From Novakomyces olei (lineage: Eukaryota): a DNA stretch of 64,000 bases. The notes under the pieces were generated by a model. The model made no database searches, was not told the DNA's origin, and saw only the letters and a list, made by a program, of their open reading frames with translations. The DNA lies in contig JADEYG010000012.1 in assembly GCA_016906335.1 (NCBI GenBank), positions 1,178,001 through 1,242,000 on the forward strand. Reading direction: 5' to 3'. The translations under genes and the position numbers were made by a program. Of this stretch, positions 1 to 64,000 are shown one piece after another. How positions within the stretch are numbered: position 1 is the first letter of the stretch; each line of letters opens with the position of its first letter.

Positions 1-1606
1 ATCGCTTTTGACGAATATACGATTCTCCATCTTCCAGCATGTACCAGACGCATTGCATGTCGCGCAAATCGCCAATCGCTCCACCAATTGCCTCGTTCCT
101 TGTAAAAGTAGACATCAGCTTTTCTGCCTCCTCGTTTTGGTCGTTTCGTAAACAGTATTTAGCTGCTTTTGTATATATAAATCGATCACGGGTATCAAGC
201 TGTTTAGCGTGGCCCATGATTGTAGCAGCAAGCGAAATATTACCCGCATGTTTCATAAATCTTGCCTTGATCATGTGCACTTCCACTAATTGAGGAGTAA
301 GTTTTAGGGACTTATCACTAAGCTCAATTGCTTTTGTATAATCGCCCATGTAATCGTAAAACTGGGCTAACAAAAGGTAGCCCCAGGCCAGAGCTTCGCC
401 ATGCAGTTCGTTGCCTTCTTGACCCTCGTTTATAAGCAGCTCTAATTTTTTTTTGAGCGTATTGAATCGCAAGTTATCGGATAAGAAAGGCTTCAGACTC
501 ACAAATACCGAAGGTACACCATGTTGTAATTTTTTTAAAATAAATTGTGAAAGTAAATAGGAGGAAAATTCTTCCACATCAATCAACTCGTCCGCTAGCA
601 AGAGCGAAATGACGTCACTCTTAGGATATTGCTCCGCCAGTGTCTTGTAAAATCCGGCTGCATCGGTCTCCGTTCCAACCGACTTTTTGTATGACGTCAC
701 GTTGAGTTTGTTGTCGGGGTTAGTTTGCACCAAGGATTTATACAATTTTTGAGCTTCCGATAGACGGCCAGCTAAAAGCAAGCTTTTGGCTTGCATTTCC
801 TGCACTGTAGACTTGTCCAAGATTTGACTGCTCCATTTGCTGAGAAAGTTGTAGGCATTGTCGTACTCTTTAATCTCGATCAAGAGACCAGCGTGATACA
901 TGAGATTTTCACTATGCTCAAAATCATGCATCGTCGTAAACTCGGTTAAAGTATCCTCATAAGATTCCAGTACACGCAATGCTTTCTTAGTATCGCCTTT
1001 CATGTGATGAGCAACAGCCAAAGCCGTCCAATTAGCCCGCATTCCCGGTTTTGCCTGTAACAAAATATTCCTTGTATCTACAAGACCAGACCATTGGCCG
1101 AGTTGGCTTTGTAGTATAGCAAGATCACGAACTATTTGGATATTTTCCTTGTCAAATTTGAGAGAATTTACATAGCATTTGGCAGCTTCAGTATAATTCT
1201 TGTCCATTCGGTGCATTATGCCGAAAACATGCCAGCAAACGGCACTAGTCAAATCATTGCGAAGTCCTTTACGGACATAATCATAGCCCTCTGTTGCGTT
1301 GCCGTTACAGTTGAGCAGCAAGCCTTTTAAAGCCAGTGTTTCTGGTATAATTAGAATGACCCATTTGAAATACAAAAGTTAATAATAATATAATAATTGA
1401 ATGATCTCAGGGCAAATCTTACCTCCATGATCCTGGCGCTTAGCAAGAATTTGATCGACCGCTTTTAGTCCCTTGTCGTACTCCTTGTTTTCATAATCGC
1501 GCTGTCATTAACAAACTGATGGCAGAGACAGGTATTGAGATCTTACCAAAGCATCTCGAAAAAGAGTTGCTTCTTTGCCTTGCAGCTGCCGCTTAACATT
1601 GGCCAT
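1..1606 (-). CDS. NAT1: N-terminal acetyltransferase A auxiliary subunit (NAA15 family, TPR); 3' part runs off the window
   Basis: Hand splice: ATG 1606, introns 1502-1546 and 1342-1422 give MANVKRQLQGKEATLFRDAL/RDYENKEYDKGLKAVDQILAKRQDHG/ETLALKGLL, the typical NAA15 N-terminus. Confidence 0.9.
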
Positions 1607-1945
1607 TACGGGTCAAAGATAAATTTCCACAATTGCCAAGGTTTCAGTTGCTGCTATTATTTGGAAATATTCGACAATGATCGGCCTTTTACTGGCGCAA
1701 GGCAGGCTTCGGCAGGAAGAAAGGACGTGTTATTTTGATAATTGAAGAATTTGTATATAATAAAACATTGTTTTATATTTTAATAATTATTAGTCACAAA
1801 AGAATAACGTCGATTTATATTATAAATAATATCAGAATTAGCGGGCTTTAATATTCCTTCATTTTATTTGTTCCTTTATTTTATTTGTTCCTTTATTTTA
1901 TTTATTCGACTAATCTATATCGTACCGTCATAGAATTATATCATC

Positions 1946-3052
1946 ATGTCAGGCTCTTTACAACCATCAGAGAAAAGCGTTAAAGCCCTGTTTGAGACTG
2001 CGCTCGCGGCTATCGTAAAGTACGATGACGCTCGTTCACAGGTAAGCTTTAGGCAAATCCACAAAACAAAAATCTAACGGAATCAGGCAGACTTGGATAA
2101 AGCTCTAGTGGCTCTTGCCGAGTGCCGACAATTGCTACGGCAGACAAGCGCTTACAGCAGCAATGAGACAGTTGAAGATCTTTCTACTGCGGCAATTCGA
2201 TATTTACTAGTTGATTTTTACCTTGGCGTTTACACTCTGCAGCAAGATGGTAGGGGGAAGGCGAGGCTACAGCTCCTCAGTCGATCACAGGTAAGTCAAA
2301 TTTTTTTTTTGTTTAAATCAAAGGAATACGTTTACGAATAAAAGGCCTTTTTTGTAGCTTTCCTTGCGCGTTGCGATTCATATGAACTCCTTTCGGCTCC
2401 GGATCGAGACTTATTCGAAGCTTGGCGTGAAGGATCCGAGCAGCCCGCGCCAGCAGTTTCGGCAGAAAAAGCCCGTAATGACCGTATTGCTCGGTATAAA
2501 AGGCAGAAGCAGTTAAAGTCGGAAATTGTGCTTCTTTCAAAATCAGCAGCAAACGATGACGAAAGCGACGGCGACGAGGTAAGAGGTCTCGCTTTGAAGC
2601 AAGTGGAGAGCGCTGTTATGGAAGCACTGGACAATTTATCGTCTATCGCTGCGGAAACGGAGCTTTTGCGATCCGCACTGGATGACTCATTATCATCAGC
2701 GGAAGAAGAACATGATAAGGATACACAAGTTGAAAGACTCTCCTCGACAGGACCTTTACTTGACCCAAAGGGACGGCCGTTGCGTCCATTTATTATCACA
2801 AGTAAACGGAACGATTTGAAAGGCAAAGTGTTTGGACCGGGATACAATTTGCCGACAATGACGGTTGACGAGTACCTGGACGAGGAATTACGACGTGGTG
2901 GCATCTTGCCCAAGGAGACAAAGGCTGAAACTAAAGAAGATCCGGATGATGAGGACGTAGTAGACCGCGAGACGTATAAGGCTCGTGAATGGGACGAGTT
3001 TGTCGAAGCGAACCCGAAGGGATCAGGGAATCGGATGGTAAATAGGGGTTGA
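1946..3052 (+). CDS. TAP42: PP2A-associated protein TAP42/alpha4 (IGBP1)
   Basis: Introns 2042-2086 and 2291-2344; motifs SSNETVEDLST, VFGPGYNLPTMTVDEYL, KAREWDEFVEANPKGSGNRM. Confidence 0.92.
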
Positions 3053-3514
3053 CAAAGTGCCTCTGTGTGTACATATGTTCTAGGCGATAGTTCTTGATGA
3101 ATAAAATATAATTCAATTCAATTTAATCCGATTTAATTTAACGAAATAGAATAAGAATAGAATGAAAGAAGATTATTTCATTTTGTTAGACATTGAACTA
3201 CGGAGCACAATGCTTGTTTCAATGTTGTAATCTATACAAATCATAGTCAAAAACTTACATATTAACACCATGCATTATATGGTAGCCCTACTCCTAACGG
3301 ACAATTCGTACGAAACATACATAAATGAATTTAATTTTCAAATACCCGAACATATCCATATCATGCATGAATTTCATAATGCCCTATCCAACCCAAACAA
3401 ATATTGAAAATAGTAGCGAATAAAAGACATTTTGAATAAATAAACGAAAATAAACAGGTAAATAAACAAATGACAAATAATATCAAATAAAATGAAGCCA
3501 AATTAAAAATCCGT

Positions 3515-5526
3515 TCAATACAATGACAGCCGAAATCCGTTTCGCGCTATATGATTAGTATAATACGAAAATTCAGCCTTCATCTTACCCATTTCCATAT
3601 ACAAAGCTTCAATACACACGCGATCTTGCTGCATATCTTGCCATTTCCAGACTTCACAAAGAGCATCCGAAAGCGCAGCTACACTGGCCAAACAAATTGA
3701 CTCCATCTGATCTAATCGGTTTTGCACATAAACCCGTTCCTCCCCAAACGCGTGTGACCCAGCAGAAAAAAAAGCAAATAATAAAGCGGCCGCCGTTCTT
3801 GCAGTAGTAGGAATTTTACGTGTGGCCTCTCTGATTGCCCTTACTTGAGTCTGGATATAGCTTGATGTAGAAGGCATATCCCGCAATCTACCATAGAAAT
3901 GTACAAGGGCAGCTGCATGGAAAGCTTCATCACAAGCCAATAATTGCTCTTCCTGAGACCCGGGAACAACGATCAAACCTACACGTTTAATTGCAGCCTC
4001 CTCATGAGCAAGCCAGAGCTCTTTTTCCAGACTAAGAATATCTGCTTCCAAGCTAGCATCTTTCAATTTCCGTGGCAAAATGTGTCGCTTCCGTTTCGTC
4101 AGAGTTACGAGACGAAGCAGCAATGGAGCCAGGCGAGAAGAAAACCCTAATAATGGATCCACAACTTTGCCTGATTCCGGATCGCTGGCCATTTCGTTCC
4201 AATATGTTTCAATTGGTGGATCATCTTTCTCATCAAATTCACCAACGCCGACAATTCCCAAATTGCAAACGAGAAAGGCATAAGTCAGCCATTTAAGGAG
4301 AAACCATTTATTATAACTCGCACCCATTTTTTGGTAAAGGCACTGAAAGGCAAAGTACTTTGCTCCATTTAAATGCGTTTGCCAGATAGCCGGCTGATTG
4401 CTATTGACAAAGGACGTACAAAGGGCTAGACAAGTAGCCAAACAAGTCTCGTGGTTTATCTTTCTGACACCGTCCGAAGCCATTGCTGCCTTAACATCTG
4501 CCTGCAAGCTAACAAAAGCCTTTCCATACAGTTCGTCGGTGAGGCTCGAGTAAAAATTGGTTGGCATACTGAGCTGTTTAGTACGATGCATTACCGCCAG
4601 ATGCAAAAGTGCGTAAACAAGGTGTGGAGTCTTCATCGCCATTGGTGCAAGTGTCCATACATAGGGCGTATCATACTCGTGAATAGCGCAGTACCGGGCT
4701 GTTCTTTGCAGGTAAAAGTCCCAAAAGAAAAGTAGTTGCGGAGAAGTCAGTATTTGATCGGGTACAGGCAGGCTCGTGTCGGGGCTAATCGACATGACAT
4801 GGCGCAGATCAACGTTTTGAAATGCCGGCCGAGCCGTACTAAACGCATCTCCCGCCGTTAAGTCTTGGACTAGAGCCATAAAGTCCTGTTCTGCTGCTTT
4901 TTGATCTGCAGTGTTTGGATGCCAGCGTACAGTGTTCCATTCTGCCGATTTGGGCCGAAGAAAAATATCTGCAGATCCATCTTCGCCTCTTTGTGCCGAG
5001 TACAGCCGAAGTCTTTTACGTACAAATCCTTCTTCTTCTTCTTCTTCGTCTTTTTCTTTTGTATTATATTCATCAAACTCTTCAGTTGCTCTACTTTCTT
5101 TTGCATGTCTTACTCCTTCCTCCTTGCCCCCTGCTTGTGCTCCTTGTTCCTCTTCAACAATCTCTTCATAATCCCTATTTCCAAGGCTTACAGCCTCATC
5201 AAAAGCAGTTATATTGCCCCTGTTTGTCACACCTTCTTCATTCTGAGGAGGCGAGAAAGGCGGAGACGCTATCCCCATAGGACCGCGTTGAGCAGAAAAA
5301 GACTCGACCACAGTCGGAGCTTTGACGTTCGGTGTCCATCTCAGTTCAAATTGATATACGCAGGACGAGTTGGTTTTACGGCACCGTTCGCACGCCGGCC
5401 GATCCAAATTGCACTATGCGTTAACAAGACTTTTATAGAATACGATTCTCAAGATACCTTTCGACGTCTTCTTTTGCATTCGAGGCAGCGGCCACGATTC
5501 CGTGTTATACGCGTCCGCTCGTCCAT
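3515..5526 (-). CDS. Zn(II)2Cys6 fungal transcription factor
   Basis: ATG 5526; intron 5414-5457 joins CLECKRRRRK/CNLDRPACERCRKTNSSC (6 Cys); fungal TF-like C-terminal domain; probable last intron 3547-3588. Confidence 0.88.
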
Positions 5527-6210
5527 TCGATCATGAAAGAGAAGAGTAATTATTGCCGTCCGAATTCGCTGCTTTTAGGTTCAGTCTGCTGATTACTGGC
5601 GTATCATAATTAATCGATTATACCCTATTAGAGTCGTAAATTTCATCATATTATCATGGACGAGATAAGCAAAGTCTAGATTAAAATAAACTCTTGGTGA
5701 GATACGCCGAGCATCTCATGATTTATACTTTGGAGAATACGGCAATTGATTCGGCTCGGCAAATCAAATCAAGAGCTGATACTTGAGACAGTAAAAACAT
5801 GGTTTTGAGACATTGTAGTGTAAATTGCGTGTACTCTACAGCGCCACTAAGCCCACTGTATAAATGTTTCACGATGTTAGTCATGAATTGTGTAACAGAT
5901 TCACATGCTATTTTATTTTAAGTTTACCCGCATGTTCACCTCGGCAGTTGGGAATCCCGATCGGATTCCGGGCAAAAGGTGCCTTCTTCAATATAAATTA
6001 CAAATTAAATTCTACCGCGATTCCTAGCGTCGAGTGTTGGATACACAAGACTCTCACAATAAACCCTACATTAAAAAAGTATATAAAAATCTTTTGATTT
6101 TTATCTAATGTCAAAAGACGTCTTTATTGTATGACCAATAATCAATCAGCCGTCCAATAATGGCATTTATTTGTATTTGATATTCATTATGCTTTCGTAA
6201 TTTCTGCAAA

Positions 6211-7383
6211 TCACCATTGGGAATTCGGCCTGTCCGCAATCAAGGGCACTTTAACCATAAGACCCATGATTTCAAAAATCAAATCTGCTGCTGCCATCGT
6301 GGTAAGCTCGGCATTGGTATCATAAGCTGGTGCAACTTCCACGATATCGGCACCAACAAATTTGAGACCGTCCAGGCCGCGTACAATCTCACGCAGCTCG
6401 CGAGTGCTCCAGCCACCAGTCTCTGGGGTGCCAGTTGCGGGGGCAAATGCCGGATCAAGCGTGTCGATATCGATGGACAAGTAGACGGGATCGTCGCCAA
6501 TAGTTTCCCGAATCTTGCTAATGATTCCCTGGACACCCATGGTATCAATCTCCCGTGCCTCGACGATATGGAATCCACAAGAGGCATCGTTCTCATAGTC
6601 AGACATACCCGACAGTGTAGTGCGAATACCGGCGTGGATATTGCTGTTGTTGGAGATCAAACCTTCTTGCGCAGCGTGGTACCAGTATGTGCCGTGGTTT
6701 ACCGACGCAGTTTTAGACAGACTGCCGCCAAACACACTGGGCTTCCACGTATCCAAATGCGAGTCAAAGTGGATAACTTTGACAGGTCCGTAAGCAGAGT
6801 AGATACTGCGCATAAGTGGGAGAGAGATTGTATGGTCACCGCCGAGGGTAATGATACGCGGGAAAACCTTGCCGTTGCTGCCGAACCCAGGCTTGTCCGC
6901 ATAAGTAGAAGGCGCACGGTGCAGCAGATCCTTGTGCCCATCCTCAATCTGCTTAATAGCAAAAGCAGAATCGTAAGAAGTAGTAGCAACGTCACCGCAA
7001 TCGACCACGTTAGCCCATGAATTGAAGACGTTTACGTCGAGTGGGACGTTGTAGCCTCCGTACAAGTTGAGCCGGCGTGATCCCTGACGGATCCCGTTCG
7101 GGCCGAATCGGGCACCGGGACGGTACGACGTGCCAATGTCAAAGGGAGCGCCCATAATAGCGATATCAAAGTGGGTATCCTCGCCGAAGCATTGCTTGTA
7201 CGGCAGTTTGCCGAATGTTGAGATTCCAGAAAAGATGGAATCGGCCTGCTTACCTCCATCACCGGGGACTGCGCCATAGGCCTCAGCGTTCTCCGCACTG
7301 AATTGCATTTGGTGTTCATGGTTGTGGCCGGGATGGCCGCTCACCAGAGCGGCTACTGCAGCCAGAACTAAGGGAGCCAACAT
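6211..7383 (-). CDS. Ureohydrolase (agmatinase/guanidinobutyrase-like) with N-terminal signal peptide
   Basis: Intronless ORF; RPGARFGP, GGDHTI, HFDSHLDT and SIDIDTLDPAFAPATGT Mn-binding motifs; hydrophobic N-terminus. Confidence 0.93.
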   Translation of the reverse strand: MLAPLVLAAVAALVSGHPGHNHEHQMQFSAENAEAYGAVPGDGGKQADSIFSGISTFGKLPYKQCFGEDTHFDIAIMGAPFDIGTSYRPGARFGPNGIRQGSRRLNLYGGYNVPLDVNVFNSWANVVDCGDVATTSYDSAFAIKQIEDGHKDLLHRAPSTYADKPGFGSNGKVFPRIITLGGDHTISLPLMRSIYSAYGPVKVIHFDSHLDTWKPSVFGGSLSKTASVNHGTYWYHAAQEGLISNNSNIHAGIRTTLSGMSDYENDASCGFHIVEAREIDTMGVQGIISKIRETIGDDPVYLSIDIDTLDPAFAPATGTPETGGWSTRELREIVRGLDGLKFVGADIVEVAPAYDTNAELTTMAAADLIFEIMGLMVKVPLIADRPNSQW

Positions 7384-8338
7384 TGCCGGCTGATGGGGAA
7401 GAAGGGAGGCAGTTGAATTGATTAGGGGAGAAGAATTTTTAAGGAAGAATAAAAGGCACTTTCTTCTCCTGCCAGATACTCTTCTTTTTGCCGGCTACAC
7501 TAGTGGGTCGGGCCAGTATTTAAATTATACTTGTCGGAGCGCATTTGCGCTTCCGCTCACGCAGTTTCCCTGTTTGACAGGTCGACGCACTTTTCGGCCA
7601 CGATTCTCCGTCCCGTGAACGCGTGGAGCGCGATCATTGCCCGGGGCAAATCGCTTCCCAATTGGGTAATACGATGCGTGCCCGCCCACGCGCGCTTGTC
7701 AATCATAACGGTCCGTATAAAGACAAATTGGTTGGAATTATATAAAAAATTTATATATATACCGCTATTATTTTCGGGTCTATAAACTTATAGGGAACGC
7801 AATTTAGTCGCCGTCTGATCACCATTTAATAGTCGCCATTTAGTACGGTTTAATTCAGGTGCGCTCTCTCACCTTTCGACGTTCTACTTCTAATGCGTTG
7901 CTGTTGATCTGTTTATATTTCGTGATTAAATCGTTATTCCGAGTCTAACGCTCCTTGCTCCGTCTGAATATGTAAAATTGTCGAAAAGCAAAATATACAT
8001 GATTTCTATGTAGGAATCCAAGATTTAACGCAGCCCCAGACGAATCTGAAATTGAAAGCTCTCTTTTAATGATAGTATGGTGTTGTAGTGTATTGAACTA
8101 GAAATATTGTAAATACTACTCAATACAAAACTAATTAGAATGGATCAGTGTAGTTGACTGTTCATTAAATCTGGGTTCAACAGTAAACGTGCGTTTAGAT
8201 CTGGCAGAGAAAGAAATAAAACAAAAGACTACGTAGTGTGGTATTTGATTTAGCTGACAAACAAATTTATTCTTTTAGTTGTGATGCAATTTCCTTTTCT
8301 TAATCTATTCATGGTCAATATACACAATCCAAACCTGT

Positions 8339-9751
8339 CTAGTCGTGAGCAAGACGTTCCTGTGCCTTTGTAACCTCCTTCTTCCAGTTTGTAATATAAA
8401 CAATGGTCCATTCGAGAATTCCCACGAGGAACAACGCAACGCACTGGCCGATCCAAAGTCCTGTTAATCCCCACCCATGAAATGCGAGGTAAACACCCGA
8501 GGGCAATGCGCCCGCATAATATGCGACAATATTGACGAGCGCTCCAATATGTTGTCGACCCATCCCACGCAGTGACCCACCACAGGACCCATTCAGGCCG
8601 TCTGCCACTTGGAAAGCGGCAACATACGGCATTACTTGCGCGACTAAACGTACAACATCTACGTCATCGCTAAAGATGCGGCCGTACACGTTTCTCACGG
8701 CCAGCATGATAATCATGACAACGCTGCCGGCGGCAATACTCACCCATGCGGCTACGTGGGCTGCACGAGCTGCGCCGCGAACATGGCGTTCTCCCAGCAA
8801 ATTGCCCACACGAGCCGACGCGGCCACACCGATACCAAAGGGAATAGTATTCAGGACTTGATCTGTCGTCATGATAACACTCTGTGCTGCCAACGGCACA
8901 GTACCAAGTCGGCCAGCAGCAAGGGCGACAATCTCAAAAGCCCACCACTCCGTGCCCACGTGAATTACACCCATAATAGCGAGACGCGCCACTGTTCCCA
9001 GATTAGCCCACGCTTCACGGGAAAACCCTGCCCAGCAGGCAGAGCCCTGTATGAACTTGCTGTAAAGGCACAGCAAAATAAAAGCGAGCCAATAAGAGAC
9101 ACCAGTAGCTAATGGGGCACCATCAAGGCCCCAACCCAAAGTGTGGACGGCGATATAGTTTAGGGCAAAATTAATCGGGGAGACAATGAGGAGGACAAAT
9201 GTGCCTGCTCTCATTATACCCTGTGCCTGCAAGTACTTTTTCACACTTTCAAACATAATGTAGCCGAGTCCACCGGGTATCAACAGACGCAGGAATCGGG
9301 CAGAAGTATGGGAAATATCAGCATCTTCACCTAAAGCCAAAAAAAGTGGCTCAGCAAAGTACCAGAGCACACACACTGGCACGTAAAACGCAGTCAATAC
9401 AATCATTGCCCGTTGTAGCAAGATGCCCATCTCTCGTGGATCTTTATTACTCGTAAAGCAAGTACTGCACAGCGTATCTAGGGCAGTAGTCCCCCCAAGT
9501 GCAATTAACCAGGCCGAAGACATGGCAAACATATAACTAAAGGCAGCAGTAGCTAACGCTTCGGCAGATAAACGGCCCACGACGAAAACTGACAAGGTTT
9601 GCAGCGAGTTTTGTAAAGTATAAGCCAGAATCACGGGGATAGATGACGACAAAATGCGTCCAAACTCTGAAGGAAGACTCGCCAATGGCTGAGAGTCATC
9701 GTCAGAGTGGTCGAGTAGCCGTGTACGCTCCGTCGCTACTTGTTCAGCCAT
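8339..9751 (-). CDS. MATE family efflux transporter (ERC1-like)
   Basis: 470 aa multi-TM ORF; ALDTLCS, EWWAFEI, RVGNLLG, LRGMGRQHIGA motifs. Confidence 0.92.
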   Translation of the reverse strand: MAEQVATERTRLLDHSDDDSQPLASLPSEFGRILSSSIPVILAYTLQNSLQTLSVFVVGRLSAEALATAAFSYMFAMSSAWLIALGGTTALDTLCSTCFTSNKDPREMGILLQRAMIVLTAFYVPVCVLWYFAEPLFLALGEDADISHTSARFLRLLIPGGLGYIMFESVKKYLQAQGIMRAGTFVLLIVSPINFALNYIAVHTLGWGLDGAPLATGVSYWLAFILLCLYSKFIQGSACWAGFSREAWANLGTVARLAIMGVIHVGTEWWAFEIVALAAGRLGTVPLAAQSVIMTTDQVLNTIPFGIGVAASARVGNLLGERHVRGAARAAHVAAWVSIAAGSVVMIIMLAVRNVYGRIFSDDVDVVRLVAQVMPYVAAFQVADGLNGSCGGSLRGMGRQHIGALVNIVAYYAGALPSGVYLAFHGWGLTGLWIGQCVALFLVGILEWTIVYITNWKKEVTKAQERLAHD

Positions 9752-10335
9752 ATTCGTGACAGACTTGTCTCTTCTCTCTTATAACGTCTCGGGCGCAGCA
9801 ATTTGATCTAGTTTTCCCAATCAATGGACCAATTGGCCTTGCTGACAAACAGTACAAGCCCAGTGCCTCCCTTGGCAGAATCCGAATTAGCCTTAATACC
9901 TTTAGCTGCAAACCAGTCTCGCCCTGCTGATCTGCCCAGTGTCCTTACCGAGGCAGTCTTTATAAAGTATACTATAGCTTCAGCAAAGGGACCTTGGCAC
10001 TATTGTATTGTTATATAAAGTACGTTTGTCCGGGCCTTTACCCTTCCGTCGAGTCCCTTCACGCTGATTAGAACTTTTCCATATATTATTCTACTGCGTA
10101 GAAGCCCGCCTAACTATTCCGAATAGGGAAGCCAATAGCGCCCTCTGGAAAAGGATAATCAGCGCGTACCGAAAACTTTATCTGCATAGGAGCGTTTCGA
10201 CGCCCGATAATTATTAGGCGATGAGTTACGAACATTAATATTCAAGTTAGCTTTTGATTTGCAAAACTGGCCAGCCATTTAAATCCGAGATTTATCTGCG
10301 GAGCCTAAATAAACCTAAATAAAGTAAAAGTAAAT

Positions 10336-10403
10336 GAAACCAAATGAAACCAAATGAAACCAAATAAAACCAAATGAAACTAAGCGAAACTAAACGAAAC
10401 TAA
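10336..10403. repeat. 10-bp tandem repeat (GAAACCAAAT-like, about 7 copies)
   Basis: Visible tandem array in the MATE/MFS divergent intergenic region. Confidence 0.8.
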
Positions 10404-10682
10404 ATATATAAACGCTACTATGAAATAACAAAAGTATCGGCAGGCGCATATAGTTTACTAGGAACAATTTGAAAAATTATTTATACACAAAAGTAACACA
10501 ATATGCGTGCGCTAATATGATAAGATCGTATTTAATTCGGAACGACGTATCGTTTGACAGGTATCCCACGCGATAGCGCAACTGATAACCTGCCTGACGT
10601 GTTTTCCATAGACCGTCAAATCGGGCCTTTATATATTCCGTTCTGCCACATTGCAATTTTTTAATAAACTGCCAATTGTAAA

Positions 10683-12460
10683 ATGGCTGTGCCGTCAAGG
10701 TCAGCCTCTCCGTCAGAGAAAAATGTGATCCCTTTAAAAGATGTCCGTGGAGACAATAATGAAAATCGCGGCACAAAAGAAGGCGACCAAGCAGAAGGCA
10801 CAGAGGGCGAAGTATACGTTACCAACGTGCAACAAGGCCATGAAGTCGCGCTCTATCCAATGCCAACGGTCGACCGATTCGATCCATTGAACTTTCCGCG
10901 CTGGCGTAAATACTTGATTCTGGCTATCGTCATGTTCAATTACTTTCTGTTCACCTATTTAACAACGACTACGTAAGTGAAATTAAGGTTCTCCTATTTG
11001 CCTATGCACATTTGCTTTTGTGTACACACAAACACAAGCTACTCATGATCAATGATCTTGTTTACCGTGCATAACTAATTTCTGTCAATTTGCGCAACCA
11101 TTCTTTGTAGCTATTTTATCTGATCGTATATCTAACCAACAGTGTCCCCACATTTACTGCCCTGCAAGATACATATGGCATTTCATACTCAGAAGTCAAT
11201 TGGACCGTTGCCATCCCGGCCCTCGGTCTGGCTGTGGGCCCATTGTTTTGGTCCAGTTTTGCTTCGATTTGTGGTCGCAGAATCATAATGATATTGGGCA
11301 CTATCATCTCTCTTGCCGCCACAATTGGTGCTGCCTGGGCTGATAATTACGGAGGATACATGGCCGCCCGATTCTTCCAAGGCTTTGGGGTCAGTCCTGC
11401 TGCCACTGTCGGTCTCAGTATAATAAATGATATTTTCTACGAACACGAACGCGGCCAAAAGACTGGGTTATGGGTGCTCTCTCTCGATATGGGCCTGCTT
11501 GTGGGTCCACTGATTGGAGGCTTTATCGCAATCCCCGATTATCGCTGGCCGCAATGGCTTATGATTATCTTTTTCGGAGTCCAGCTTATGCTGCAAGTGC
11601 TTTTGCTACCAGAAACTCTTTACCCTCGTGGATACATGTTGAGCAACGGTTATGGTATCGGGAGCACAAGATCGGAATCCGCTTCAAAGGAAGCTATTCC
11701 CCTTGACTTCAAGCGGACTACGCAACTTCCCTTCTTCAATTTCCGTAAAGTACCCATGGTCGTGCAAGTTAAACCGTGGGCGGCAATACTTAATTTTCTT
11801 CGGCTCTGGATGTACCCGAATATCTCGTTTTCGGTGTTCGTTTATTGCTTCCTCTGGTATTGGTGGGTGCTTTCTGTGTCGACTATGATTCCTGATGCTT
11901 ATGCAAACTATTCACCACAAATCCAGGGCCTGCTTTTCCTCGGGCTCATTATTGGAACGTTGATTTCCGAGGTGTTTTTCAGTGGAACATTGAGCGATAT
12001 TATTGTGAAAAAACTGAGTGAGCGGTACGGGAAGCGAACCCCAGAGATGCGTCTTTGGCTCGCTTACCCCGCAGCTATTCTATCTTTTGTCGGATTAGTT
12101 ATTTTCGGAGTTGCAGTACAGCGAGAATACCATTGGATTGTGAGTCAAGTTGGCCTAGCTCTTTTTGCCGCTGGACTGCAAACAGGAAATACCGTTGTTT
12201 CTTCGTATATTGTCGACGTCTACCCCGCCTATACGATGGATGTAATTACATTTTACTCGGTCATTCTCAACTTGTCGGCGTTTATTGATCCATTCTTTAT
12301 AGCCAATTGGACCTATGCGAACGGGTATACCTGGTGCTTCACGGCCCAAGGTTTGCTTTGTTTGGCCGGCGGAGTTGGGCTGGCAATTCTACACTTTTTT
12401 GGTGCTACTTGGCGAGAGCGGGTAGGCATACCTCGGTGGGCTGCTGCGACAGAGTCATAG
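10683..12460 (+). CDS. MFS transporter (DHA1-like)
   Basis: Exon 1 (DPLNFPRWRK) joined by intron 10973-11142 (GTAAGT...CTAAC...CAG); GRR, ARFFQGFG, ERG, PETLY, PEMRL motifs. Confidence 0.9.
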
Positions 12461-12853
12461 CAGTGTTTGATTGGTTTTTTGTTTTGATTTCGTTTTAATA
12501 AAAGTAATTTACAGCAGTTTACAAATAAAAATCATGTTTACATCCTATACACGGAGACGTCTGCCATTTCGGTGCAACAATTTCCCACTTGTGCTACTTG
12601 TGAATAATATAAAGTAATGCGTAGTCCAAGCCACGGTTCGCGTTATCGTTTTTTATATTCAATTATTTGATATATAAATCTATGGATACGCTTCAATAAT
12701 GCCCATAAGATTACTTAATGACTGGATTTTTCCTTTCTCGCTCTATTCTTCCATATCCAAACAAGACGCTCGTGTCTTCAGGTGCGTATAGTATTAATAA
12801 TAATCCTAGAAATGTCAGAACCTCCGGAGAATGAGACGGAATATTAGATCAGC

Positions 12854-15107
12854 ATGAATATTCCGGTCGTCATGAAGCGGCAGAGTAGACAGCCGAGACG
12901 CAAAGCGCGTGGTCGCTCACGCAATGGCTGCCTCATGTGTAAATTGTAAGAGATACTGAATTTACTGTCTATTTTCCTATTTTTCACGTAACTGCCTGCT
13001 GTCACTTCTCCATAGGGATCGTATGCAGATCTGCGCGGGGAAGTCGCAATGTGCGAACCTGACAAGATAGGGGAATACAGCATTAATGAGCAGGTTTGCA
13101 AATACGAATTGAACAGATAGCGACAAAAAGAGTAATAGAAAAGAGAAGAATCATGATAATCAAAGTCAAAGGCGAAAAGAGCCAGATGCTTTCTATTGCA
13201 ATTGAATTTGCTGACATTTCTTTTCAAAGTCGACGGGTGAAATGCGACGAGACGCGTCCAATCTGCAAAAACTGCCTCAGATCTAAACGGCCTTGCTTTT
13301 TCACTTCTGTTGCTGATGGACGTGGAAATTTAAATGAAAATTTAAATGAAGATTTAAATGGAAATTTAAAAGGAAATTTACATGAAACCCTGCTGTCGCC
13401 GCCACCCTGTTCGATCGAGGATAAATTGCTATCAACCTTCGATTCTGACCCGTTTACCGCCTCAATGTCGTTATCTGGTTTTGAAAGCGATCTGCAATTG
13501 CTCGACCAGAAAGACGAGGATGAAGAGTACTTCGAGGATGAGAACTTCGATCTTCTCGAGCTTTTGCCGATACGTGTTGATCATCTGTCGCGAGAAATGT
13601 CGACGCGAAATATGTTTTACAATTTTGTCTCTCAAATTTTTGCTGGCCGAGGATTGAACATGGACATTGAATTAGCTTTACATTTGGGCACGTGGATGCG
13701 TAATCTTACGGATTTATTAGGACCGTACATTATGACCTCACCGGCAGCTCGAAATGCTGTGCTTTCCAATATCTCTTTGAATGGCGGGAATAATAATGAA
13801 AGCTTGGAGTATTACACAGTGTCTGTGAAAGAGTCGCGATTGGAACTGCGGAACTCTACTAATAGTCAAGATTGTATAGCGCTTTACTTGTTAAACGCTA
13901 TACTACTCTCTTTTTCGTGTTTAAGAAGATTGGACCTTGAAGGCTTACGAATACATACGGTTTGCGCTCGGAGAATTCTTGTGGAATTTATGCGGCCAAG
14001 AAAAAGGGGTTCACCATTTCTTTTGCAATTGAGAGCTCTAACAGATTTTATACTAAGGCACACCTGTATTATTTCCCATCGCAGCCTCTACAATGAGCAG
14101 AAGTATGAGAGTTTTGATGAACTTATATTTTTGATGGATCAAGACGAAAATGAGCAGCTTGAATTTATTTCTCTATTAGATCGTCTTGAGCTTATTGACA
14201 ATCTGCGACTGAACTCTGTGCGATCTTCATACCGTCTCAAGCGCTGGCGAGTCTTGGTGGAGAAAGGAGCGATGGGAAAATCTGAAGAAACGAAGGAGGA
14301 GAATATGATACAGCTTTTTTGGACTGAAATGAACGCTCTTTACAATTGTCATACGGGTTTTATAGACGCTGTTCAAGAAATGCAAAATCAAATGGCCGAA
14401 GGTGCTGATTTTGCTGATTTGGTATGACTGTGAAATTCCTTCATTGATTTTAATTTATTTTCGACAGATATGTATATATTTATATCTCAAATTTTTACCT
14501 CCTTCACATTAGATTTTGTTCCATTTATTTTAAATTAATTTTCGCAAATAATATTTCAAATAATATTGCAATTACCATTGCAAATAATATTGCAAATAAT
14601 ATTGCAAATTGCACTTTCAGTGTATTTTACGATGTCCTTGGTCTATAATTATTTAGTCAAATTGGAGTTAAATTGCTAATCAAGTTCCAGCCGTCTTATC
14701 ATTGCGTTATGTTGGGGCTGCTTTGGAATGAAATGAATACTCTTATTTCTGCCCGTTTCGCTCTCACTCATGAGCTTTGTGGGAGAGAAAAGCTGTTGCA
14801 GATTGCGCTAGAGTCCCAGTCAGTTCTGCGTTCTACGCTCATTGAAATTGGCAGAACAAATCAACTTAGCCGGCTTTCTATTTTTGTTCAATTTACTTTT
14901 ATGTACGTACATATCTCTATAAAGCAACTTCACGAACCAGAATGGCTGCTTTCGGATGCTCTAGAGCTAAAAAAGCAGAAAGAAGAGGAAGATGTTTTGG
15001 CCAGAATGGCTGTTGAATGTGCCAGAATTGTTTTCAACAACGACAAAATTGTTACTGTTGATTGTCCGTGGATTTGGTTTGGTTACATCAACCGATTTTT
15101 CATATAA
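12854..15107 (+). CDS. Zn(II)2Cys6 fungal transcription factor
   Basis: RSRNGCLMCK/FRRVKCDETRPICKNCLRSKRPC across intron 12946-13229; second intron 14422-14690. Confidence 0.85.
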
Positions 15108-15801
15108 ATGAACTTTGAGGTGATTTTTTGATTGATTAAATTACGAGAATGCTTTTGGCATCGAAGTTAATTTGTTTATACTTTCTAGAATCATTTCTCG
15201 TGTTCATAATTCTATTATAATTTGCTAATTATAGTTTTTTTGCGCTAAAATCAGTATTATATGGTGTACTAAATGTTTGAGCTCCGGACTAAAGTTTTAC
15301 AATAATTATATAATTATCGACGTCCGAACAATAATTGGCTTGACCTATAATTTGCACTTTCTTGCGATATATCACAACCAGTCTTTTCAATATTAAAATA
15401 TACCAGCTTCATCAAAGGCCAAATAAAAAACCGACTGAGCATTAAAATGCGACTAGGATTAAGGCCCAAATTAAACATATTAAACCATATTAAACCGCTA
15501 TAGAGGACGCCGGCAAGTAAACAAATAAAAACCCAATTTCAAAACCAATAACGAAATGAATAAATCAACTGTGAAATATGATGGTCTTAGCCGAAACCAT
15601 ACATCTGCAGGTAAGTAATATATGCGCGAGAAATTAATAGTGAAACGCAGATATACAAATCAAAATTGACATTTTCGTTATAGAAGGTACCTAATATTAT
15701 TATGATAGAATATATATATAATAAACATGTAAATAGCAAACATGTAAATGACCAAAAATAATCGCAAAAAATATAACCAGATAAAAACACTGACGCCGCC
15801 T

Positions 15802-17228
15802 TTAAACGCTGTTACAAAGAGCGGACTCGCAGACTTGTAGCTGTTTTTCGAGCGCTACAATATGGTGATGCTGCATGTCTACGCACGAATGCAAGTACCG
15901 AATATGGTCGATAGCAAGAGAGAGAATTTCGCTCTTGTTAAGCCTTAAATTATTGGTACAGCTTAACGATCCAAGTGACGAGGAAATGGAGACGTATGAT
16001 TCGCTGCAATTGCTCTCGCCACTCCCGTACCCGTTCTCTTCTTTAATAGCACAAATACTGCTTTGGCATACGACGCGGAGTTCTTGAATTTTGTCATTGA
16101 TGTTATCACGCCGACGACGTTCAACTGTTTGTTAGTATTTGGCATTTAAAACAATAAAGAATAGAGAATAAAGCCGACAAGGTAAAACATTAATCAAAAA
16201 GCAGGAAAGATTTTGGAGTTAAAAGAGCGCTTAAAGAAGAAGAAAATGAGATGGAAACAATAATATTTGAAGGGCAATCTATCTTTTTCCCTTCATCTTT
16301 ATCCCTTCCATAGATGCCGAAGGGGTTTGAAGTTGGAATAATACTTACCTGCATTGTGAGACTCTCGTCGGCGTCTTTTTTGCTCAATGTACGGGGAATT
16401 CTGTGTGTTACACAGATTGTACGTCGGTGCGTAAGATTCGTTGTACATGGAAACAGTATTAGTCTGTCGCTGTCGCGGTCTCTGTCGCTGATGCTGGCTG
16501 CTGGTGTGCCCTACGTCATCCATGCTCGACGTTCGGTCATAATTGACGTAAGGCTCTTCCTCCGCTTGTGCGTTATGCCAGTCTGATGTTGGCATACCCT
16601 GGAGTATTGGCCGCAGACTGTTTTCAAGTGTTTGAAATTGGAATCCCGGCATATTCGCATTGCCATTGCCATTGCCTTTCCCGCTCCCGTTCAACTCGCT
16701 TATTTGACCGGTCTCTTGTCCTTGCTCTTGGCTCTCAGATTTGGCTGCTTGTTGCTGGTGCTTATCAATGTAGGGAGCAGGTGTTATACGAGGCAATTGC
16801 TCTTGTGGTGATGTATGACGTGACCGAACGTTTGTTCGACTGCTAGGCGATCGCCTTTTTCTATGCAATTCGCTGTGTCCGAAATAAGGATGTTGGCTGT
16901 GCTGAATTACAGACGCTCTGGGAGCAGCTAGACCAGGTGCGGGGTCCTGGTATGGCTCCTGTGTTATGCTCTGACATATTTCTGCTATAATTGCATCATT
17001 TTGAGTAGATTCCTCTCCACAATCTGCTAGGGCCGCGTTCTGCAGCGATGAGAAGCGTGTGTATTTGGAAGATGATGATGGTGAGACTTCAGAGCACTTT
17101 TTGGGTATTGCTTCGTATTCATCGGACTCGTTCTCCAGCAATGATAGAGATTGTTGTGCTGCAGGTTGCCGCATATCCGGTTTGCCTTCAGTGATTGTAG
17201 AACGGATAGCTGCTGGGGAGGCAAGCAT
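15802..17228 (-). CDS. bHLH-ZIP transcription factor (RTG3/MiT-TFE-like)
   Basis: Intron 16125-16348 (GTAAGT...TACTAAC...CAG) joins KRRRRESHNA/VERRRRDNINDKIQEL; later NKSEILSLAIDHIRYL. Confidence 0.88.
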
Positions 17229-17713
17229 TATCGCCGAATTCTAGCTCGTTTCGAGTCTAGTCTCTAGTTTTATAGAGTTATGTTTGCTGCTCTTTGCCAA
17301 TCAGCGAATTGCACTCCTTTGAGTTGCAGGTATGAGCGGCAAATACTGGCAGCAGAGATAGAGGACTATTATTGAGCACAAATGTCTTCCTCAAGTAGCT
17401 CAATTAGCTAATTGAGCAGCAAAAGTGGTTAATGTCCTCTTATTTCTGGGACTCCTCGCCTCGATTGGTAATTCCCAGACAGCCAATAAGAGAATATCAT
17501 TAGAATATTAGCGCATGTAATTAGTATTGTACGCCTTATCGGTAGAAAACCCTAGAGTTCTATTCAGCACACCGCATTACTTGATACAGATATCAAGTAT
17601 ATGGTTTACTCTTAAGCGGGCCCCGTGAGTGTATCATTTCTCGTACGAATAATAAGATAAATCATATTTTGTAGATAGACGCAAATATACTCCAAAAAAG
17701 TCGACTCGGTGCC

Positions 17714-18606
17714 ATGGACTACCAGGTAAGAAGCTCTTTCTACAACTCTATCTTACTAATGTTGTAGAACAGGGCCGGCAGCAAGTTTGGCGGCGGCGGC
17801 GTCGCCGGCGTTTCTGAGACTAACTTAAACCGCAGAGAACGGTTACGGAAGTTAGCGCTTGAAACGATAGATCTAGCAAAAGATCCTTATTTCATGAAGA
17901 ATCATCTAGGATCTTATGAATGCAAGCTGTGCTTGACTCTCCATGCTAATGATGGCTCCTATCTCGCACATACGCAAGGCAAAAAGCATCAAACAAACTT
18001 AGCTCGTCGTGCTACATTAGATCGCGAACGGGCAGCTCGACTAGGTGTAGCCAACCGCAATTTTGATGCTCTATCAGCCGCTGCTGCTGCTGATAGAGCT
18101 GCAGCCGGACCTGCAGCTTCTGCTGTTGCCGGAGGAAAAAAATCGTTCATAAAAATTGGTCGGCCCGGATACCGTATTATGAAGGTGCGCAGTAGGGAGG
18201 GCGAGGATACCCACAGTCCAGCTCAGGACGGAGTTTTCATACAAGTTTCTTTGCCAGAAATCGCACCGGGCGTGAAGCCTAGGCATAGGTTCATGTCTGC
18301 GTACGAACAGCGACAAGAACCTCCTGATCGAGAGTACCAGTATTTGATTATTGCGGCAGAGCCCTATGAGTCTATTGCAATAAAACTAGGTGAGTTTTAT
18401 CATATTTTAATTTATTTTAATCATTTTAAATCTATTAATAATAATGATTTATTTTATGGAATAAGCTAATCAGAATAGAGGCTCGAGAAATTGATCGTTC
18501 ACAGGGGAAATTTTACGAATACTGGGATTCTCCTAATTACTACATGCAATTTTTCTACAAGTCGCCTCGAGTGGATAATAAGATTTCTGCTGTTCCCGGT
18601 CTGTAG
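17714..18606 (+). CDS. PRP11: Splicing factor SF3a subunit 2 (Sap62/Prp11)
   Basis: MDYQ/NRAGSKFGGGG...RRERLRKLALETIDLAKDPYFMKNHLGSYECKLC; introns 17726-17767 and 18390-18478. Confidence 0.95.
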
Positions 18607-18912
18607 GAATACTGGCGATGTATTGTTTACGGAACTCGATTTATAATTATACTAGCGTAATAGATTTGATTTAAGTACGATTGGCCTAGGATGCATGACG
18701 ACAAGCATCACTACTTCCGGAATTGCAAGCTTTCATATTTTGTCTTCATATTCTATCATGTTTCAATGATGCAATTTGCATTGCTTTTAAAAAGCATTTT
18801 AAAATGCGTTAGAGTAGCAAAAACGTAATCAACTTCTACCAAGCCCCATTGTAATTATCCCAGTATATCGCTGCTTGTAAACCATAATATGTACAATAAG
18901 GTCCGAATGCGT

Positions 18913-19529
18913 CTAGTCGGTACTTGCGCAACCGTGGCAGCCTGATTGGTTAATAAATTATGGAATCTGTGCACTAAACTCACCACAATGAATACAGTCT
19001 ACTTCCGTATTGGCGTCCAATTTATGTTTTGGTACGCGGCATACGCACGTGTTGTTAAAGTTGGTCTCTGATGTCGCAATGCATTTTAGGCAGCAAAGTT
19101 TCTCATATCCAGGCTAAAGGTTAATATCGATTTTAAAGATCGACAAAGCTAGACTGCCCACCTTTTTCCACTTTGCTATAAGATTACCGTCCGCAAAACC
19201 TTGCTTAAGGAGCCAGTCATAAAGCTCCCGAGAAATAGCATCCCGGTTGTAGTAGAGATCATAGACGTAGCGAGACCGCTGATGATGTATCTGCATTATT
19301 TTATGTGTAAGCTGTACTTTGATCTTGTCGTGCCCAGGATCCGACTCGGCGTCTCGCATCTTGAGCGCAAATGCCTCCAAGGTGGGCGCGATTTTGTCAT
19401 AGCCAGCAGGTGCTCTGCTACGTTAGTCATCATAGGCTATAACAAATATCCTCACGGCCGCTTGCAGTAGGAAGAATCTAACTAAAAATAGCCTTACTTT
19501 TTCGTTCGTAAAGTCTTGATACGAGGCAT
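18913..19529 (-). CDS. BUD31: Spliceosomal protein Bud31/G10/Cwf14
   Basis: MPRIKTLRTK...HHQRSRYVYDLYY...KWKK/PGYEKLCCLKC...CIHC/GCHGCASTD; introns 19415(or 19418)-19497, 19114-19161, 18942-18983. Confidence 0.95.
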
Positions 19530-19573
19530 TTCAGCACCGATCGCTTCTCAAACTGATGATTTTGTGTCAATTC

Positions 19574-19640
19574 CAGTCACGTATAATGTGTCGAGAAGAA
19601 ATAGAAATGGTTATTAAAACGTTACCAGGGTTAGGGTTAG
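19574..19640. promoter_or_regulatory. Homol D-like CAGTCACG (19574-19581) plus telo-box/Homol E-like AGGGTTAGGGTTAG (19627-19640) in the BUD31/snoRNA-cluster divergent promoter
   Basis: Motifs read directly; the same motif pair occurs upstream of RPL21. Confidence 0.6.
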
Positions 19641-19857
19641 TCTAATTTATGTAATAGCAAGAGAATAAATCTAATTTTCTACGATTATACAAATTTAACT
19701 ATCTGTTGTAACTAACCCGTATGAAATATTAATTATAAAAAATTTGCATTGAACACAATCAATTGGTTTGCAGTGGCATTGCTCTTATTCAGCAAAGCTC
19801 CATTTTGAGATTGCTGTGATCAACGTTACGTTCGTGTAAGTTTCTATCTCGACTCTC

Positions 19858-19938
19858 GTTCCGAATGATGTAATTTACAAACGATAACTTTTGAGCTTCG
19901 GCTTTGATCGTTTCAATTAGCTCTAGAACTGACGGAAC
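19858..19938 (+). ncRNA. Box C/D snoRNA, predicted guide for the 18S A in UUCU-A-GAGCU (about A162, yeast numbering)
   Basis: Terminal stem GTTCCG/CGGAAC, C box ATGATGT 19865, D box CTGA 19929; 13-nt guide ATTAGCTCTAGAA complementary to conserved 18S TTCTAGAGCTAAT. Confidence 0.85.
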
Positions 19939-20034
19939 ATATTTGTTTTCCTTACCATTCTCTTTATACGCGCAGTTATTCTAACAATGTCAGCAGATCA
20001 CGCGTTTCATACAGTAAGTCATTCTGTGGCGGCA

Positions 20035-20140
20035 GCACTGTGGTGATGATGAAAAAGCCTTTCGTTTTAACGAGTCTCGACTGTTTAGTGATGACTAAAG
20101 CCTTTCAATACCAAAAGTTTCAGCCTTGTCTGAGCAGTGT
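20035..20140 (+). ncRNA. snR41: Box C/D snoRNA snR41 (18S Gm1126 guide)
   Basis: Stem GCACTG/CAGTGT, C box GTGATGA 20043, C' 20088, D CTGA 20130; guide AAGTTTCAGCCTTG complementary to 18S CAAGGCTGAAACTT. Confidence 0.88.
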
Positions 20141-20268
20141 CGTGCACGCCAATTTTTCGGGCTAGCTTGCTTACCACTAAAGCAAAAATTCCATAATGAT
20201 TCGATAATAAACGATCGGGTTATTCCTCCGTTTGTTTTCTACAAATTTCTCGAAGGTGAGTCTACAAG

Positions 20269-20380
20269 GGCCATATGATATGATGATTGCTCAAGACGTA
20301 CGGGCGGACTAAGCACCAGTTACGAATAATGTACAAGGAACTGGATTTGCTGCTGAGAAAAGTCTTTCTGATCATTGGCC
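20269..20380 (+). ncRNA. snR70: Box C/D snoRNA snR70 (18S Cm1639 guide)
   Basis: Stem GGCCA..TGA/TCATTGGCC, C box ATGATGA 20280, D CTGA 20368; guide ACGGGCGG before D' CTAA (18S CCGCCCGT); extra element TGTACAAGG in an internal hairpin. Confidence 0.85.
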
Positions 20381-20444
20381 TAATCGCATTTTGCTTTGAA
20401 ATTAAATTGACTAACTTTCTCAAGGTACGTATGCTCGCAGAGTT

Positions 20445-20546
20445 CTGTGCTCGGTGCTGATGAAATCTTAATACTGCGTATTCACACTGTCTGAAAATCA
20501 TTCGTGACGCAAAATCTTTTGGAGACCTTCTGAGCCGTTCGCACAG
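20445..20546 (+). ncRNA. snR51: Box C/D snoRNA snR51 (25S Um2729 guide at D')
   Basis: Stem CTGTGC/GCACAG, C box TGATGA 20458, D' CTGA 20491 with guide GTATTCACACTG (25S CAGTGTGAATAC), D CTGA 20530; the snR41-70-51 order matches the known yeast cluster. Confidence 0.85.
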
Positions 20547-20720
20547 GCCAAATTTTCTACAAAGCTAAACAAATAGGCATATTATTTGCAAAAGTCTGAA
20601 CTTTACTGGCTCAATTCTGTCCACTAGTCAAGGTTCTTGATACAAAGTAAGTCCTTAGTCAAACGGAATGTGAGCACACAAATTCTCGTTTATGTTCTTA
20701 TGAATACAAGTTTTGAGAAA

Positions 20721-20822
20721 GGCAGCAGAATGATGTAAACATGATTCGCTGCGTTCTTGCCAAGTGGGCTGTATTGCAGTCGTATGCAGATTATAATCAT
20801 CTTGGAGAACTGATTTGCTGCC
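20721..20822 (+). ncRNA. Box C/D snoRNA, dual guide for 5.8S (about A43) and the 25S C in UCU-C-CAAG
   Basis: 9-bp stem GGCAGCAGA/TTTGCTGCC, C box ATGATGT 20730, D CTGA 20810; 14-nt TTCGCTGCGTTCTT complementary to 5.8S AAGAACGCAGCGAA; ATCTTGGAGA complementary to 25S UCUCCAAGGU. Confidence 0.85.
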
Positions 20823-20876
20823 AAACTTTATTCATATATTTATTCATTTATATCGAATATCCTTTTAAGTTATCAG

Positions 20877-21623
20877 ATGGAAGTCGACCAGAGTAACGAG
20901 GCATGTGTTATGCCGGGAACTACCGTCTTAAATGTCCCGTCTAAAATCGATAACCCTCCTTTACGCCTAGGCCCCGGTCTCGTTCACCATATCGATGCCA
21001 AAACAGGAGACGTCACGGTTACAGCCAGCCGGGTGGGCATTCTACACCAGCCCAAACCGTTAACTCTAGGGTTAAGCACCCCATGCAAACGATATGTTGC
21101 CGGGCTTGGTGATTTTGTGGTTGGAAAAATTGTCTTTAGGCATTCGGAGGGATACAGAGTGGATATCGGAACAGCACAGTTGGCGAATTTGGGAATGTTA
21201 GCTTTTGGTGAACAAACTACGAGACGTTTCAAGCCCAATTTGCAAGTTGGTGACATTATATATGCTCGTGTTTCCTTGGCGCACAGAGACATCGAGACCG
21301 AGCTCGAGTGTTTTGATGCTACCACTGGAAAAGCAGGAGCTTTTGGTCATTTACAGGGCGGCTATGCTGTAGAAGGTCTAGATTTGCTTGTGGCGGCCGC
21401 CCTTTTCCAAAAGAGTAGCAGTATTCCTGCCTTACAAAGGCTCGGAGAGCAGTTTGCCTTTGAACTTTGTGTTGGCGTTAACGGTCGGGTGTGGATTAAA
21501 ACAGACGATTTTTCTCACACCGTTCTTGTTAAAAACACCATAGAAAATTGCCGTGGCATGACGTCTTCCGAATTATCGGAATACGTGGAACGCGAACTGC
21601 AGTCTATTGCAGAAAGGGGGTGA
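20877..21623 (+). CDS. RRP40: Exosome cap subunit Rrp40
   Basis: LRLGPGL, KRYV...GDFVVG, YRVDIG, KPNLQVGDIIYARV, ELEC, VGVNGRVWI motifs. Confidence 0.93.
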   Translation: MEVDQSNEACVMPGTTVLNVPSKIDNPPLRLGPGLVHHIDAKTGDVTVTASRVGILHQPKPLTLGLSTPCKRYVAGLGDFVVGKIVFRHSEGYRVDIGTAQLANLGMLAFGEQTTRRFKPNLQVGDIIYARVSLAHRDIETELECFDATTGKAGAFGHLQGGYAVEGLDLLVAAALFQKSSSIPALQRLGEQFAFELCVGVNGRVWIKTDDFSHTVLVKNTIENCRGMTSSELSEYVERELQSIAERG

Positions 21624-21719
21624 TGATTGTGATGTTAATATAAGAAAAGACGCTGAATGTGAATTTGTAGAATACTAGATAAATTATTTGCTTAATTATT
21701 TATTTCATCATAATTTTCA

Positions 21720-23034
21720 TTATTCCCGGTCTAATGTACCATCAAACTGTAAATTGCGTCGCAATTGTTCCTGCCAAGCATCATCGTCCCTTTCAATTGC
21801 CGACCATTCAATCACATTATCCTGTCCAAGCGCAAAATTGCTCTGCCGAGTTCGCACCAGACTGACCATATGCGCACCAGTGTTGAGTGCCTTGCCCAAG
21901 TCGTGAATGAGCGATCGCACATAAAAGCCAGAGCTCACGTTCATATGAAGCCGAATGATGGGTGGCGCGAGCTTATCACCTGCTTTATCAAGAGCATCAG
22001 CGACAGAATTGACCTCTTTCTTGAGTTCAGTACTTTTATCAGAACCCTCTAATGGCACTGCCTCTGCACCCGTATACGCAACATTTTCCTCGGCTGACTT
22101 CACGGCTGGTTTGCCGCCTTTCTCTTCACTGCCAAATTTATCATTGTTTTGCTTATTCATTTTAGTTGAATTTTCAGCCTTTTCCGTTCCTTCATTAGCT
22201 ATTTCCGTAGACTTTACACGCTTCGTAGGGGGCTCTGCACCATATAAAAGCTTCTCCGACTCAATCTCAACCTCCGAGCCAGTCTCTGTTGGCGCCTTAA
22301 AGTCGTGTTCACGAGTGAATTCCAATAATTCCACTTGACAAGAAACTTGCCGTGCGGCAATTTCCCTTGGAAGTGGTAAGCCTTCTCGGGCATACTCGTA
22401 CAAAGCTTTCCCGTCCATTTTCAGTGCAGAATAAAGGGGTGGTAATTGGAGCAGATCCGGTCGGCAAAAGGCCTTGAGAGCCTCACGTACTTTGGCCTCC
22501 GTTATATGAGCGCTTGGTGCACTGTACAAGCACCGTCCTGCGCTATCATACGTTGTAGTTGCGCTGCCAAAGAGCGCTACGGCCTCATATTCTTTGGTGC
22601 CACTCAGAAACTGGTGCAGCTGTTTTGTGCCTGAATTGATCCCGACAACTTGCAGGTTAGATTTGCCTTGAATTTTGAATTTCGCATTTAATTTAGGTTT
22701 TAAACTCTTTATCATCAAAGATTTTCTGCATTGACCTGTTCAGAACCTCTATTTGAGCCAATTTTCTTGTTTTTCCATTACCTAAGACACCACTAGCTAA
22801 TGGGTCAAGTGTTCCTCCATGGCCCATTTTGAAATCTGGTATATTTCCACGTCGTCTCCTACTTTTTGCCGGAGTAGAGCGAAGTTGGGGTCCTAGACTG
22901 CTTTTACGCAGAGCTGCTTTGAATTCTTTGAATTAATTACGTTTTCCAGATACAATTATTTGCTTACTGTCCAGTAAGCCCGCCGAACTAATACCCGAAG
23001 GCTTATTTAGCCCAACGAGGCCGCTACCGACCAT
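21720..23034 (-). CDS. PUS4: tRNA pseudouridine-55 synthase (TruB family)
   Basis: NKPSGISS, KMGHGGTLDPLASGVL/VVG, PPLYSALKMDGKALYEYAREG, SSGFYVRSLIHDLG; introns 22926-22967 and 22649-22781. Confidence 0.93.
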
Positions 23035-23425
23035 TTTTAATCAGGCGACGACGTTCATGGACGTCGATTTTTGGGCGTTTTATTTTAGAAATCTTAAATA
23101 AATAATAATTAATCATTAATCATTAATAATTAATAATTAATAATTAATATTTTAAAATCTACAGAAAAATATACTCATGCGCATATAGCATAAATTATAT
23201 TATGTACGAGATGCGCGTAATTGTACGATAAGCTGATTATCCAAACTGAATCCAATCAAAACTGCTAAACTGCCTCCGAAACAGCTAAAAACCGTCATCT
23301 AAACCTGTCAAAGTCCAACGACATTTGTTCTACAAATTTTCCTTTTTCTTTCTGAGTTCTGAGCCGGTCGGCTTTGTCGGAACGGCTTCCAAAGCCGGGC
23401 GGCGTAAGAAACGCACGCATCCACT

Positions 23426-24717
23426 ATGGAACTCACACGTCGGCAAAAGGTATGCGGAAACGCCTTTGCTTGACTGCTAACAAAAAGCAAATACTTGGAG
23501 GGATAGTGGCTCTTATTTTGATTGTTGCGGGATTAGTGTTTGGCTTAGCTCATCATGCTATTGTGCAGGCTTTGCTACGTAAGAGGACGGTTGATTATTT
23601 AACTTTTTACATTTGAATGCAGGAATATATGAACAAAACGGTACAGTTAATGCTAACATAACTAGCATTTGCTCAACGGATGGTCGATATGCCGGCTGGA
23701 TTTATGTATGATCTATTTGTTTTGATGCACGGTTTTAATCATAAACAGCATTCCCATCGTTTTATTGGCAATAAGTTCGTTCCCTCCACTTTTCGGTCAA
23801 GATGTGGTAGCAATCTGCACTGGATTTATCTGGAAAATTGGCTGGGCGTTTTTGATTGTAACGACTGGGACATTGATCGGTAATTTTTGTCCATTTTCTT
23901 CTTTTCTGATCCGTTCTAGGTGAATCGCTCGTATTTATATCGTTCCGACGCTTCTTTACGGATAGACTCAAGGCGTTTCGCGAACGGCATCGTGATAATT
24001 ATGGAATATTCGTCAGCGTTATTGAGCAGGGCGGATACTCGATGGTGTTTTTTATCCGCATTAGTGCCGTTCCTAGTCATTTTACAACTCTGCTTTTTGC
24101 AAGCATTGACAAGAATATTATTTCTTATCAGGGCTGGCTAGCCACCGCCTTACTCTCCAGCTGGAAAGTGAGTATTACGTGGATTAATTTTTGTTTTTTT
24201 GTTGGTTGTAGATTAATTTTAATTCTAACTTCAGGGACTTATACCCGTTTATGTCGGACACGTATACCGCCAAGGACAAACTTCTGTTGCCGCGACCGTT
24301 TTCCTCCTATTTTCTGCAGTCGTCACACTTGTCGTCTGTGGATATATATATTACCGATACCGGCGCGTGCGTCACGAGCTGGAAACTCAAGGCTTCGTAA
24401 ACGAGGGTTTTAAAATCACGGACGATGACGAAGACGATGAAGACTATGGGTATATCGCCAATGACGATAAGAGCGATGAGGGAAGTCCCAGAAAGGAACC
24501 CGCTGCATCTAGTTTTAGAGGCCAGAAAGAGCTGTTATTCAGCCGGCGGCCAAAGCGTCCGGAATACGTTCCTCTTCGTGCCTCTGAAGACGATGAAGAG
24601 GAGCAAGAATATGGCCATGAAAATGAACAAGCTCAGGGAAAGTCTTCACAAGATCAAAAAGGCACCAGTCCCCGTTCTGAGGCAATTGCCTCTTCGTCTG
24701 GGCCTAGTATAGTCTAG
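23426..24717 (+). CDS. TVP38: DedA/SNARE-associated Golgi membrane protein (Tvp38/TMEM64-like), 6 exons
   Basis: Introns 23450-23487, 23579-23665, 23706-23748, 23880-23919, 24168-24234 give SSFPPLFG...GFIW...GTLI/GESLVF...RISAVPSHFTTLLFA. Confidence 0.75.
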
Positions 24718-25737
24718 AAATTGTAGAAGGGTTGTTTTGCACCATCCTTCAGTGTACGAGCATTGTAATCCTTGCTTGAATCATACTGCTCCCACATACT
24801 AATAGGCCAAATATGCTTGTTTTTTGCGTACCACTCAGTGGTTACAATTTTTGGAAGCATTCGTTCACGGTAATCTTCAGTGCGGAAAGTTGACAGCGAA
24901 CCAGCGTCGGTATCATCAGCCTTGATTGCCTCTTGTGCAACTTTGTCAAACAATTCAAAATCGAAAACAAGTTCGCCTTTAATTTTACATTCGTTAGAGT
25001 AGAAATGAAATAGCTCAAGGTACTATAATTAGCAAACTGCGAAAGATACAAATGCGGAGGCATAAGCTTACATTGGGAATCATCATATTGTTTACACAAA
25101 ATATGAGTCTGTCTGGGTCCGTCCGCGATATCCGATCAAAGCATAGACGTGCCTTCATCAGCAATTTCTCCACTGAATCTCCATATTTAATAGTAAGAAT
25201 TGCTGTTTCTTTGCGAGAGCCATACATGACAATCGGAATTTTTTGTCGCTGCTGCCTTATAAGTTCAGCATTTCCGGCACGAGCCAATTCTTGCTCGCTT
25301 TTTTGCACTGTCCGTTCACCACGTGACTGCAGGAAAGAAGTATCGAGCGAAGGATCCTTCCGTATACGCTTTTTATTGCTATTAGTGTTATTGCGAATAT
25401 TAATATCGTTTTCCATAACGGACTCGCCATCGTCTGCGTCGGCAGCAAACGATAAAGTGGCGCGTTTGCGCGCTGCTGCGGCTGAAGACCGAGCGAATCT
25501 GCTTTTTGCAGTATCAGAGACTGGTTCCGGCTTCCTCGCCTGCTCTTGAGCTAGCCGATCTCGAATAGCTCGAAACTCGTCTAACCGAACAAGCCCGACT
25601 GTTTGCTGCCGTAAAAGGTCTTCAACATCAGCCTTATCGACGGCCGTTGAGCCCGTATCAGATGAGCCATTCGCGCGACGACGATCGAGACTATCTGTGT
25701 CCTGTGTAGATTTTTCAAAGCGCTTCTTTTGCGTCAT
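24714..25737 (-). CDS. XAP5: FAM50/XAP5 family protein
   Basis: LRQQTVGLVRLDEF, LSFA, KDPSLDTSFL, KIVTTEWYAKNKHIWPISMWEQYD; intron 25023-25071. Confidence 0.88.
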
Positions 25738-25929
25738 TCTCCTGCTCCTCTTTACGCTTAATTTCTAATTAATAAAGCTCATTCCCCATACATTATCAAA
25801 GCCATTTATTCGTTAATTTTTGTATTTCATTTAATTCATATTCATTATATTCTTTATATTCTCAATATTCTTTATATTCTTTATATTCTTTATATTCTTT
25901 ATATTCATTATATTTGTTTGCTCAGGTTT

Positions 25930-26644
25930 ATGGACGAGCTGAAATCGGAGTGGACCGTGCTCGACCGTTTAGCGCACAGACACAAGAACCAGCACAGACA
26001 GGCTATTTGGTGGCGATCTCTTTCTCAGCACAGACGGCTTCTGGGCTCAATAATAAGTGATGAGACTGGCAGCCAAGAGGCTCGAGCCCGCTTGCTTGCC
26101 CTCATTCCGCTGTTCTACTCGTAAGCTTAAACTTGAAACGCTTGGACTTGGAAACCTTAAACTTGAAAAGCTTTTGCTAAACTAACCCAGAAAATACTCG
26201 CAAATAATCCATGCCGGTCAGTACCCTTCGCTTGGGATTGTATTGCTTGCCTGTGTCGCGCGAACTTGGGCTTTAGTGCGAGCATTGGACGAGGAAGACG
26301 AGGGGAAAGAGGCAAAAAGCGCAGAGCAACACGAAGATGTAGGGTTGCCATTCCACGACGCTGGCATTGATGGCGCAGTGGGATCGTACAGCGATGAGTT
26401 ACTCGGCAATTTTTCCCCAAATTTAAATGAGCCGGGACGAATTTCGAGCACTGCTGCCACACACGAATCGGCACAGCCCAATGATGCGCTCAAATTTGCA
26501 CGCGTGAACGAATCGGCCGGTATTGACGCGCGACATATTCGCCGCAAAGCTGCTGCATTGGAGCAAGAAACTCAGAAACCAAAAAAGCACAAGAAAAAGA
26601 AGCGGCGTCAAGAGCGAGACGAAATCGACGATATATTCGCCTAG
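25930..26644 (+). CDS. RMP1: RNase MRP subunit Rmp1
   Basis: LAHRHKNQHRQAIWW; intron 26121-26190; GQYPSLGIVLLACVAR; C-terminal KKKKR...IDDIFA. Confidence 0.8.
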
Positions 26645-26876
26645 ATTGTCTTTCTCTTACAGCCGACATTAATGCTGAAACGGCACGGCTATTGCCTTGA
26701 ATTGGAGTCTGTAAATGTACATATTTAGCGATTATTAATGAGTATAATGAATGATACATTCTAAAAACACAAATATACTCTACTCGTGATCTTATTCTCT
26801 GTAAACCAATTCTTTCAAACAAGTTACTCATTGCTCTTTCTATAAAGCCGTCTCCTGTTCTAATCCATTTCCTGGT

Positions 26877-27770
26877 CTAATCGTAGCCGTCATGGAACAA
26901 CGGCACGCCCCAGTTTGGTGACACAAAGCGCTGGCGCGTAGTAATCGCGTTGATGGCCTTTACATCCGCGTCCGACAGATCAACAATCTTCAAGTTTTGG
27001 ATAATGCGTTCCGCCGTCACTGACTTTGGAAGCACAACCCACCCTGTGGCCACGCTCCATGACAGCAGTATAGTGGCAATCGACTGCTTGGTATGAGCAG
27101 AAACTGCTTTTAGAACCTCGTCCTGATACAGTGTGGAGTCGGTAGAGCCCAATGGCGAATAAGCCTCCAAGACGATACCCTTGGTGTCGCAAAATGACTT
27201 GAGCTTGGTCTGAGGCAAGTATGGGTGACGCTCTACCTGGTTGCAAGCGGGCACAACGCTAGCGGATTTAAGCAATTCCTCCAATTGCTCAGTGCTAAAG
27301 TTGCTGACACCAATAGCACGCACCTTCTCCTTTGGCAACTTTTCCATGAGCTTCCAAGAGTCTACGTAAGACCAGTCAGTTAGCACGTCACGAGTGCCAT
27401 CTGGGCGCAATGGGATCAGGTCACCAGAGGCCGGATTTAGGGGAACAGGCCAATGCATCAAGTACAGATCAACGTACTCAAGGCCCAACTTGTCCAAAGA
27501 CCCTTGCAGTCCCTTGAGTGGATCCTGGTGCATTGTACCCCACAGTTTTGTGGTCACAAAGATTTCGGAGCGTGGCACACCCGACTCGCGGATACCGGCT
27601 CCCACTTCGTCCTCGTTTTTGTACATAAACGCGCAGTCAATGTGGCGGTACCCCGCCTTAAGCGCATCGCGCACTGCCACACGCACTTGGTCCGGCTTTG
27701 ACTGCCATGTGCCGAGTCCCACAGAGGGAATTGAAGCGCCTGTGTTCAATTTGAAGCTGGTAGTAACCAT
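26877..27770 (-). CDS. Aldo-keto reductase (GCY1/YPR1-like)
   Basis: LNTGASIPSVGLGTW, GYRHIDCA, DLYLMHWP, IGVSNF, AYSPLG, LPKS; likely start MVTTSF at 27770. Confidence 0.93.
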   Translation of the reverse strand: MVTTSFKLNTGASIPSVGLGTWQSKPDQVRVAVRDALKAGYRHIDCAFMYKNEDEVGAGIRESGVPRSEIFVTTKLWGTMHQDPLKGLQGSLDKLGLEYVDLYLMHWPVPLNPASGDLIPLRPDGTRDVLTDWSYVDSWKLMEKLPKEKVRAIGVSNFSTEQLEELLKSASVVPACNQVERHPYLPQTKLKSFCDTKGIVLEAYSPLGSTDSTLYQDEVLKAVSAHTKQSIATILLSWSVATGWVVLPKSVTAERIIQNLKIVDLSDADVKAINAITTRQRFVSPNWGVPLFHDGYD

Positions 27771-28570
27771 TTTGCTGGACTCGAACTGTTTGCTTTGTGT
27801 AGAGTGACATAGTCGAGACAAGCGTCCTCGTTCCTTTATACCATATCGCGAACACGGGATGAATGGTGGGATGGGATAGGTTTATATGTTATATTATAGC
27901 GTTATGTAATAATAGGCAGTCTCAGTATTGATTGGCAAAAGGCGTAAAGTTGGGGAAAAGAGTAAATTATGAATTGCTATATACAGACAAGCAGGGTTTT
28001 TTGTCGGTGACAGATGGCCTTTAGGCACTTCGTATTGGATATAGAAATCAAAATTCCTGGTGTAAATTGAATTTATTGTGAAAACAAAATAATTGCCCTC
28101 TTTATTGGAGCCATGAACTGAATTCATGTTGAGGATACATACAGTTTTTATGGTTTTCACGGGTTTCATGGTTTTAGATCCTTGGTTGTACGCAACGACG
28201 CACGGTATAGTTTTTATGGACACTAGTTGAATAGATTTGGCCGGTTTACTATGCAAACCAAGTATGTTTTGAGTTTGCTCAATGCGCTATTCCCACTTGA
28301 ACATTTTTGTAGATGTGTCTCAATTAGGACCAAACGGCAGTCCGGATTTTTTACGTGTAAACTGGCAACGCTGCATTTAAATTAATCTACGTGATTGATA
28401 GCGTCACGTGCGACGTGCGTAACAGACGCAGTTCCTTTTATTTCATACCGTCTCATTTTCAGCGAGCAATCAGCCGATTGTTCTCCAATTTTTCTACTTG
28501 TTTCATATAGTAAATGAATTTATATAAACAGTACGTAAACACAAAACCATCCATACCCTATCTATCGGAA

Positions 28571-29260
28571 ATGGCCTACGAGCTCTATTACTGGCCTGGT
28601 TTTCCAGGCCGAGGAGAACCGATTAGACTGGCATTTGAGGTCAGCGGGACGGCCTTCCGAGAGATCAATGATATCGAGACTCTGCAAAAGACTCTAAAGT
28701 CGGCACCGACATCGTTCGCGGTCCCGGCACTACGTCACGGAAATTTGGTATTGGGCCAAATGCCGGCAATCCTGGCGTACCTTGGACCCAAACTAGGGCT
28801 CGTTCCGGACGACGAGGAAATCAAGGCTAAGGTGCTACAACAACTACTGACGGTGTGTGACGTCATTGACGAGGCCCACGACACACACCACCCTATTGAC
28901 GTGGGCGCCACATACGAAGAGCAGAAAGCTCCTGCTCTGGAACGCGCCCATGCATTCGCGACACAACGCCTACCCGCGTTCTTCAATTACTTTCACCGCG
29001 TGATAGAAGCAAACTTGCCCTCACACTTTCTCTGTACCTCGGAGCCTTCGTATGCAGACTTGGCCTTTTTTTTCCTAGTTGAAGGTTTGCGTTTTGCATT
29101 TCCAAAAGCTACGGCAAGAGCGGAAAAGGACGCTCCTTTGGTTACAGCTTGCCACGACGCTGTGCTTGCGATTGATCGTGTACACGACTATTGGACGAGC
29201 AGCCGCCGTCGGCCCTTTTCCAATGGCATTTTCCGTCATTACCCTGAACTGGACGTCTAG
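28571..29260 (+). CDS. Glutathione S-transferase
   Basis: MAYELYYWPGFPGRGEPIRLA, Q-AILAYL, EAHDTHHP, SYADL, GIFRHYPELD; intronless. Confidence 0.88.
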   Translation: MAYELYYWPGFPGRGEPIRLAFEVSGTAFREINDIETLQKTLKSAPTSFAVPALRHGNLVLGQMPAILAYLGPKLGLVPDDEEIKAKVLQQLLTVCDVIDEAHDTHHPIDVGATYEEQKAPALERAHAFATQRLPAFFNYFHRVIEANLPSHFLCTSEPSYADLAFFFLVEGLRFAFPKATARAEKDAPLVTACHDAVLAIDRVHDYWTSSRRRPFSNGIFRHYPELDV

Positions 29261-29830
29261 CTGGCGGAAAGCGTTTGGTACATATTGCGAGGGAAAGCGT
29301 AACTCAAATTAGAAAGGAAGAGACCAGTTAATATTGAGGCGGCAAGTAATTTTTATTATTCATATGCCGGCGCATTGCTCAATGAAATTAAATAAATAGA
29401 CTGCGCAAATTATAGAGACCAATATAATAGTAAAAGCACGTATAAGTGCAAAGGTATTTTCACCCCTAAGACTCTTACATTGCTTGTGTTCTTTTCGCTT
29501 TCCCTATCCGTGTCATCATGTTCTTATCCCCGGTTACTTTGAATTGTAAAGTAACGCTATAGCCAAACTGAGGCTTAAATTCGCCTGTCAAACCTACGGG
29601 AAATAATAGCACGCAACAGCACAGCAAACAATCAGAATTGCCTCGCAAAACAATCAATTGTTCGCCCTCTGACTTGCTCTACTGTCCGCTGAGGCCGGAT
29701 TATTAGCCTCTGGTGACATCTGCCCACCCTGTTTTCCAACCAGTTACCTTCAAGCCACCATCCGTTCAATAGCAAGAACGGAGGCTCAGAAGCGAGTCCT
29801 GATCTACCGCGGCATTAATCCACTATTGCC

Positions 29831-31408
29831 ATGACTATTCAAGAACCAAATGTGTTGCCGCACGTAGCTGTGCAGTCGGATACAGTCGATTATAGTCGCG
29901 AATATATCCGCTCACGCTACCGCTACGAAAGTGCAAGAGTCGAGACAACGCTGCCAGAGTCGGACACAAAAGATGGACGTCCAGCGTTACGCGTCATTCC
30001 AACAACGCGTAACATCGAGTTTCGTACGGGTCGGGATCCCGCACGAACCGGCCTCATGATGGTGGGATGGGGCGGTAATAATGGCACTACACTGACGGCA
30101 GCAATTCTGGCCAACCGTGCGCGACTCCACTTTCAAACACGTCGTGGTGAACAGGGTGCAAATTATTTTGGTTCCGTCACTCAGGCGGCCACAATACAAC
30201 TCGGCCTGGACTCGAATGGCAAAGATGTATACTCGCCTTTGAAAAGTCTTGTCCCCTTGTTGGAACCTGACGATCTTGTCCTCGGCGGATGGGATATTTC
30301 TAGTGCAAATCTCTCTGTCGCAATGGACAGGGCGGCCGTTTTGGAGCCGGATTTGAAGCGTCAAGTGGCAAAACAAATGGCAGGAATGAAACCTTTGCCT
30401 TCAATTTACTACCCTGATTTTATTGCCTCGAATCAGAGCGCTAGAGCGGATAATGTCTTGCCGGGCGTGAGTAAACAGGATCATTTGGATCGCGTTCGAC
30501 AGGACATTCGTCAATTTAAAGCCGAAAATGATTTGAGCAAAATTGTCGTCGTTTGGACCGCCAGCACTGAGCGATATGCAGATATTATCACTGGCGTTAA
30601 CGACAGCGCTGATGCCCTGCTCCATAGTATTCGCTCCGATCATGCAGAAGTTGCCCCGAGTACCATTTTTGCAGTTGCTTGCATCCTTGAAGGTGCCATT
30701 TTCATAAACGGCTCTCCACAAAACACATTTGTCCCGGGCTGCATTGCCTTAGCCGAGCAGCATGGCGCTCTTATTGCTGGGGATGATTTTAAAAGCGGTC
30801 AAACTAAAATAAAGAGCGTTCTTGCCCAGTTTTTGGTGGACGCTGGTATAAAACCGCTGGCGATTGCTTCTTACAATCACCTGGGCAACAATGACGGCCA
30901 TAATCTGCACGAGCAAAAGCAGTTTCGATCAAAAGAGATCAGCAAAAGCAGTGTAGTGGACGATGTGATTGCAAACAATAGCATACTTTATGGCCAAGAT
31001 CCTCACATTGATCATTGTGTTGTCATAAAGTATATGCCGGCTGTGGGTGACACTAAAGTTGCCATGGATTCCTACGAAAATGAAATACTTTTGGGTGGAA
31101 GAAATACGATTACCATCAACACGGTGTGTGAGGATTCGCTGCTTGCTAGTGCGCTCATTATTGATCTGGTTGTAGTGGCTGAACTGTTTTCTCGTGTTTC
31201 TTACCGCACACAGCCACACGGAGAATTTTCCGGGTTTCATTCTGTGCTTGGAGTTTTGAGCTACTGGCTCAAAGCACCGTTGGTTCGGCCCGGGTGCCCT
31301 GTAGTAAATGGTCTGCATAAGCAACGTACTGGCCTCGAGAATATTTTGCGTGCTCTTGTTGGTCTCCCGGCCCAGAATGAAATGCGTCTCGAGGAGAAGC
31401 TGTGGTAG
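29831..31408 (+). CDS. INO1: myo-inositol-1-phosphate synthase
   Basis: GWGGNNG, WTASTER, NGSPQNTFVPG, SYNHLGNNDG motifs. Confidence 0.97.
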   Translation: MTIQEPNVLPHVAVQSDTVDYSREYIRSRYRYESARVETTLPESDTKDGRPALRVIPTTRNIEFRTGRDPARTGLMMVGWGGNNGTTLTAAILANRARLHFQTRRGEQGANYFGSVTQAATIQLGLDSNGKDVYSPLKSLVPLLEPDDLVLGGWDISSANLSVAMDRAAVLEPDLKRQVAKQMAGMKPLPSIYYPDFIASNQSARADNVLPGVSKQDHLDRVRQDIRQFKAENDLSKIVVVWTASTERYADIITGVNDSADALLHSIRSDHAEVAPSTIFAVACILEGAIFINGSPQNTFVPGCIALAEQHGALIAGDDFKSGQTKIKSVLAQFLVDAGIKPLAIASYNHLGNNDGHNLHEQKQFRSKEISKSSVVDDVIANNSILYGQDPHIDHCVVIKYMPAVGDTKVAMDSYENEILLGGRNTITINTVCEDSLLASALIIDLVVVAELFSRVSYRTQPHGEFSGFHSVLGVLSYWLKAPLVRPGCPVVNGLHKQRTGLENILRALVGLPAQNEMRLEEKLW

Positions 31409-31780
31409 TTGCCCCCAGACGACTGAGACGAAGGTTCAAAAACAAAAATAAAAATAAAAAATGATGATAATAGAAAACGAGTTAAAAAAAACCACACACA
31501 ATTCCTGGTTCGAAGCGCTCTCCTCTTGGCAGCTCAACCTGCCCCTTGATCGATTTATGACCGATATTTGACATAGTGTTCTTAATATAATGTGTTCAAC
31601 CGCAGCAAAGCGTCTTGACATTAAAATAACGGCATTCGTATACGTTGCTTTATTAAGGCCTCATTAAGGCCTCACTCATTATGTAAGCACAACTACATCT
31701 ATATCACTAGAACAGGAGACTGTGATACAATGGTATTAGGAGACGCTTTCAAACGCGGTAAAAAACTTTATACTAAACTG

Positions 31781-32230
31781 TCACCTCTTTTGTGGCGTAA
31801 TAAACCGGTCCACACAGTATGTAAGTGCCGCGGTGTACCCGTAAACGCCGAGCCCAGCAATAACGGCGACCGCCTTATCAGAGAGGTACGAATGATGCCG
31901 GAAAGCCTCACGTGAATGAACGTTAGAGATATGAACTTCAATAAACGGGATCGCAACGCCAGATAAAGCGTCGCGTATAGCAACACTTGTATGAGTGTAT
32001 GCGCCGGCATTAATAATAATGGCACGGCAATCCTCGTTTCGTGCTTGTTGAATACGATCAACAATGCCGCCCTCCCAGTTTGATTGGAAAAACGCAACAT
32101 CGGCCCCCAATTCTTTGCCTCGAGCACTTAACCCATTTTCCACGTCTGCCAGTGTGGCGGCGCCGTAAATTCCGGGTTCACGGGTGCCCAGCAAGTTTAA
32201 ATTGGGCCCATTCACCACGAGAATTGACAT
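31781..32230 (-). CDS. DQD1: Type II 3-dehydroquinate dehydratase (AroQ/QutE family)
   Basis: [54 protein letters not shown]. Confidence 0.93.
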
Positions 32231-32449
32231 GATTGCCGTGTATCTCTGGAGAATAGTTTATACATTATTAAATTATTTTGGAGGTTTGCTTGAGGATAGT
32301 GAAATGATTAGGATTAGTTAGGGTTTGTCGATAACGTACACATAATATAATTATACTACTATATTCTAATATTATGATATATCATAATATAGTATTACAA
32401 CACTCGAAAATCGGTATGGTAATATTATTGGAGAATCAAGGATGAAAGC

Positions 32450-33940
32450 ATGCAGGACCGAGTGCTTTTACTGTGCAAAGCTTCCAATGTAAAAAAATAC
32501 AAAACAGCGCTCGAGTCTTTTGGCCTACGTGATCGGAATATTGCAATTCGGCCACGTGAAAATGACTGGTTTACAATCACGGCGGCACAAGGCGTTTCTG
32601 CCAGTGACGTAGAGGCAGTGATTGGCACCGGTAATGCTGAGGCTCGAGTAGGCATTGAAGCAATTGAAACTGCTTCTGCGTCAGTGACCCAGCAGCCTTT
32701 AAGGAGGGCAATTGCAGCCGCCGTTTCAGACCCGCCTATGGAACTCTTGACGTTGCCGCGGTACCATCTACAACGGCCGTTATTGATTATGGCAGAGACA
32801 GCGTTTCGCGGTCCTCCTTGGGACGCGGTTCTCAGCGACGCGTCGCGACGCGACGCGTTATACTCGGCGATTGCGGAGCAATTACACGTAACCCATATTG
32901 CAAGGAAAGCGCCTATTCCTAATTCTGCGGATAACCAGCAACGCCGGCCACTACGGCTTGAACGCTTGTACGGGGATTTCGGTGGCGATACTTTTGCGTC
33001 TGCTTTTTGGGTCAGTTTTGTAGAGAATGGAGTATGCCAGGTCTATGCGCCCTTGTACACCATGGCTTCTCGAGGAAATGGTATTTTGCAAATCTTCATC
33101 TCGAAAAAGTCTATCGAGAATGCAAAGGGAAAGCATACTAAAAATTTGAGCAAAAAAAAAAAAGAAAAAAAAAGAAAAGAAAAAAGAAAAAAAAAAGAAA
33201 ATTATTATTTAAATATATTTTAAAAATGAATATTACTAAATGAATTAAACAAAATTAAAATGAACAAATTGGATTGAACAAAACTAAATTAAAAGAACGC
33301 CATCTTTTTGAAGGAGTGACTCGTGTTAACTAACGTATATTTAGTGACGGAAAAGACCCGTATTTCCCAACTACAAAATGTAAAGAATGAAATAGTGGTT
33401 GATTTATTTTGCGGCATCGGGTATTTCGTGTTTCCCTATCTTCGTGCGGGTGCTCGACGCGTTTATGGCTGGGATTTGAGTCCTTGGAGTATTGAAGGCT
33501 TAAAACGAGGTGCGCATCAAAACGGCTACACTGTTGGAGAGGATATAGTTTTATTTAATGAAAATAATGAAAATTCTGTTCAGCGTATGGCCACATTAGT
33601 TCCTGAGGGGGCAAGCCATATAAACTTGGGGCTAATTCCAACAAGTCGAACTGCCTGGCGTTTGGGTTGTGCCTTGTTGCACAAAAAACGAGGGGGGTGG
33701 CTACACATCCACGAGACAGTTCTACAGGAAAAAGGTGAGCGTATTGAAACGGCAATGGATCGTTTTGCTCATCAAGCGATTGAAAAAGGAATCCTTGACG
33801 AGCTGAGAGCAACTCAACTAGGAAACTGGAAGATTGCGGGTTTGTCAGCACACCGTGTGAAGAATTACGCGCCTAAACTCGTACACGTTGTCTACGATGT
33901 GAAGTGCGTTCCAGAATCTCTCCCATCTTGCAGCGTTTAG
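32450..33940 (+). CDS. TRM12: tRNA wybutosine-synthesizing protein 2 (Trm12/Tyw2)
   Basis: ENGVCQVYAPLYTMASRGN/VTEKTRI across intron 33081-33344; VVDLFCGIGYF, HINLGLIPTS, GGWLHIHE, VKNYAP. Confidence 0.88.
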
Positions 33941-34244
33941 GCAGGGTGTTGTAATTTTTTGGCAAATTTAGACGCCGATATACACTGAAGAATCTCGATA
34001 ATGAACACTAACATTTCAAACTATGCTGCAAATGTTTTTGAGCCTTGCAGGTATGATTGAATAGCAACATTAAAATTTATAGTCTCATATGTGTTACCCA
34101 AATCAAATGAAGACGGGAATAAATAAACAAAATAAACAAATCATTCAGGTGACAACTTTTACATATGCGTAGGCATTTACTCATACCAGTCTTGAGACTG
34201 CTGTTTTGTAATGTGCTTTAGTCTGGCCGACAAAGCGTTCGTCG

Positions 34245-34928
34245 CTACAAATGCTGACGGTATTTTCTCGGGATATTGCGTAGAGGATCCTGGGCTTGGC
34301 CGGGTTCAACCCCCCCATGATACCGTTCATTATGACTCCGGAAATGCGCAATATCCTCTATTCATATAAGCGTGCTGTCAGCCTTTCAGGCGCTCTTACC
34401 TGGATGATCCCAGTACTCCTCAGGAGGACCGTCGGGATCTGAGTGGAATTTTGCCACATGATGCAAATCAAACTCGAGTTCTTCGTCGCCGTGGTGTCCA
34501 GGCAGCCCCAGATCTGGCAGAGTGCCTCCGCCACGTCGGAATTCGAGCCATTGCTCCATTGTAATTACGCCTTGCGCGTTGGGTGGCAGAATCGCGTAAA
34601 TAGCCTCCTGAACCGCGCGACGCGTTTGCTCCGATGCGCCTGGACGCTCAACGCCATAAAGAGCGCGTACATCTGACGCAGCCCAAGTATTGTCGTTATT
34701 CAAGTCGTGGATTTTGAAAAAGCTTTCTGTTCCATTGTGATTAGACTTTAAAGGATAGTGGCACGAAAGAATTAAAATAGCCTTACTGTCATCAAACGCT
34801 TCGATAGCATGCTCTGCTTGCCTAAATATATTAGAAAAGATTTGAGAAATCGTTGTGTACATGTGCGTTTGCATCCAGTCTGCGCGAACAAGCGCGAGCA
34901 GCGTAAATGCCCACAGACGTCGAAGCAT
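34245..34928 (-). CDS. SSP120: Secretory-pathway EF-hand protein Ssp120 (MCFD2-like)
   Basis: Signal peptide; introns 34822-34860, 34727-34786, 34358-34399 give WMQTHMQAEH..FDDKSFFKIHD..GLPGHHGDEELEFDLHHVAKFH..HP/EDIAHFRSH..NIPRKY. Confidence 0.85.
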
Positions 34929-35345
34929 TATGGCACTGTCTTTACGATTGTCGCTTTTAGCATGCTTCTATTTAATATTTAATAGTATTAATATTAATAG
35001 TATCAAGACAATCTCGGCTGACATAAGCTGCGACACAGATTGATATTAAATAAGCATTTTGCTATATCTTCTATTCGTAAAAGTAATTTTGAAAGGAGTA
35101 CTGTATGAAGCTACATCAAATATACTTAAAAAGTCAGTTACAAGATAAACATGGATGATGCTAGAGATAAAAGGCAAATTCAAAGAGATCGAGCCTCTCC
35201 GACTCTGCCTCTGTTGGCTCGTCGAAATCTACAGAATAAAAAAGTATTCAAACTGTCCCCGTACTATCCTACACAAGTATTACGCAGCATAACGACCAGG
35301 CGTACATGGAAACTGTTTGCTAATGCTCAATTGACTAGTAAAAGC

Positions 35346-35825
35346 CTAAATGACTGTATCATAGGCGATCGGACGTAAATTCTCGATGGCTACATCCGTC
35401 GTGACCTTGTGCGCTGGACGTGGGCCCACGGGAAGACGCTTTAGTTGTACAGTGGTACCGTTGGCCTTTGCCTCCTTGCGGCGACGCTCATTTTCTTTAA
35501 CGCGGTCAAGGAACTCTTGACGGCACTTTGAGTGCTTAACGTGCTCAATGCGGAGATTGACACGCTTTTGAATGTAACGGTTGCCCACTACTTTGTACAC
35601 AATTACACCGACTGACGATTTTGTGACGTTGTACACAATACCGGTCTTGCCATGATAGTATTTGTGAGGCATGCCCTTTTGCACGGCACCGTTTGCCTTG
35701 ATATCGACGATATCACCGACCTTGTAGGTCTTCAAATAAGTTGACAGACCGATGAGACCATGCTCGCGGAACCCACGGGAGAAAAGATCACGCGTGCGCG
35801 CGCGCAGACCGTACGAGTGCGGCAT
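35346..35825 (-). CDS. RPL21: 60S ribosomal protein L21 (eL21)
   Basis: [17 protein letters not shown]...[13 protein letters not shown]. Confidence 0.97.
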
Positions 35826-35900
35826 TGTGATTGACTGTTGTGTGAGTGATTGTGTGGTATGCTCGTATGGCTTGTTTATGGTTTGCGACCGAACGTACCA

Positions 35901-35926
35901 TGTGACTGCTGTTTGCCCTAACCCTG
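35901..35926 (-). promoter_or_regulatory. Homol D box (CAGTCACA) plus Homol E/telo-box-like AGGGTTAGGG upstream of RPL21
   Basis: TGTGACTG at 35901-35908 and CCCTAACCCT at 35916-35925, 76-100 nt upstream of a ribosomal protein ATG. Confidence 0.75.
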
Positions 35927-37550
35927 GATTAGTGTTTGGTTACTGTATCAATATTTTATGTAATATCGTGCATTATTATAATATGCAGGTGAACGAATTA
36001 GTTATTACTTGTATGCCCAAGTGTTCAAGTCGAATCTACTTGCATAGTGCTACTTGGCCAGAATAAGTTGACGGGGCCCGTGAAAGATGAGACTTTGGGA
36101 TAATTATTAAAAAGAGTCGTCCGGGGTAAAGGCGGCTTTGGCATAACTTTTGTGCTCGGTCCTAGAATTCGTCCTGAAGCATCGTAGAAGAACAGGTGAT
36201 CGAGGCAGCAAGAGTTTGTTTGGTCCAGCAATTTCTAGTATTAAGATTCTATTCTACATGGTTGAAATTTAAATTGAGATTTTTCGCGATACAGATTAAG
36301 TGCTAGCCGTTATGTCTGGTCAGCAAAAGTATATTCAATTGCTCACAAATACTCGCAAATTTTGAGGTGAAATAATTCAGAGCATCAAAATAGATTAAGC
36401 TTCACGGAACACCAATTTAGAAGATGAGCTTTAACTATTAACCCTTAACGTAAACCCTTAGTTAATTGACCTAGAAATTTGAATAGTTTTGTCGTCGAAA
36501 ACATTAATGAAACGATTGGACCTCTTGACATGCACAGGCAATGATACTATCTTTTGCATACAAAATTTTCGATCTATAATTACTGCCACGAACAGCTATT
36601 ATCAAAGCTGAACAAAAGCCATTTTGGTGTATATGTCAGAACTGGTGACACTTTTCTTTATGTATTGTTGCACTAACCTTTCAAGTTTGTTTTTCAAACT
36701 ATATCAAAAAATTTCTAAGTTTTGCGTCTTTTGATCGGCTCCAAATGCGATTCGAGGTGATTTAAACATCATAAATGTAAATTCATTCAAACAGCTTATT
36801 TTGGCTACTCGACCTCAATTAAAACCAATTCACGACATATAGCGTCTTGGCTCAAGATGCAAAGTAGATATATTTGCATCCGTATACCGACTCTTATAGC
36901 TAATACAGCTCATTATGAGCCTTGCCGTGCGCCGTAATCGCATTAGAAAGGAAACAAAGATTAGTGGTCCATCACTCAAAAAGAGAAAAGAATTTAAACA
37001 TTTATGATAGTTGTTTACATGGCACGTCCTCAGAAAATTCGGAAAATTACACTATTCCAACCTCTCAAAGATATCTATTTCCTGCCCATCGTGAAAGACG
37101 TGAATAATTTTAAGCCTAACCGACATGCTTCCTTCCGTCTGTCAAGAATTTTCTCGCAGAATTACGAATTTGATAGTAATGAAACAAACGAGATAAAATC
37201 TATCCGCAATAAGAATTGAATTCAAATCAAGTCAGATAGATCTCAAATACTGAAAACCACAGTGAAAACATTGCTGTATAATCTGAACACCATGACACAA
37301 GCTTCGCATACACCAAGGAAAAATGTCAAAGCGATAAGCAAGGCGAGGAAAAGAAAAGGAGAAATGAGAAACGTATAAAACCTAGACTGGGCGTGGTAAA
37401 GAGGCGGAAAAGGGCAAGGGAAAAAATGACGCAAATCTAGAAAGAGACAAAAAACCTGCAAAGAGGTAAAGAATAATAATATTATTCTTTTTTTCTCCCT
37501 TCTTATTTTCATCCTTCTTTTGGTTCCAAGTTTTTCTCTTGTCAAACCCC

Positions 37551-38783
37551 TCAGGCAGGCCCCGTGTAATTGCCCGGAAATACGCCTTCCTTCCCATGAC
37601 AACGACCCGTCCACCATTCGTTCTCGTTATCGGACCGTTGCACGACTTCAATTTTATCTCCTGTTTTGAAGGCTAGATCACCTTCCGCCTGAGGCTCATA
37701 ATCGTACAAGGCAACCCGTAGCTCCTGCATATTAAAAGCGCCAGGTTTCGGGGCCACAGGAGGAGGTGGTGACCGTTTCGCATCCGCTCCGGCCGCCGAC
37801 GTGTAAGGCGAGCCTGTTGGTGGTGGAGAATAAGGAGGAAGACTATCAGTTTCACTTTGCTCCTGGTTGTGTCGGCTAAAAGACCGAGGAGACCCGTACT
37901 TGCTCTCACGTTCACTGTCACGCGAATAACGTCCGCTGATGCTTGCTCGAGCATATTTGCCCTTGCAGATTTGAATAGCCTCTGCCTGATCCTGAATATC
38001 GCCACGTTTTCGCTCAAAGGCTTCCACAATATCCGACTGCAGGTCAAAGTATGGGATCTTGATGTCATGGCACTTTTCGTTTAGTGTCCAGTATACATTG
38101 AGCTGCATGTAGTAAAAGGACTGGAACAAGGGACGAATAAATTCTGTTTCCAACTCAAACAGCTTGGGCAGTTCCTCCTTGAGCATATCGTTAAAGTACT
38201 CGTATTCCTGTGTAGCCTCCTCCAGCTGGTTTTCCGCCTGGTACATTGCACGCTCGTCATTAGCTTTCTTGTCCTTTTTTTCCTGTAATTTCTTGAGCGT
38301 GTGTTTACGGCGATCGTAATCCAACTGCTTGTGCTCTCGCTTAACCGCCATTTTGCGTACGAGTTTAATGATTTTTGTCAGCTCCTCGCACGGCTGAACA
38401 ATGCGTGTTTGGATCATTTCAAGCTCGGGGGCAAGTGCCTCCTGCACGTCACGAACCATGTTTTGGTAGTCTTCACTGGCCTCAATGCCAGCCTGGTTTC
38501 CTTCCGGCTGAGCAGCGTCCGGATCCGACATTCGGCCACTGATAGGCTTATAGATCTCTGCAATAGCTTGAGCAAACCCAATCTGGTGTTGGAGCATAGC
38601 GTTGATTGCGTCCGCATACTTTTTAGAATCTTCGTGCAGCTTTTTGGTCTCTGTCTCGAGCACCTTGAAACGGCGCTCGGCATCCGCATAAATGGGGTCT
38701 TTAGTCATTTCTCCCATATTGAACTTTTGCCGAAACTGCTGCGGAGCCCGCGAGAGGGCTTTCCCAAAGCCCTTAAAACTCAT
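37551..38783 (-). CDS. RVS167: Amphiphysin-like BAR-SH3 protein Rvs167/Hob1
   Basis: MSFKGFGKALSRAPQ BAR start; C-terminal SH3 ALYDYEPQAEGDLAF...WW...GVFPGNY. Confidence 0.95.
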   Translation of the reverse strand: MSFKGFGKALSRAPQQFRQKFNMGEMTKDPIYADAERRFKVLETETKKLHEDSKKYADAINAMLQHQIGFAQAIAEIYKPISGRMSDPDAAQPEGNQAGIEASEDYQNMVRDVQEALAPELEMIQTRIVQPCEELTKIIKLVRKMAVKREHKQLDYDRRKHTLKKLQEKKDKKANDERAMYQAENQLEEATQEYEYFNDMLKEELPKLFELETEFIRPLFQSFYYMQLNVYWTLNEKCHDIKIPYFDLQSDIVEAFERKRGDIQDQAEAIQICKGKYARASISGRYSRDSERESKYGSPRSFSRHNQEQSETDSLPPYSPPPTGSPYTSAAGADAKRSPPPPVAPKPGAFNMQELRVALYDYEPQAEGDLAFKTGDKIEVVQRSDNENEWWTGRCHGKEGVFPGNYTGPA

Positions 38784-38943
38784 TGTGGACGGAGTAAAGG
38801 TTCTTTTGCTGTAACAAAGTTATTTCATAAAATAAAGCCCTTTGATCTCGTTGCAGGCAGTCAAGGTCGGCACCTGCAACAGCGACCGTAGTGCAATTGC
38901 TTCCGCTCGGCCTGTGTTGCTGATTATATACGAGATTTAGTAC

Positions 38944-39214
<271 letters not shown>

Positions 39215-39341
39215 CCGTTACCGCTGCACATCTGGGGCAGAGTGATCTATTGAAGACGCGAAAAGTATGATGAAATGGTGCATTGCTCGGTCGAGCAAAA
39301 GCATTTACGCAGAAACTTGAAGTGATTTTCGCAATGCTGAC

Positions 39342-42300
39342 ATGAGTCAAGAACGGCAAAGGAGCGATACAGACGCTGTGTCATCGTCGCCATCCAATGA
39401 CGTTAAAGCGAACGAGTCAGGAGCGACCGCAGAAATGGACGTAGATACACGCTCCGATCAGCCTGACCAGGGCCTCAAAGGCGATTCTAATAGCCAAGAC
39501 AAATTGCTATTGAACGAGGCTGGTCAAGGTGGTGATGAAGCTGGAGCTGTAGGCAAAGAGCCACCTACAGAGGCGAAAGCGCAAAATGGGGACGCCGATA
39601 CGAGTCCAGCCATTGATCAGTGGCACAAGCAGGAGATGGATCGTGAGCAGAGCCGTGAGCGGCCGTGGACGGAAGGCGACGGGTCAGAGCCAAGAGAATT
39701 GACGGGTATTAATAACGGTGAAGAGGCAGGCCAAGACGGAGACAGGCTCGAACTACTTGCTGGTCCGAGCGCGGCAAGTATAGACGGCCGAGTCCAAGGC
39801 GGGGAGCGTGCCAGAGCCGCACAAAACGAAAACGATGTCGGGGACAAAAGTGCACTGCAATCCGCCGGAGAGACGTTTGAGACGTTTGATCAAAGTGGAA
39901 GTGGAGACTATGGAGAGCAAGGCCAAAATGACGAGAATAGTCTGGACAGTGAACGAGCTGAGGCCAAAGTGAAAGAGCCTCATGCTGGAGAACAAGAGAC
40001 AGAGGACACGGAATCAGACTCAGAGTCTGAGGAGCCTATTCTCAAGTACTCTCGGCTGCACGGCGACGCAGAATCGGCAATGGCCTCGGATGCAATGTCG
40101 GCAATTGCCGTCACTGCAGAGTTCATTGTCCTTGGTTCTCACAATGGAGTTCTCTACATCTTCAACCACGACGGGACGTCTGTCGTTCGAGCTCAAGCAC
40201 ATGCGGCTACCATCTACGATATCTCCTTCGACTTGGCTGGCGAGCACGTGGCCACTGCTTCCCTCGATGGCAATGTCGTCATCTTTCACATTCGTACTCG
40301 AGAAGCACACAAGCTTACTTACTCGAGGCCAGTAAGAGCAGTAGCAATTGACCCCATGTACAGTGCAGCGGGGACGCGTCGGGTTGCCAGTGGCGGACTG
40401 GCGGGCCGACTCGTAATGCACGAGCGAACTTGGCTCGGATCCAGGGAGAGCACTTTGCACAGTGGCCAGGGCCCTATAATGGAGCTTGCTTGGAGAAACG
40501 AGTACATTGCTTGGGCAAACGATGCAGGAGTGCACTTGTACCACGTCGGAGCCGGTCGGCGTGTCTTCTCAGCCGATCGGACTGCAGGCGAAACAGCCCG
40601 GGCCGATTTGCACAGGTGCCGGCTCGGCTGGCCCGAGCCGGACCTGCTTGTTATCGGGTGGGGGTTCACTGTCTCTGTCCTGCGGGTCACCAGCGTCCCC
40701 GGAAGTGTAGTGCCGAGTGTGAGTATCGAGAGGGCTCTTCGACTGGATGCGCTTGTGGCAGGAGTGCATTTAATGCCGCCTTTTACCATTGTACTGGCCT
40801 ATTGTGAAGCAGACAGAGCTGATTTAAACAGAGCTGATCTAAACAGAGCTGATCTAAACAGAGCTGATCTAAACAGAGCTAATTCAAATACAAAGAATGA
40901 TTCAAATCCCAAATCAAGTGTAATGTCTAAACGGGCGAGGACGGATGTGCCTCCAGAGGTGAGGGTAATAAAAGACAAGGAAGAAGTTGCGAGTGACTCT
41001 GTGCCAGTGAGGGACTACACGCATCTGCTGGCGAATGACTATGCTCTGGCCTGTACGCCAGACGGCACAGCCCTCTTTCTACAGAGTCCACATGATTTAG
41101 TAGTGGCCCGGCAGCGGGACGGGTACGACAGGCTGGATTGGCTCGTGCAGCAAGACGAGTACGAAAAAGCTCTTGCTCTCTGCTCTCAGCTGCCGGCGGA
41201 TAGCGGCCGTAAGGGCCAGAGCGAGCACTCTGTCCGGTCCGCCTGGCTGGCTTACTTGGTCCAGGCAAAGGCCTACAGGACGATTGTGAGCCGTTCTGAC
41301 CAATTGCTCAGCCGCCATGTGGACCTGTGGGACGAGGCAGTACAATTTTTGCTGCAAAACAGTCCTCGGCAGTTGGACTCGCTCCGTCTTCCGACAGAGC
41401 CGCCGCTGAGCCGGAGTGTATACGACGCCTATCTCGCTCATCTCGCTGGGCACAATACTGCCGTACTGAAGCAGTGCATTTTACACTGGCCGCGGGCTAT
41501 CTACTCACAGCCTGCGCTTATCAGCCGCCTCGAGCACTTGCTGGACGAGGTTGCCTACTCTCAGGATCTGGCGGACAGTCTGGCGGACCTGTACATCGGC
41601 GAAGGCCGTCCGCAGATGGCTCTGCCACTGATCCTCGAAGCGAGGAGAGCCGACGCTATCGACGTTGTGGAGCGGTACAATTTGTATGAGCCCTTACGAG
41701 GGTACGTGCACGCTTTTGCCACTCTTCCAGAGATAGATGAAGGAGAAAGAGAAAGAAGGGGAGCAGTAGAAAGAGAAAGAAAAGGAGCAGTAGAAACAGC
41801 AACAGAAACAGAAACAAAAACAGAAACAGAAACAGAAAGAAAGGGAGCAACAAAAGGAGCAACAGAAACAGAAACAAAAGGAGCAACAAAAGGAGCAACA
41901 AAAGGAGCAACAGAAACAGAAACAAAAGGAACAGTAGAAACAAAATCAAAAGGAACAGTAGAAACAAAATCAAAAAGAGCAGCAGAAACAGAAACAAAAA
42001 CAGCAAATAAAGCAAAAACAACAGCAAAAAGAGCAGTAGAAACAGCAACAAAAACAACGTCTAGCGAGGCAGAGGGAAACAAGAGAGCATTGCGAGTGCT
42101 CTGTGCGCACGTGCACGCACTGCCACCGCCACTTGTGCTGAAAGAGCTCGAGTCTCCACGGCTGCAGTACCATTACTTGAGGCAATTGGTAGAGCAAGCG
42201 CCCGAGCAGACTCGGCACGTGGCCGATGCTGTTGTTGCCAGGTTTGCCGAGTACGATGAGCCTGCTCTGCACAATTTTCTCGAGCAAACTGCCTCTGTCT

Positions 42301-43166
42301 ACGACCTCGGCCGCGCTTACACGGCCGTTGCCAGCCACGGCCTTTTGCGTCAGCAGGTCTACCTGCTCTCGCGGATGGGCCGCAGCGTAGAGGCGCTCTC
42401 GCTCCTGCTCAGAGAGGGCAGTATGGCCTCGGCTGTCGAGTTTGTCAAGCAGGCTGCCACTGGCTCTGCTAGTATATCTACTGGCTCTGCTGGCTCTGCT
42501 GGCTCTACTAGAGCCAGTGGCTCTACTGCTATATCTACTAAAGCTAGTGGCTCTACTAGTAAATCTAGTGGCTCTGCTACTAGAGCCAGTGGCTCTGGCT
42601 CTATTACTAAATCTACTAGAGACAGGCACCCGGCAGTGGTCGATATGGAGCTGTGGAATATCCTCATCGACTATGCCATCCAGGACGGCGGCCGAGTCAG
42701 GTTCCTGCTGCAGGCGCTGGGCACTAATTTGGCTCCAGGAGCAGCGGCAGTAGTGGCCACGTCGCTCGTAAGACGGCTGCAGGCTGGGATCTGTGTACGT
42801 GACGTAAGGCCGTCGCTCGTCTCCCTGTTCCAGGCCTTTTCGTCTCTCGCTGCAGTGGCCCGTGACGGAGCCAATTTGCACGCTCTGGAGAGCAATGCTC
42901 TCTCTACTAGACTCCGCCGAGGCCAACATAGAGGCAGACTCGTCTCTACGGCAGCAGTTGATTTAGCTCAAGAGCCAGACACCCGCCTGCCGGAACGGAC
43001 GGGGCTCGTTGTCTACTTTGCCGGACCCACTTTGCTCCCGGCACAGCTGACGCTGGACGCTGAGGCCAGTGCTCTGCCGGCCTACGCTGGGTTTGGCAGT
43101 AAAGTTTCCCAGGCTGCGCTACTACGTGGCCGCGCTTCAGACGCGTTGCAGCGCTGGCGCAGTTTA

Positions 43167-43169
<3 letters not shown>
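39342..43169 (+). CDS. VPS41: HOPS subunit Vps41 with an acidic N-terminal extension and low-complexity insertions
   Basis: EEPILKYSRL, LGSHNG, ATASLDG, RPVRAVAIDP, SGGLAG, WLG, IAWANDAGV, clathrin-repeat-like VYLLSRMG. Confidence 0.88.
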
Positions 43170-43576
<407 letters not shown>

Positions 43577-43847
43577 CATAATAATCATAGGAATATGCGG
43601 TTCATTATGCGGTTCATTATTTATCATTATTTATTAAAGCCAAATATAGTAAGTAGCATTATCATTTTTTAAATAATAATAATAACAATTAATAAATCGG
43701 CGACCACCTTGGAGCACTAATGCGGCGCCCATTCTACACGTTTACCCCACATTTCCCTTTGGCAAAACTTGTGAATTTATTTACTATTTTACTGTGCAAC
43801 ATGCGTGGTCGTATACTCGTCGTTAATAATACAATGACGCAACGCTT

Positions 43848-46044
43848 TCAGCGGGCATGACCGTTCGGCGAGCCGAGGGCACTGACGTTTGTGCTGGACG
43901 AATGGCGCTTCAAGCGCAGCGGCATCTTCCACTCTTGCTCGCCTTCCTCCTCGTCAGCGTTGCCGAGGCGGTAGCCGTGGTAGTCGTCTGTGGAAAGGCC
44001 CTGCAGGTCTTCCTGCAGTGTCGCCATATCTCCTGGCGTCATAACGCCGCTCAGGAACCGAGGTGAGGCGGGTGCAGAGAGCGGAGGGGGCACCTTGATC
44101 GTGCTGGGCAAGATACTGTCAATATCGTCTGCGCCAGCGTCTCCGCCATTGGCAAAGGACTCTGGATAGGCTCTGTGCAGAGCCAACTGCCGTGCCTTTA
44201 CGTACTCGAGACCCATCATTTTCCAGTCGAGAAACTCAGAGAGCCGTTCGCAGCGGTTACGCTGGTTAATACGCTGTCGGCGAGTGCGCTTGGTGAACCT
44301 AAACATACAGTCTGTCAGCTGATTGACGCTCTCGTCGATAGAGCAGGAGCGCCGGTCCACGATGTAGATGCCATAGTCGGTAGGGTTTTCGATTAAATCG
44401 TCCATGTAGCACCCAAACCCAGACAGGTTTGTCGTAATACTCGGGATGCCCATAACCGTACACTCTGCGGGAGTGTACCCCCACGGCTCATAGTACGAAG
44501 GGAAGACGCCGAGGTGGCAGCCCCTAACAAAGTCGTCATAGTCGAGAGGCAGGATAGGGTTATTAGCGTTGAGAAACTCTGGGTGAAAGATGATCTTGAC
44601 CCTATCCTGGCGGCTGTTGAACAGACGGATCCTGCGGATCTGGTTCAGCACGGGATCCTCACTGTCATTCACCATATTGTGAGTGACAACTGGAGGCAGA
44701 GAGTGCCGAATGAGCCCATAGGCTCTGCGCTTGAGCATAATCTTTTCCTGGCCCGTAAGCAGCTCAGCAGCGTCTGGCACTTCAGTATTAGGCTCGCCCG
44801 AGTACCGGGCAGCTCGTTCAAAGATACGGCGGCCGATACTGCGCTGGATAGACTCGACCGTCTGCTGAAGGCTGTGCATTACAGCCTGGCCCTTGAGCGT
44901 CTCTGACGTATAAGAGTGGTTTGGAGCCGGCATAATGATAAAGGCAACGACAGTCATGCCACTGTTCTCCCGCTGCAGACGGTAGTTGAGCCGGGCCAGC
45001 GATTCGAGAAACATGTCCACGCCCTTGTTGCGGAACTCGTAGCGGCCGGCAATGAAAAAGTAGAGAGTGTTGTCCAGGTCAAAGTCATAGTGCCCGTAGA
45101 AATGGCCACGTACAAACTCGTTGATTTTTTCTTTGGCCACAGCGTGCAGGTTCTGGAACTCGTGCACAGCCTGGAACTTTACCACGTTCATTCCGTTCGG
45201 CAGTACACCGTCCGGCTTACGCTTGAGCAGGTGTTCGCTCTCGTAAGCGGTTATATGGCTCACAGTAGTGAAAACGTCACACGTGTGTGCCGCTGCCCGC
45301 TCTATACAATAGCGGTGGTAAATGCCGCGCTTACCGGCTTCACCGTCAACGTCAAAGTTTTGCAAATTGTTGTACAGGTCCACTGACCCGGCACAGAGGT
45401 ACCGTCCAAGTATCGTTGCGTGCGTAGTAAAGATAGTGGTACAGTCGATCTTGCGGCGGCGGCAGAGCGGCAGCGCAACACCAGCGAGCCACTCGTGGCA
45501 GTGCACTACGACTGCGTGCTCTCTGTCCTGAGCAACAAACTCGCCAACGAACCAGGCAACGAGGTACCCAAACACGACTGCGTCATTCGCCTCAAAGTCG
45601 CCCTCCGGCAATGGGATTCCGGCAGTGCTCCACAGATCGGACTTCCACTCGCCGAGGAAGGCGAAGCCGGAAGGCATATCAAACAACAGCACCCGAGGCG
45701 CTCCCTCAATCAGCCATCGGCCATAAGTGTACCGCACTCCCCGAGCCTCCATGGCCCGCAGCGTCCTGTGCAGTGCGGGGAAACCTTCCGTTCCGAGCGG
45801 CTCTACTTCCAAGTTTTGGTGCTCAAGGTTCGTGCGGCCAATGGCCACGTACCGCTGCGTATCATACTCGCTCGCTGTCACTGGCGCCTTTGACTTGAGC
45901 ACAGAGTATATGCCGCCCACTGGCAAAGTTAGTACTGTGCCATTTTGGAATGGGTGTGACACGAGTCCACGCGTCCTTCTTACCGCGATTGGCTACTTCG
46001 GTGGACACTTCAAACAGAATATGGTCTCGTACATCGCGGCCCAT
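43848..46044 (-). CDS. GSY1: Glycogen synthase (GT3)
   Basis: [26 protein letters not shown] across intron 45920-45983; [15 protein letters not shown]. Confidence 0.96.
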
Positions 46045-47226
46045 GGTGACGGATGGTAAAGCGGGGAAGGTGTAGATGTATATATATATATATATATAAT
46101 AAAAATATATATGTGAATAAAACTACATATGTGTATAATAAATATATGTCTATGATATAAATATATATGTGAATAATATAATATATGTGTGAATAATATA
46201 ATATACGTGTTTAATAAAGATATATGTGCAAATTTAATATAAATTGGTGTACAATAAAGATATACATGTGTAATATAAAGCTTTATATATACGTACAATA
46301 TAGTATAATGTACTGGTCGCACCGGCTGTTTGGTCCGTAGGAAGCGAGTGAGCAGTTCATGTGTGATGTAATCGGCTCTGCTATTCTTACATTATCGCAA
46401 TATTCTTGCAGTATTTGTCTGCATTAGTCTGTATATCCTTGTATATTCTTGCATCTTTGCACACTCTTTCTCGCACTCTTTCTCGCACTCTTTCACACAC
46501 ATTCTTGCGTGCTACAAACCAACCAAATTGTTGTTTACCTCGTGTATCACTCATATTATCCTATATTATGCTGTATCCTATATTATGCTGTATCCTATAT
46601 CCTATATTTTCACTATCCTATAATATATCCTATATTATCGTATCCTACATCCTATATTGTCCTACAGGTGCGTGAATCCCAAAATAATCTCTCCAACTGC
46701 CGAATCGGTGACTCGCCGCATACGGACGGTCGTCGGTGCAACGTGCCCGATGCGGACGGGTCTCGGCCCCGAGTGGTGACCGGACATGACGAGATTCTTA
46801 TAGAGCTCTGGTTGGGATAATGTAAGGGTAAAACAATTGTGTTTGATCGACGAGGGTAAAGTCGACGGTATAGGGGATTGTGCCACTGTGGATGTTAGGC
46901 ACAATGGCTCCAATACACCGCTGTACTCTTACTCAAGCAAGATTATGCAAGATTATGGGGTAAAATAGCGAGTAGAATGGGATAGCAAGTAGTATGGGGT
47001 AAAATAGCGGTAGTATGGGGTAAAATTGAGGCGCTGTTTGTTGACACGGTAATATTAGTTGTCGTTGGCTCTGCACGAGTGCGTGGGAATGTTTGCGGAG
47101 CGAAATCAGTTAATCTGATTAGTGCAATTAGCCATGTAATATTCCTGCTCTTGTGTCGAGTACGATTGTTGACACCTTGGCATAATAGTGGATGTAACAG
47201 CTGTACAGGTTGACTGTGATAGGTTG

Positions 47227-47511
47227 TGATTGTAATAGTTTTGATTGTAATAGTTTCTGATAGCTACTGATCGTAATAGTTTCTGATAGTAATAGCTACT
47301 GATTGTAATAGCTAATGATTGTAATAGTTCTGATTGTAATAGTTTCTGACTATAATAGTTCTGATTGAGATAGCTACTGATTGTAATAGTTCTGATTGAG
47401 ATAGTTTCTGACTGTAATAGTTTCTGATTGTCATAGTTCTGATTGTAATAGCTACTGATAGTAATAGCTACTGATTGTAATAGCTATTGACTGTTTTCGA
47501 TAGTAATAGCT
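47227..47511. repeat. Degenerate 15-16 bp minisatellite (TGATTGTAATAGTT(T)C / TGATTGTAATAGCTAC)
   Basis: Visible tandem array downstream of SFT2. Confidence 0.9.
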
Positions 47512-47692
47512 GTACCAAGAGCTATACTGATTGCAAGTATTGCATAGACAAGGCAAATGCGTAATCTCGAGTATGACAAGAGCACAATCCAAGACGCTAA
47601 TACATATGCTGCACTGTCTAGAGCATTCAGACTCAAATTTATAACTATCCTTTTATTTTTCTTCTTTTGTATGATATTTGGAGCGTGTACGG

Positions 47693-48657
47693 CTACTCGC
47701 TAAAGTAGCCAGTCACCCGGCGCAGGAGAAACCGGCCACCAAAAGCCATACCCTGCGAACCGAGAGGGAAGTAAGAGACCAAGTACCAAAGCAGACACAC
47801 AACCTGGACCACACCGCTGATTAAAGTGAGGATTGTGCTGCGCAGCTGCAACGTGTTAGCCAACGATAAATGCAGGAAACTGTGTAAAGTGAATTAGAAG
47901 TGTAAAAAAACGGAGGATCAACAGCTATGCTGGCCAAATTTGAGCAATAAAATCGAGCAAAACTAATTGAGCAATACACACTGAGCAGGAGACCAGTTCG
48001 ACAACGACGAGAAAAAATGAACAAATTGGTAGTTGAATAGAGCAAAATCTAGTTACGACTTGACACATACGCCGATAGAAAAATAAAGTGTTAGAGCGAG
48101 CGAGCCAATATAGGCTCCAGTGAAGGGAAGCCGCTCTTTGCTCGTCAAATGGCGGGCATACGCCAACGGCCCTTGCAAAGCGGCAAAGCTAGAGTTAATA
48201 CTGCAATCTTGGAAGTGCAACTTACGAGCAGAGGAAAAGCAAGCTCCCTACCGTCCACAAGCTTACAAACTTGCGAGGTCTCAAGGCCAGCACCGGTGCC
48301 AATAGGAAAGCTAGCAGGAAGCAGACTGCCGCGCCGGCAATGCAAGCAAAAAATATCAGCAGCCGATCCCAGCGCGATAAAGCAAAGTATGCTTCTTCTT
48401 CGACTTCCGCATCTCGTGCGGGTAAAGACGCTCCGACGGAAGAGTCACGGTTACTCGTGGGCAGCTGCATGTAACCATGGCCGCCAACGTTCTTGAATGG
48501 ATTCCATTTATTCCAGGCGGAAGAGATCGCACTTCCACCGCTGTCTGTATTGGCAGTAGACGATGTACGCGTCCACCGAATCGCGTCCAGTTGTGACGCA
48601 AACGAGCTTTGCTGTCGGTCAGACACGGCAGGACTTGCGGCTTCTTACCTGAGCCAT
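47693..48657 (-). CDS. SFT2: Got1/Sft2 family Golgi membrane protein
   Basis: Introns 48612-48648, 48189-48225, 47846-48070; [38 protein letters not shown]. Confidence 0.92.
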
Positions 48658-49175
48658 TTGGCTACGTCAGACAAGCTGTTACATGTACAATGAGCTCGCA
48701 GGATGAACCGTATTTTTTACGGGCTAGGCTTGTATATACGTATTATATTACTGTGTTATATATACTATATTTATTGAATATTTTAATGTATTTGTGCTTG
48801 ATTTTAAATATATAATATATAATATTTTTTATATAATATTTTATATATAATATTTTACATATAATATTTTATATATAGTATCTTTATTGTATAAACTCGA
48901 TAATATAGCGCGCGCATAATAAAGCAGCAAGCGCCAACAGTTTCCCAAGTTTATACTGTACGTCATAATAGAGAGAGCAATAGCCAAAAGTTTCATTATG
49001 TATTCGTACCATTTTTAAAGTTACAATCACACTATCGTGGTCTATTATAACATTAATATAACATTACAGATATTCACTGACCACGATTTAAGAATAATAA
49101 TCATCATTACCTGATCACAAGTCACTGTTGGGTTTCAGAGACAAGGGCATACTTAGCGACGGTACTTATTCGGCA

Positions 49176-49598
49176 ATGTCTGGTCGCAGTCCTCAGCGTG
49201 GAGAAATCGACCGGCGTACAGAACAGACTGCAGATGTAGCCACTCGTGGATTCCTCGTTGGTGCCGGTAAAGGCGGGCTAGTGGGTACTTTTTTGCTCGG
49301 GACAGCACAAGCTTTCTCTCCGCGGTTCCAAAGGTTTACTGTCGCCTTTAAGGTATGCACTTTTTAGTATGGCTCTTTACTAATTTACAGGGATTTTTAT
49401 TCATGTCATGTATGGCTCGCGTTTCCCAATTGTTTCTTTCCCAGCTGGTTTATGCCTTTTTTGTTTCTTGCAACTAATCTCGCAGGCTGCATCGTTGGCG
49501 CTGTTTGGCAATCAGACAGAGACGTCTTTGCCCTTGAGGCACAACGTCGATACGCTGACATTCATCTTCAAAAGCGCTCGGCCAGCGCGCCGCCTTGA
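49176..49598 (+). CDS. RCF3: Small mitochondrial Rcf3-like (Rcf2 N-terminal-like) protein, 3 exons including a 19-nt exon
   Basis: Introns 49353-49390 and 49410-49485 give ATRGFLVGAGKGG..SPRFQRFTVAFK/GFLFMS/CCIVGAVWQSDRDV. Confidence 0.65.
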
Positions 49599-49946
49599 CT
49601 GTTCATATTTTGGATATATACCCTCACTAATTGATTTCCTCGTTCGCACCATTGTTTTATGATCAATATATACTCAAAATTTATTCGTTCGTCTTCGCGA
49701 TCGCAAACTTGTGTTCACGTACTCTTTCTTCGAACGGAGATGGGCTTCCGTGAAGCCTACTTGGAGTTTCATATTGCTCGGACCGCTGCTCTGCTAGTTT
49801 ATCTATTCATATTAATTACATTTTTCTTGAATATTTTTTTATTATTAATTTTTTGGTAAATAAAAGAGCAAAAGCTCAAACTGAATTAATATTGATCTAT
49901 TAACATACGTTCAGCGCGTAATTCATAAAATATTAATGCAATAATG

Positions 49947-51652
49947 CTATTCCTCCATCTGCAGTTCTATACACCCCGGCTGACCACCGGGAACATGCTT
50001 AAATAAAGGCTCTCTATCCGAATCCCTTTGTACCTTTTTCAGTGACGCCAGTGCCGTCTCGTAAGCCTCATGATGGCATTTAAATGTACCATTGGCCACG
50101 GTTTGCGGCTCTGTACATAATTTTTGTAATTCCGGCAGCCAGCCAAGTGCTTCTGCCAGAGCCATGCACACTGTATCGCAACTTTGAGCAAGTAATGAGA
50201 CATCGAACACGTGATGTCTAACTTCCTGCCGGCCAATGTATACCTGGGGCGTTTGTGGTGGTAAAACTGACACTATACTACTGACGGGCGCAACTTTCAA
50301 TGAAGTACCTATACACAATAACAAATCAGCGTTTGCTGCGTCGCCGTCTTCAATGAGCCTTTGCTCAAACTCGTCCGGCAGCTTTTCTCCAAAGAAGGTT
50401 ATATCTGGTTTAACGAGACCAATATGGTTTTCTTCTTCTTCTTCTTCTTCCTCCTCATCCTTATCCAATCGCGGTCGTTTAAAACGCCTCTTGAACACTT
50501 CTTGACACGCAGTACAATGCGGGACTGTGGCGCTTTCCAAATTATCTTGCACTTCAGCAAGGGGAACTTGACGTCTACAATCAATGCAAGATGCAGTGGC
50601 AAAACTGCCGTGGCATTGCACCAGCTTTTTCCTCGGCAACCCTGCATAAGTCTCGATATTGTCAATATTTTGAGTGTAATTGCGAAGCAATTTCCCCTTA
50701 TCATTAAGTAGCCGCACAAACGCGTGAGTCGGAGAAAACGTTTTCGTAGAGGGAAATACTTGCTTCGAAAATGAGTAGAATATTTCCGGCATCGCCCGGA
50801 AAACGGCTATATCGAACAGCTCTTGAGGATCGCTTAATCCCCATTTCTCCATATCAAAACGTGCGTAAATCCCGTCTTTCGAACGAAAATCTGGTATTCC
50901 TAGCGATGTACTGACACCAGCTCCCGTAAGAACGAGTATCCGACCGCTATTGCGCAAACATTTTACTACATCCTGAAATGTCCGGATATCCGGGAGCCAA
51001 ACACGACGACGTATTTCGTATTCCAAGAGCGTTTTGCATGCCCCCTCTGTATCGCCGACTGCCTCTACCACCACCGCAGGTACCCCAAACATTGTAAGAA
51101 TTTCACCATAATTGAAAGAGTAGCGTTCGAGAAACGCGTTTATTCCTAACGTTTATCAATCACTGACTTGAAGAATAAATTTTTTATAAAACGGGTGAAA
51201 AGCGTAATGATGACACAAAGTTTGCGCAAAAGCATCAGATAGATACAAATAAAAGCAGAGAAAATAAAAAGCAAAGAATAAAAAAAAAGCATACCCATTT
51301 CGTGTAATTTTTGTCTGTAATAAAGGCGGCGCTCCTGAGTTTCTGCGTCATCATCGCTATCACTATCATCTCCTTCACTAAAGTCGCTAGAATTGTAATC
51401 AGACGAAACAAATTCTGGAGATTTTAAAGGACTCTGGGACCGCGCAGGCCCGTCTACACCTTTTGGGCTATTCAAATCGGCATCTTTTGGCGATAGAGGC
51501 GAGTCTGAGGAAGCTTCGGCTTTAGCTTCAGGTTCGTGGTCGTCGACTCTCTCGGAGCTAGTCGGCTCCCCGACATTGTCGAGTTGCGACAACGGTCCCC
51601 GCGCACCGCCGTCAACAGCGCCAATCGCGGCATACTCTGACTGATCTGCCAT
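49947..51652 (-). CDS. SIR2: NAD-dependent deacetylase, Sir2/Hst1 subfamily
   Basis: LTGAGVSTSLGIPDFRS, LLRNYTQNID, QCHGSF, KPDITFFGE, GTSLKVAPV; intron 51146-51294. Confidence 0.92.
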
Positions 51653-51896
51653 TTGACGCCACAATCGCCCATAAAAACCCTAAGTTTACGCCAAACCCTG
51701 ACTTTACGCCTGGCGAGGCATCCAATTGGGTTCTTGACGCGAGTGGCTATCATATAAAACATCAATTATATAGTATAAAACTGAATCGATTCTATTATAT
51801 AAACACAGAAATTAACGAAACTTCTATAATAATTATATTTAAATGTCGAGAATATGGACAAATCCTCGTTTGATACTTTTACACAGTATTATATAA

Positions 51897-54350
<2,454 letters not shown>

Positions 54351-54371
54351 TTTTGAATACCTGAATAATGG

Positions 54372-54592
<221 letters not shown>

Positions 54593-54827
54593 CAGTATAT
54601 ATACATCTTCGCTACCTTCCGATATTTATCATACAAAATTTACGAGCGCAATTTTTCTGCTTTTGCAGCGGTACCGATTTGTCGATTTACTATGATATCT
54701 TTTGCAACACCTTAGCCTACAGGTCAATTGATCCTACACGCTCTTTCCTTCAACAGTGGCGATCCGTTTAAAGCATTCTGTATCAGGCCTTTCCTTTAAA
54801 TATAAGTTTTGCTTCATTCAGCAACGC

Positions 54828-55733
54828 CTACGAGCTGCAGAAAATGATCCAGGCAAGTGCAAAATAATAGAGACACAATGGGTAAATAGCCAGCAGTTTC
54901 CGACTGGGCAAATTAGAGTTGTGTACGACTCCGAGAGCAGCAAATAGAGTCCAGGCGTACATAGACACGGTGAGGGGTAATTTTACAAACCAGAGTTTCA
55001 CAAAAACCCCAACAAAAGCAGCGATAACAAGAGGCGCTGTAGCATAACCCAAAATGCATACAGTCTGGAAAAAACTGAGACTGGCGCCTAATAAGCCAAT
55101 GTTAACTGTACACACTGCCTGGCCGAACCATACGAGAGAAAAGATTCCAGTAAAAACTAGCGAGCTCTGTGAGGGCGGTGCAGTAAAGGATAAGAATAAA
55201 GAAAGGCCCAGCGAGAATAACAGTGGGCCCCACAAATCCCCTGGTTATTAGTATTCGTAGACTCGAGTAATTTCATAATTTTAAATGGTTCGAGCCTCTT
55301 TTTCTCGACCATTTTCCACATGAATTTTGAATTTCTCGATCCTTACATTCGCGCAACACTTGAGCATTGCGGGGGTATAGAACGTAAACAAGCTTACGGC
55401 CAATTGCCTTTGCGTCGTTGGTCTAATAGTTAGAGACAAGTATCGAAAGTAGGAAGTATGAAAGACAAGAGCAGAGTTTCTACTCACAATTGTAGTCAAA
55501 ACCGGTTCTTCCAACGTGTTTAGGTTGCGATTAATACGATCACGAACTTCTTCATTGCCTCCAATTGGTCCTCCGCCGCGATCAAACACAGAGGCCGAAG
55601 ACGTTCCGCTATATGGCGGAGGAGCAGTCTTTTTGGGTCCCGAATTGCCTCCTTCATACAATGGGTCCATCTCATCTAATGCCTGCTGCTCATCCGGCTC
55701 GATCGTCGCGTCATAACGACCGTAGCTTGCCAT
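54828..55733 (-). CDS. YIP4: Yip1-family protein (Yip4/YIPF6-like)
   Basis: Introns 55423-55487 and 55241-55346 give NTLEEPVLTTI/TNDAKAIGRKLVYVLYP..LRE/WDLWGPL; SFFQTVCILGY. Confidence 0.85.
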
Positions 55734-55818
55734 GGCAAAAGTGCTGATCGAGGTGTATTGTATTTAGTTTCATCCAGCCGCCATTTAATAGTAATGATAC
55801 CAATAATAACGATAATTA

Positions 55819-56013
55819 CAATAATTACAATAATTACAATAATAACAATAATTACAATAATTACAATAATTACAATAATTACAATAATTACAATAATTAC
55901 AATAATTACAATAATTACAATAATTACAATAATTACAATAATTACAATAATTACAATAATTACAATAATTACAATAATATAATTACAATAATTACAATAA
56001 TTACAATAATTAC
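55819..56013. repeat. (ACAATAATT)n 9-bp tandem repeat
   Basis: Visible array upstream of YIP4. Confidence 0.95.
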
Positions 56014-56619
56014 AGTATGAATAAAATCTACCGGATAAACAGCACGCGTGAGCGCGCAACGCCAACAACATAAAGACGTGTTGAAATTCATAATCAATAG
56101 CAAAGCAGATGTCTCGATCGCTTACGTACAGCACAAGCGGCAGATATAAAAAAACGACTACAAACTTCTCACATTAAACTGCGCCGTAAAACATCACGAT
56201 TTGGATTAAAACCTTCAAAATAGGTAACACATTGTCTTGGGATATCAAGTATCTATGCATCGCAAAACAACGTATTCCAAGATGTCTTGTGTATCTATGT
56301 ATTGGTACTGGTCTTGGCTCTTTTGCATAGTTCTAATTACAATTAACGCTACCGCTATCCAGTTAACTTTTGAACGACTCTACTCGTCTTGCAAAGACAT
56401 GAATGTGACCCACAAAGGGTATTATAATATTATAGAGGTTTGAAATAAACAAATGTACACTATGCGCAAAAATACAACTGTATGAAATATAAACAGAGAA
56501 GTAAAACCCGTACCAGACAAAAGAGAAGCGCATAAAAACGGAGACTAATTTAATAAAATAATAATTAAATGAAATAAAATTGTACAGGTGAAAAAGTGAT
56601 CAAATAACGTGGATGTTTA

Positions 56620-57605
56620 CTAGCGCAGCGTCGCTAGAGGTGCGGCAGGCTTTGCTTCCTGTACACGTCGATCACGCGGACGGAAAAGCGAACCCCAGCG
56701 AATAGCTGCCCGTCCCTGTTTTTGCGGTTTGAGCGCTTCAGTGGTCAGGTCGACGTCATCAAACCCTCCATTTTCTGGAGGCGAAGATTCTAATGACCGA
56801 TCATCGTATTCGTCTTCATGCAAGGGCGGCTGCTGTTGCCGCGGCGGAGAATAAGAGGCCCAAGTGGGGAAAACGTCCATTGAGCGCCTAACACTGCCTA
56901 AAGTGCTGTTGCTGTTGACGGGGCGACTAGCTGTTATATCAAAGGACCTTCTGTACCCGTCAAATGATTCACGACTAATATTGAATTGGTCCTGCATGGA
57001 AACCGTATCGGACCGACGATCTCGAGACCCCGTTTTAGCTGAGCGTATATAGGAATCTTTTTCTGGTGACGGCTAAAACATGAGTAAATGACCAAAGCGA
57101 TAAAGTATTTGCCAGATGTGGACGCTCTAATCGATATTGGCAGACAAAGTCGGCACATTCAAATCCTATACTCGAATTGAATGCGCAAACACAAGGAAAA
57201 AAGAAAACAAATACTCATTATTCAAAAATATAGACAAGCAGCGAGCTAGCGCGGGCAAAAAGCATGATAATAATTATTGAACAAAACTTACCGGCATATA
57301 GACACCCGAATCGATAGCTAGGCAGCCAGTTAGTATAAAATGTCTCCAAATAAAAAGGCGACATTGACGGCCACCGCTCCAATTGTGTAGATTCCCAAAG
57401 ACTTACTGCTCAATTTATAATCGGTCTCAGACCGCGATGACCGCGACGATCTTTTACTGATAGGCCGAGACAATGATTTCGTTATTAGATCCGATTTAAG
57501 AGAGCCATCGAGGCTGGAATCGTTTGCGGACGGTAATTCTTCCGCATCGTGTACTACCGCCGACGGCGAAGAGCCGCGTTTAAACCACGTCTTTAGCGCC
57601 GTCAT
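56620..57605 (-). CDS. Conserved uncharacterised fungal protein (3 exons, 26-nt middle exon)
   Basis: Introns 57318-57406 and 57073-57291 give YKLS/TIDSGVYMP/PSPEKD...FNISRESFDGYRRSFDI. Confidence 0.7.
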
Positions 57606-58260
57606 TTGTGACGAAAAATTTGATGTGTGATTGGAGGTCGAGCGGCCGTGTCGTTTCTGCGAACTACGAGAACTCTGAGACTCGGCACCCGCCCTTTGCG
57701 ATTATAATCGTTTTATATTTATTATTTCCAAATGGGCCCTGATTAGGCATTAAATGTACGTTACTTGGCTGGCGTCAGTTAAATTAGGCGCCTGTGCTAT
57801 ATCCCATGGAAATAGACTCCACATTATTACTCGGTTATACTTTCTTGAGCCGTCGTTATTCGGTCCGAATCAAGGCTGACTATAATTAAATGAATTACAT
57901 GATTATTGTTAGCGCAGGTATACGAGCAAGTAATGATAGTAAAATAACATTAAATGACAGTAAATAACAAAAAATAAAACAATAGAGAACAAAAAACAAA
58001 CAATAATAGTATAAATGATTAATAAAATATAAGAACAGAGATAATATTAAATCCAATATGAACAAAAAATGAGGACGAGCATATTGGACTGACTCATCAA
58101 AGAAAGACTTGCTAAAAAACCTGTGCAATGAACGACCAAGGAGTCTTTTTATTGTTGAAGAATCATTCTCATGGTATACTGTTTCATACTATATCAAGTA
58201 GACAACTTTCTATAAATAAACCGGAATATCTAAAATAATCAATCTTAACGCCTGGTATCT

Positions 58261-60525
58261 CTACTTCTCCCTCTTGATTCCGCGTAAAGCAGTAACGGAA
58301 TTCTCAGCACCAGGCACACGGCCCGTCTCAATCGCGAGCATCCGTGCCAAATCAGGTGCGTCCCAGTAGCAGCTATGAGCTGTAATCATGGAAACATACT
58401 GATTGTCTAGCAGTCCCCCGGGCTGGTAAACATAGTCAATCTGCCCATTCTCATTTAATAGATTTAGTTGCCTCTCCGCCAATGCTTCACGATTAAAATC
58501 GTGTGTCTCTAGCTCAAATACACCTTTACGAGGCCGCTTGTGCTCAAACGAAATGGCTGAAGAAGCGTTTCGCAAAGAAGTCGCCAATGATTCAAAAAGT
58601 GTAGCGTTTCCAGTCGGTACTGGAGTTGGAGGTAATTGCCTCGCATACTCTGCATCCACAGCCGGACAAAGCCGATAAGCAATTGGATCGTATGCGTGAA
58701 ATATATTGTAAAGCTGACGTACCGCTGCACACCCATACCTTCCTTGTTCCGACCAAGATTCTACACTTGAGCCAGTAGCATTATTATCGACGCTTATTGC
58801 AGGTTCTGACGGAGACGGGTCGTTTGATTTTGAATCTTTCAATTTTGAGTCTTCCCTATGGAAATCACCCTTTTTCCTGCTTGAAAGATCCATTCCGGAC
58901 CGTGGAATAAGACTAGCGTTTGATAATAGCAGAAACACACCAAGTGGTGATCCCATGCAAAAGTAGCAAACAGTATCAAACGCAAAGTGACGGTCTTGCT
59001 CTTCGCCCTGTGTACCACTATTGCGATTAAAGGAAGATTCCTTTGTAACGACTGGTGCAGTAGCAACATTTGTCGGCTGGTTACACAATACATCAAAGGA
59101 AAGAGCACTCCCCAGACTGTGACCTACAATATGCACTCGACCATTCTCGGAAAACCCTGGATTGTGCTGGCAAAAAAGGCGGTATACCCTGTTAGCCTCC
59201 TGCACAACAGCTTTGCGCATCCTATCTTTTGTTCTGTCCGACATGTAGTAAGGCACATCGAGTAAAACGTCGCTCATCAGACCTCTAATAGCCGGAATGC
59301 CCTCTATAGTGATATCCTCCAGGCCAAACTTGTTTGTATTACTCCGGGAAAACCGCCCGTCTTCCTCATCGAGTACAAGGTTAGTTCGCCAGTTTACAGG
59401 AAGAACTTGTGGACGAAATTCGGGCCGCAAATGAGGCTGCATTGAAGGCGCCGCTATTTCTCTCATCATCAACGCTCTGAACCGTGTAATTGCGTGAGTG
59501 AAATTAAACGATTCTACCCGCTCCGACAACTTTTGTCCAATTCCGTGAACGATCAAAATGAGATCGGATACGGGCTGATTCATGTTATGCGGCGAAACGC
59601 TCCGTTTGCTCTGCTTTTGGTTGGATTTGTCCTTTTTATCCTTATTTTTATCATTATTATGCTGATGCTGATGATCATGGTGCTGCTTCTGTGACTCTGT
59701 ACCCTGCTTGTTCACCGCAATCTCTGTATCGCCCGGATCACTGACGTCATAGCTGCGGTAGACGAGTATACCGTCAATACTATCGCCGCGTTTTATGGCG
59801 GCAAAAATGCTCTTTTGCAGCCGACGCGTAAAGCTCTTCGTAATAATATAAGCCTGCCTCGAGTTCTCATAGAGTACGTATCGGCGCGTATCCTTGTCGT
59901 CATAATTATGTAGCGGTACGCGTAGCTTTTCCTGTGCATCTTCCCCGATAGCTCTTGCACTATTAAGCTCGTCCTGGTACGTGCGAGACCAAGCACGGAC
60001 ATCAACGAATCCACGCTCTAGCGACTGAGCGAGATCCGCGTCTACGGGAGTCATTGTATCAGCATAAAACCAGGTGCCTCTCACTACGGGCCCACAGTCG
60101 ATTGAACTGGGCCGTGGCCGCCAGTAAAGGGGCATTAACACGCTCCGTGCAACGTCAACAACGTGTAACTTTTCACCTCCAACGGTAACGAGCCATTTCA
60201 GATCTGACGTTTGCGCATCGTAAAGTGACATATCAACAGCCGCGGATCCATCGCCTGTAGAGACCTTGTCGGCCACGTCAAACTGCGATACCTGTGGAGG
60301 CGGGTCTTTGCTGCCTTTCTTGTCTTGCTCAGCGGTCGCTTGGAACAGTTGGTACCGCGACTCTATCTCTGCCGATTCTTCAGCGGAAAAGGCCGACCAT
60401 TGCGGTCGGGCGCTTAGGAGAGAAGAGAAGCTGTTTGCTGCCTGCGAGGTGCTGCTGTAAATGTCCAACGGACTGGAATAGAACCATCGGCAGCTGAGGA
60501 CTGGGGTATCGTCTTTGTGTGCCAT
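58261..60525 (-). CDS. DDL1: DDHD-domain phospholipase A1
   Basis: VHGIGQ, LPVNWR, GHSLGS lipase motif, GSPLG, YNIFHAYDPIAYRL, AHSCYW. Confidence 0.9.
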   Translation of the reverse strand: MAHKDDTPVLSCRWFYSSPLDIYSSTSQAANSFSSLLSARPQWSAFSAEESAEIESRYQLFQATAEQDKKGSKDPPPQVSQFDVADKVSTGDGSAAVDMSLYDAQTSDLKWLVTVGGEKLHVVDVARSVLMPLYWRPRPSSIDCGPVVRGTWFYADTMTPVDADLAQSLERGFVDVRAWSRTYQDELNSARAIGEDAQEKLRVPLHNYDDKDTRRYVLYENSRQAYIITKSFTRRLQKSIFAAIKRGDSIDGILVYRSYDVSDPGDTEIAVNKQGTESQKQHHDHQHQHNNDKNKDKKDKSNQKQSKRSVSPHNMNQPVSDLILIVHGIGQKLSERVESFNFTHAITRFRALMMREIAAPSMQPHLRPEFRPQVLPVNWRTNLVLDEEDGRFSRSNTNKFGLEDITIEGIPAIRGLMSDVLLDVPYYMSDRTKDRMRKAVVQEANRVYRLFCQHNPGFSENGRVHIVGHSLGSALSFDVLCNQPTNVATAPVVTKESSFNRNSGTQGEEQDRHFAFDTVCYFCMGSPLGVFLLLSNASLIPRSGMDLSSRKKGDFHREDSKLKDSKSNDPSPSEPAISVDNNATGSSVESWSEQGRYGCAAVRQLYNIFHAYDPIAYRLCPAVDAEYARQLPPTPVPTGNATLFESLATSLRNASSAISFEHKRPRKGVFELETHDFNREALAERQLNLLNENGQIDYVYQPGGLLDNQYVSMITAHSCYWDAPDLARMLAIETGRVPGAENSVTALRGIKREK

Positions 60526-61250
60526 TGGATACTAGCCGGCTCTAGGCTTGTACTCGTTTTTACGCGTACAAAAACAATTGAGACACGCTCTGCCGCGATA
60601 CCGTGACTGACTGCCAACTCTTGTTTAACGCATCAACGTCATCTTAGATATGGCAATGACGTTGAGGTCGTTTACATTGCTTCGCGTCATGATCACATGC
60701 GTCTAATTTTGTATAGGGTTTTCGAACGTATACATACAATTTGTAGTCGTGGAGTAGTGTATTATGGCGAGAGAGTAAACTATAAATTATACACAAACTT
60801 AGGTTTAGGGTTAATCCCCTATTAACCTCATTACAGTGAACAGGAGAGCATTTACAAACAACATTATTATGAGGCTCTTAATTAGCGCGTGTTTTGCAGT
60901 AAACATTGTGGCAGAAGGCAGTTGTGCCCTTTTACCTTTTTGCTGTAGCAAGCATATTGTAATTACAGTGTCGATGTACACTGCAGAAGTTGAGACGTCG
61001 ACAAATTTGCCGGATAATGCTCATATAGCGCTCGTCTCATATAAATAATGAACAGTTGACATTTATTCGATTACTTATACTTTATAGCATCACATACTAG
61101 GCGCTTCCTGTAGATATGACAACGATATAGTCAGGAATTCGAGGGTTTTCTTGAGACGATAAGAAGAGATTTTTGGATGATTATTCTAATATATATAATA
61201 TGCTTCGCAGCGCCAAATAAAAAAAAAGACAAGCTGCAAAACGAATCAAA

Positions 61251-63249
61251 ATGTGTGGTAAGTCTACCTGGAATCTGTTTATGCCCAATTGGATGCTAAC
61301 GATCTCAAGGTATATGCGCCGTACATCATTACCAGGGCGATATTCGCGCCTTCAAGCCACAGGCGCTGGCCATGTCGAAGCTAATCCGGCACCGTGGTCC
61401 GGACTGGTCGGGCAACGTGATCCGTAACCATACTATTCTTTGTCATGAACGGTAAGCCTCTTCGTTCTTGATTGCTTTTATTTTTCCTTTTGGGTTTGCT
61501 CCTTTGTTTTTGCTCCTTTGTCAAGTACTTCTCGTGTCGATTTATCATATTCTTTTGTTATTTTGACTACGGTTGGTATTCGACTTTGTGATCTTTTCTG
61601 TTCTATTCGAATGCAGCAAACGCTTTTAGTTTAAGTTGCGTTTCTATTCTTTACTTTAAACCAAATACAAGAGTCCTTTTTAATCACTCAGTCTGGCTAT
61701 CGTCGGTGTGGACTCGGGAGCGCAACCGCTCGTTTCTGATGATGAATCTCTGTTTCTCGCTGTCAATGGCGAAATATACAACTATGCCGCTCTTCGCAAA
61801 GGCTTAAAAGGAGACTATAAGTTCAAAACAAAATCTGACTGTGAAGTCATCATGTACTTGTACCGGGAGCACGACCTGGACTGTGCCAAACTACTAGACG
61901 GTATGTTCTCTTTTGTCCTCTATGACGAGAAAAAAGATCGAATTGTTGCCGCACGGGACCCCGTGGGCATTACCACGCTCTACCAAGGTTGGGACACAAA
62001 GAACCCTGGTGCTACTTATTTTGCCTCAGAGGTCAAATGTCTACAGGACACTTGTGACAAGGTTATTTCTTTCCCGCCAGGCCACATTTATGATTCAGCT
62101 ACAAACACGACAACTCGCTACTTCAACCCTTCGTGGTTCGATGGCGCACGAGTCCCGACAACGCCAGTGGACTATAAGCTGTTGCGTGAAACTCTGGAGG
62201 CAGCTGTGCGCAAGCGTTTAATGAGCGAAGTGCCATATGGTGTTCTTCTCTCTGGCGGTCTGGATTCCAGTTTGATTGCAGCAATTGCTGCTCGTGAGAC
62301 CGAGCGTGTAACTCACGCTCAAATGCTCAACCGTCAGAACAACAGCATTGTGGATGAGCGTGCTACTCTGGCTGCCTGGCCACAGCTTCATTCTTTTGCT
62401 ATCGGTCTGCCTGGATCACCAGATCTATTGGCAGCTCGTGATGTGGCCAATTACTTGGGTACAATTCACCACGAGCATACGTTTACCTTGCAGGAGGGCA
62501 TTGATGCTCTTCAGGATTGTATTTACCACCTTGAATCCTTTGATGTTACCACTATTCGGGCCAGTACGCCCATGTATCTACTGAGCCGAAAAATTAAAGC
62601 TCAGGGCGTCAAGATGGTACTGTCCGGCGAGGGCAGTGACGAGATTTTTGGTGGCTACTTGTACTTTGCTGCAGCTCCAGACGCAGCAGCCTTCCATGCT
62701 GAGTCTGTGCAACGTGTAAAGAACCTGCATTTGGCCGACAACTTGCGGGCAAACAAGTCTACAATGGCCTGGGGCTTGGAAGCACGCATCCCGTTCCTGG
62801 ACAAGGCCTTTTTGGAGGTGGCCATGAACATTCATCCAGAGGAAAAAATGCATATCAATGGTCGCAAGGAAAAGTATATTTTGCGTCGGGCCTTTGATAC
62901 CAGTGACGATCCCTCTGCCAAGCCTTATCTCCCCAAGGAAATCTTATGGCGTCAAAAGGAACAATTCTCCGATGGTGTCGGTTACAGCTGGATCGACTGT
63001 TTAAAGGATACTGCAGAGGCAACAATCTCTGATGAGGAGTTTGCCACTCCGCGTCCGGGATGGGGCTCTGATCGGCCGCCGACAAAGGAGGCCTACTGGT
63101 ATCGTAAAATGTTTGATAACGTGTTCAAGCCACAGTGCGTCGATACCGTTGCCCGCTGGATTCCCAAAGCCGAATGGGGCTGTGATGCTGATCCTTCGGG
63201 ACGCAGCCAAAAGACGCATAATGCCTACAACGGGGAAAAGCCGCAGTAG
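61251..63249 (+). CDS. ASN1: Glutamine-hydrolysing asparagine synthetase
   Basis: MC/GICA...RHRGPDWSG...HER/LAIVG; introns 61258-61309 and 61452-61691; [23 protein letters not shown]. Confidence 0.96.
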
Positions 63250-63600
63250 GTAGACGTGGGGGAAAAAAAAAGAAAAAGTAAAAAGTAAAGAAAAAGGAAC
63301 GAGTAATCGGCCGTCAATGATTGTCTATTTCTATTTGTATCGAATAAAGTCGAATATAAAATGGAAAAATTAAAAGGAAAAAGAGCTGGAAATCGAATTG
63401 TACGCGAATATCAAGTACATGCATGGAGTAATACAAAATGCCTTGCTTGGGATATAGACATATAAAACAGGTTTTATGTAAGCATACTATAATACACTGT
63501 AATTAGCAATTTTCGTCAAGTACCAGGTTCTCGTCCTCGCCGTATTCTCATTTTTCCAGCCTAGAAAGCCACGAAACCCACATTCTGACCATCTCAAACT

Positions 63601-64000
63601 CTACTCTGCCTTTAGAATTGCGAGAGCACTCTCCATTTTTTCCAGTGTACGTTCTGCTTCATGATCAGTGAGAGCTGTTGCCAAAAAGACTTGGCATTTT
63701 CCCGATGCTTCCACAATTTCTCGGTGGAGCAGGGCTCCAGTTGCATGGTACTGCTCTGGTAGCTCTGGCGCGGCCCTCGAATTCATCGGCGACTGCCTCT
63801 GGATAGAAGCAGAGTCCAACGAAATCCTTGACGGTCTAGTGCTCATTAATCTTGAGCCTCGCTGGCCTTGGAAGACTCCAGGCATTGAAGCCGATCTCCG
63901 TACTGGACCCACCTCTGCTCTAACTGTACTATAGTCCTCTGAGTAGTGGGAGAGACTGCTGGATTTTTGTACTCTGTCGCGGAGTGCTCTCAAGTCATCG
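63601..64000 (-). CDS. 3' end of an unidentified protein entering from outside the window
   Basis: Open frame to the window edge with Ser/Arg-rich coding-like sequence; exact end uncertain if spliced. Confidence 0.5.
   Translation of the reverse strand, partial: DDLRALRDRVQKSSSLSHYSEDYSTVRAEVGPVRRSASMPGVFQGQRGSRLMSTRPSRISLDSASIQRQSPMNSRAAPELPEQYHATGALLHREIVEASGKCQVFLATALTDHEAERTLEKMESALAILKAE

What the first reader, a model, noticed from the sequence alone, without database searches (positions are those of the whole stretch)
19836..20876. Hidden five-snoRNA intronic cluster (X-snR41-snR70-snR51-Y) in an apparently ORF-less gap
Seen: five C/D-box cassettes, each with a terminal stem and each preceded by its own 5' splice site; the first four are followed by a branch site plus acceptor, and the exons are tiny and non-coding. 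Established: snR41-snR70-snR51 is a three-member, non-intronic polycistron in S. cerevisiae. Inference: this is an intron-encoded, expanded version with two extra guides, released by splicing.
Basis: partly seen in the sequence, partly recalled or inferred. Interest (0 to 1): 0.8.

Follow-up and report, generated by a model that had tools for sequence, protein, structure and literature searches.

The report
Intron-hosted five-snoRNA cluster beside RRP40
This gap holds five real methylation-guide snoRNA genes, each apparently sitting in its own intron, which is the already described fungal snR41-snR70-snR51 cluster in its five-member form; the one unusual point is that it seems to lie in the leader of the exosome gene RRP40.

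Summary
Window 19836-20876 (+) carries five box C/D snoRNA cassettes. Each has a terminal stem and lies 24-83 nt downstream of a consensus 5' splice site (5 sites against 0.52 expected). Order and guides match fungal "snoRNA cluster III": slot X (18S A159/U110), snR41 (18S G1123), snR70 (18S C1635), snR51, then Afu_294 (5.8S A42, 25S C1845; Rfam above threshold). Many of 105 environmental fungal contigs found with the snR41 guide show the same order. Nearly all have branch site-YAG|GT junctions without exons, as at window 20255/6 and 20424/5.

It is not new. Luo et al. 2013 describe this cluster as intronic in most fungi, with U45 and U55 introns at both ends and exon-less intron-intron-intron splicing. 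Jöchl 2008 and Liu 2009 cloned its members.

Differences here:
- a single-gene tree places the genome with Taphrinomycotina;
- snR51 has no inserted intron and a different second guide;
- slot X is aimed 5 nt from the U45 site;
- the last intron's acceptor abuts the RRP40 start codon, so the host is probably the RRP40 mRNA and not a non-coding RNA.

No RNA data or own rRNA could be had, so splicing is inferred.

The parts
19734..19742 (+). TATA-like element (TATAAAAAA), candidate core promoter of the host transcript; first exon would end at 19835
   Evidence: Sequence read directly. Its function and the transcription start are inferred, not tested.
19836..19993 (+). Intron A: 5'ss GTAAGT at 19836, branch site TCTAAC at 19980, acceptor CAG at 19991-3 (alternative 19994-6)
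   Evidence: splice use inferred
19858..19939 (+). sno1 (slot X): box C/D snoRNA. The D guide pairs with 18S around A159 and the D' guide with 18S around U110 (proxy rRNA numbering).
   Evidence: 13 bp (3 of 300 shuffles as good) and 12 bp (0 of 300). Terminal stem GTTCCG/CGGAAC. Rfam gives only a weak snoR53Y match, 17.7 bits, E 5.
19994..20013 (+). Mini-exon 2 (20 nt, or 17 nt if the second CAG is used)
   Evidence: inferred
20014..20255 (+). Intron I: 5'ss GTAAGT at 20014 and AAG acceptor at 20253-5, directly followed by the next 5'ss. The branch site is weak.
   Evidence: 64 of 67 distinct spacers at the equivalent junction in related loci show branch site..YAG|GT.
20034..20141 (+). sno2 = snR41 homologue; D guide to 18S G1123 (the Gm1122-1126 site of Afu-455 / Nc CD9 / snR41)
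   Evidence: 14.5 score, 0 of 300 shuffles. Rfam snR41 26.8 bits, below gathering 50, E 0.058. The 3' 21 nt are identical to the Afu_455 consensus.
20256..20424 (+). Intron II: 5'ss GTGAGT at 20256, branch site ACTAAC at 20410, acceptor AAG at 20422-4, directly followed by the next 5'ss
   Evidence: 40 of 53 related spacers show the same juxtaposition
20268..20380 (+). sno3 = snR70 homologue: D' guide ACGGGCGGA (20300-8) to 18S C1635, plus GTACAA (20330-5) complementary to the 18S TTGTAC 2 nt upstream of the target
   Evidence: The covariance model built from 51 environmental homologues gives its only window hit here (20274-20377, 13.1 bits, E 0.075).
20425..20576 (+). Intron III: 5'ss GTACGT at 20425; GCTAAAC followed by TAG at 20574-6 (alternative AAG 20561-3)
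   Evidence: 3' end weakly defined
20441..20549 (+). sno4 = snR51 homologue: the D' guide TATTCACACTGT is identical to that of related loci. Its D guide differs from theirs and best fits 25S U1842.
   Evidence: (27 of 300 shuffles for the D guide). The D' target region of 25S could not be obtained.
20577..20646 (+). Exon 3 (about 70 nt, no ATG)
   Evidence: inferred
20647..20876 (+). Intron C: 5'ss GTAAGT at 20647, TTAAG at 20865-9, acceptor CAG at 20874-6 abutting the RRP40 ATG
   Evidence: same TTAAC + 7-8 nt + AG pattern as in the BUD31 introns; homologous snoRNA is intronic in 34 related loci, listed there with the window as row 35.
20720..20823 (+). sno5 = Afu_294 (RF01506) homologue: D' guide to 5.8S A42, D guide to 25S C1845
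   Evidence: Rfam 44.3 bits against gathering 43; 1 of 300 and 14 of 300 shuffles. Targets agree with Afu-294 in PMC2377427.
20877..21623 (+). RRP40 (exosome cap subunit) coding exon, probable last exon of the host transcript
   Evidence: Pfam RRP40_S1 1.5e-25 and KH_6. The N-terminus MEVDQSN aligns with Schizosaccharomyces MSEVEES.

Best explanation
The stretch is the fungal 'snoRNA gene cluster III' in its five-member form. It holds five box C/D methylation-guide snoRNA genes, in the order slot X, snR41, snR70, snR51 and Afu_294/U55-type, each inside its own spliceosomal intron of one RNA polymerase II transcript.

The transcript probably starts just downstream of the TATA element at 19734. 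It most likely continues into the RRP40 coding exon, so that the snoRNAs lie in 5'-UTR introns of the RRP40 mRNA.

snoRNP proteins would assemble on each C/D motif and terminal stem. Splicing would free the introns, and debranching plus exonucleolytic trimming down to the snoRNP would give RNAs of about 80-110 nt.

Two internal exons appear to be missing (AG|GT at 20255/6 and 20424/5). Introns I-III would then have to be removed stepwise from 5' to 3', each step rebuilding a 5' splice site, as reported for this cluster in other fungi.

Shown here: the cassettes, their guides, their order, the splice-signal pattern and its recurrence in related loci. Inferred: transcription, splicing, the stepwise order and the RRP40 host.
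For: Rfam places sno5 in Afu_294 above the gathering score.

On a proxy fungal rRNA, the guides of sno1, sno2 and sno5 pair at the fifth-nucleotide rule with 12-15 bp, matched by 0-14 of 300 shuffled guides. The sno2 and sno5 sites equal those published for Afu-455 and Afu-294, which form one cloned cluster with Afu-277 in A. fumigatus.

In 105 environmental loci found with the snR41 guide + D box:
- 70 of 94 with enough flank carry the snR70 guide core;
- 56 of 79 carry snR70 then snR51;
- 27 of 56 carry snR70, snR51 and the Afu_294 guide in order;
- 64 of 67 and 40 of 53 distinct spacers show branch site..YAG|GT, against 91 of 1050 random segments (sequences).

A model built from 51 snR70-like sequences hits the window once, at sno3. 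The accessory GTACAA element is shared (53 of 65 loci against 56 of 2100 control windows).

The window has five 5' splice sites against 0.52 expected.

Luo et al. 2013 describe the same layout, the missing exons and ESTs consistent with stepwise splicing.

For the RRP40 host:
- the conserved N-terminus fixes the ATG at 20877;
- only 53 nt separate it from the sno5 stem;
- CAG|ATG is preceded by TTAAG at the spacing seen in the BUD31 introns;
- the 165-nt spliced leader has no upstream ATG, while the introns hold 20 in 954 nt.
Against: - No transcript evidence of any kind. No RNA run was listed and no genome is held, so the organism's own rRNA could not be used.
- Rfam snR41 is below threshold (26.8 against 50), and snR70 and snR51 gave no Rfam match at E up to 10.
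- The sno3 guide is only 8-9 bp and is not better than shuffles on its own (127 of 300). The R1 hit is weak (E 0.075, rough calibration).
- The snR51 target region of 25S was not obtainable.
- Branch sites of introns I and III, and the TTAAG of intron C, depart from CTAAC/TTAAC.
- The absence of upstream ATGs has a chance probability of about 0.09.
- RRP40 is not next to the cluster in the other loci. Only L081 has it, about 3 kb upstream.
- The closest RRP40 relative (P0121, 66% identity) is annotated from the second Met.
- An AT-rich stretch with TATA-like words lies between sno5 and the ATG and could serve an independent promoter or terminator.
Confidence: 0.8

Rival explanations
1. The same five intronic snoRNAs are carried by a separate non-coding host RNA of the UHG/GAS5 type, as described for cluster III in other fungi. 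That transcript would end shortly after sno5, or sno5 would lie in its 3' tail, and RRP40 would be transcribed from its own promoter overlapping the end of the cluster.
For: - Luo et al. report that the spliced hosts of these clusters lack long ORFs, and Liu et al. say the same for N. crassa.
- RRP40 is not syntenic with the cluster in the other loci.
- TATA-like and UAUAUA-like words occur at 20834-20858.
- The branch-like TTAAG of the last intron is non-canonical.
- The closest RRP40 relative is annotated from the second Met.
Against: - Only 53 nt lie between the sno5 stem and an ATG whose N-terminal peptide is conserved with Schizosaccharomyces, which leaves no room for a promoter outside the cluster.
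- An acceptor CAG abuts the ATG with the branch spacing typical of this genome.
- The exons are free of ATG.
Confidence: 0.3
2. The five snoRNAs are cut from an unspliced polycistronic precursor by an RNase III (Rnt1-type) enzyme and exonucleases, as in S. cerevisiae. On this reading the splice-like signals are relics or chance.
For: [quoted passage not shown] Two of the five branch sites in the window are weak.
Against: - Five consensus 5' splice sites against 0.52 expected, each just upstream of a snoRNA.
- Canonical CTAAC branch sites stand at 19980 and 20410.
- The spacers do not fold better than shuffles (z from -1.9 to +0.5), and no long stem capped by an AGNN loop is seen (that Rnt1 needs such a loop is recalled knowledge).
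- The neighbouring BUD31 gene has three ordinary introns, so the organism splices.
Confidence: 0.05
3. Some cassettes, especially sno1, or sno4 with its altered second guide, are decaying or orphan copies that no longer guide methylation.
For: The sno2 D', sno3 D and sno4 D elements have no target, or only a marginal one, in the rRNA available (283, 204 and 27 of 300 shuffles as good). sno1 has no significant Rfam family.
Against: All five keep C and D boxes and terminal stems. sno1 has two independent 12-13 bp complementarities to 18S. Single-guide C/D snoRNAs are common, and the homologues in related loci also lack a D guide in snR70.
Confidence: 0.1

Closest known systems
Fungal snoRNA gene cluster III in its 'Euascomycete' form, U45 - snR41 - snR70 - snR51 - U55 (Luo et al. 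2013, PLoS One, PMC3596301; sections 5 and 8 and passages read)
   Same: Five members. The same three core snoRNAs appear in the same order, with one extra snoRNA intron at each end. The two interior exons are missing, giving intron-intron-intron. The host carries only short exons.
   Different: - The genome groups with Taphrinomycotina and not with Pezizomycotina.
- No 'intron B' splits snR51, and its 18S-A100-type guide is replaced.
- The slot-X guide aims at 18S A159, not the U45 site A154 used by 24 of 25 distinct guides in related loci.
- The cluster abuts the RRP40 ATG, whereas the described hosts are non-coding.
Aspergillus fumigatus chromosome 1 cluster Afu-455 / Afu-277 / Afu-294 (Jöchl et al. 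2008, PMC2377427; table and passages read)
   Same: sno2 and sno5 have the targets published for Afu-455 (18S Gm1122) and Afu-294 (26S Cm1851, 5.8S Am43). sno5 passes the Rfam Afu_294 threshold.
   Different: That paper lists three cloned members as 'intergenic' and does not discuss introns. Sequence outside the boxes and guides is not alignable.
Neurospora crassa cluster III, CD17 - CD9 - CD6 (Liu et al. 2009, PMC2780460; table and passages read)
   Same: A U45-type snoRNA, snR41-II and snR51 sit in one UHG-like, spliced host. One snoRNA per intron is the rule.
   Different: In N. crassa, CD6 (snR51) is described as exon-encoded, and no snR70 or Afu_294 member is listed in the passages seen. 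N. crassa guides 18S Am159 from a separate snoRNA (CD15, D' guide).
S. cerevisiae snR41-snR70-snR51 polycistron
   Same: Same three guides in the same order.
   Different: The yeast transcript is unspliced. Yeast snR41 also guides 18S A541 (recalled), a guide that sno2 lacks.
Mammalian snoRNA host genes (UHG, GAS5) and protein-coding hosts such as ribosome-biogenesis genes
   Same: One snoRNA per intron, with hosts linked to ribosome production.
   Different: This is a resemblance only. In the window two exons are absent, and several snoRNAs would lie upstream of the coding exon.

Membership tests
Box C/D snoRNA (each of the five) | C box RUGAUGA near the 5' end and D box CUGA near the 3' end, brought together by a terminal stem; length about 70-120 nt | tested here: met
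   Four C boxes are perfect or differ in the last base (ATGATGT in sno1 and sno5), and sno4 has CUGAUGA. All D boxes are CTGA. Stems are 6 bp or more.
Box C/D snoRNA (each of the five) | Guide of 10 nt or more complementary to rRNA, with the target paired to the 5th nucleotide upstream of D or D' | tested here: met
   on a proxy fungal rRNA and not the organism's own. Met for sno1 (two guides), sno2 D and sno5 (two guides). sno3 has 8-9 bp plus an accessory 6-7 bp. The sno4 D' guide is untestable because the 25S 3' third is missing.
Box C/D snoRNA (each of the five) | Stable small RNA bound by the snoRNP proteins | not testable with these tools
   No RNA run listed
Rfam RF01506 Afu_294 | Score at or above the gathering threshold (43 bits) | tested here: met
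   44.3 bits, full-length match 20726-20816
Rfam RF01218 snR41 | Score at or above the gathering threshold (50 bits) | tested here: not met
   26.8 bits, E 0.058. The guide and D box are nevertheless identical to the consensus, and the target is the snR41 site.
Fungal snoRNA cluster III (snR41-snR70-snR51) | The three guides in this order on one strand within about 0.5 kb | tested here: met
   56 of 79 related loci show the same order; snR70 model
Fungal snoRNA cluster III (snR41-snR70-snR51) | snR51 guide pairs with 25S at the Um2729-equivalent site | tested here: inconclusive
   The guide core is identical to that of related loci. No rDNA reaching that part of 25S could be fetched. The rRNA sequence there is recalled only.
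Intron-encoded snoRNA, one per intron | [quoted passage not shown] | tested here: met
   The 5' sites are all consensus. Branch sites are canonical for 2 of 5 and weaker for 3 of 5.
Intron-encoded snoRNA, one per intron | Spliced junctions in RNA | not testable with these tools
U45-type snoRNA (slot X) | Guide directing methylation of the 18S position equivalent to human A159 / N. crassa A154 | tested here: not met
   The window's sno1 selects A159 in proxy numbering, 5 nt downstream. 24 of 25 distinct slot-X guides in related loci select A154.

The most novel reading that the evidence does not exclude
The whole five-snoRNA cluster is carried in the 5' untranslated region of the mRNA for RRP40, a subunit of the exosome that trims snoRNA 3' ends. 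It would be removed by recursive splicing across two zero-length exons.

Production of five rRNA-methylation guides and of an exosome subunit would then be coupled in one transcript.

Because the genome groups with Taphrinomycotina, the five-member arrangement would also be ancestral to Ascomycota, and not an insertion specific to Pezizomycotina as proposed in print.
Probability: 0.45. Interest if true: 0.45.

Novelty: new member of a known kind. Interest (0 to 1): 0.3.

Why it matters
It shows that an apparently empty 1-kb gap is a dense non-coding locus that annotation pipelines miss. Rfam called only one of the five snoRNAs at its thresholds.

For snoRNA evolution it adds a data point outside the lineages sampled in print. 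A five-member cluster III with exon-less junctions occurs here in a Taphrinomycotina-like genome. This argues that the flanking snoRNA introns and the exon losses are older than the published 'insertion in Euascomycetes' scenario.

If the RRP40 host is confirmed, it would be a protein-coding host for a cluster described so far only in non-coding hosts. It would also be a natural substrate for studying recursive splicing in a small genome.

Tried and rejected
- **RNA evidence.** The look-up of sequencing runs listed no RNA holder for 19600-21000 (none was listed).
- **Own genome and rRNA.** No genome is held.
- **Earlier findings of this scan.** Nothing by place, words or sequence.
- **18S in viral contigs.** The 114 stretches found with a 14-mer were chance hits; none carried a second 18S motif.
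- **rDNA from prokaryote assemblies.** Contaminant contigs gave 18S, 5.8S and the first ~2,250 nt of 25S (two loci proved to be plant-type and were not used). The 3' third of 25S was not found in 20 assemblies: the 7 matches of the 12-mer lay in long bacterial contigs (four inspected; the three judged by contig position only). Two family searches got no answer from the machine.
- **Synteny.** RRP40, BUD31, TruB and SF3A2 of the window were searched in the 105 loci. Only L081 has RRP40, about 3 kb upstream of the cluster.
- **Direct similarity.** blastn of the five snoRNAs against the loci finds only the guide/D-box ends, so no close relative was available for covariation.
- **RNase III hairpins.** The spacers are no more stable than shuffles.
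- **Coding potential of the gap.** Five ORFs of 36-79 aa; the longest, on the minus strand, has no Pfam match.
- **Homol-D box.** Upstream it is one of 4 in the window against 2.4 expected, which is not significant.
- **Protein atlas.** The look-up for RRP40 gave no taxonomic help.
- **Papers.** Mitrovich et al. 2010 could not be read. One paper search failed on a term's syntax and was not repeated. Supplements of the papers (cluster figures, S-tables of exon losses) were not seen and may already contain Taphrinomycotina-type layouts.
Full report
**What is in the sequence**

The 1,041-nt stretch lies between two genes. BUD31 runs on the minus strand: its ATG is at 19529 and its three short introns are read (Pfam). 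RRP40 runs on the plus strand from ATG 20877 to 21623 (Pfam RRP40_S1 1.5e-25).

No ORF in the gap looks like a gene. There are five ORFs of 36-79 aa, and the longest has no Pfam match.

On the plus strand there are five box C/D cassettes, at 19858-19939, 20034-20141, 20268-20380, 20441-20549 and 20720-20823. Each has a C box, a D box and a terminal stem of at least 6 bp.

A 5' splice-site hexamer precedes each C box by 24-83 nt, at 19836, 20014, 20256, 20425 and 20647. Five such hexamers in 1,041 nt compare with 0.52 expected from the whole window (P about 2e-4). The opposite strand of the stretch has one.

**Identity of the five RNAs**

Rfam at curated thresholds calls only the last one, Afu_294 (44.3 bits against 43). 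At permissive thresholds the second matches snR41 (26.8 bits, E 0.058), and its 3' 21 nt equal the Afu_455 consensus.

No genome is held for the window. I therefore took fungal rDNA from contaminant contigs in prokaryote assemblies: 18S and 5.8S from L259, and 25S positions 1-2255 from L227. I scanned each guide under the fifth-nucleotide rule against 300 shuffled guides.

| Guide | Best target (proxy numbering) | Duplex | Shuffles as good |
|---|---|---|---|
| sno1 D | 18S A159 | 13 bp | 3 of 300 |
| sno1 D' | 18S U110 | 12 bp | 0 of 300 |
| sno2 D | 18S G1123 | score 14.5 | 0 of 300 |
| sno5 D' | 5.8S A42 | score 14 | 1 of 300 |
| sno5 D | 25S C1845 | score 11.5 | 14 of 300 |
| sno4 D | 25S U1842 | score 11 | 27 of 300 |
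| sno3 D' | 18S C1635 | 8-9 bp | 127 of 300 |
| sno2 D' | none | - | 283 of 300 |
| sno3 D | none | - | 204 of 300 |

The sno2 and sno5 sites are those published for Afu-455 (Gm1122) and Afu-294 (Cm1851, Am43). With Afu-277 these form one cloned cluster in A. fumigatus (PMC2377427, table and passages).

The part of 25S that snR51 targets could not be obtained. The sno4 D' assignment therefore rests on identity of its guide core with that of related loci.

**Related loci**

One scan of metagenome contigs with the snR41 guide + D box returned 105 loci. Counts are:
- 70 of 94 loci with at least 300 nt downstream carry the snR70 guide core;
- 56 of 79 loci with at least 650 nt carry snR70 then snR51;
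- 27 of 56 loci with at least 1,300 nt carry snR70, snR51 and the Afu_294 guide + D box in order.

Between snR41 and snR70, 64 of 67 distinct spacers show a branch site followed by YAG|GT with no exon. Between snR70 and snR51 the figure is 40 of 53. Random segments of the same loci show it in 91 of 1,050 cases (sequences). The window has the same juxtaposition at 20255/6 (GAAG|GTGAGT) and 20424/5 (CAAG|GTACGT).

In the 34 distinct related segments with an Afu_294-type snoRNA (which lists them with the window as a 35th row), it sits in an intron with a branch site 50-70 nt after the D box.

52 of 92 loci with enough upstream flank have a snoRNA in slot X. Of its 25 distinct guides, 24 select 18S A154, the U45 site.

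None of the loci is a close relative: only guides and boxes align. A covariance model built from 51 snR70-like sequences gives a single hit in the 64-kb window, exactly at sno3 (13.1 bits, E 0.075).

A detail not looked for: 53 of 65 snR70-like sequences, and the window (20330-5), carry GTACAA 21-59 nt after the guide, against 56 of 2,100 control windows. GTACAA is complementary to the 18S TTGTAC that lies 2 nt upstream of the guide's target. Such extra pairing would compensate for the short guide. That extra pairings of this kind aid methylation is recalled from the literature, not read here.

**What is already in print**

Luo et al. 2013 (PMC3596301; sections 5 and 8 and further passages) analysed exactly this cluster ('cluster III'). 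They report that:
- it is intronic in most fungi and unspliced only in S. cerevisiae and close relatives;
- in all 'Euascomycetes' two interior exons are missing (intron-intron-intron);
- U45- and U55-associated introns sit at both ends;
- an extra intron B splits snR51;
- 42 ESTs fit stepwise 5'-to-3' removal, or alternative acceptor use from one donor.

Liu et al. 2009 (PMC2780460, table and passages) verified spliced, UHG-like hosts in N. crassa. Mitrovich et al. 2010 is cited by both for absent exons in Candida and Yarrowia, but I could not read it.

**How this copy differs**

1. Lineage. The best glycogen-synthase hit is Taphrina deformans (73%). The best named RRP40 hits are Schizosaccharomyces (43-44%). 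A quick single-gene tree puts the window with Taphrina, Pneumocystis and Saitoella, outside a Pezizomycotina + Saccharomycotina clade (SH-aLRT 96). The window sits on a long branch, however, and the careful search did not finish. Luo et al. sampled only Schizosaccharomyces for that subphylum and concluded that the two flanking introns were inserted in Euascomycetes. A five-member cluster here suggests an older origin.
2. No intron B. In 54 of 63 related loci an 18S-A100-type guide follows the snR51 D' guide. In the window that guide is replaced by one that best fits 25S U1842, 3 nt from the sno5 target.
3. Slot X aims at A159, 5 nt from the U45 site, and carries a second guide to 18S U110.
4. 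The host. See the next section.

**The host transcript**

The RRP40 N-terminus MEVDQSN aligns with Schizosaccharomyces MSEVEES, so the ATG at 20877 is the start codon. It lies 53 nt after the sno5 stem and directly after CAG (20874-6).

Eight nt upstream of that CAG is TTAAG. This matches the pattern of BUD31 introns 2 and 3, TTAAC followed by AG 7-8 nt on.

Joining the putative exons (about 19760-19835, 19994-20013, 20577-20646) to the ATG gives a 165-nt leader with no upstream ATG. The chance probability of that is about 0.09, and the putative introns hold 20 ATGs in 954 nt. The start context would be ACAAAATGG.

I therefore favour RRP40 mRNA as the host (about 0.55 within the overall model). 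Several points argue against:
- RRP40 is not syntenic with the cluster elsewhere;
- the last branch site is non-canonical;
- TATA-like words lie in the 53-nt gap;
- the nearest RRP40 relative is annotated from the second Met.

**Mechanism and rivals**

The most likely course is as follows (inferred; established for intronic box C/D snoRNAs in general, recalled):
1. RNA polymerase II transcription starts downstream of the TATA element at 19734.
2. snoRNP proteins assemble on each C/D motif.
3. Splicing frees each intron, and debranching and exonucleolytic trimming follow.
4. Introns I-III are removed stepwise because no exon separates them.

An RNase III route as in S. cerevisiae is unlikely. 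The spacers fold no better than shuffles and show no long capped stems, the splice signals are strongly enriched, and the neighbouring gene is spliced.

For intron I, an alternative acceptor at 20180-2 would leave a 73-nt exon in place of none. This cannot be settled without RNA.

**Verdict**

The finding is a real five-gene snoRNA locus, correctly read in outline by the first stage, and a new member of a described kind. Interest is modest. Its value lies in annotation, in the lineage it comes from, and in the testable idea that an exosome-subunit mRNA hosts the cluster.

Noticed in passing
window 20330-20335 and loci L004-L105 (snR70-like RNAs): A conserved GTACAA element lies 21-59 nt downstream of the snR70 guide in 53 of 65 distinct environmental sequences (56 of 2,100 control windows) and in the window. 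It is complementary to the 18S TTGTAC 2 nt upstream of the guide's target, which suggests accessory base-pairing that supplements a guide of only 8-9 bp.
   Followed up: partly
window 20508-20533 and 20792-20813: The D guides of sno4 and sno5 both pair with the same 25S segment (CAGGTCTCCAAGGTGA) and select nucleotides 3 nt apart (U1842 and C1845 in proxy numbering). The sno4 guide replaces the 18S-A100-type guide found in 54 of 63 related loci.
   Followed up: partly
window 19574-19581 (+): A Homol-D-like box, CAGTCACG, lies 284 nt upstream of the first snoRNA and 45 nt from the BUD31 ATG. Fission yeasts use this element for snoRNA and ribosomal-protein genes. Here it is one of 4 in the window against 2.4 expected, so it is not significant.
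   Followed up: partly
window 18942-19529 (-): BUD31 has three short introns (19497-19415, 19161-19114, 18983-18942). Their 5' sites are GTAAGG, GTGGGC and GTGAGT. Their branch sites are CTAAC or TTAAC, 7-8 nt before the AG. This gives the local splice-signal habit used above.
   Followed up: yes
loci L220-L281: Eukaryotic rDNA contigs, fungal and plant types, sit as contaminants in many prokaryote assemblies. None of the 16 longest reaches beyond about 2,220 nt into the large-subunit rRNA.
   Followed up: no
L052, L025, L001/L003/L086/L097: Among the loci found with the snR41 guide, L052 has a 4-nt exon (AATT) between the snR41 and snR70 introns and L025 one of about 60 nt. L001, L003, L086 and L097 carry the guide in a different, unrelated-looking cluster.
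   Followed up: no
window 17894-18469 (+), 21720-22715 (-): The neighbours are also RNA-processing genes: SF3A2/Prp11 upstream, and a TruB-family pseudouridine synthase convergent with RRP40.
   Followed up: no

Follow-up and report, generated by a model that had tools for sequence, protein, structure and literature searches.

Five box C/D snoRNAs lie in a row on the + strand of the window (the whole stretch of DNA that was analysed, 64,000 nucleotides), each between a splice donor and a splice acceptor. Between the third and the fourth of these RNAs, an acceptor is followed immediately by a donor. This arrangement raises the question of whether the surrounding 321 nt form one intron with two snoRNAs or two introns with one snoRNA each, and, if there are two, whether anything is left between them as an exon.

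Results

Layout of the host gene

The features of the host gene are collected in Table 1, with splice sites predicted from the sequence. The predicted internal exons are tiny (20, 73, 0, and 70 nt). The snoRNA of the first intron gave only a weak Rfam match to a C/D family (snoR53Y, E = 6.1).

Table 1. Predicted features of the snoRNA host gene and the adjoining open reading frame, in positions of the window.
Feature	Position	Strand	Signals and remarks
Intron 0 (predicted)	19836–19993	+	Donor GTAAGT 19836–19841; branch CTAAC 19981–19985; first AG after the branch 19992–19993
Box C/D snoRNA in intron 0	19858–19938	+	C box ATGATGT 19865–19871; D box CTGA 19929–19932; 6-bp terminal stem
Putative 20-nt internal exon	19994–20013	+	Between predicted acceptor 19993 and donor GTAAGT 20014–20019
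snR41-like intron (predicted)	20014–20182	+	Probable branch CTTAC 20170–20174; acceptor AAG ending 20182
snR41-like C/D snoRNA	about 20036–20139	+	D box CTGA 20130–20133
Putative 73-nt exon	20183–20255	+	No AG inside
Upstream abutting intron, 169 nt (predicted)	20256–20424	+	Donor GTGAGT 20256–20261; branch ACTAAC; acceptor AAG
snR70-like box C/D snoRNA	about 20269–20380	+	C box ATGATGA 20280–20286; D box CTGA 20368–20371; terminal stem of ~10 bp
AG/GT junction (putative zero-length exon)	20424–20425	+	Read directly; homologous boundary AG/GT in 52/54 sequence clusters
Downstream abutting intron, 152 nt (predicted)	20425–20576	+	Donor GTACGT; branch-like GCTAAAC 20565–20571; acceptor TAG ending 20576
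snR51-like box C/D snoRNA	about 20449–20540	+	C box TGATGA 20458–20463; D' CTGA 20491–20494; D CTGA 20530–20533
Putative 70-nt exon	20577–20646	+	No ATG; between acceptor 20576 and donor GTAAGT 20647–20652
Last intron (predicted)	20647–20869	+	Acceptor TTTTAAG ending 20869 or CAG ending 20876; no clear branch motif
Afu_294-family C/D snoRNA	20726–20816	+	Rfam RF01506 at 44.3 bits (gathering score 43)
RRP40 (exosome subunit) ORF, 248 aa	20877–21623	+	Pfam RRP40_S1 1.5e-25, KH_6 3.3e-08

A second AG/GT occurs at 20255/20256 (cgaAG/GTGAGT), preceded by 73 nt free of AG and by a pyrimidine-rich run. Alternatively, the putative 73-nt exon may form the 3' portion of the snR41-like intron, and 20255/20256 would then be a second abutting junction. 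Acceptor 20182 lies 49 nt past the D box of the snR41-like snoRNA and acceptor 20255 lies 122 nt past it, the corresponding distance in relatives being 64–95 nt. On the basis of this spacing, acceptor 20182 was preferred over the AG at 20254–20255. Segments of 73 nt without AG make up 4.3% of those on the + strand, so this run counts for little as evidence. We did not take a second zero-length exon at 20255/20256 as the main reading, because the D-box-to-acceptor spacing tells against it and no branch motif lies close by, and the snR41-snR70 boundary in the window probably keeps its 73-nt exon.

Anatomy of the snR70-snR51 junction

By direct reading of the + strand, GACTAAC occupies positions 20409–20415, with the branch A at 20414. 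The branch site ACTAAC (20410–20415) is followed by TTTCTC (20416–20421) and the acceptor AAG (20422–20424), and the donor GTACGT (20425–20430) starts directly after base 20424 with no intervening nucleotide. Branch, AG, and GT are thus arrayed without a gap at 20424/20425, as in a zero-length exon or recursive splice site. The earlier note had described just such an acceptor abutting a donor, and all of its coordinates were right; the outer ends that it implied, a GTGAGT donor at 20256 and a TAG acceptor ending at 20576, are present as well. The pattern CTAAC-N(2-25)-AGGTAHGT matched once in the 64-kb window, both strands considered, and 0.05 matches were expected by chance (the mean of 100 dinucleotide-preserving shuffles, of which 5 matched). 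The internal signals ACTAAC...AAG/GTACGT are strong for this genome, because the three apparent introns of the nearby BUD31 gene use similar branches (GACTAAC or TTAAC, 5–8 nt from the acceptor) and have no better donors (GTAAGG, GTGGGC, and GTGAGT). The acceptor triplet of the window, AAG, has A at −3, which is a minority state in relatives (3/44). The AAG at the end of the upstream exon (20253–20255) is identical to the AAG at the end of the upstream intron (20422–20424), so the donor context AAG/GTACGT would be the same before and after a first splicing reaction.

A 4-nt exon had also been considered in the earlier note, in which GTAC (20425–20428) would be included in the mature RNA and GTATGC at 20429–20434 would serve as the second donor. 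There is indeed a GT at 20429–20430, but GTATGC overlaps GTACGT, and this GT is simply positions +5 and +6 of the latter. GTATGC has no T at +6 and is preceded by C at −1, and relatives conserve AG/GTA only, with no second donor. The idea of an included micro-exon is barely credible to us and was dropped.

The 321 nt from 20256 to 20576 can also be taken as a single intron in which the internal signals are unused relics. The lariat would be dicistronic, and its snoRNAs would be separated by an endonuclease or by trimming to protected ends. The earlier note had listed a dicistronic lariat as one possibility, other eukaryotes have introns that contain several snoRNAs, the mature spliced product would be identical, and nothing in the DNA forbids this arrangement. 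However, the MFE fold of 20256–20576 contained no extended stem-loop between the two snoRNAs of the kind expected of an RNase III (Rnt1)-type spacer; the spacer stem had only 8 bp with a 20-nt loop, and the z-score of the whole region was +0.87. Because the spacer has no extended stem and its stability is not unusual, endonucleolytic separation gets no support. The spacing of the signals likewise speaks against a single intron. From the end of the D box to the predicted acceptor there are 43–61 nt for each host-gene snoRNA, including 53 nt from the snR70-like RNA to 20424, whereas without the internal acceptor the snR70-like RNA would be 205 nt from the next and sole acceptor.

Identity of the flanking snoRNAs

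Both RNAs that flank the junction possess the C box, D box, terminal stem, and guides of box C/D snoRNAs. Neither matched Rfam snR70 or snR51 at E ≤ 10, and their matches to other C/D families were weak and sub-threshold; the snR41-like snoRNA scored 26.8 bits (E = 0.07) against Rfam snR41, below the gathering score. The snR70-like RNA carries the guide ACGGGCGG at 20300–20307, which presumably fits the 18S site assigned to snR70. The snR51-like RNA carries the D' guide GTATTCACACTG at 20478–20489, and this guide is common with relatives. The second snR51 guide of the relatives, GATTTAATGAG, does not occur on either strand anywhere in the window. In the snR51-like RNA, TTTTGGAGACCTT stands before box D (20495–20533) in the place of that second guide, and it overlaps in sequence with the D guide TCTTGGAGAA of the neighbouring Afu_294 snoRNA. 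No guide sequences for snR51 are given in PMC8413462. The names snR70 and snR51, which the earlier note had assigned, therefore found no backing in Rfam but are supported by synteny with the snR41-like snoRNA and by a guide order that recurs in 93 of 112 listed loci (see below) and agrees with cluster III as described by Luo et al. 2013 (PMC3596301).

Survey of fungal metagenome loci

Relatives of the locus were sought in metagenomes with a pattern taken from the snR41-like snoRNA (C box, gap, 15-nt D guide, and D box), and at least 112 fungal loci matched. The 15-nt snR41 D guide is identical in all 112 listed loci because it is the search pattern itself. The order snR41 D guide, ACGGGCGG, TTCACACTG, as in the window, was seen in 93 of the 112 listed loci. 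The snR70 guide word was present downstream of snR41 in 105/112 listed loci, and the snR51 D' guide word was kept in 96/112. Among the other 19 listed loci, 15 end at a contig end (<550 nt downstream), L067, L073, and L098 have one-base guide variants with AG/GT still at both boundaries, and L086 (486 nt downstream) has no exact ACGGGCGG word. The 93 loci were reduced to 54 clusters by 8-mer similarity. No close relative of the window was present among the 112 listed loci, and blastn of the whole host gene returned guide-sized matches only.

An Afu_294-type snoRNA came next in 41 of 50 representative loci, as in the window, and none of 46 representative loci had the U45-type guide word of the window's first snoRNA ahead of snR41. 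In 36 of the 50 representative loci (e.g. L002, L004, L017, L029, and L056), a donor stands directly after the second snR51 guide. Box D of these loci lies beyond a short intron, so that the snoRNA itself must be spliced; the interrupting intron matches the nested 'intron B' that Luo et al. 2013 report from Euascomycetes (PMC3596301).

Conservation of the junction

An AGGT was present in the snR70-snR51 spacer of 52 of the 54 clusters (mononucleotide shuffles: mean 14.5, maximum 21) and in the snR41-snR70 spacer of all 54 (mean 9.5, maximum 17). The sequence features around these sites were counted only in spacers with exactly one AGGT, to avoid site selection, and were compared with a background of 2255 further AGGT sites from these loci. 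For the snR70-snR51 and snR41-snR70 spacers, respectively, A at +3 was found in 38/44 and 51/52 (background 22.7%), a pyrimidine at −3 in 39/44 and 52/52 (38.4%), and CTRAY within 28 nt upstream in 41/44 and 50/52 (5.5%). All three features coincided at 0.7% of the background sites. Conservation of AG/GT in relatives, which the earlier note had proposed looking for, is thus borne out, with the branch, −3, and +3 positions far above background.

Because branch and YAG are conserved across relatives, the internal acceptor appears to be functional; because GTA is conserved in spacers that have otherwise diverged, we argue that the internal donor is functional too, rather than the acceptor alone. 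Relics would not keep branch, YAG, and GTA in 52 of 54 diverged clusters, and we regard a single 321-nt intron as improbable, with a dicistronic lariat possible as a minor path. Nearly all fungi in the sample have the predicted exon-less boundary between snR70 and snR51. The junctions there may be homologous rather than products of convergent exon loss; the relatives are distant, and a single origin is only a candidate.

The exceptions at the snR70-snR51 boundary were two of the 54 clusters, L007 and L008. L007 has an apparent exon of ~44 nt between TAG and GTTAGT. L008 has AG/GC where the near-identical L020 and L025 have AG/GT, a possible GC donor.

Several loci showed further variation in the snR70-snR51 spacer. 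Two AGGT sites 27–48 nt apart were seen in L011, L012, L015, L083, L084, and L089, with a branch motif belonging to the second site between them; these may be third mini-introns without a snoRNA that adjoin the other introns, or chance. In L034, L041, L050, L081, L087, L099, L022, and L052, the branch is only 3 nt from the AG (e.g. CACTAAC-AG/GT). Yarrowia-like yeasts typically have branches this close to the acceptor, and if these loci are Yarrowia-like, the exon-less boundary spans several ascomycete subphyla.

Host transcript and lineage

The RRP40 ORF begins 8 nt after the last putative acceptor and probably makes up the final exon of the host transcript. RRP40 homologues cover up to 98% of this ORF, so the host exons upstream of it would be 5' leader. 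The host may be the RRP40 mRNA, with the five snoRNAs in introns of its 5' leader. In the metagenome locus L042, an RRP40 homologue lies ~2.3 kb upstream of snR41 on the same strand.

Other genes for RNA processing were recognised around the host by Pfam, namely SF3a2/Prp11 (17894–18469, + strand), BUD31 (19114–19380, − strand), and a TruB-family pseudouridine synthase (21720–22718, − strand), with CEF1/CDC5 further away (52398–54350). This clustering may be due to chance.

The window also encodes a glycogen synthase and an inositol-1-phosphate synthase, both of which, to our knowledge, fission yeasts lack. The best named match of the glycogen synthase was from Taphrina deformans (74%), followed by early-diverging yeasts, Saitoella, and Neolecta, and the best named matches of Rrp40 were from Schizosaccharomyces species (43%). 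We read the source as an early-diverging ascomycete that lacks close named relatives in the collection searched.

Discussion

On the basis of these results, segment 20256–20576 is likely to be a pair of complete spliceosomal introns that adjoin directly and are removed in separate reactions. This is the sequential removal, with a zero-length exon and one snoRNA per lariat, that the earlier note had put forward, and it is supported by the anatomy of the junction and by 52 of 54 clusters. The upstream intron (20256–20424) would leave first, so that 20255 is joined to 20425 and AAG/GTACGT is recreated, and the second intron (20425–20576) would be removed after it; the order is drawn from EST and RT-PCR data reported for other fungi (PMC3596301). 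Chemically, either intron could go first, since taking out one leaves the other whole. Each snoRNA would then reside in a lariat of its own and would be released by debranching and exonucleolytic trimming, the established route of intronic snoRNA maturation.

Abutting snoRNA introns without an exon have already been published, and the window is a further instance. Luo et al. (2013, PLoS One, PMC3596301) described the introns of snR41-snR70-snR51, their cluster III, as lying 'in juxtaposition without intercalating exons'. According to their account, cluster III has the arrangement intron-intron-intron in all Euascomycetes examined, introns of this kind also occur in Archiascomycetes, and earlier work (reference 15 of that paper) is credited with showing that internal exons are small or absent in Candida and Yarrowia. 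Judged by its guides, the window has the same snoRNAs in the same order as cluster III. It differs in that its lineage lies outside the four Schizosaccharomyces species analysed in that paper, in that only the snR70-snR51 exon has clearly been lost, and in that its host appears to run into the RRP40 ORF, whereas the hosts described by Luo et al. are non-coding. In Saccharomyces cerevisiae, according to the same paper, snR41-snR70-snR51 are made from an unspliced polycistronic primary transcript; this unit has the same three snoRNAs in the same order, whereas in the window each of them has intron signals.

Among the ESTs reported by Luo et al. (PMC3596301; n = 42), 18 lacked intron I, 14 lacked introns I and II, 10 lacked all three, and 0 showed the reverse order. 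These ESTs, together with their RT-PCR products, are compatible with stepwise removal from 5' to 3', and, as the authors state, they remain equally compatible with a single donor that is used with several acceptors. For the window, the latter would mean that donor 20256 pairs with either 20424 or 20576 and that the GT at 20425 is never a donor. The relatives give this some room, as their internal donors are weak at +5 (G in 16/44 at the snR70-snR51 boundary and 12/52 at snR41-snR70) and may be inefficient. On the other hand, the enrichment of A at +3 at both boundaries is a donor feature that an acceptor alone does not account for, the good GTACGT donor of the window would have no reason to persist if unused, and products spliced to 20424 would be a dead end retaining the snR51 intron. 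In Schizosaccharomyces pombe, moreover, the peaks reported at a zero-length exon define a 3' splice site and an adjacent 5' splice site (bioRxiv 10.1101/226894). A choice of acceptors by one donor is in our view highly improbable. Because internal donor and acceptor are both conserved, two separate introns are favoured over relic signals as well as over a one-donor choice.

The S. pombe example comes from spliceosome profiling by Chen et al. (2018, bioRxiv 10.1101/226894), who located a zero-length exon within the intron (336 nt) of SPNCRNA.445, the host of snoRNA61; they reported the site to be conserved in the genus and regarded it as the first recursive splicing documented for a yeast. As in the window, a 3' splice site adjoins a 5' splice site within a snoRNA-host intron of similar length (336 versus 321 nt). 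The evidence reported for SPNCRNA.445 is direct (5'-phosphate and 3'-OH peaks and RT-PCR), whereas the junction of the window is predicted from sequence. By name, snoRNA61 belongs to cluster II of Luo et al., and SPNCRNA.445 was treated as a different cluster from that of the window because the name snoR61 goes with 25S position 1133 in yeast. Sequential removal of abutting introns agrees with what ESTs, RT-PCR, and spliceosome profiling have shown in other fungi (PMC3596301; bioRxiv 10.1101/226894).

Stwintrons, as described in PMC8469720, are likewise pairs of contiguous U2-type introns that are excised one after the other. In a stwintron, however, a splice signal of the outer intron is split by the inner one, whereas the introns of the window merely abut. 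A stwintron was rejected for this locus; each of its introns has an intact donor, branch, and acceptor of its own. The recursive splice sites (ratchet points) of Drosophila and vertebrates are AG/GT sites that let long introns leave in pieces, and the work of Georgomanolis et al. from 2016, to which Chen et al. refer, is reportedly a source on them. Animal ratchet points split very long introns, whereas the introns of the window measure about 150–170 nt, and the benefit of the arrangement seen here is likely to be one snoRNA per lariat.

The general picture is unchanged by this locus, as publications of 2010–2018 had already described zero-length exons in snoRNA hosts of fungi. What is new is the occurrence of abutting snoRNA introns in an early-diverging ascomycete lineage outside the species that the relevant text of the two papers names. 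The constraint on the internal donor GTA bears on the question raised by Luo et al., namely stepwise splicing versus one donor with several acceptors. For annotation, the consequence is that gene callers will fuse such pairs into one intron, probably wrongly.

A wider reading, which we consider unlikely and offer tentatively, combines two proposals: that the AG/GT between snR70 and snR51 is one ancient recursive site, and that the host transcript is the RRP40 mRNA. The site would then predate the split of the window's lineage from the Pezizomycotina-like and Yarrowia-like fungi of the metagenome loci, with no repeated recent loss of exons, and it would have been kept because each snoRNA needs its own lariat. 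If both proposals were true, five snoRNAs and a subunit of the enzyme that trims snoRNA 3' ends would be coupled through one promoter and one splicing cascade.

Follow-up and report, generated by a model that had tools for sequence, protein, structure and literature searches.

The locus and its genes

The window, a stretch of 64,000 nucleotides, is located on contig C12 of a fungal assembly of 14.3 Mb and 15 contigs. The genes around the studied feature follow each other in the order SF3A2 (+ strand), BUD31 (−), the snoRNA cluster (+), RRP40 (+) and a gene for a TruB-family RNA pseudouridine synthase (−). SF3A2 and BUD31, both splicing-factor genes, lie immediately upstream of the cluster (17705–19530 in the window), and the divergent BUD31 has its promoter region in common with the cluster. 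Together with Cef1, found at 52 kb, SF3A2, BUD31, RRP40 and the synthase gene after it make up a local run of RNA-processing genes. The best named protein matches, Schizosaccharomyces for RRP40 (43–46% identity) and Taphrina deformans for Cef1, suggest an early-diverging ascomycete as the source lineage.

20877..21623, + strand: RRP40 coding sequence, 248 amino acids, intact, single copy in the genome

The open reading frame had been assigned to RRP40 in an earlier note, and the assignment held: the Pfam domains RRP40_S1 (1.5e-25) and KH_6 were identified, and the S1 and KH domains, the conserved residues and the intact ORF of the Rrp40 exosome cap subunit are all present. The ATG at 20877 is the true start, since the N-terminus aligns with the Rrp40 proteins of Schizosaccharomyces and Lichtheimia. 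Also the region from box D of the preceding snoRNA to this ATG is open in the RRP40 frame (stop-to-stop ORF 20814–21623), with no upstream start in frame. The closest relative, P0001 (66% identity), is encoded on a 2.7-kb contig. A synteny search based on RRP40 gave one distant bacterial S1-like match among the genome contigs and none among the viral contigs. RRP40, an essential exosome subunit, must be expressed, and the question is from where.

The snoRNA cluster

The locus is the fungal snoRNA cluster III, composed of a U45-like snoRNA, snR41, snR70, snR51 and the U55-like Afu_294. The snoRNAs, the RRP40 ORF and their positions are established. snR41, snR70 and snR51 are arranged head to tail in the expected order, and the flanking U45 and U55 introns of the Euascomycete form are both present. 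Upstream of the last donor the cluster was divided into the following parts, the exons and introns being predicted.

19575..19740, + strand: likely host promoter in a motif scan, divergent with BUD31; Homol-D core AGTCAC at 19575, telomere-like AGGGTT at 19627 and 19633, TATAAAA at 19734
19770..19835, + strand: exon 1, without ATG; 5' end a guess based on the TATA; donor at 19836, 8.8 bits
19836..19993, + strand: intron 1, with the U45-like snoRNA at 19865–19932; acceptor 6.35 bits
20014..20182, + strand: intron 2, with snR41 at 20046–20133; acceptor at 20182, 2.31 bits
20183..20255, + strand: exon 3, with a three-codon uORF; absent if intron 2 ends at 20255
20196..20207, + strand: uORF ATG ATT CGA TAA, read directly
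20256..20424, + strand: intron 3, with snR70 at 20280–20371; donor 9.1 bits, acceptor 4.29 bits
20425..20576, + strand: intron 4, with snR51 at 20457–20533; donor 9.56 bits, acceptor 3.13 bits
20577..20646, + strand: exon 5, 70 nt, ATG-free; if spliced, it gives an A at −3 of the RRP40 start

The guides of the first, second, fourth and fifth snoRNA are complementary to the rRNA of the same genome. Those of the first, which we take to be U45 from its position in the cluster (PMC3596301), pair over 13 and 11 nt with the 18S rRNA. snR41 remained under the Rfam cut-off (26.8 bits) and has a 15-nt guide to the 18S, and snR51 has a 12-nt guide to the 25S. For snR70, no match of at least 11 nt to the expected 18S site was found in the genome's own rRNA; it was named by its position and by an 8-nt guide core, which is present upstream of U55 in most of the listed homologous loci with long flanks. 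The name U55 for the Afu_294 snoRNA is likewise presumed from position, and the AGGGTT boxes of the promoter are labelled telobox.

Introns 3 and 4 abut at 20424/20425 without an exon (4.29 and 9.56 bits), an arrangement known from fungal clusters. A second possible abutment is at 20255/20256, where the alternative end of intron 2 scores −1.22 bits; it would remove the exon with the uORF, which the earlier note had listed as a caveat and which is indeed present. Exons 1, 2, 3 and 5 include altogether one ATG in 229 nt, where other host exons would predict about 3.7 (P ~0.12). snR51 is here without the inserted intron B.

The Homol-D core was taken as given in PMC4138321, in the available part of which Homol-D drives snoRNA clusters in S. 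pombe. The U45 and U55 introns are reported as parts of the cluster only for Euascomycetes in the available text of PMC3596301, and described there as gains of that group. The five-snoRNA form (19836–20822) is present here in a genome whose best protein matches are in Taphrinomycotina, and the U45 and U55 introns of cluster III may be older than the Euascomycetes.

The U55-like snoRNA and the candidate last intron

20647..20652, + strand: last donor GTAAGT, 9.84 bits, 81st percentile of 191 predicted donors
20721..20822, + strand: U55-like box C/D snoRNA (Afu_294), box C at 20730, box D at 20810–20813
20863..20876, + strand: candidate branch site TTTTAAG with acceptor CAG, branch A at 20868

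Afu_294 is a genuine box C/D snoRNA: it exceeds the Rfam cut-off (44.3 against 43 bits) and its guides pair over 14 nt with the 5.8S and over 12 nt with the 25S rRNA of the genome. Its 9-bp terminal stem ends at 20822, which bears out the distance of 54 nt to the RRP40 ATG given earlier; from box D the ATG is 63 nt away. Direct reading also showed the GTAAGT at 20647, the CAG at 20874–20876 directly against the ATG at 20877 and the AAG ending at 20710 to be correctly placed in the earlier note.

The branch A is at +55 and the acceptor CAG at +63 from box D, with 8 nt between branch and acceptor. There are only two AGs between box D and the ATG, and the better one is the acceptor on the start codon, so that the 248-aa ORF begins at the predicted last exon. 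The other, AAG at 20869, was rejected as an acceptor (−5.1 bits). Also CTGAT overlapping box D was rejected as a branch site, being inside the snoRNA and 56 nt from the next AG. Two AGs elsewhere outscore 20876, namely 20710 (−0.91 bits), the alternative acceptor of the earlier note, and 21069 inside the ORF (2.25 bits). The intron 20647–20876 contains seven ATGs, all of which would precede RRP40 if it were left unspliced. RNA folding of 20647–20900 was no better than that of shuffled sequences (z −1.16).

Homologous loci in other fungi

A pattern scan of metagenome contigs recovered at least 115 homologous loci, 80 with flanks of up to 4 kb and 35 with flanks of up to 300 nt. These loci are probably mostly from Pezizomycotina, since the scan pattern was derived from an Aspergillus family. 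The geometry was compared among the 112 listed loci with 110 nt downstream, 73 of them distinct.

A branch motif and an acceptor follow the U55-like snoRNA in 71 of the 73 distinct listed loci. Among these 71, the branch A has a median position of +57 from box D (quartiles 54.5–59) and the acceptor of +69 (5–95% 62.5–87.5, range 49–106). The positions +55 and +63 in the window thus place the snoRNA at the conserved distance from its branch and acceptor among the listed matches. The donor-to-box-C distance is 84 nt, against a median of 41 nt in the listed homologues. The snR41 guide was found in 35 and the snR51 guide in 33 of the 36 distinct listed loci with 1.3 kb upstream, in the same order. 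The zero-exon count at the snR41–snR70 junction was uninformative, 24 of 32 listed loci being without a donor call, and the density of ATGs in the exon that precedes the U55 intron (23 of 32) was rejected as a measure because donors had been mis-picked in some loci. In seven loci (L004, L019, L023, L040, L083, L108 and L114) a further donor lies 15–20 nt or less after the U55 acceptor.

No synteny of cluster and RRP40 was found among these loci: RRP40, BUD31, SF3A2 and the TruB gene are encoded at none of the 115 listed loci, in a scan which recovered the window itself as a control. A Pfam-identified ORF is present within 1.8 kb in 16 of the 35 distinct listed loci with at least 900 nt downstream, a count from which intron-split genes can be missing. 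Eleven of these 16 ORFs are convergent, and five are on the same strand, starting 684–1340 nt after the acceptor. With the downstream ORFs convergent or distant and RRP40 at 0 of 115 listed loci, the last exon of the host therefore appears, as far as tested, to be non-coding elsewhere, and the link with RRP40 to be lineage-specific among the listed loci.

Splice signals of the genome

On 6% of the genome (864 kb) a gene model was self-trained without a branch term; it replaced a first heuristic intron finder which had yielded 30 noisy introns. Altogether 191 introns with strong donors and coding flanks were kept; they are predictions only, some of them wrong. A branch-plus-acceptor model was built on 186 of the predicted introns, with 455 decoy AGs for comparison.

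The earlier observation that no CTAAC is present in 20647–20900 was confirmed. It is less telling than feared, because CTRAY occurs in the last 30 nt of only 111 of the 191 predicted introns. Other attested branch sites are TTAAY, CTTAY, CTAAA, CTCAY and CTAAG, mostly 6–9 nt from the AG; a TTAAG branch was found in none of the predicted introns scoring above 1 bit. AAG acceptors are common in the sampled 864 kb (about 17%).

The suspected weakness of the last branch site was borne out. The acceptor at 20876 scores −1.23 bits, corresponding to the 16th percentile of the 186 cross-validated predicted acceptors, and 16% of the 455 decoys score as high; values near −1.2 occur in predicted acceptors at about half the rate seen in decoys (0.086 against 0.18). 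Introns 1–4 have canonical splice signals with acceptors of 2.3–6.4 bits, and the best site after each of the 14 other cluster snoRNAs of the genome scores 1.9–7.9 bits. The acceptor at 20876 is the weakest of the 16 snoRNA-intron acceptors (14 in clusters, U18 and 20876 itself). In the U18 intron of EF1-beta, the end of which is fixed by the reading frame, the acceptor is at +67 from box D and scores 0.33 bits, and the distance from donor to box C is 142 nt; weak sites and long 5' spacers thus have a precedent in the genome. The splice signals alone leave the case open and lean slightly against splicing of the last intron.

The AG at 21069 reaches 2.25 bits, a score found in 2% of decoys, and the host could be spliced mainly to this site within the ORF, giving a non-coding product and leaving RRP40 mRNA to a minor route. 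Such splicing appears highly improbable: the site is 256 nt after box D, outside the 49–106 nt of all 71 listed homologues with a site, the intron would be 423 nt long against a 95th percentile of about 312 nt, and a site of this kind arises inside coding sequence by chance at such a rate.

Spacing, composition and start context

The earlier claim of little room for a separate promoter was substantiated. The shortest stop-to-ATG gap among the 39 predicted tandem gene pairs is 343 nt, so all 39 exceed the 63 nt between box D and the RRP40 ATG. The snR67 cluster ends 366 nt before its neighbour on the same strand, and clusters I and II of the genome end in canonical branch sites followed by non-coding exons with AATAAA.

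The 51 nt before the CAG include 26 T and two G. Equally T-rich segments were found in 41 of 141 intron ends, in 19 of 252 post-stop segments and in none of 122 pre-ATG segments. Markov models favoured intron over pre-ATG sequence for this stretch by 8.6–10.8 bits (AUC 0.91) and over post-stop sequence by 5.5–6.4 bits, but over promoter-zone DNA (ATG −100 to −200) by only 2.0–3.3 bits, with 13–14 of the 122 promoter-zone segments being as T-rich. The RRP40 start context, in a weak model, is at the 6th percentile unspliced and at the 59th spliced. A YAG stands directly on the ATG in six of 122 predicted starts, and in one of 122 with an acceptor score at least that of 20876; CAG on the ATG is by itself a 5% event and only modest evidence for splicing. 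At another predicted start, on contig C4 of the same genome (G000; block 1000001–1040000, about 19810 nt in), a canonical branch site is followed by a CAG placed directly on the ATG; this represents either a 5' UTR intron with matching geometry or an internal exon. Taken together, spacing, composition and start context favour splicing onto the RRP40 ATG.

The same features bear on an explanation in which the U55-like snoRNA is terminal and exonic, the host transcript ends just behind it and RRP40 has a compressed AT-rich promoter. The branch site would then have decayed, or a short empty intron (20647–20710) would be removed first, and the RRP40 promoter would overlap the 3' flank of the snoRNA and leave a 5' UTR of 10–30 nt. 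The AG at 20710 would account for the large distance between donor and box C, none of the 69 listed homologues compared reaches the stem length of 9 bp (maximum 7), and the T-rich stretch resembles promoter-zone DNA and carries a TATA-like element, TATATTTA, about 42 nt before the ATG. Also some snoRNAs in cluster I of this genome lack a clear donor, and S. pombe has exonic snoRNAs at the end of its clusters II and III (snR61 and snR51-I; PMC4138321, Table S2, as far as available). However, terminator, promoter and 5' UTR would all be needed in 54 nt, where the shortest tandem gap is 343 nt (n = 39); no predicted start has an equally T-rich stretch directly before the ATG (0 of 122), the unspliced start context is poor, and the placement of CAG, on the ATG and at the site of the ancestral acceptor, would be coincidental. 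In the motif scan the 250 nt upstream of the RRP40 ATG gave no consensus TATA, no Homol-D and no telobox, although most predicted genes are without these motifs as well (TATA in 43 of 122). Two separate units, the main rival to splicing from the host, are a rather unlikely arrangement.

Quite improbable is an internal promoter upstream of or within exon 5, by which only the U55 intron would lie in the RRP40 5' UTR and the first four snoRNAs would come from a host transcript not necessarily reaching RRP40. It would draw on the same splice evidence as splicing from the whole host and would avoid the uORF of exon 3, and internal promoters occur in cluster V of N. crassa (available part of PMC2780460). 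Against it, AAATTTT at 20550 was the only promoter motif in 20540–20650, and the longer host would still require the same acceptor or a terminator.

Other snoRNA and rDNA observations in the genome

A pattern search for further intronic snoRNAs gave seven matches, against seven in the control; one of the matches was the snR67 cluster and one the cluster linked with RRP40. A candidate locus (L209) has a donor, box-like motifs and weak acceptors, and no Rfam snoRNA match. Rfam searches gave no match for snR64, snR71 or U24 in this genome. Cluster I (L117:890–1890, on G000:C3) has a box-like sequence at 893–975 before the first strong donor, a zero-length exon at 1280/1281 and snoRNAs at about 1643–1770 which come after an acceptor and have no clear donor themselves; it looks partly de-intronised.

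The 5.8S motif was found at 11 internal places on five contigs (C2, C5, C7, C9 and C12; including L212–L218), and all four checked places were 18S–5.8S–25S units. At C2:748–754 kb there is a single unit, flanked within 30 kb by long ORFs on either side. The rDNA appears to be dispersed, which would be unusual among fungi, barring a collapse of arrays during assembly.

Proposed explanation

The RRP40 mRNA is probably spliced from the snoRNA host, with the last intron ending on the RRP40 ATG. A rough probability of 0.6 was given to this explanation; the weights of the explanations are judgements and not computed posteriors. We infer every splicing event, the transcript ends and the inefficient splicing at the locus from sequence. 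A single Pol II transcript would start near 19770, have five snoRNA-bearing introns removed and end after RRP40. The last intron (20647–20876) would be the ancestral U55 intron, ending on the start codon because RRP40 would have taken the place of the non-coding last exon of the host. RRP40 would thus be expressed from the cluster promoter with its Homol-D core, telomere-like boxes and TATA, and every transcript spliced to completion would supply one RRP40 mRNA, its leader about 230 nt long, besides five lariat precursors of snoRNAs. Owing to the weak branch site the last splice is probably inefficient, which would scale the strong snoRNA promoter down to the needs of an exosome subunit. The earlier idea of RRP40 mRNA as a co-product of snoRNA splicing thus stands as the best single reading of geometry, spacing, composition and start context, while its acceptor is weak.

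The exosome trims lariat-derived snoRNAs, and Rrp40 is one of its cap subunits (available part of PMC10557570). The further idea that exosome supply is coupled to its snoRNA substrates through feedback is speculation. The weak branch site would act as a sensor giving negative feedback on the core exosome subunit Rrp40: transcripts failing the last splice would be polyadenylated after RRP40, and the nuclear exosome would trim them back across the coding sequence of RRP40 as far as the U55 snoRNP, destroying its own message while maturing a snoRNA. If exosome activity fell, the pre-mRNA would live longer, more of it would be spliced and Rrp40 would rise. Such a loop, built by gene capture into a conserved snoRNA polycistron, is considered unlikely, because the arrangement is not conserved in the listed loci. 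Since the arrangement is absent from the 115 listed homologous loci, it is explained equally well by a strong ribosome-biogenesis promoter having captured a neighbouring gene by chance.

If splicing from the host is true, a polycistronic snoRNA host described as non-coding in fungi such as S. pombe and N. crassa has, in one lineage, come to serve as the leader of an essential gene. The locus would then exemplify how a gene that moves into a host's last exon can lose the promoter it had, and would offer a compact natural test of exosome levels tied to snoRNA output through splicing competing with decay. Without such a junction, promoter and terminator overlap unusually tightly at a locus that is otherwise ordinary.

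Comparison with known systems

Read-through splicing takes place between the human U17HG/SNHG3 and RCC1. U17HG/SNHG3 lies upstream of RCC1, and its snoRNAs are also described as intronic in RCC1 (PMC7601244 and PMC10538263, in the parts available). A non-coding snoRNA host is thus directly upstream of a protein gene as in the window, but the snoRNAs are of the H/ACA type, RCC1 is not known to have a role in snoRNA trimming, and the two are also described as separate units.

In the available text of Luo et al. 2013 (PMC3596301), cluster III is described as U45–snR41–snR70–snR51–U55, with a host without protein-coding potential. The window has the same order, one snoRNA per intron and abutting introns without an exon; it differs in having the ORF of an essential gene where the last exon would be and an snR51 uninterrupted by intron B. 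Fungal polycistronic snoRNA hosts are described as non-coding in the accessible parts of PMC3596301, PMC2780460 and PMC4138321, and that of PMC5824354 includes nothing further on cluster III hosts. A literature search, in which subscription journals mostly fell outside, found among the papers listed no report of a snoRNA cluster co-transcribed with RRP40.

In NOP56–SNORD86 cis autoregulation (PMC11028025) and with the decay-promoting introns of S. pombe (PMC4695336), both shown experimentally according to the parts available, how much host protein is present depends on a snoRNA intron or on a slow intron that competes with decay by the exosome. They are the models for the feedback considered above, in which the sensor would be the exosome itself and not a snoRNP protein or Mmi1.

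Four species of the Candida clade carry snR79 within an intron of a 5' UTR (PMC5033589), and UTR-intron snoRNAs of protein-coding genes are present in S. pombe (PMC4138321). As in these hosts, a C/D snoRNA is in the window predicted to be released from an intron of an mRNA leader. In contrast, the Candida and S. pombe hosts carry single snoRNAs (or two in a 3' UTR) instead of a conserved five-snoRNA polycistron, and those named in the available texts are not exosome subunits. If the junction is real, the arrangement would be a lineage-specific variant of this known UTR-intron snoRNA hosting.
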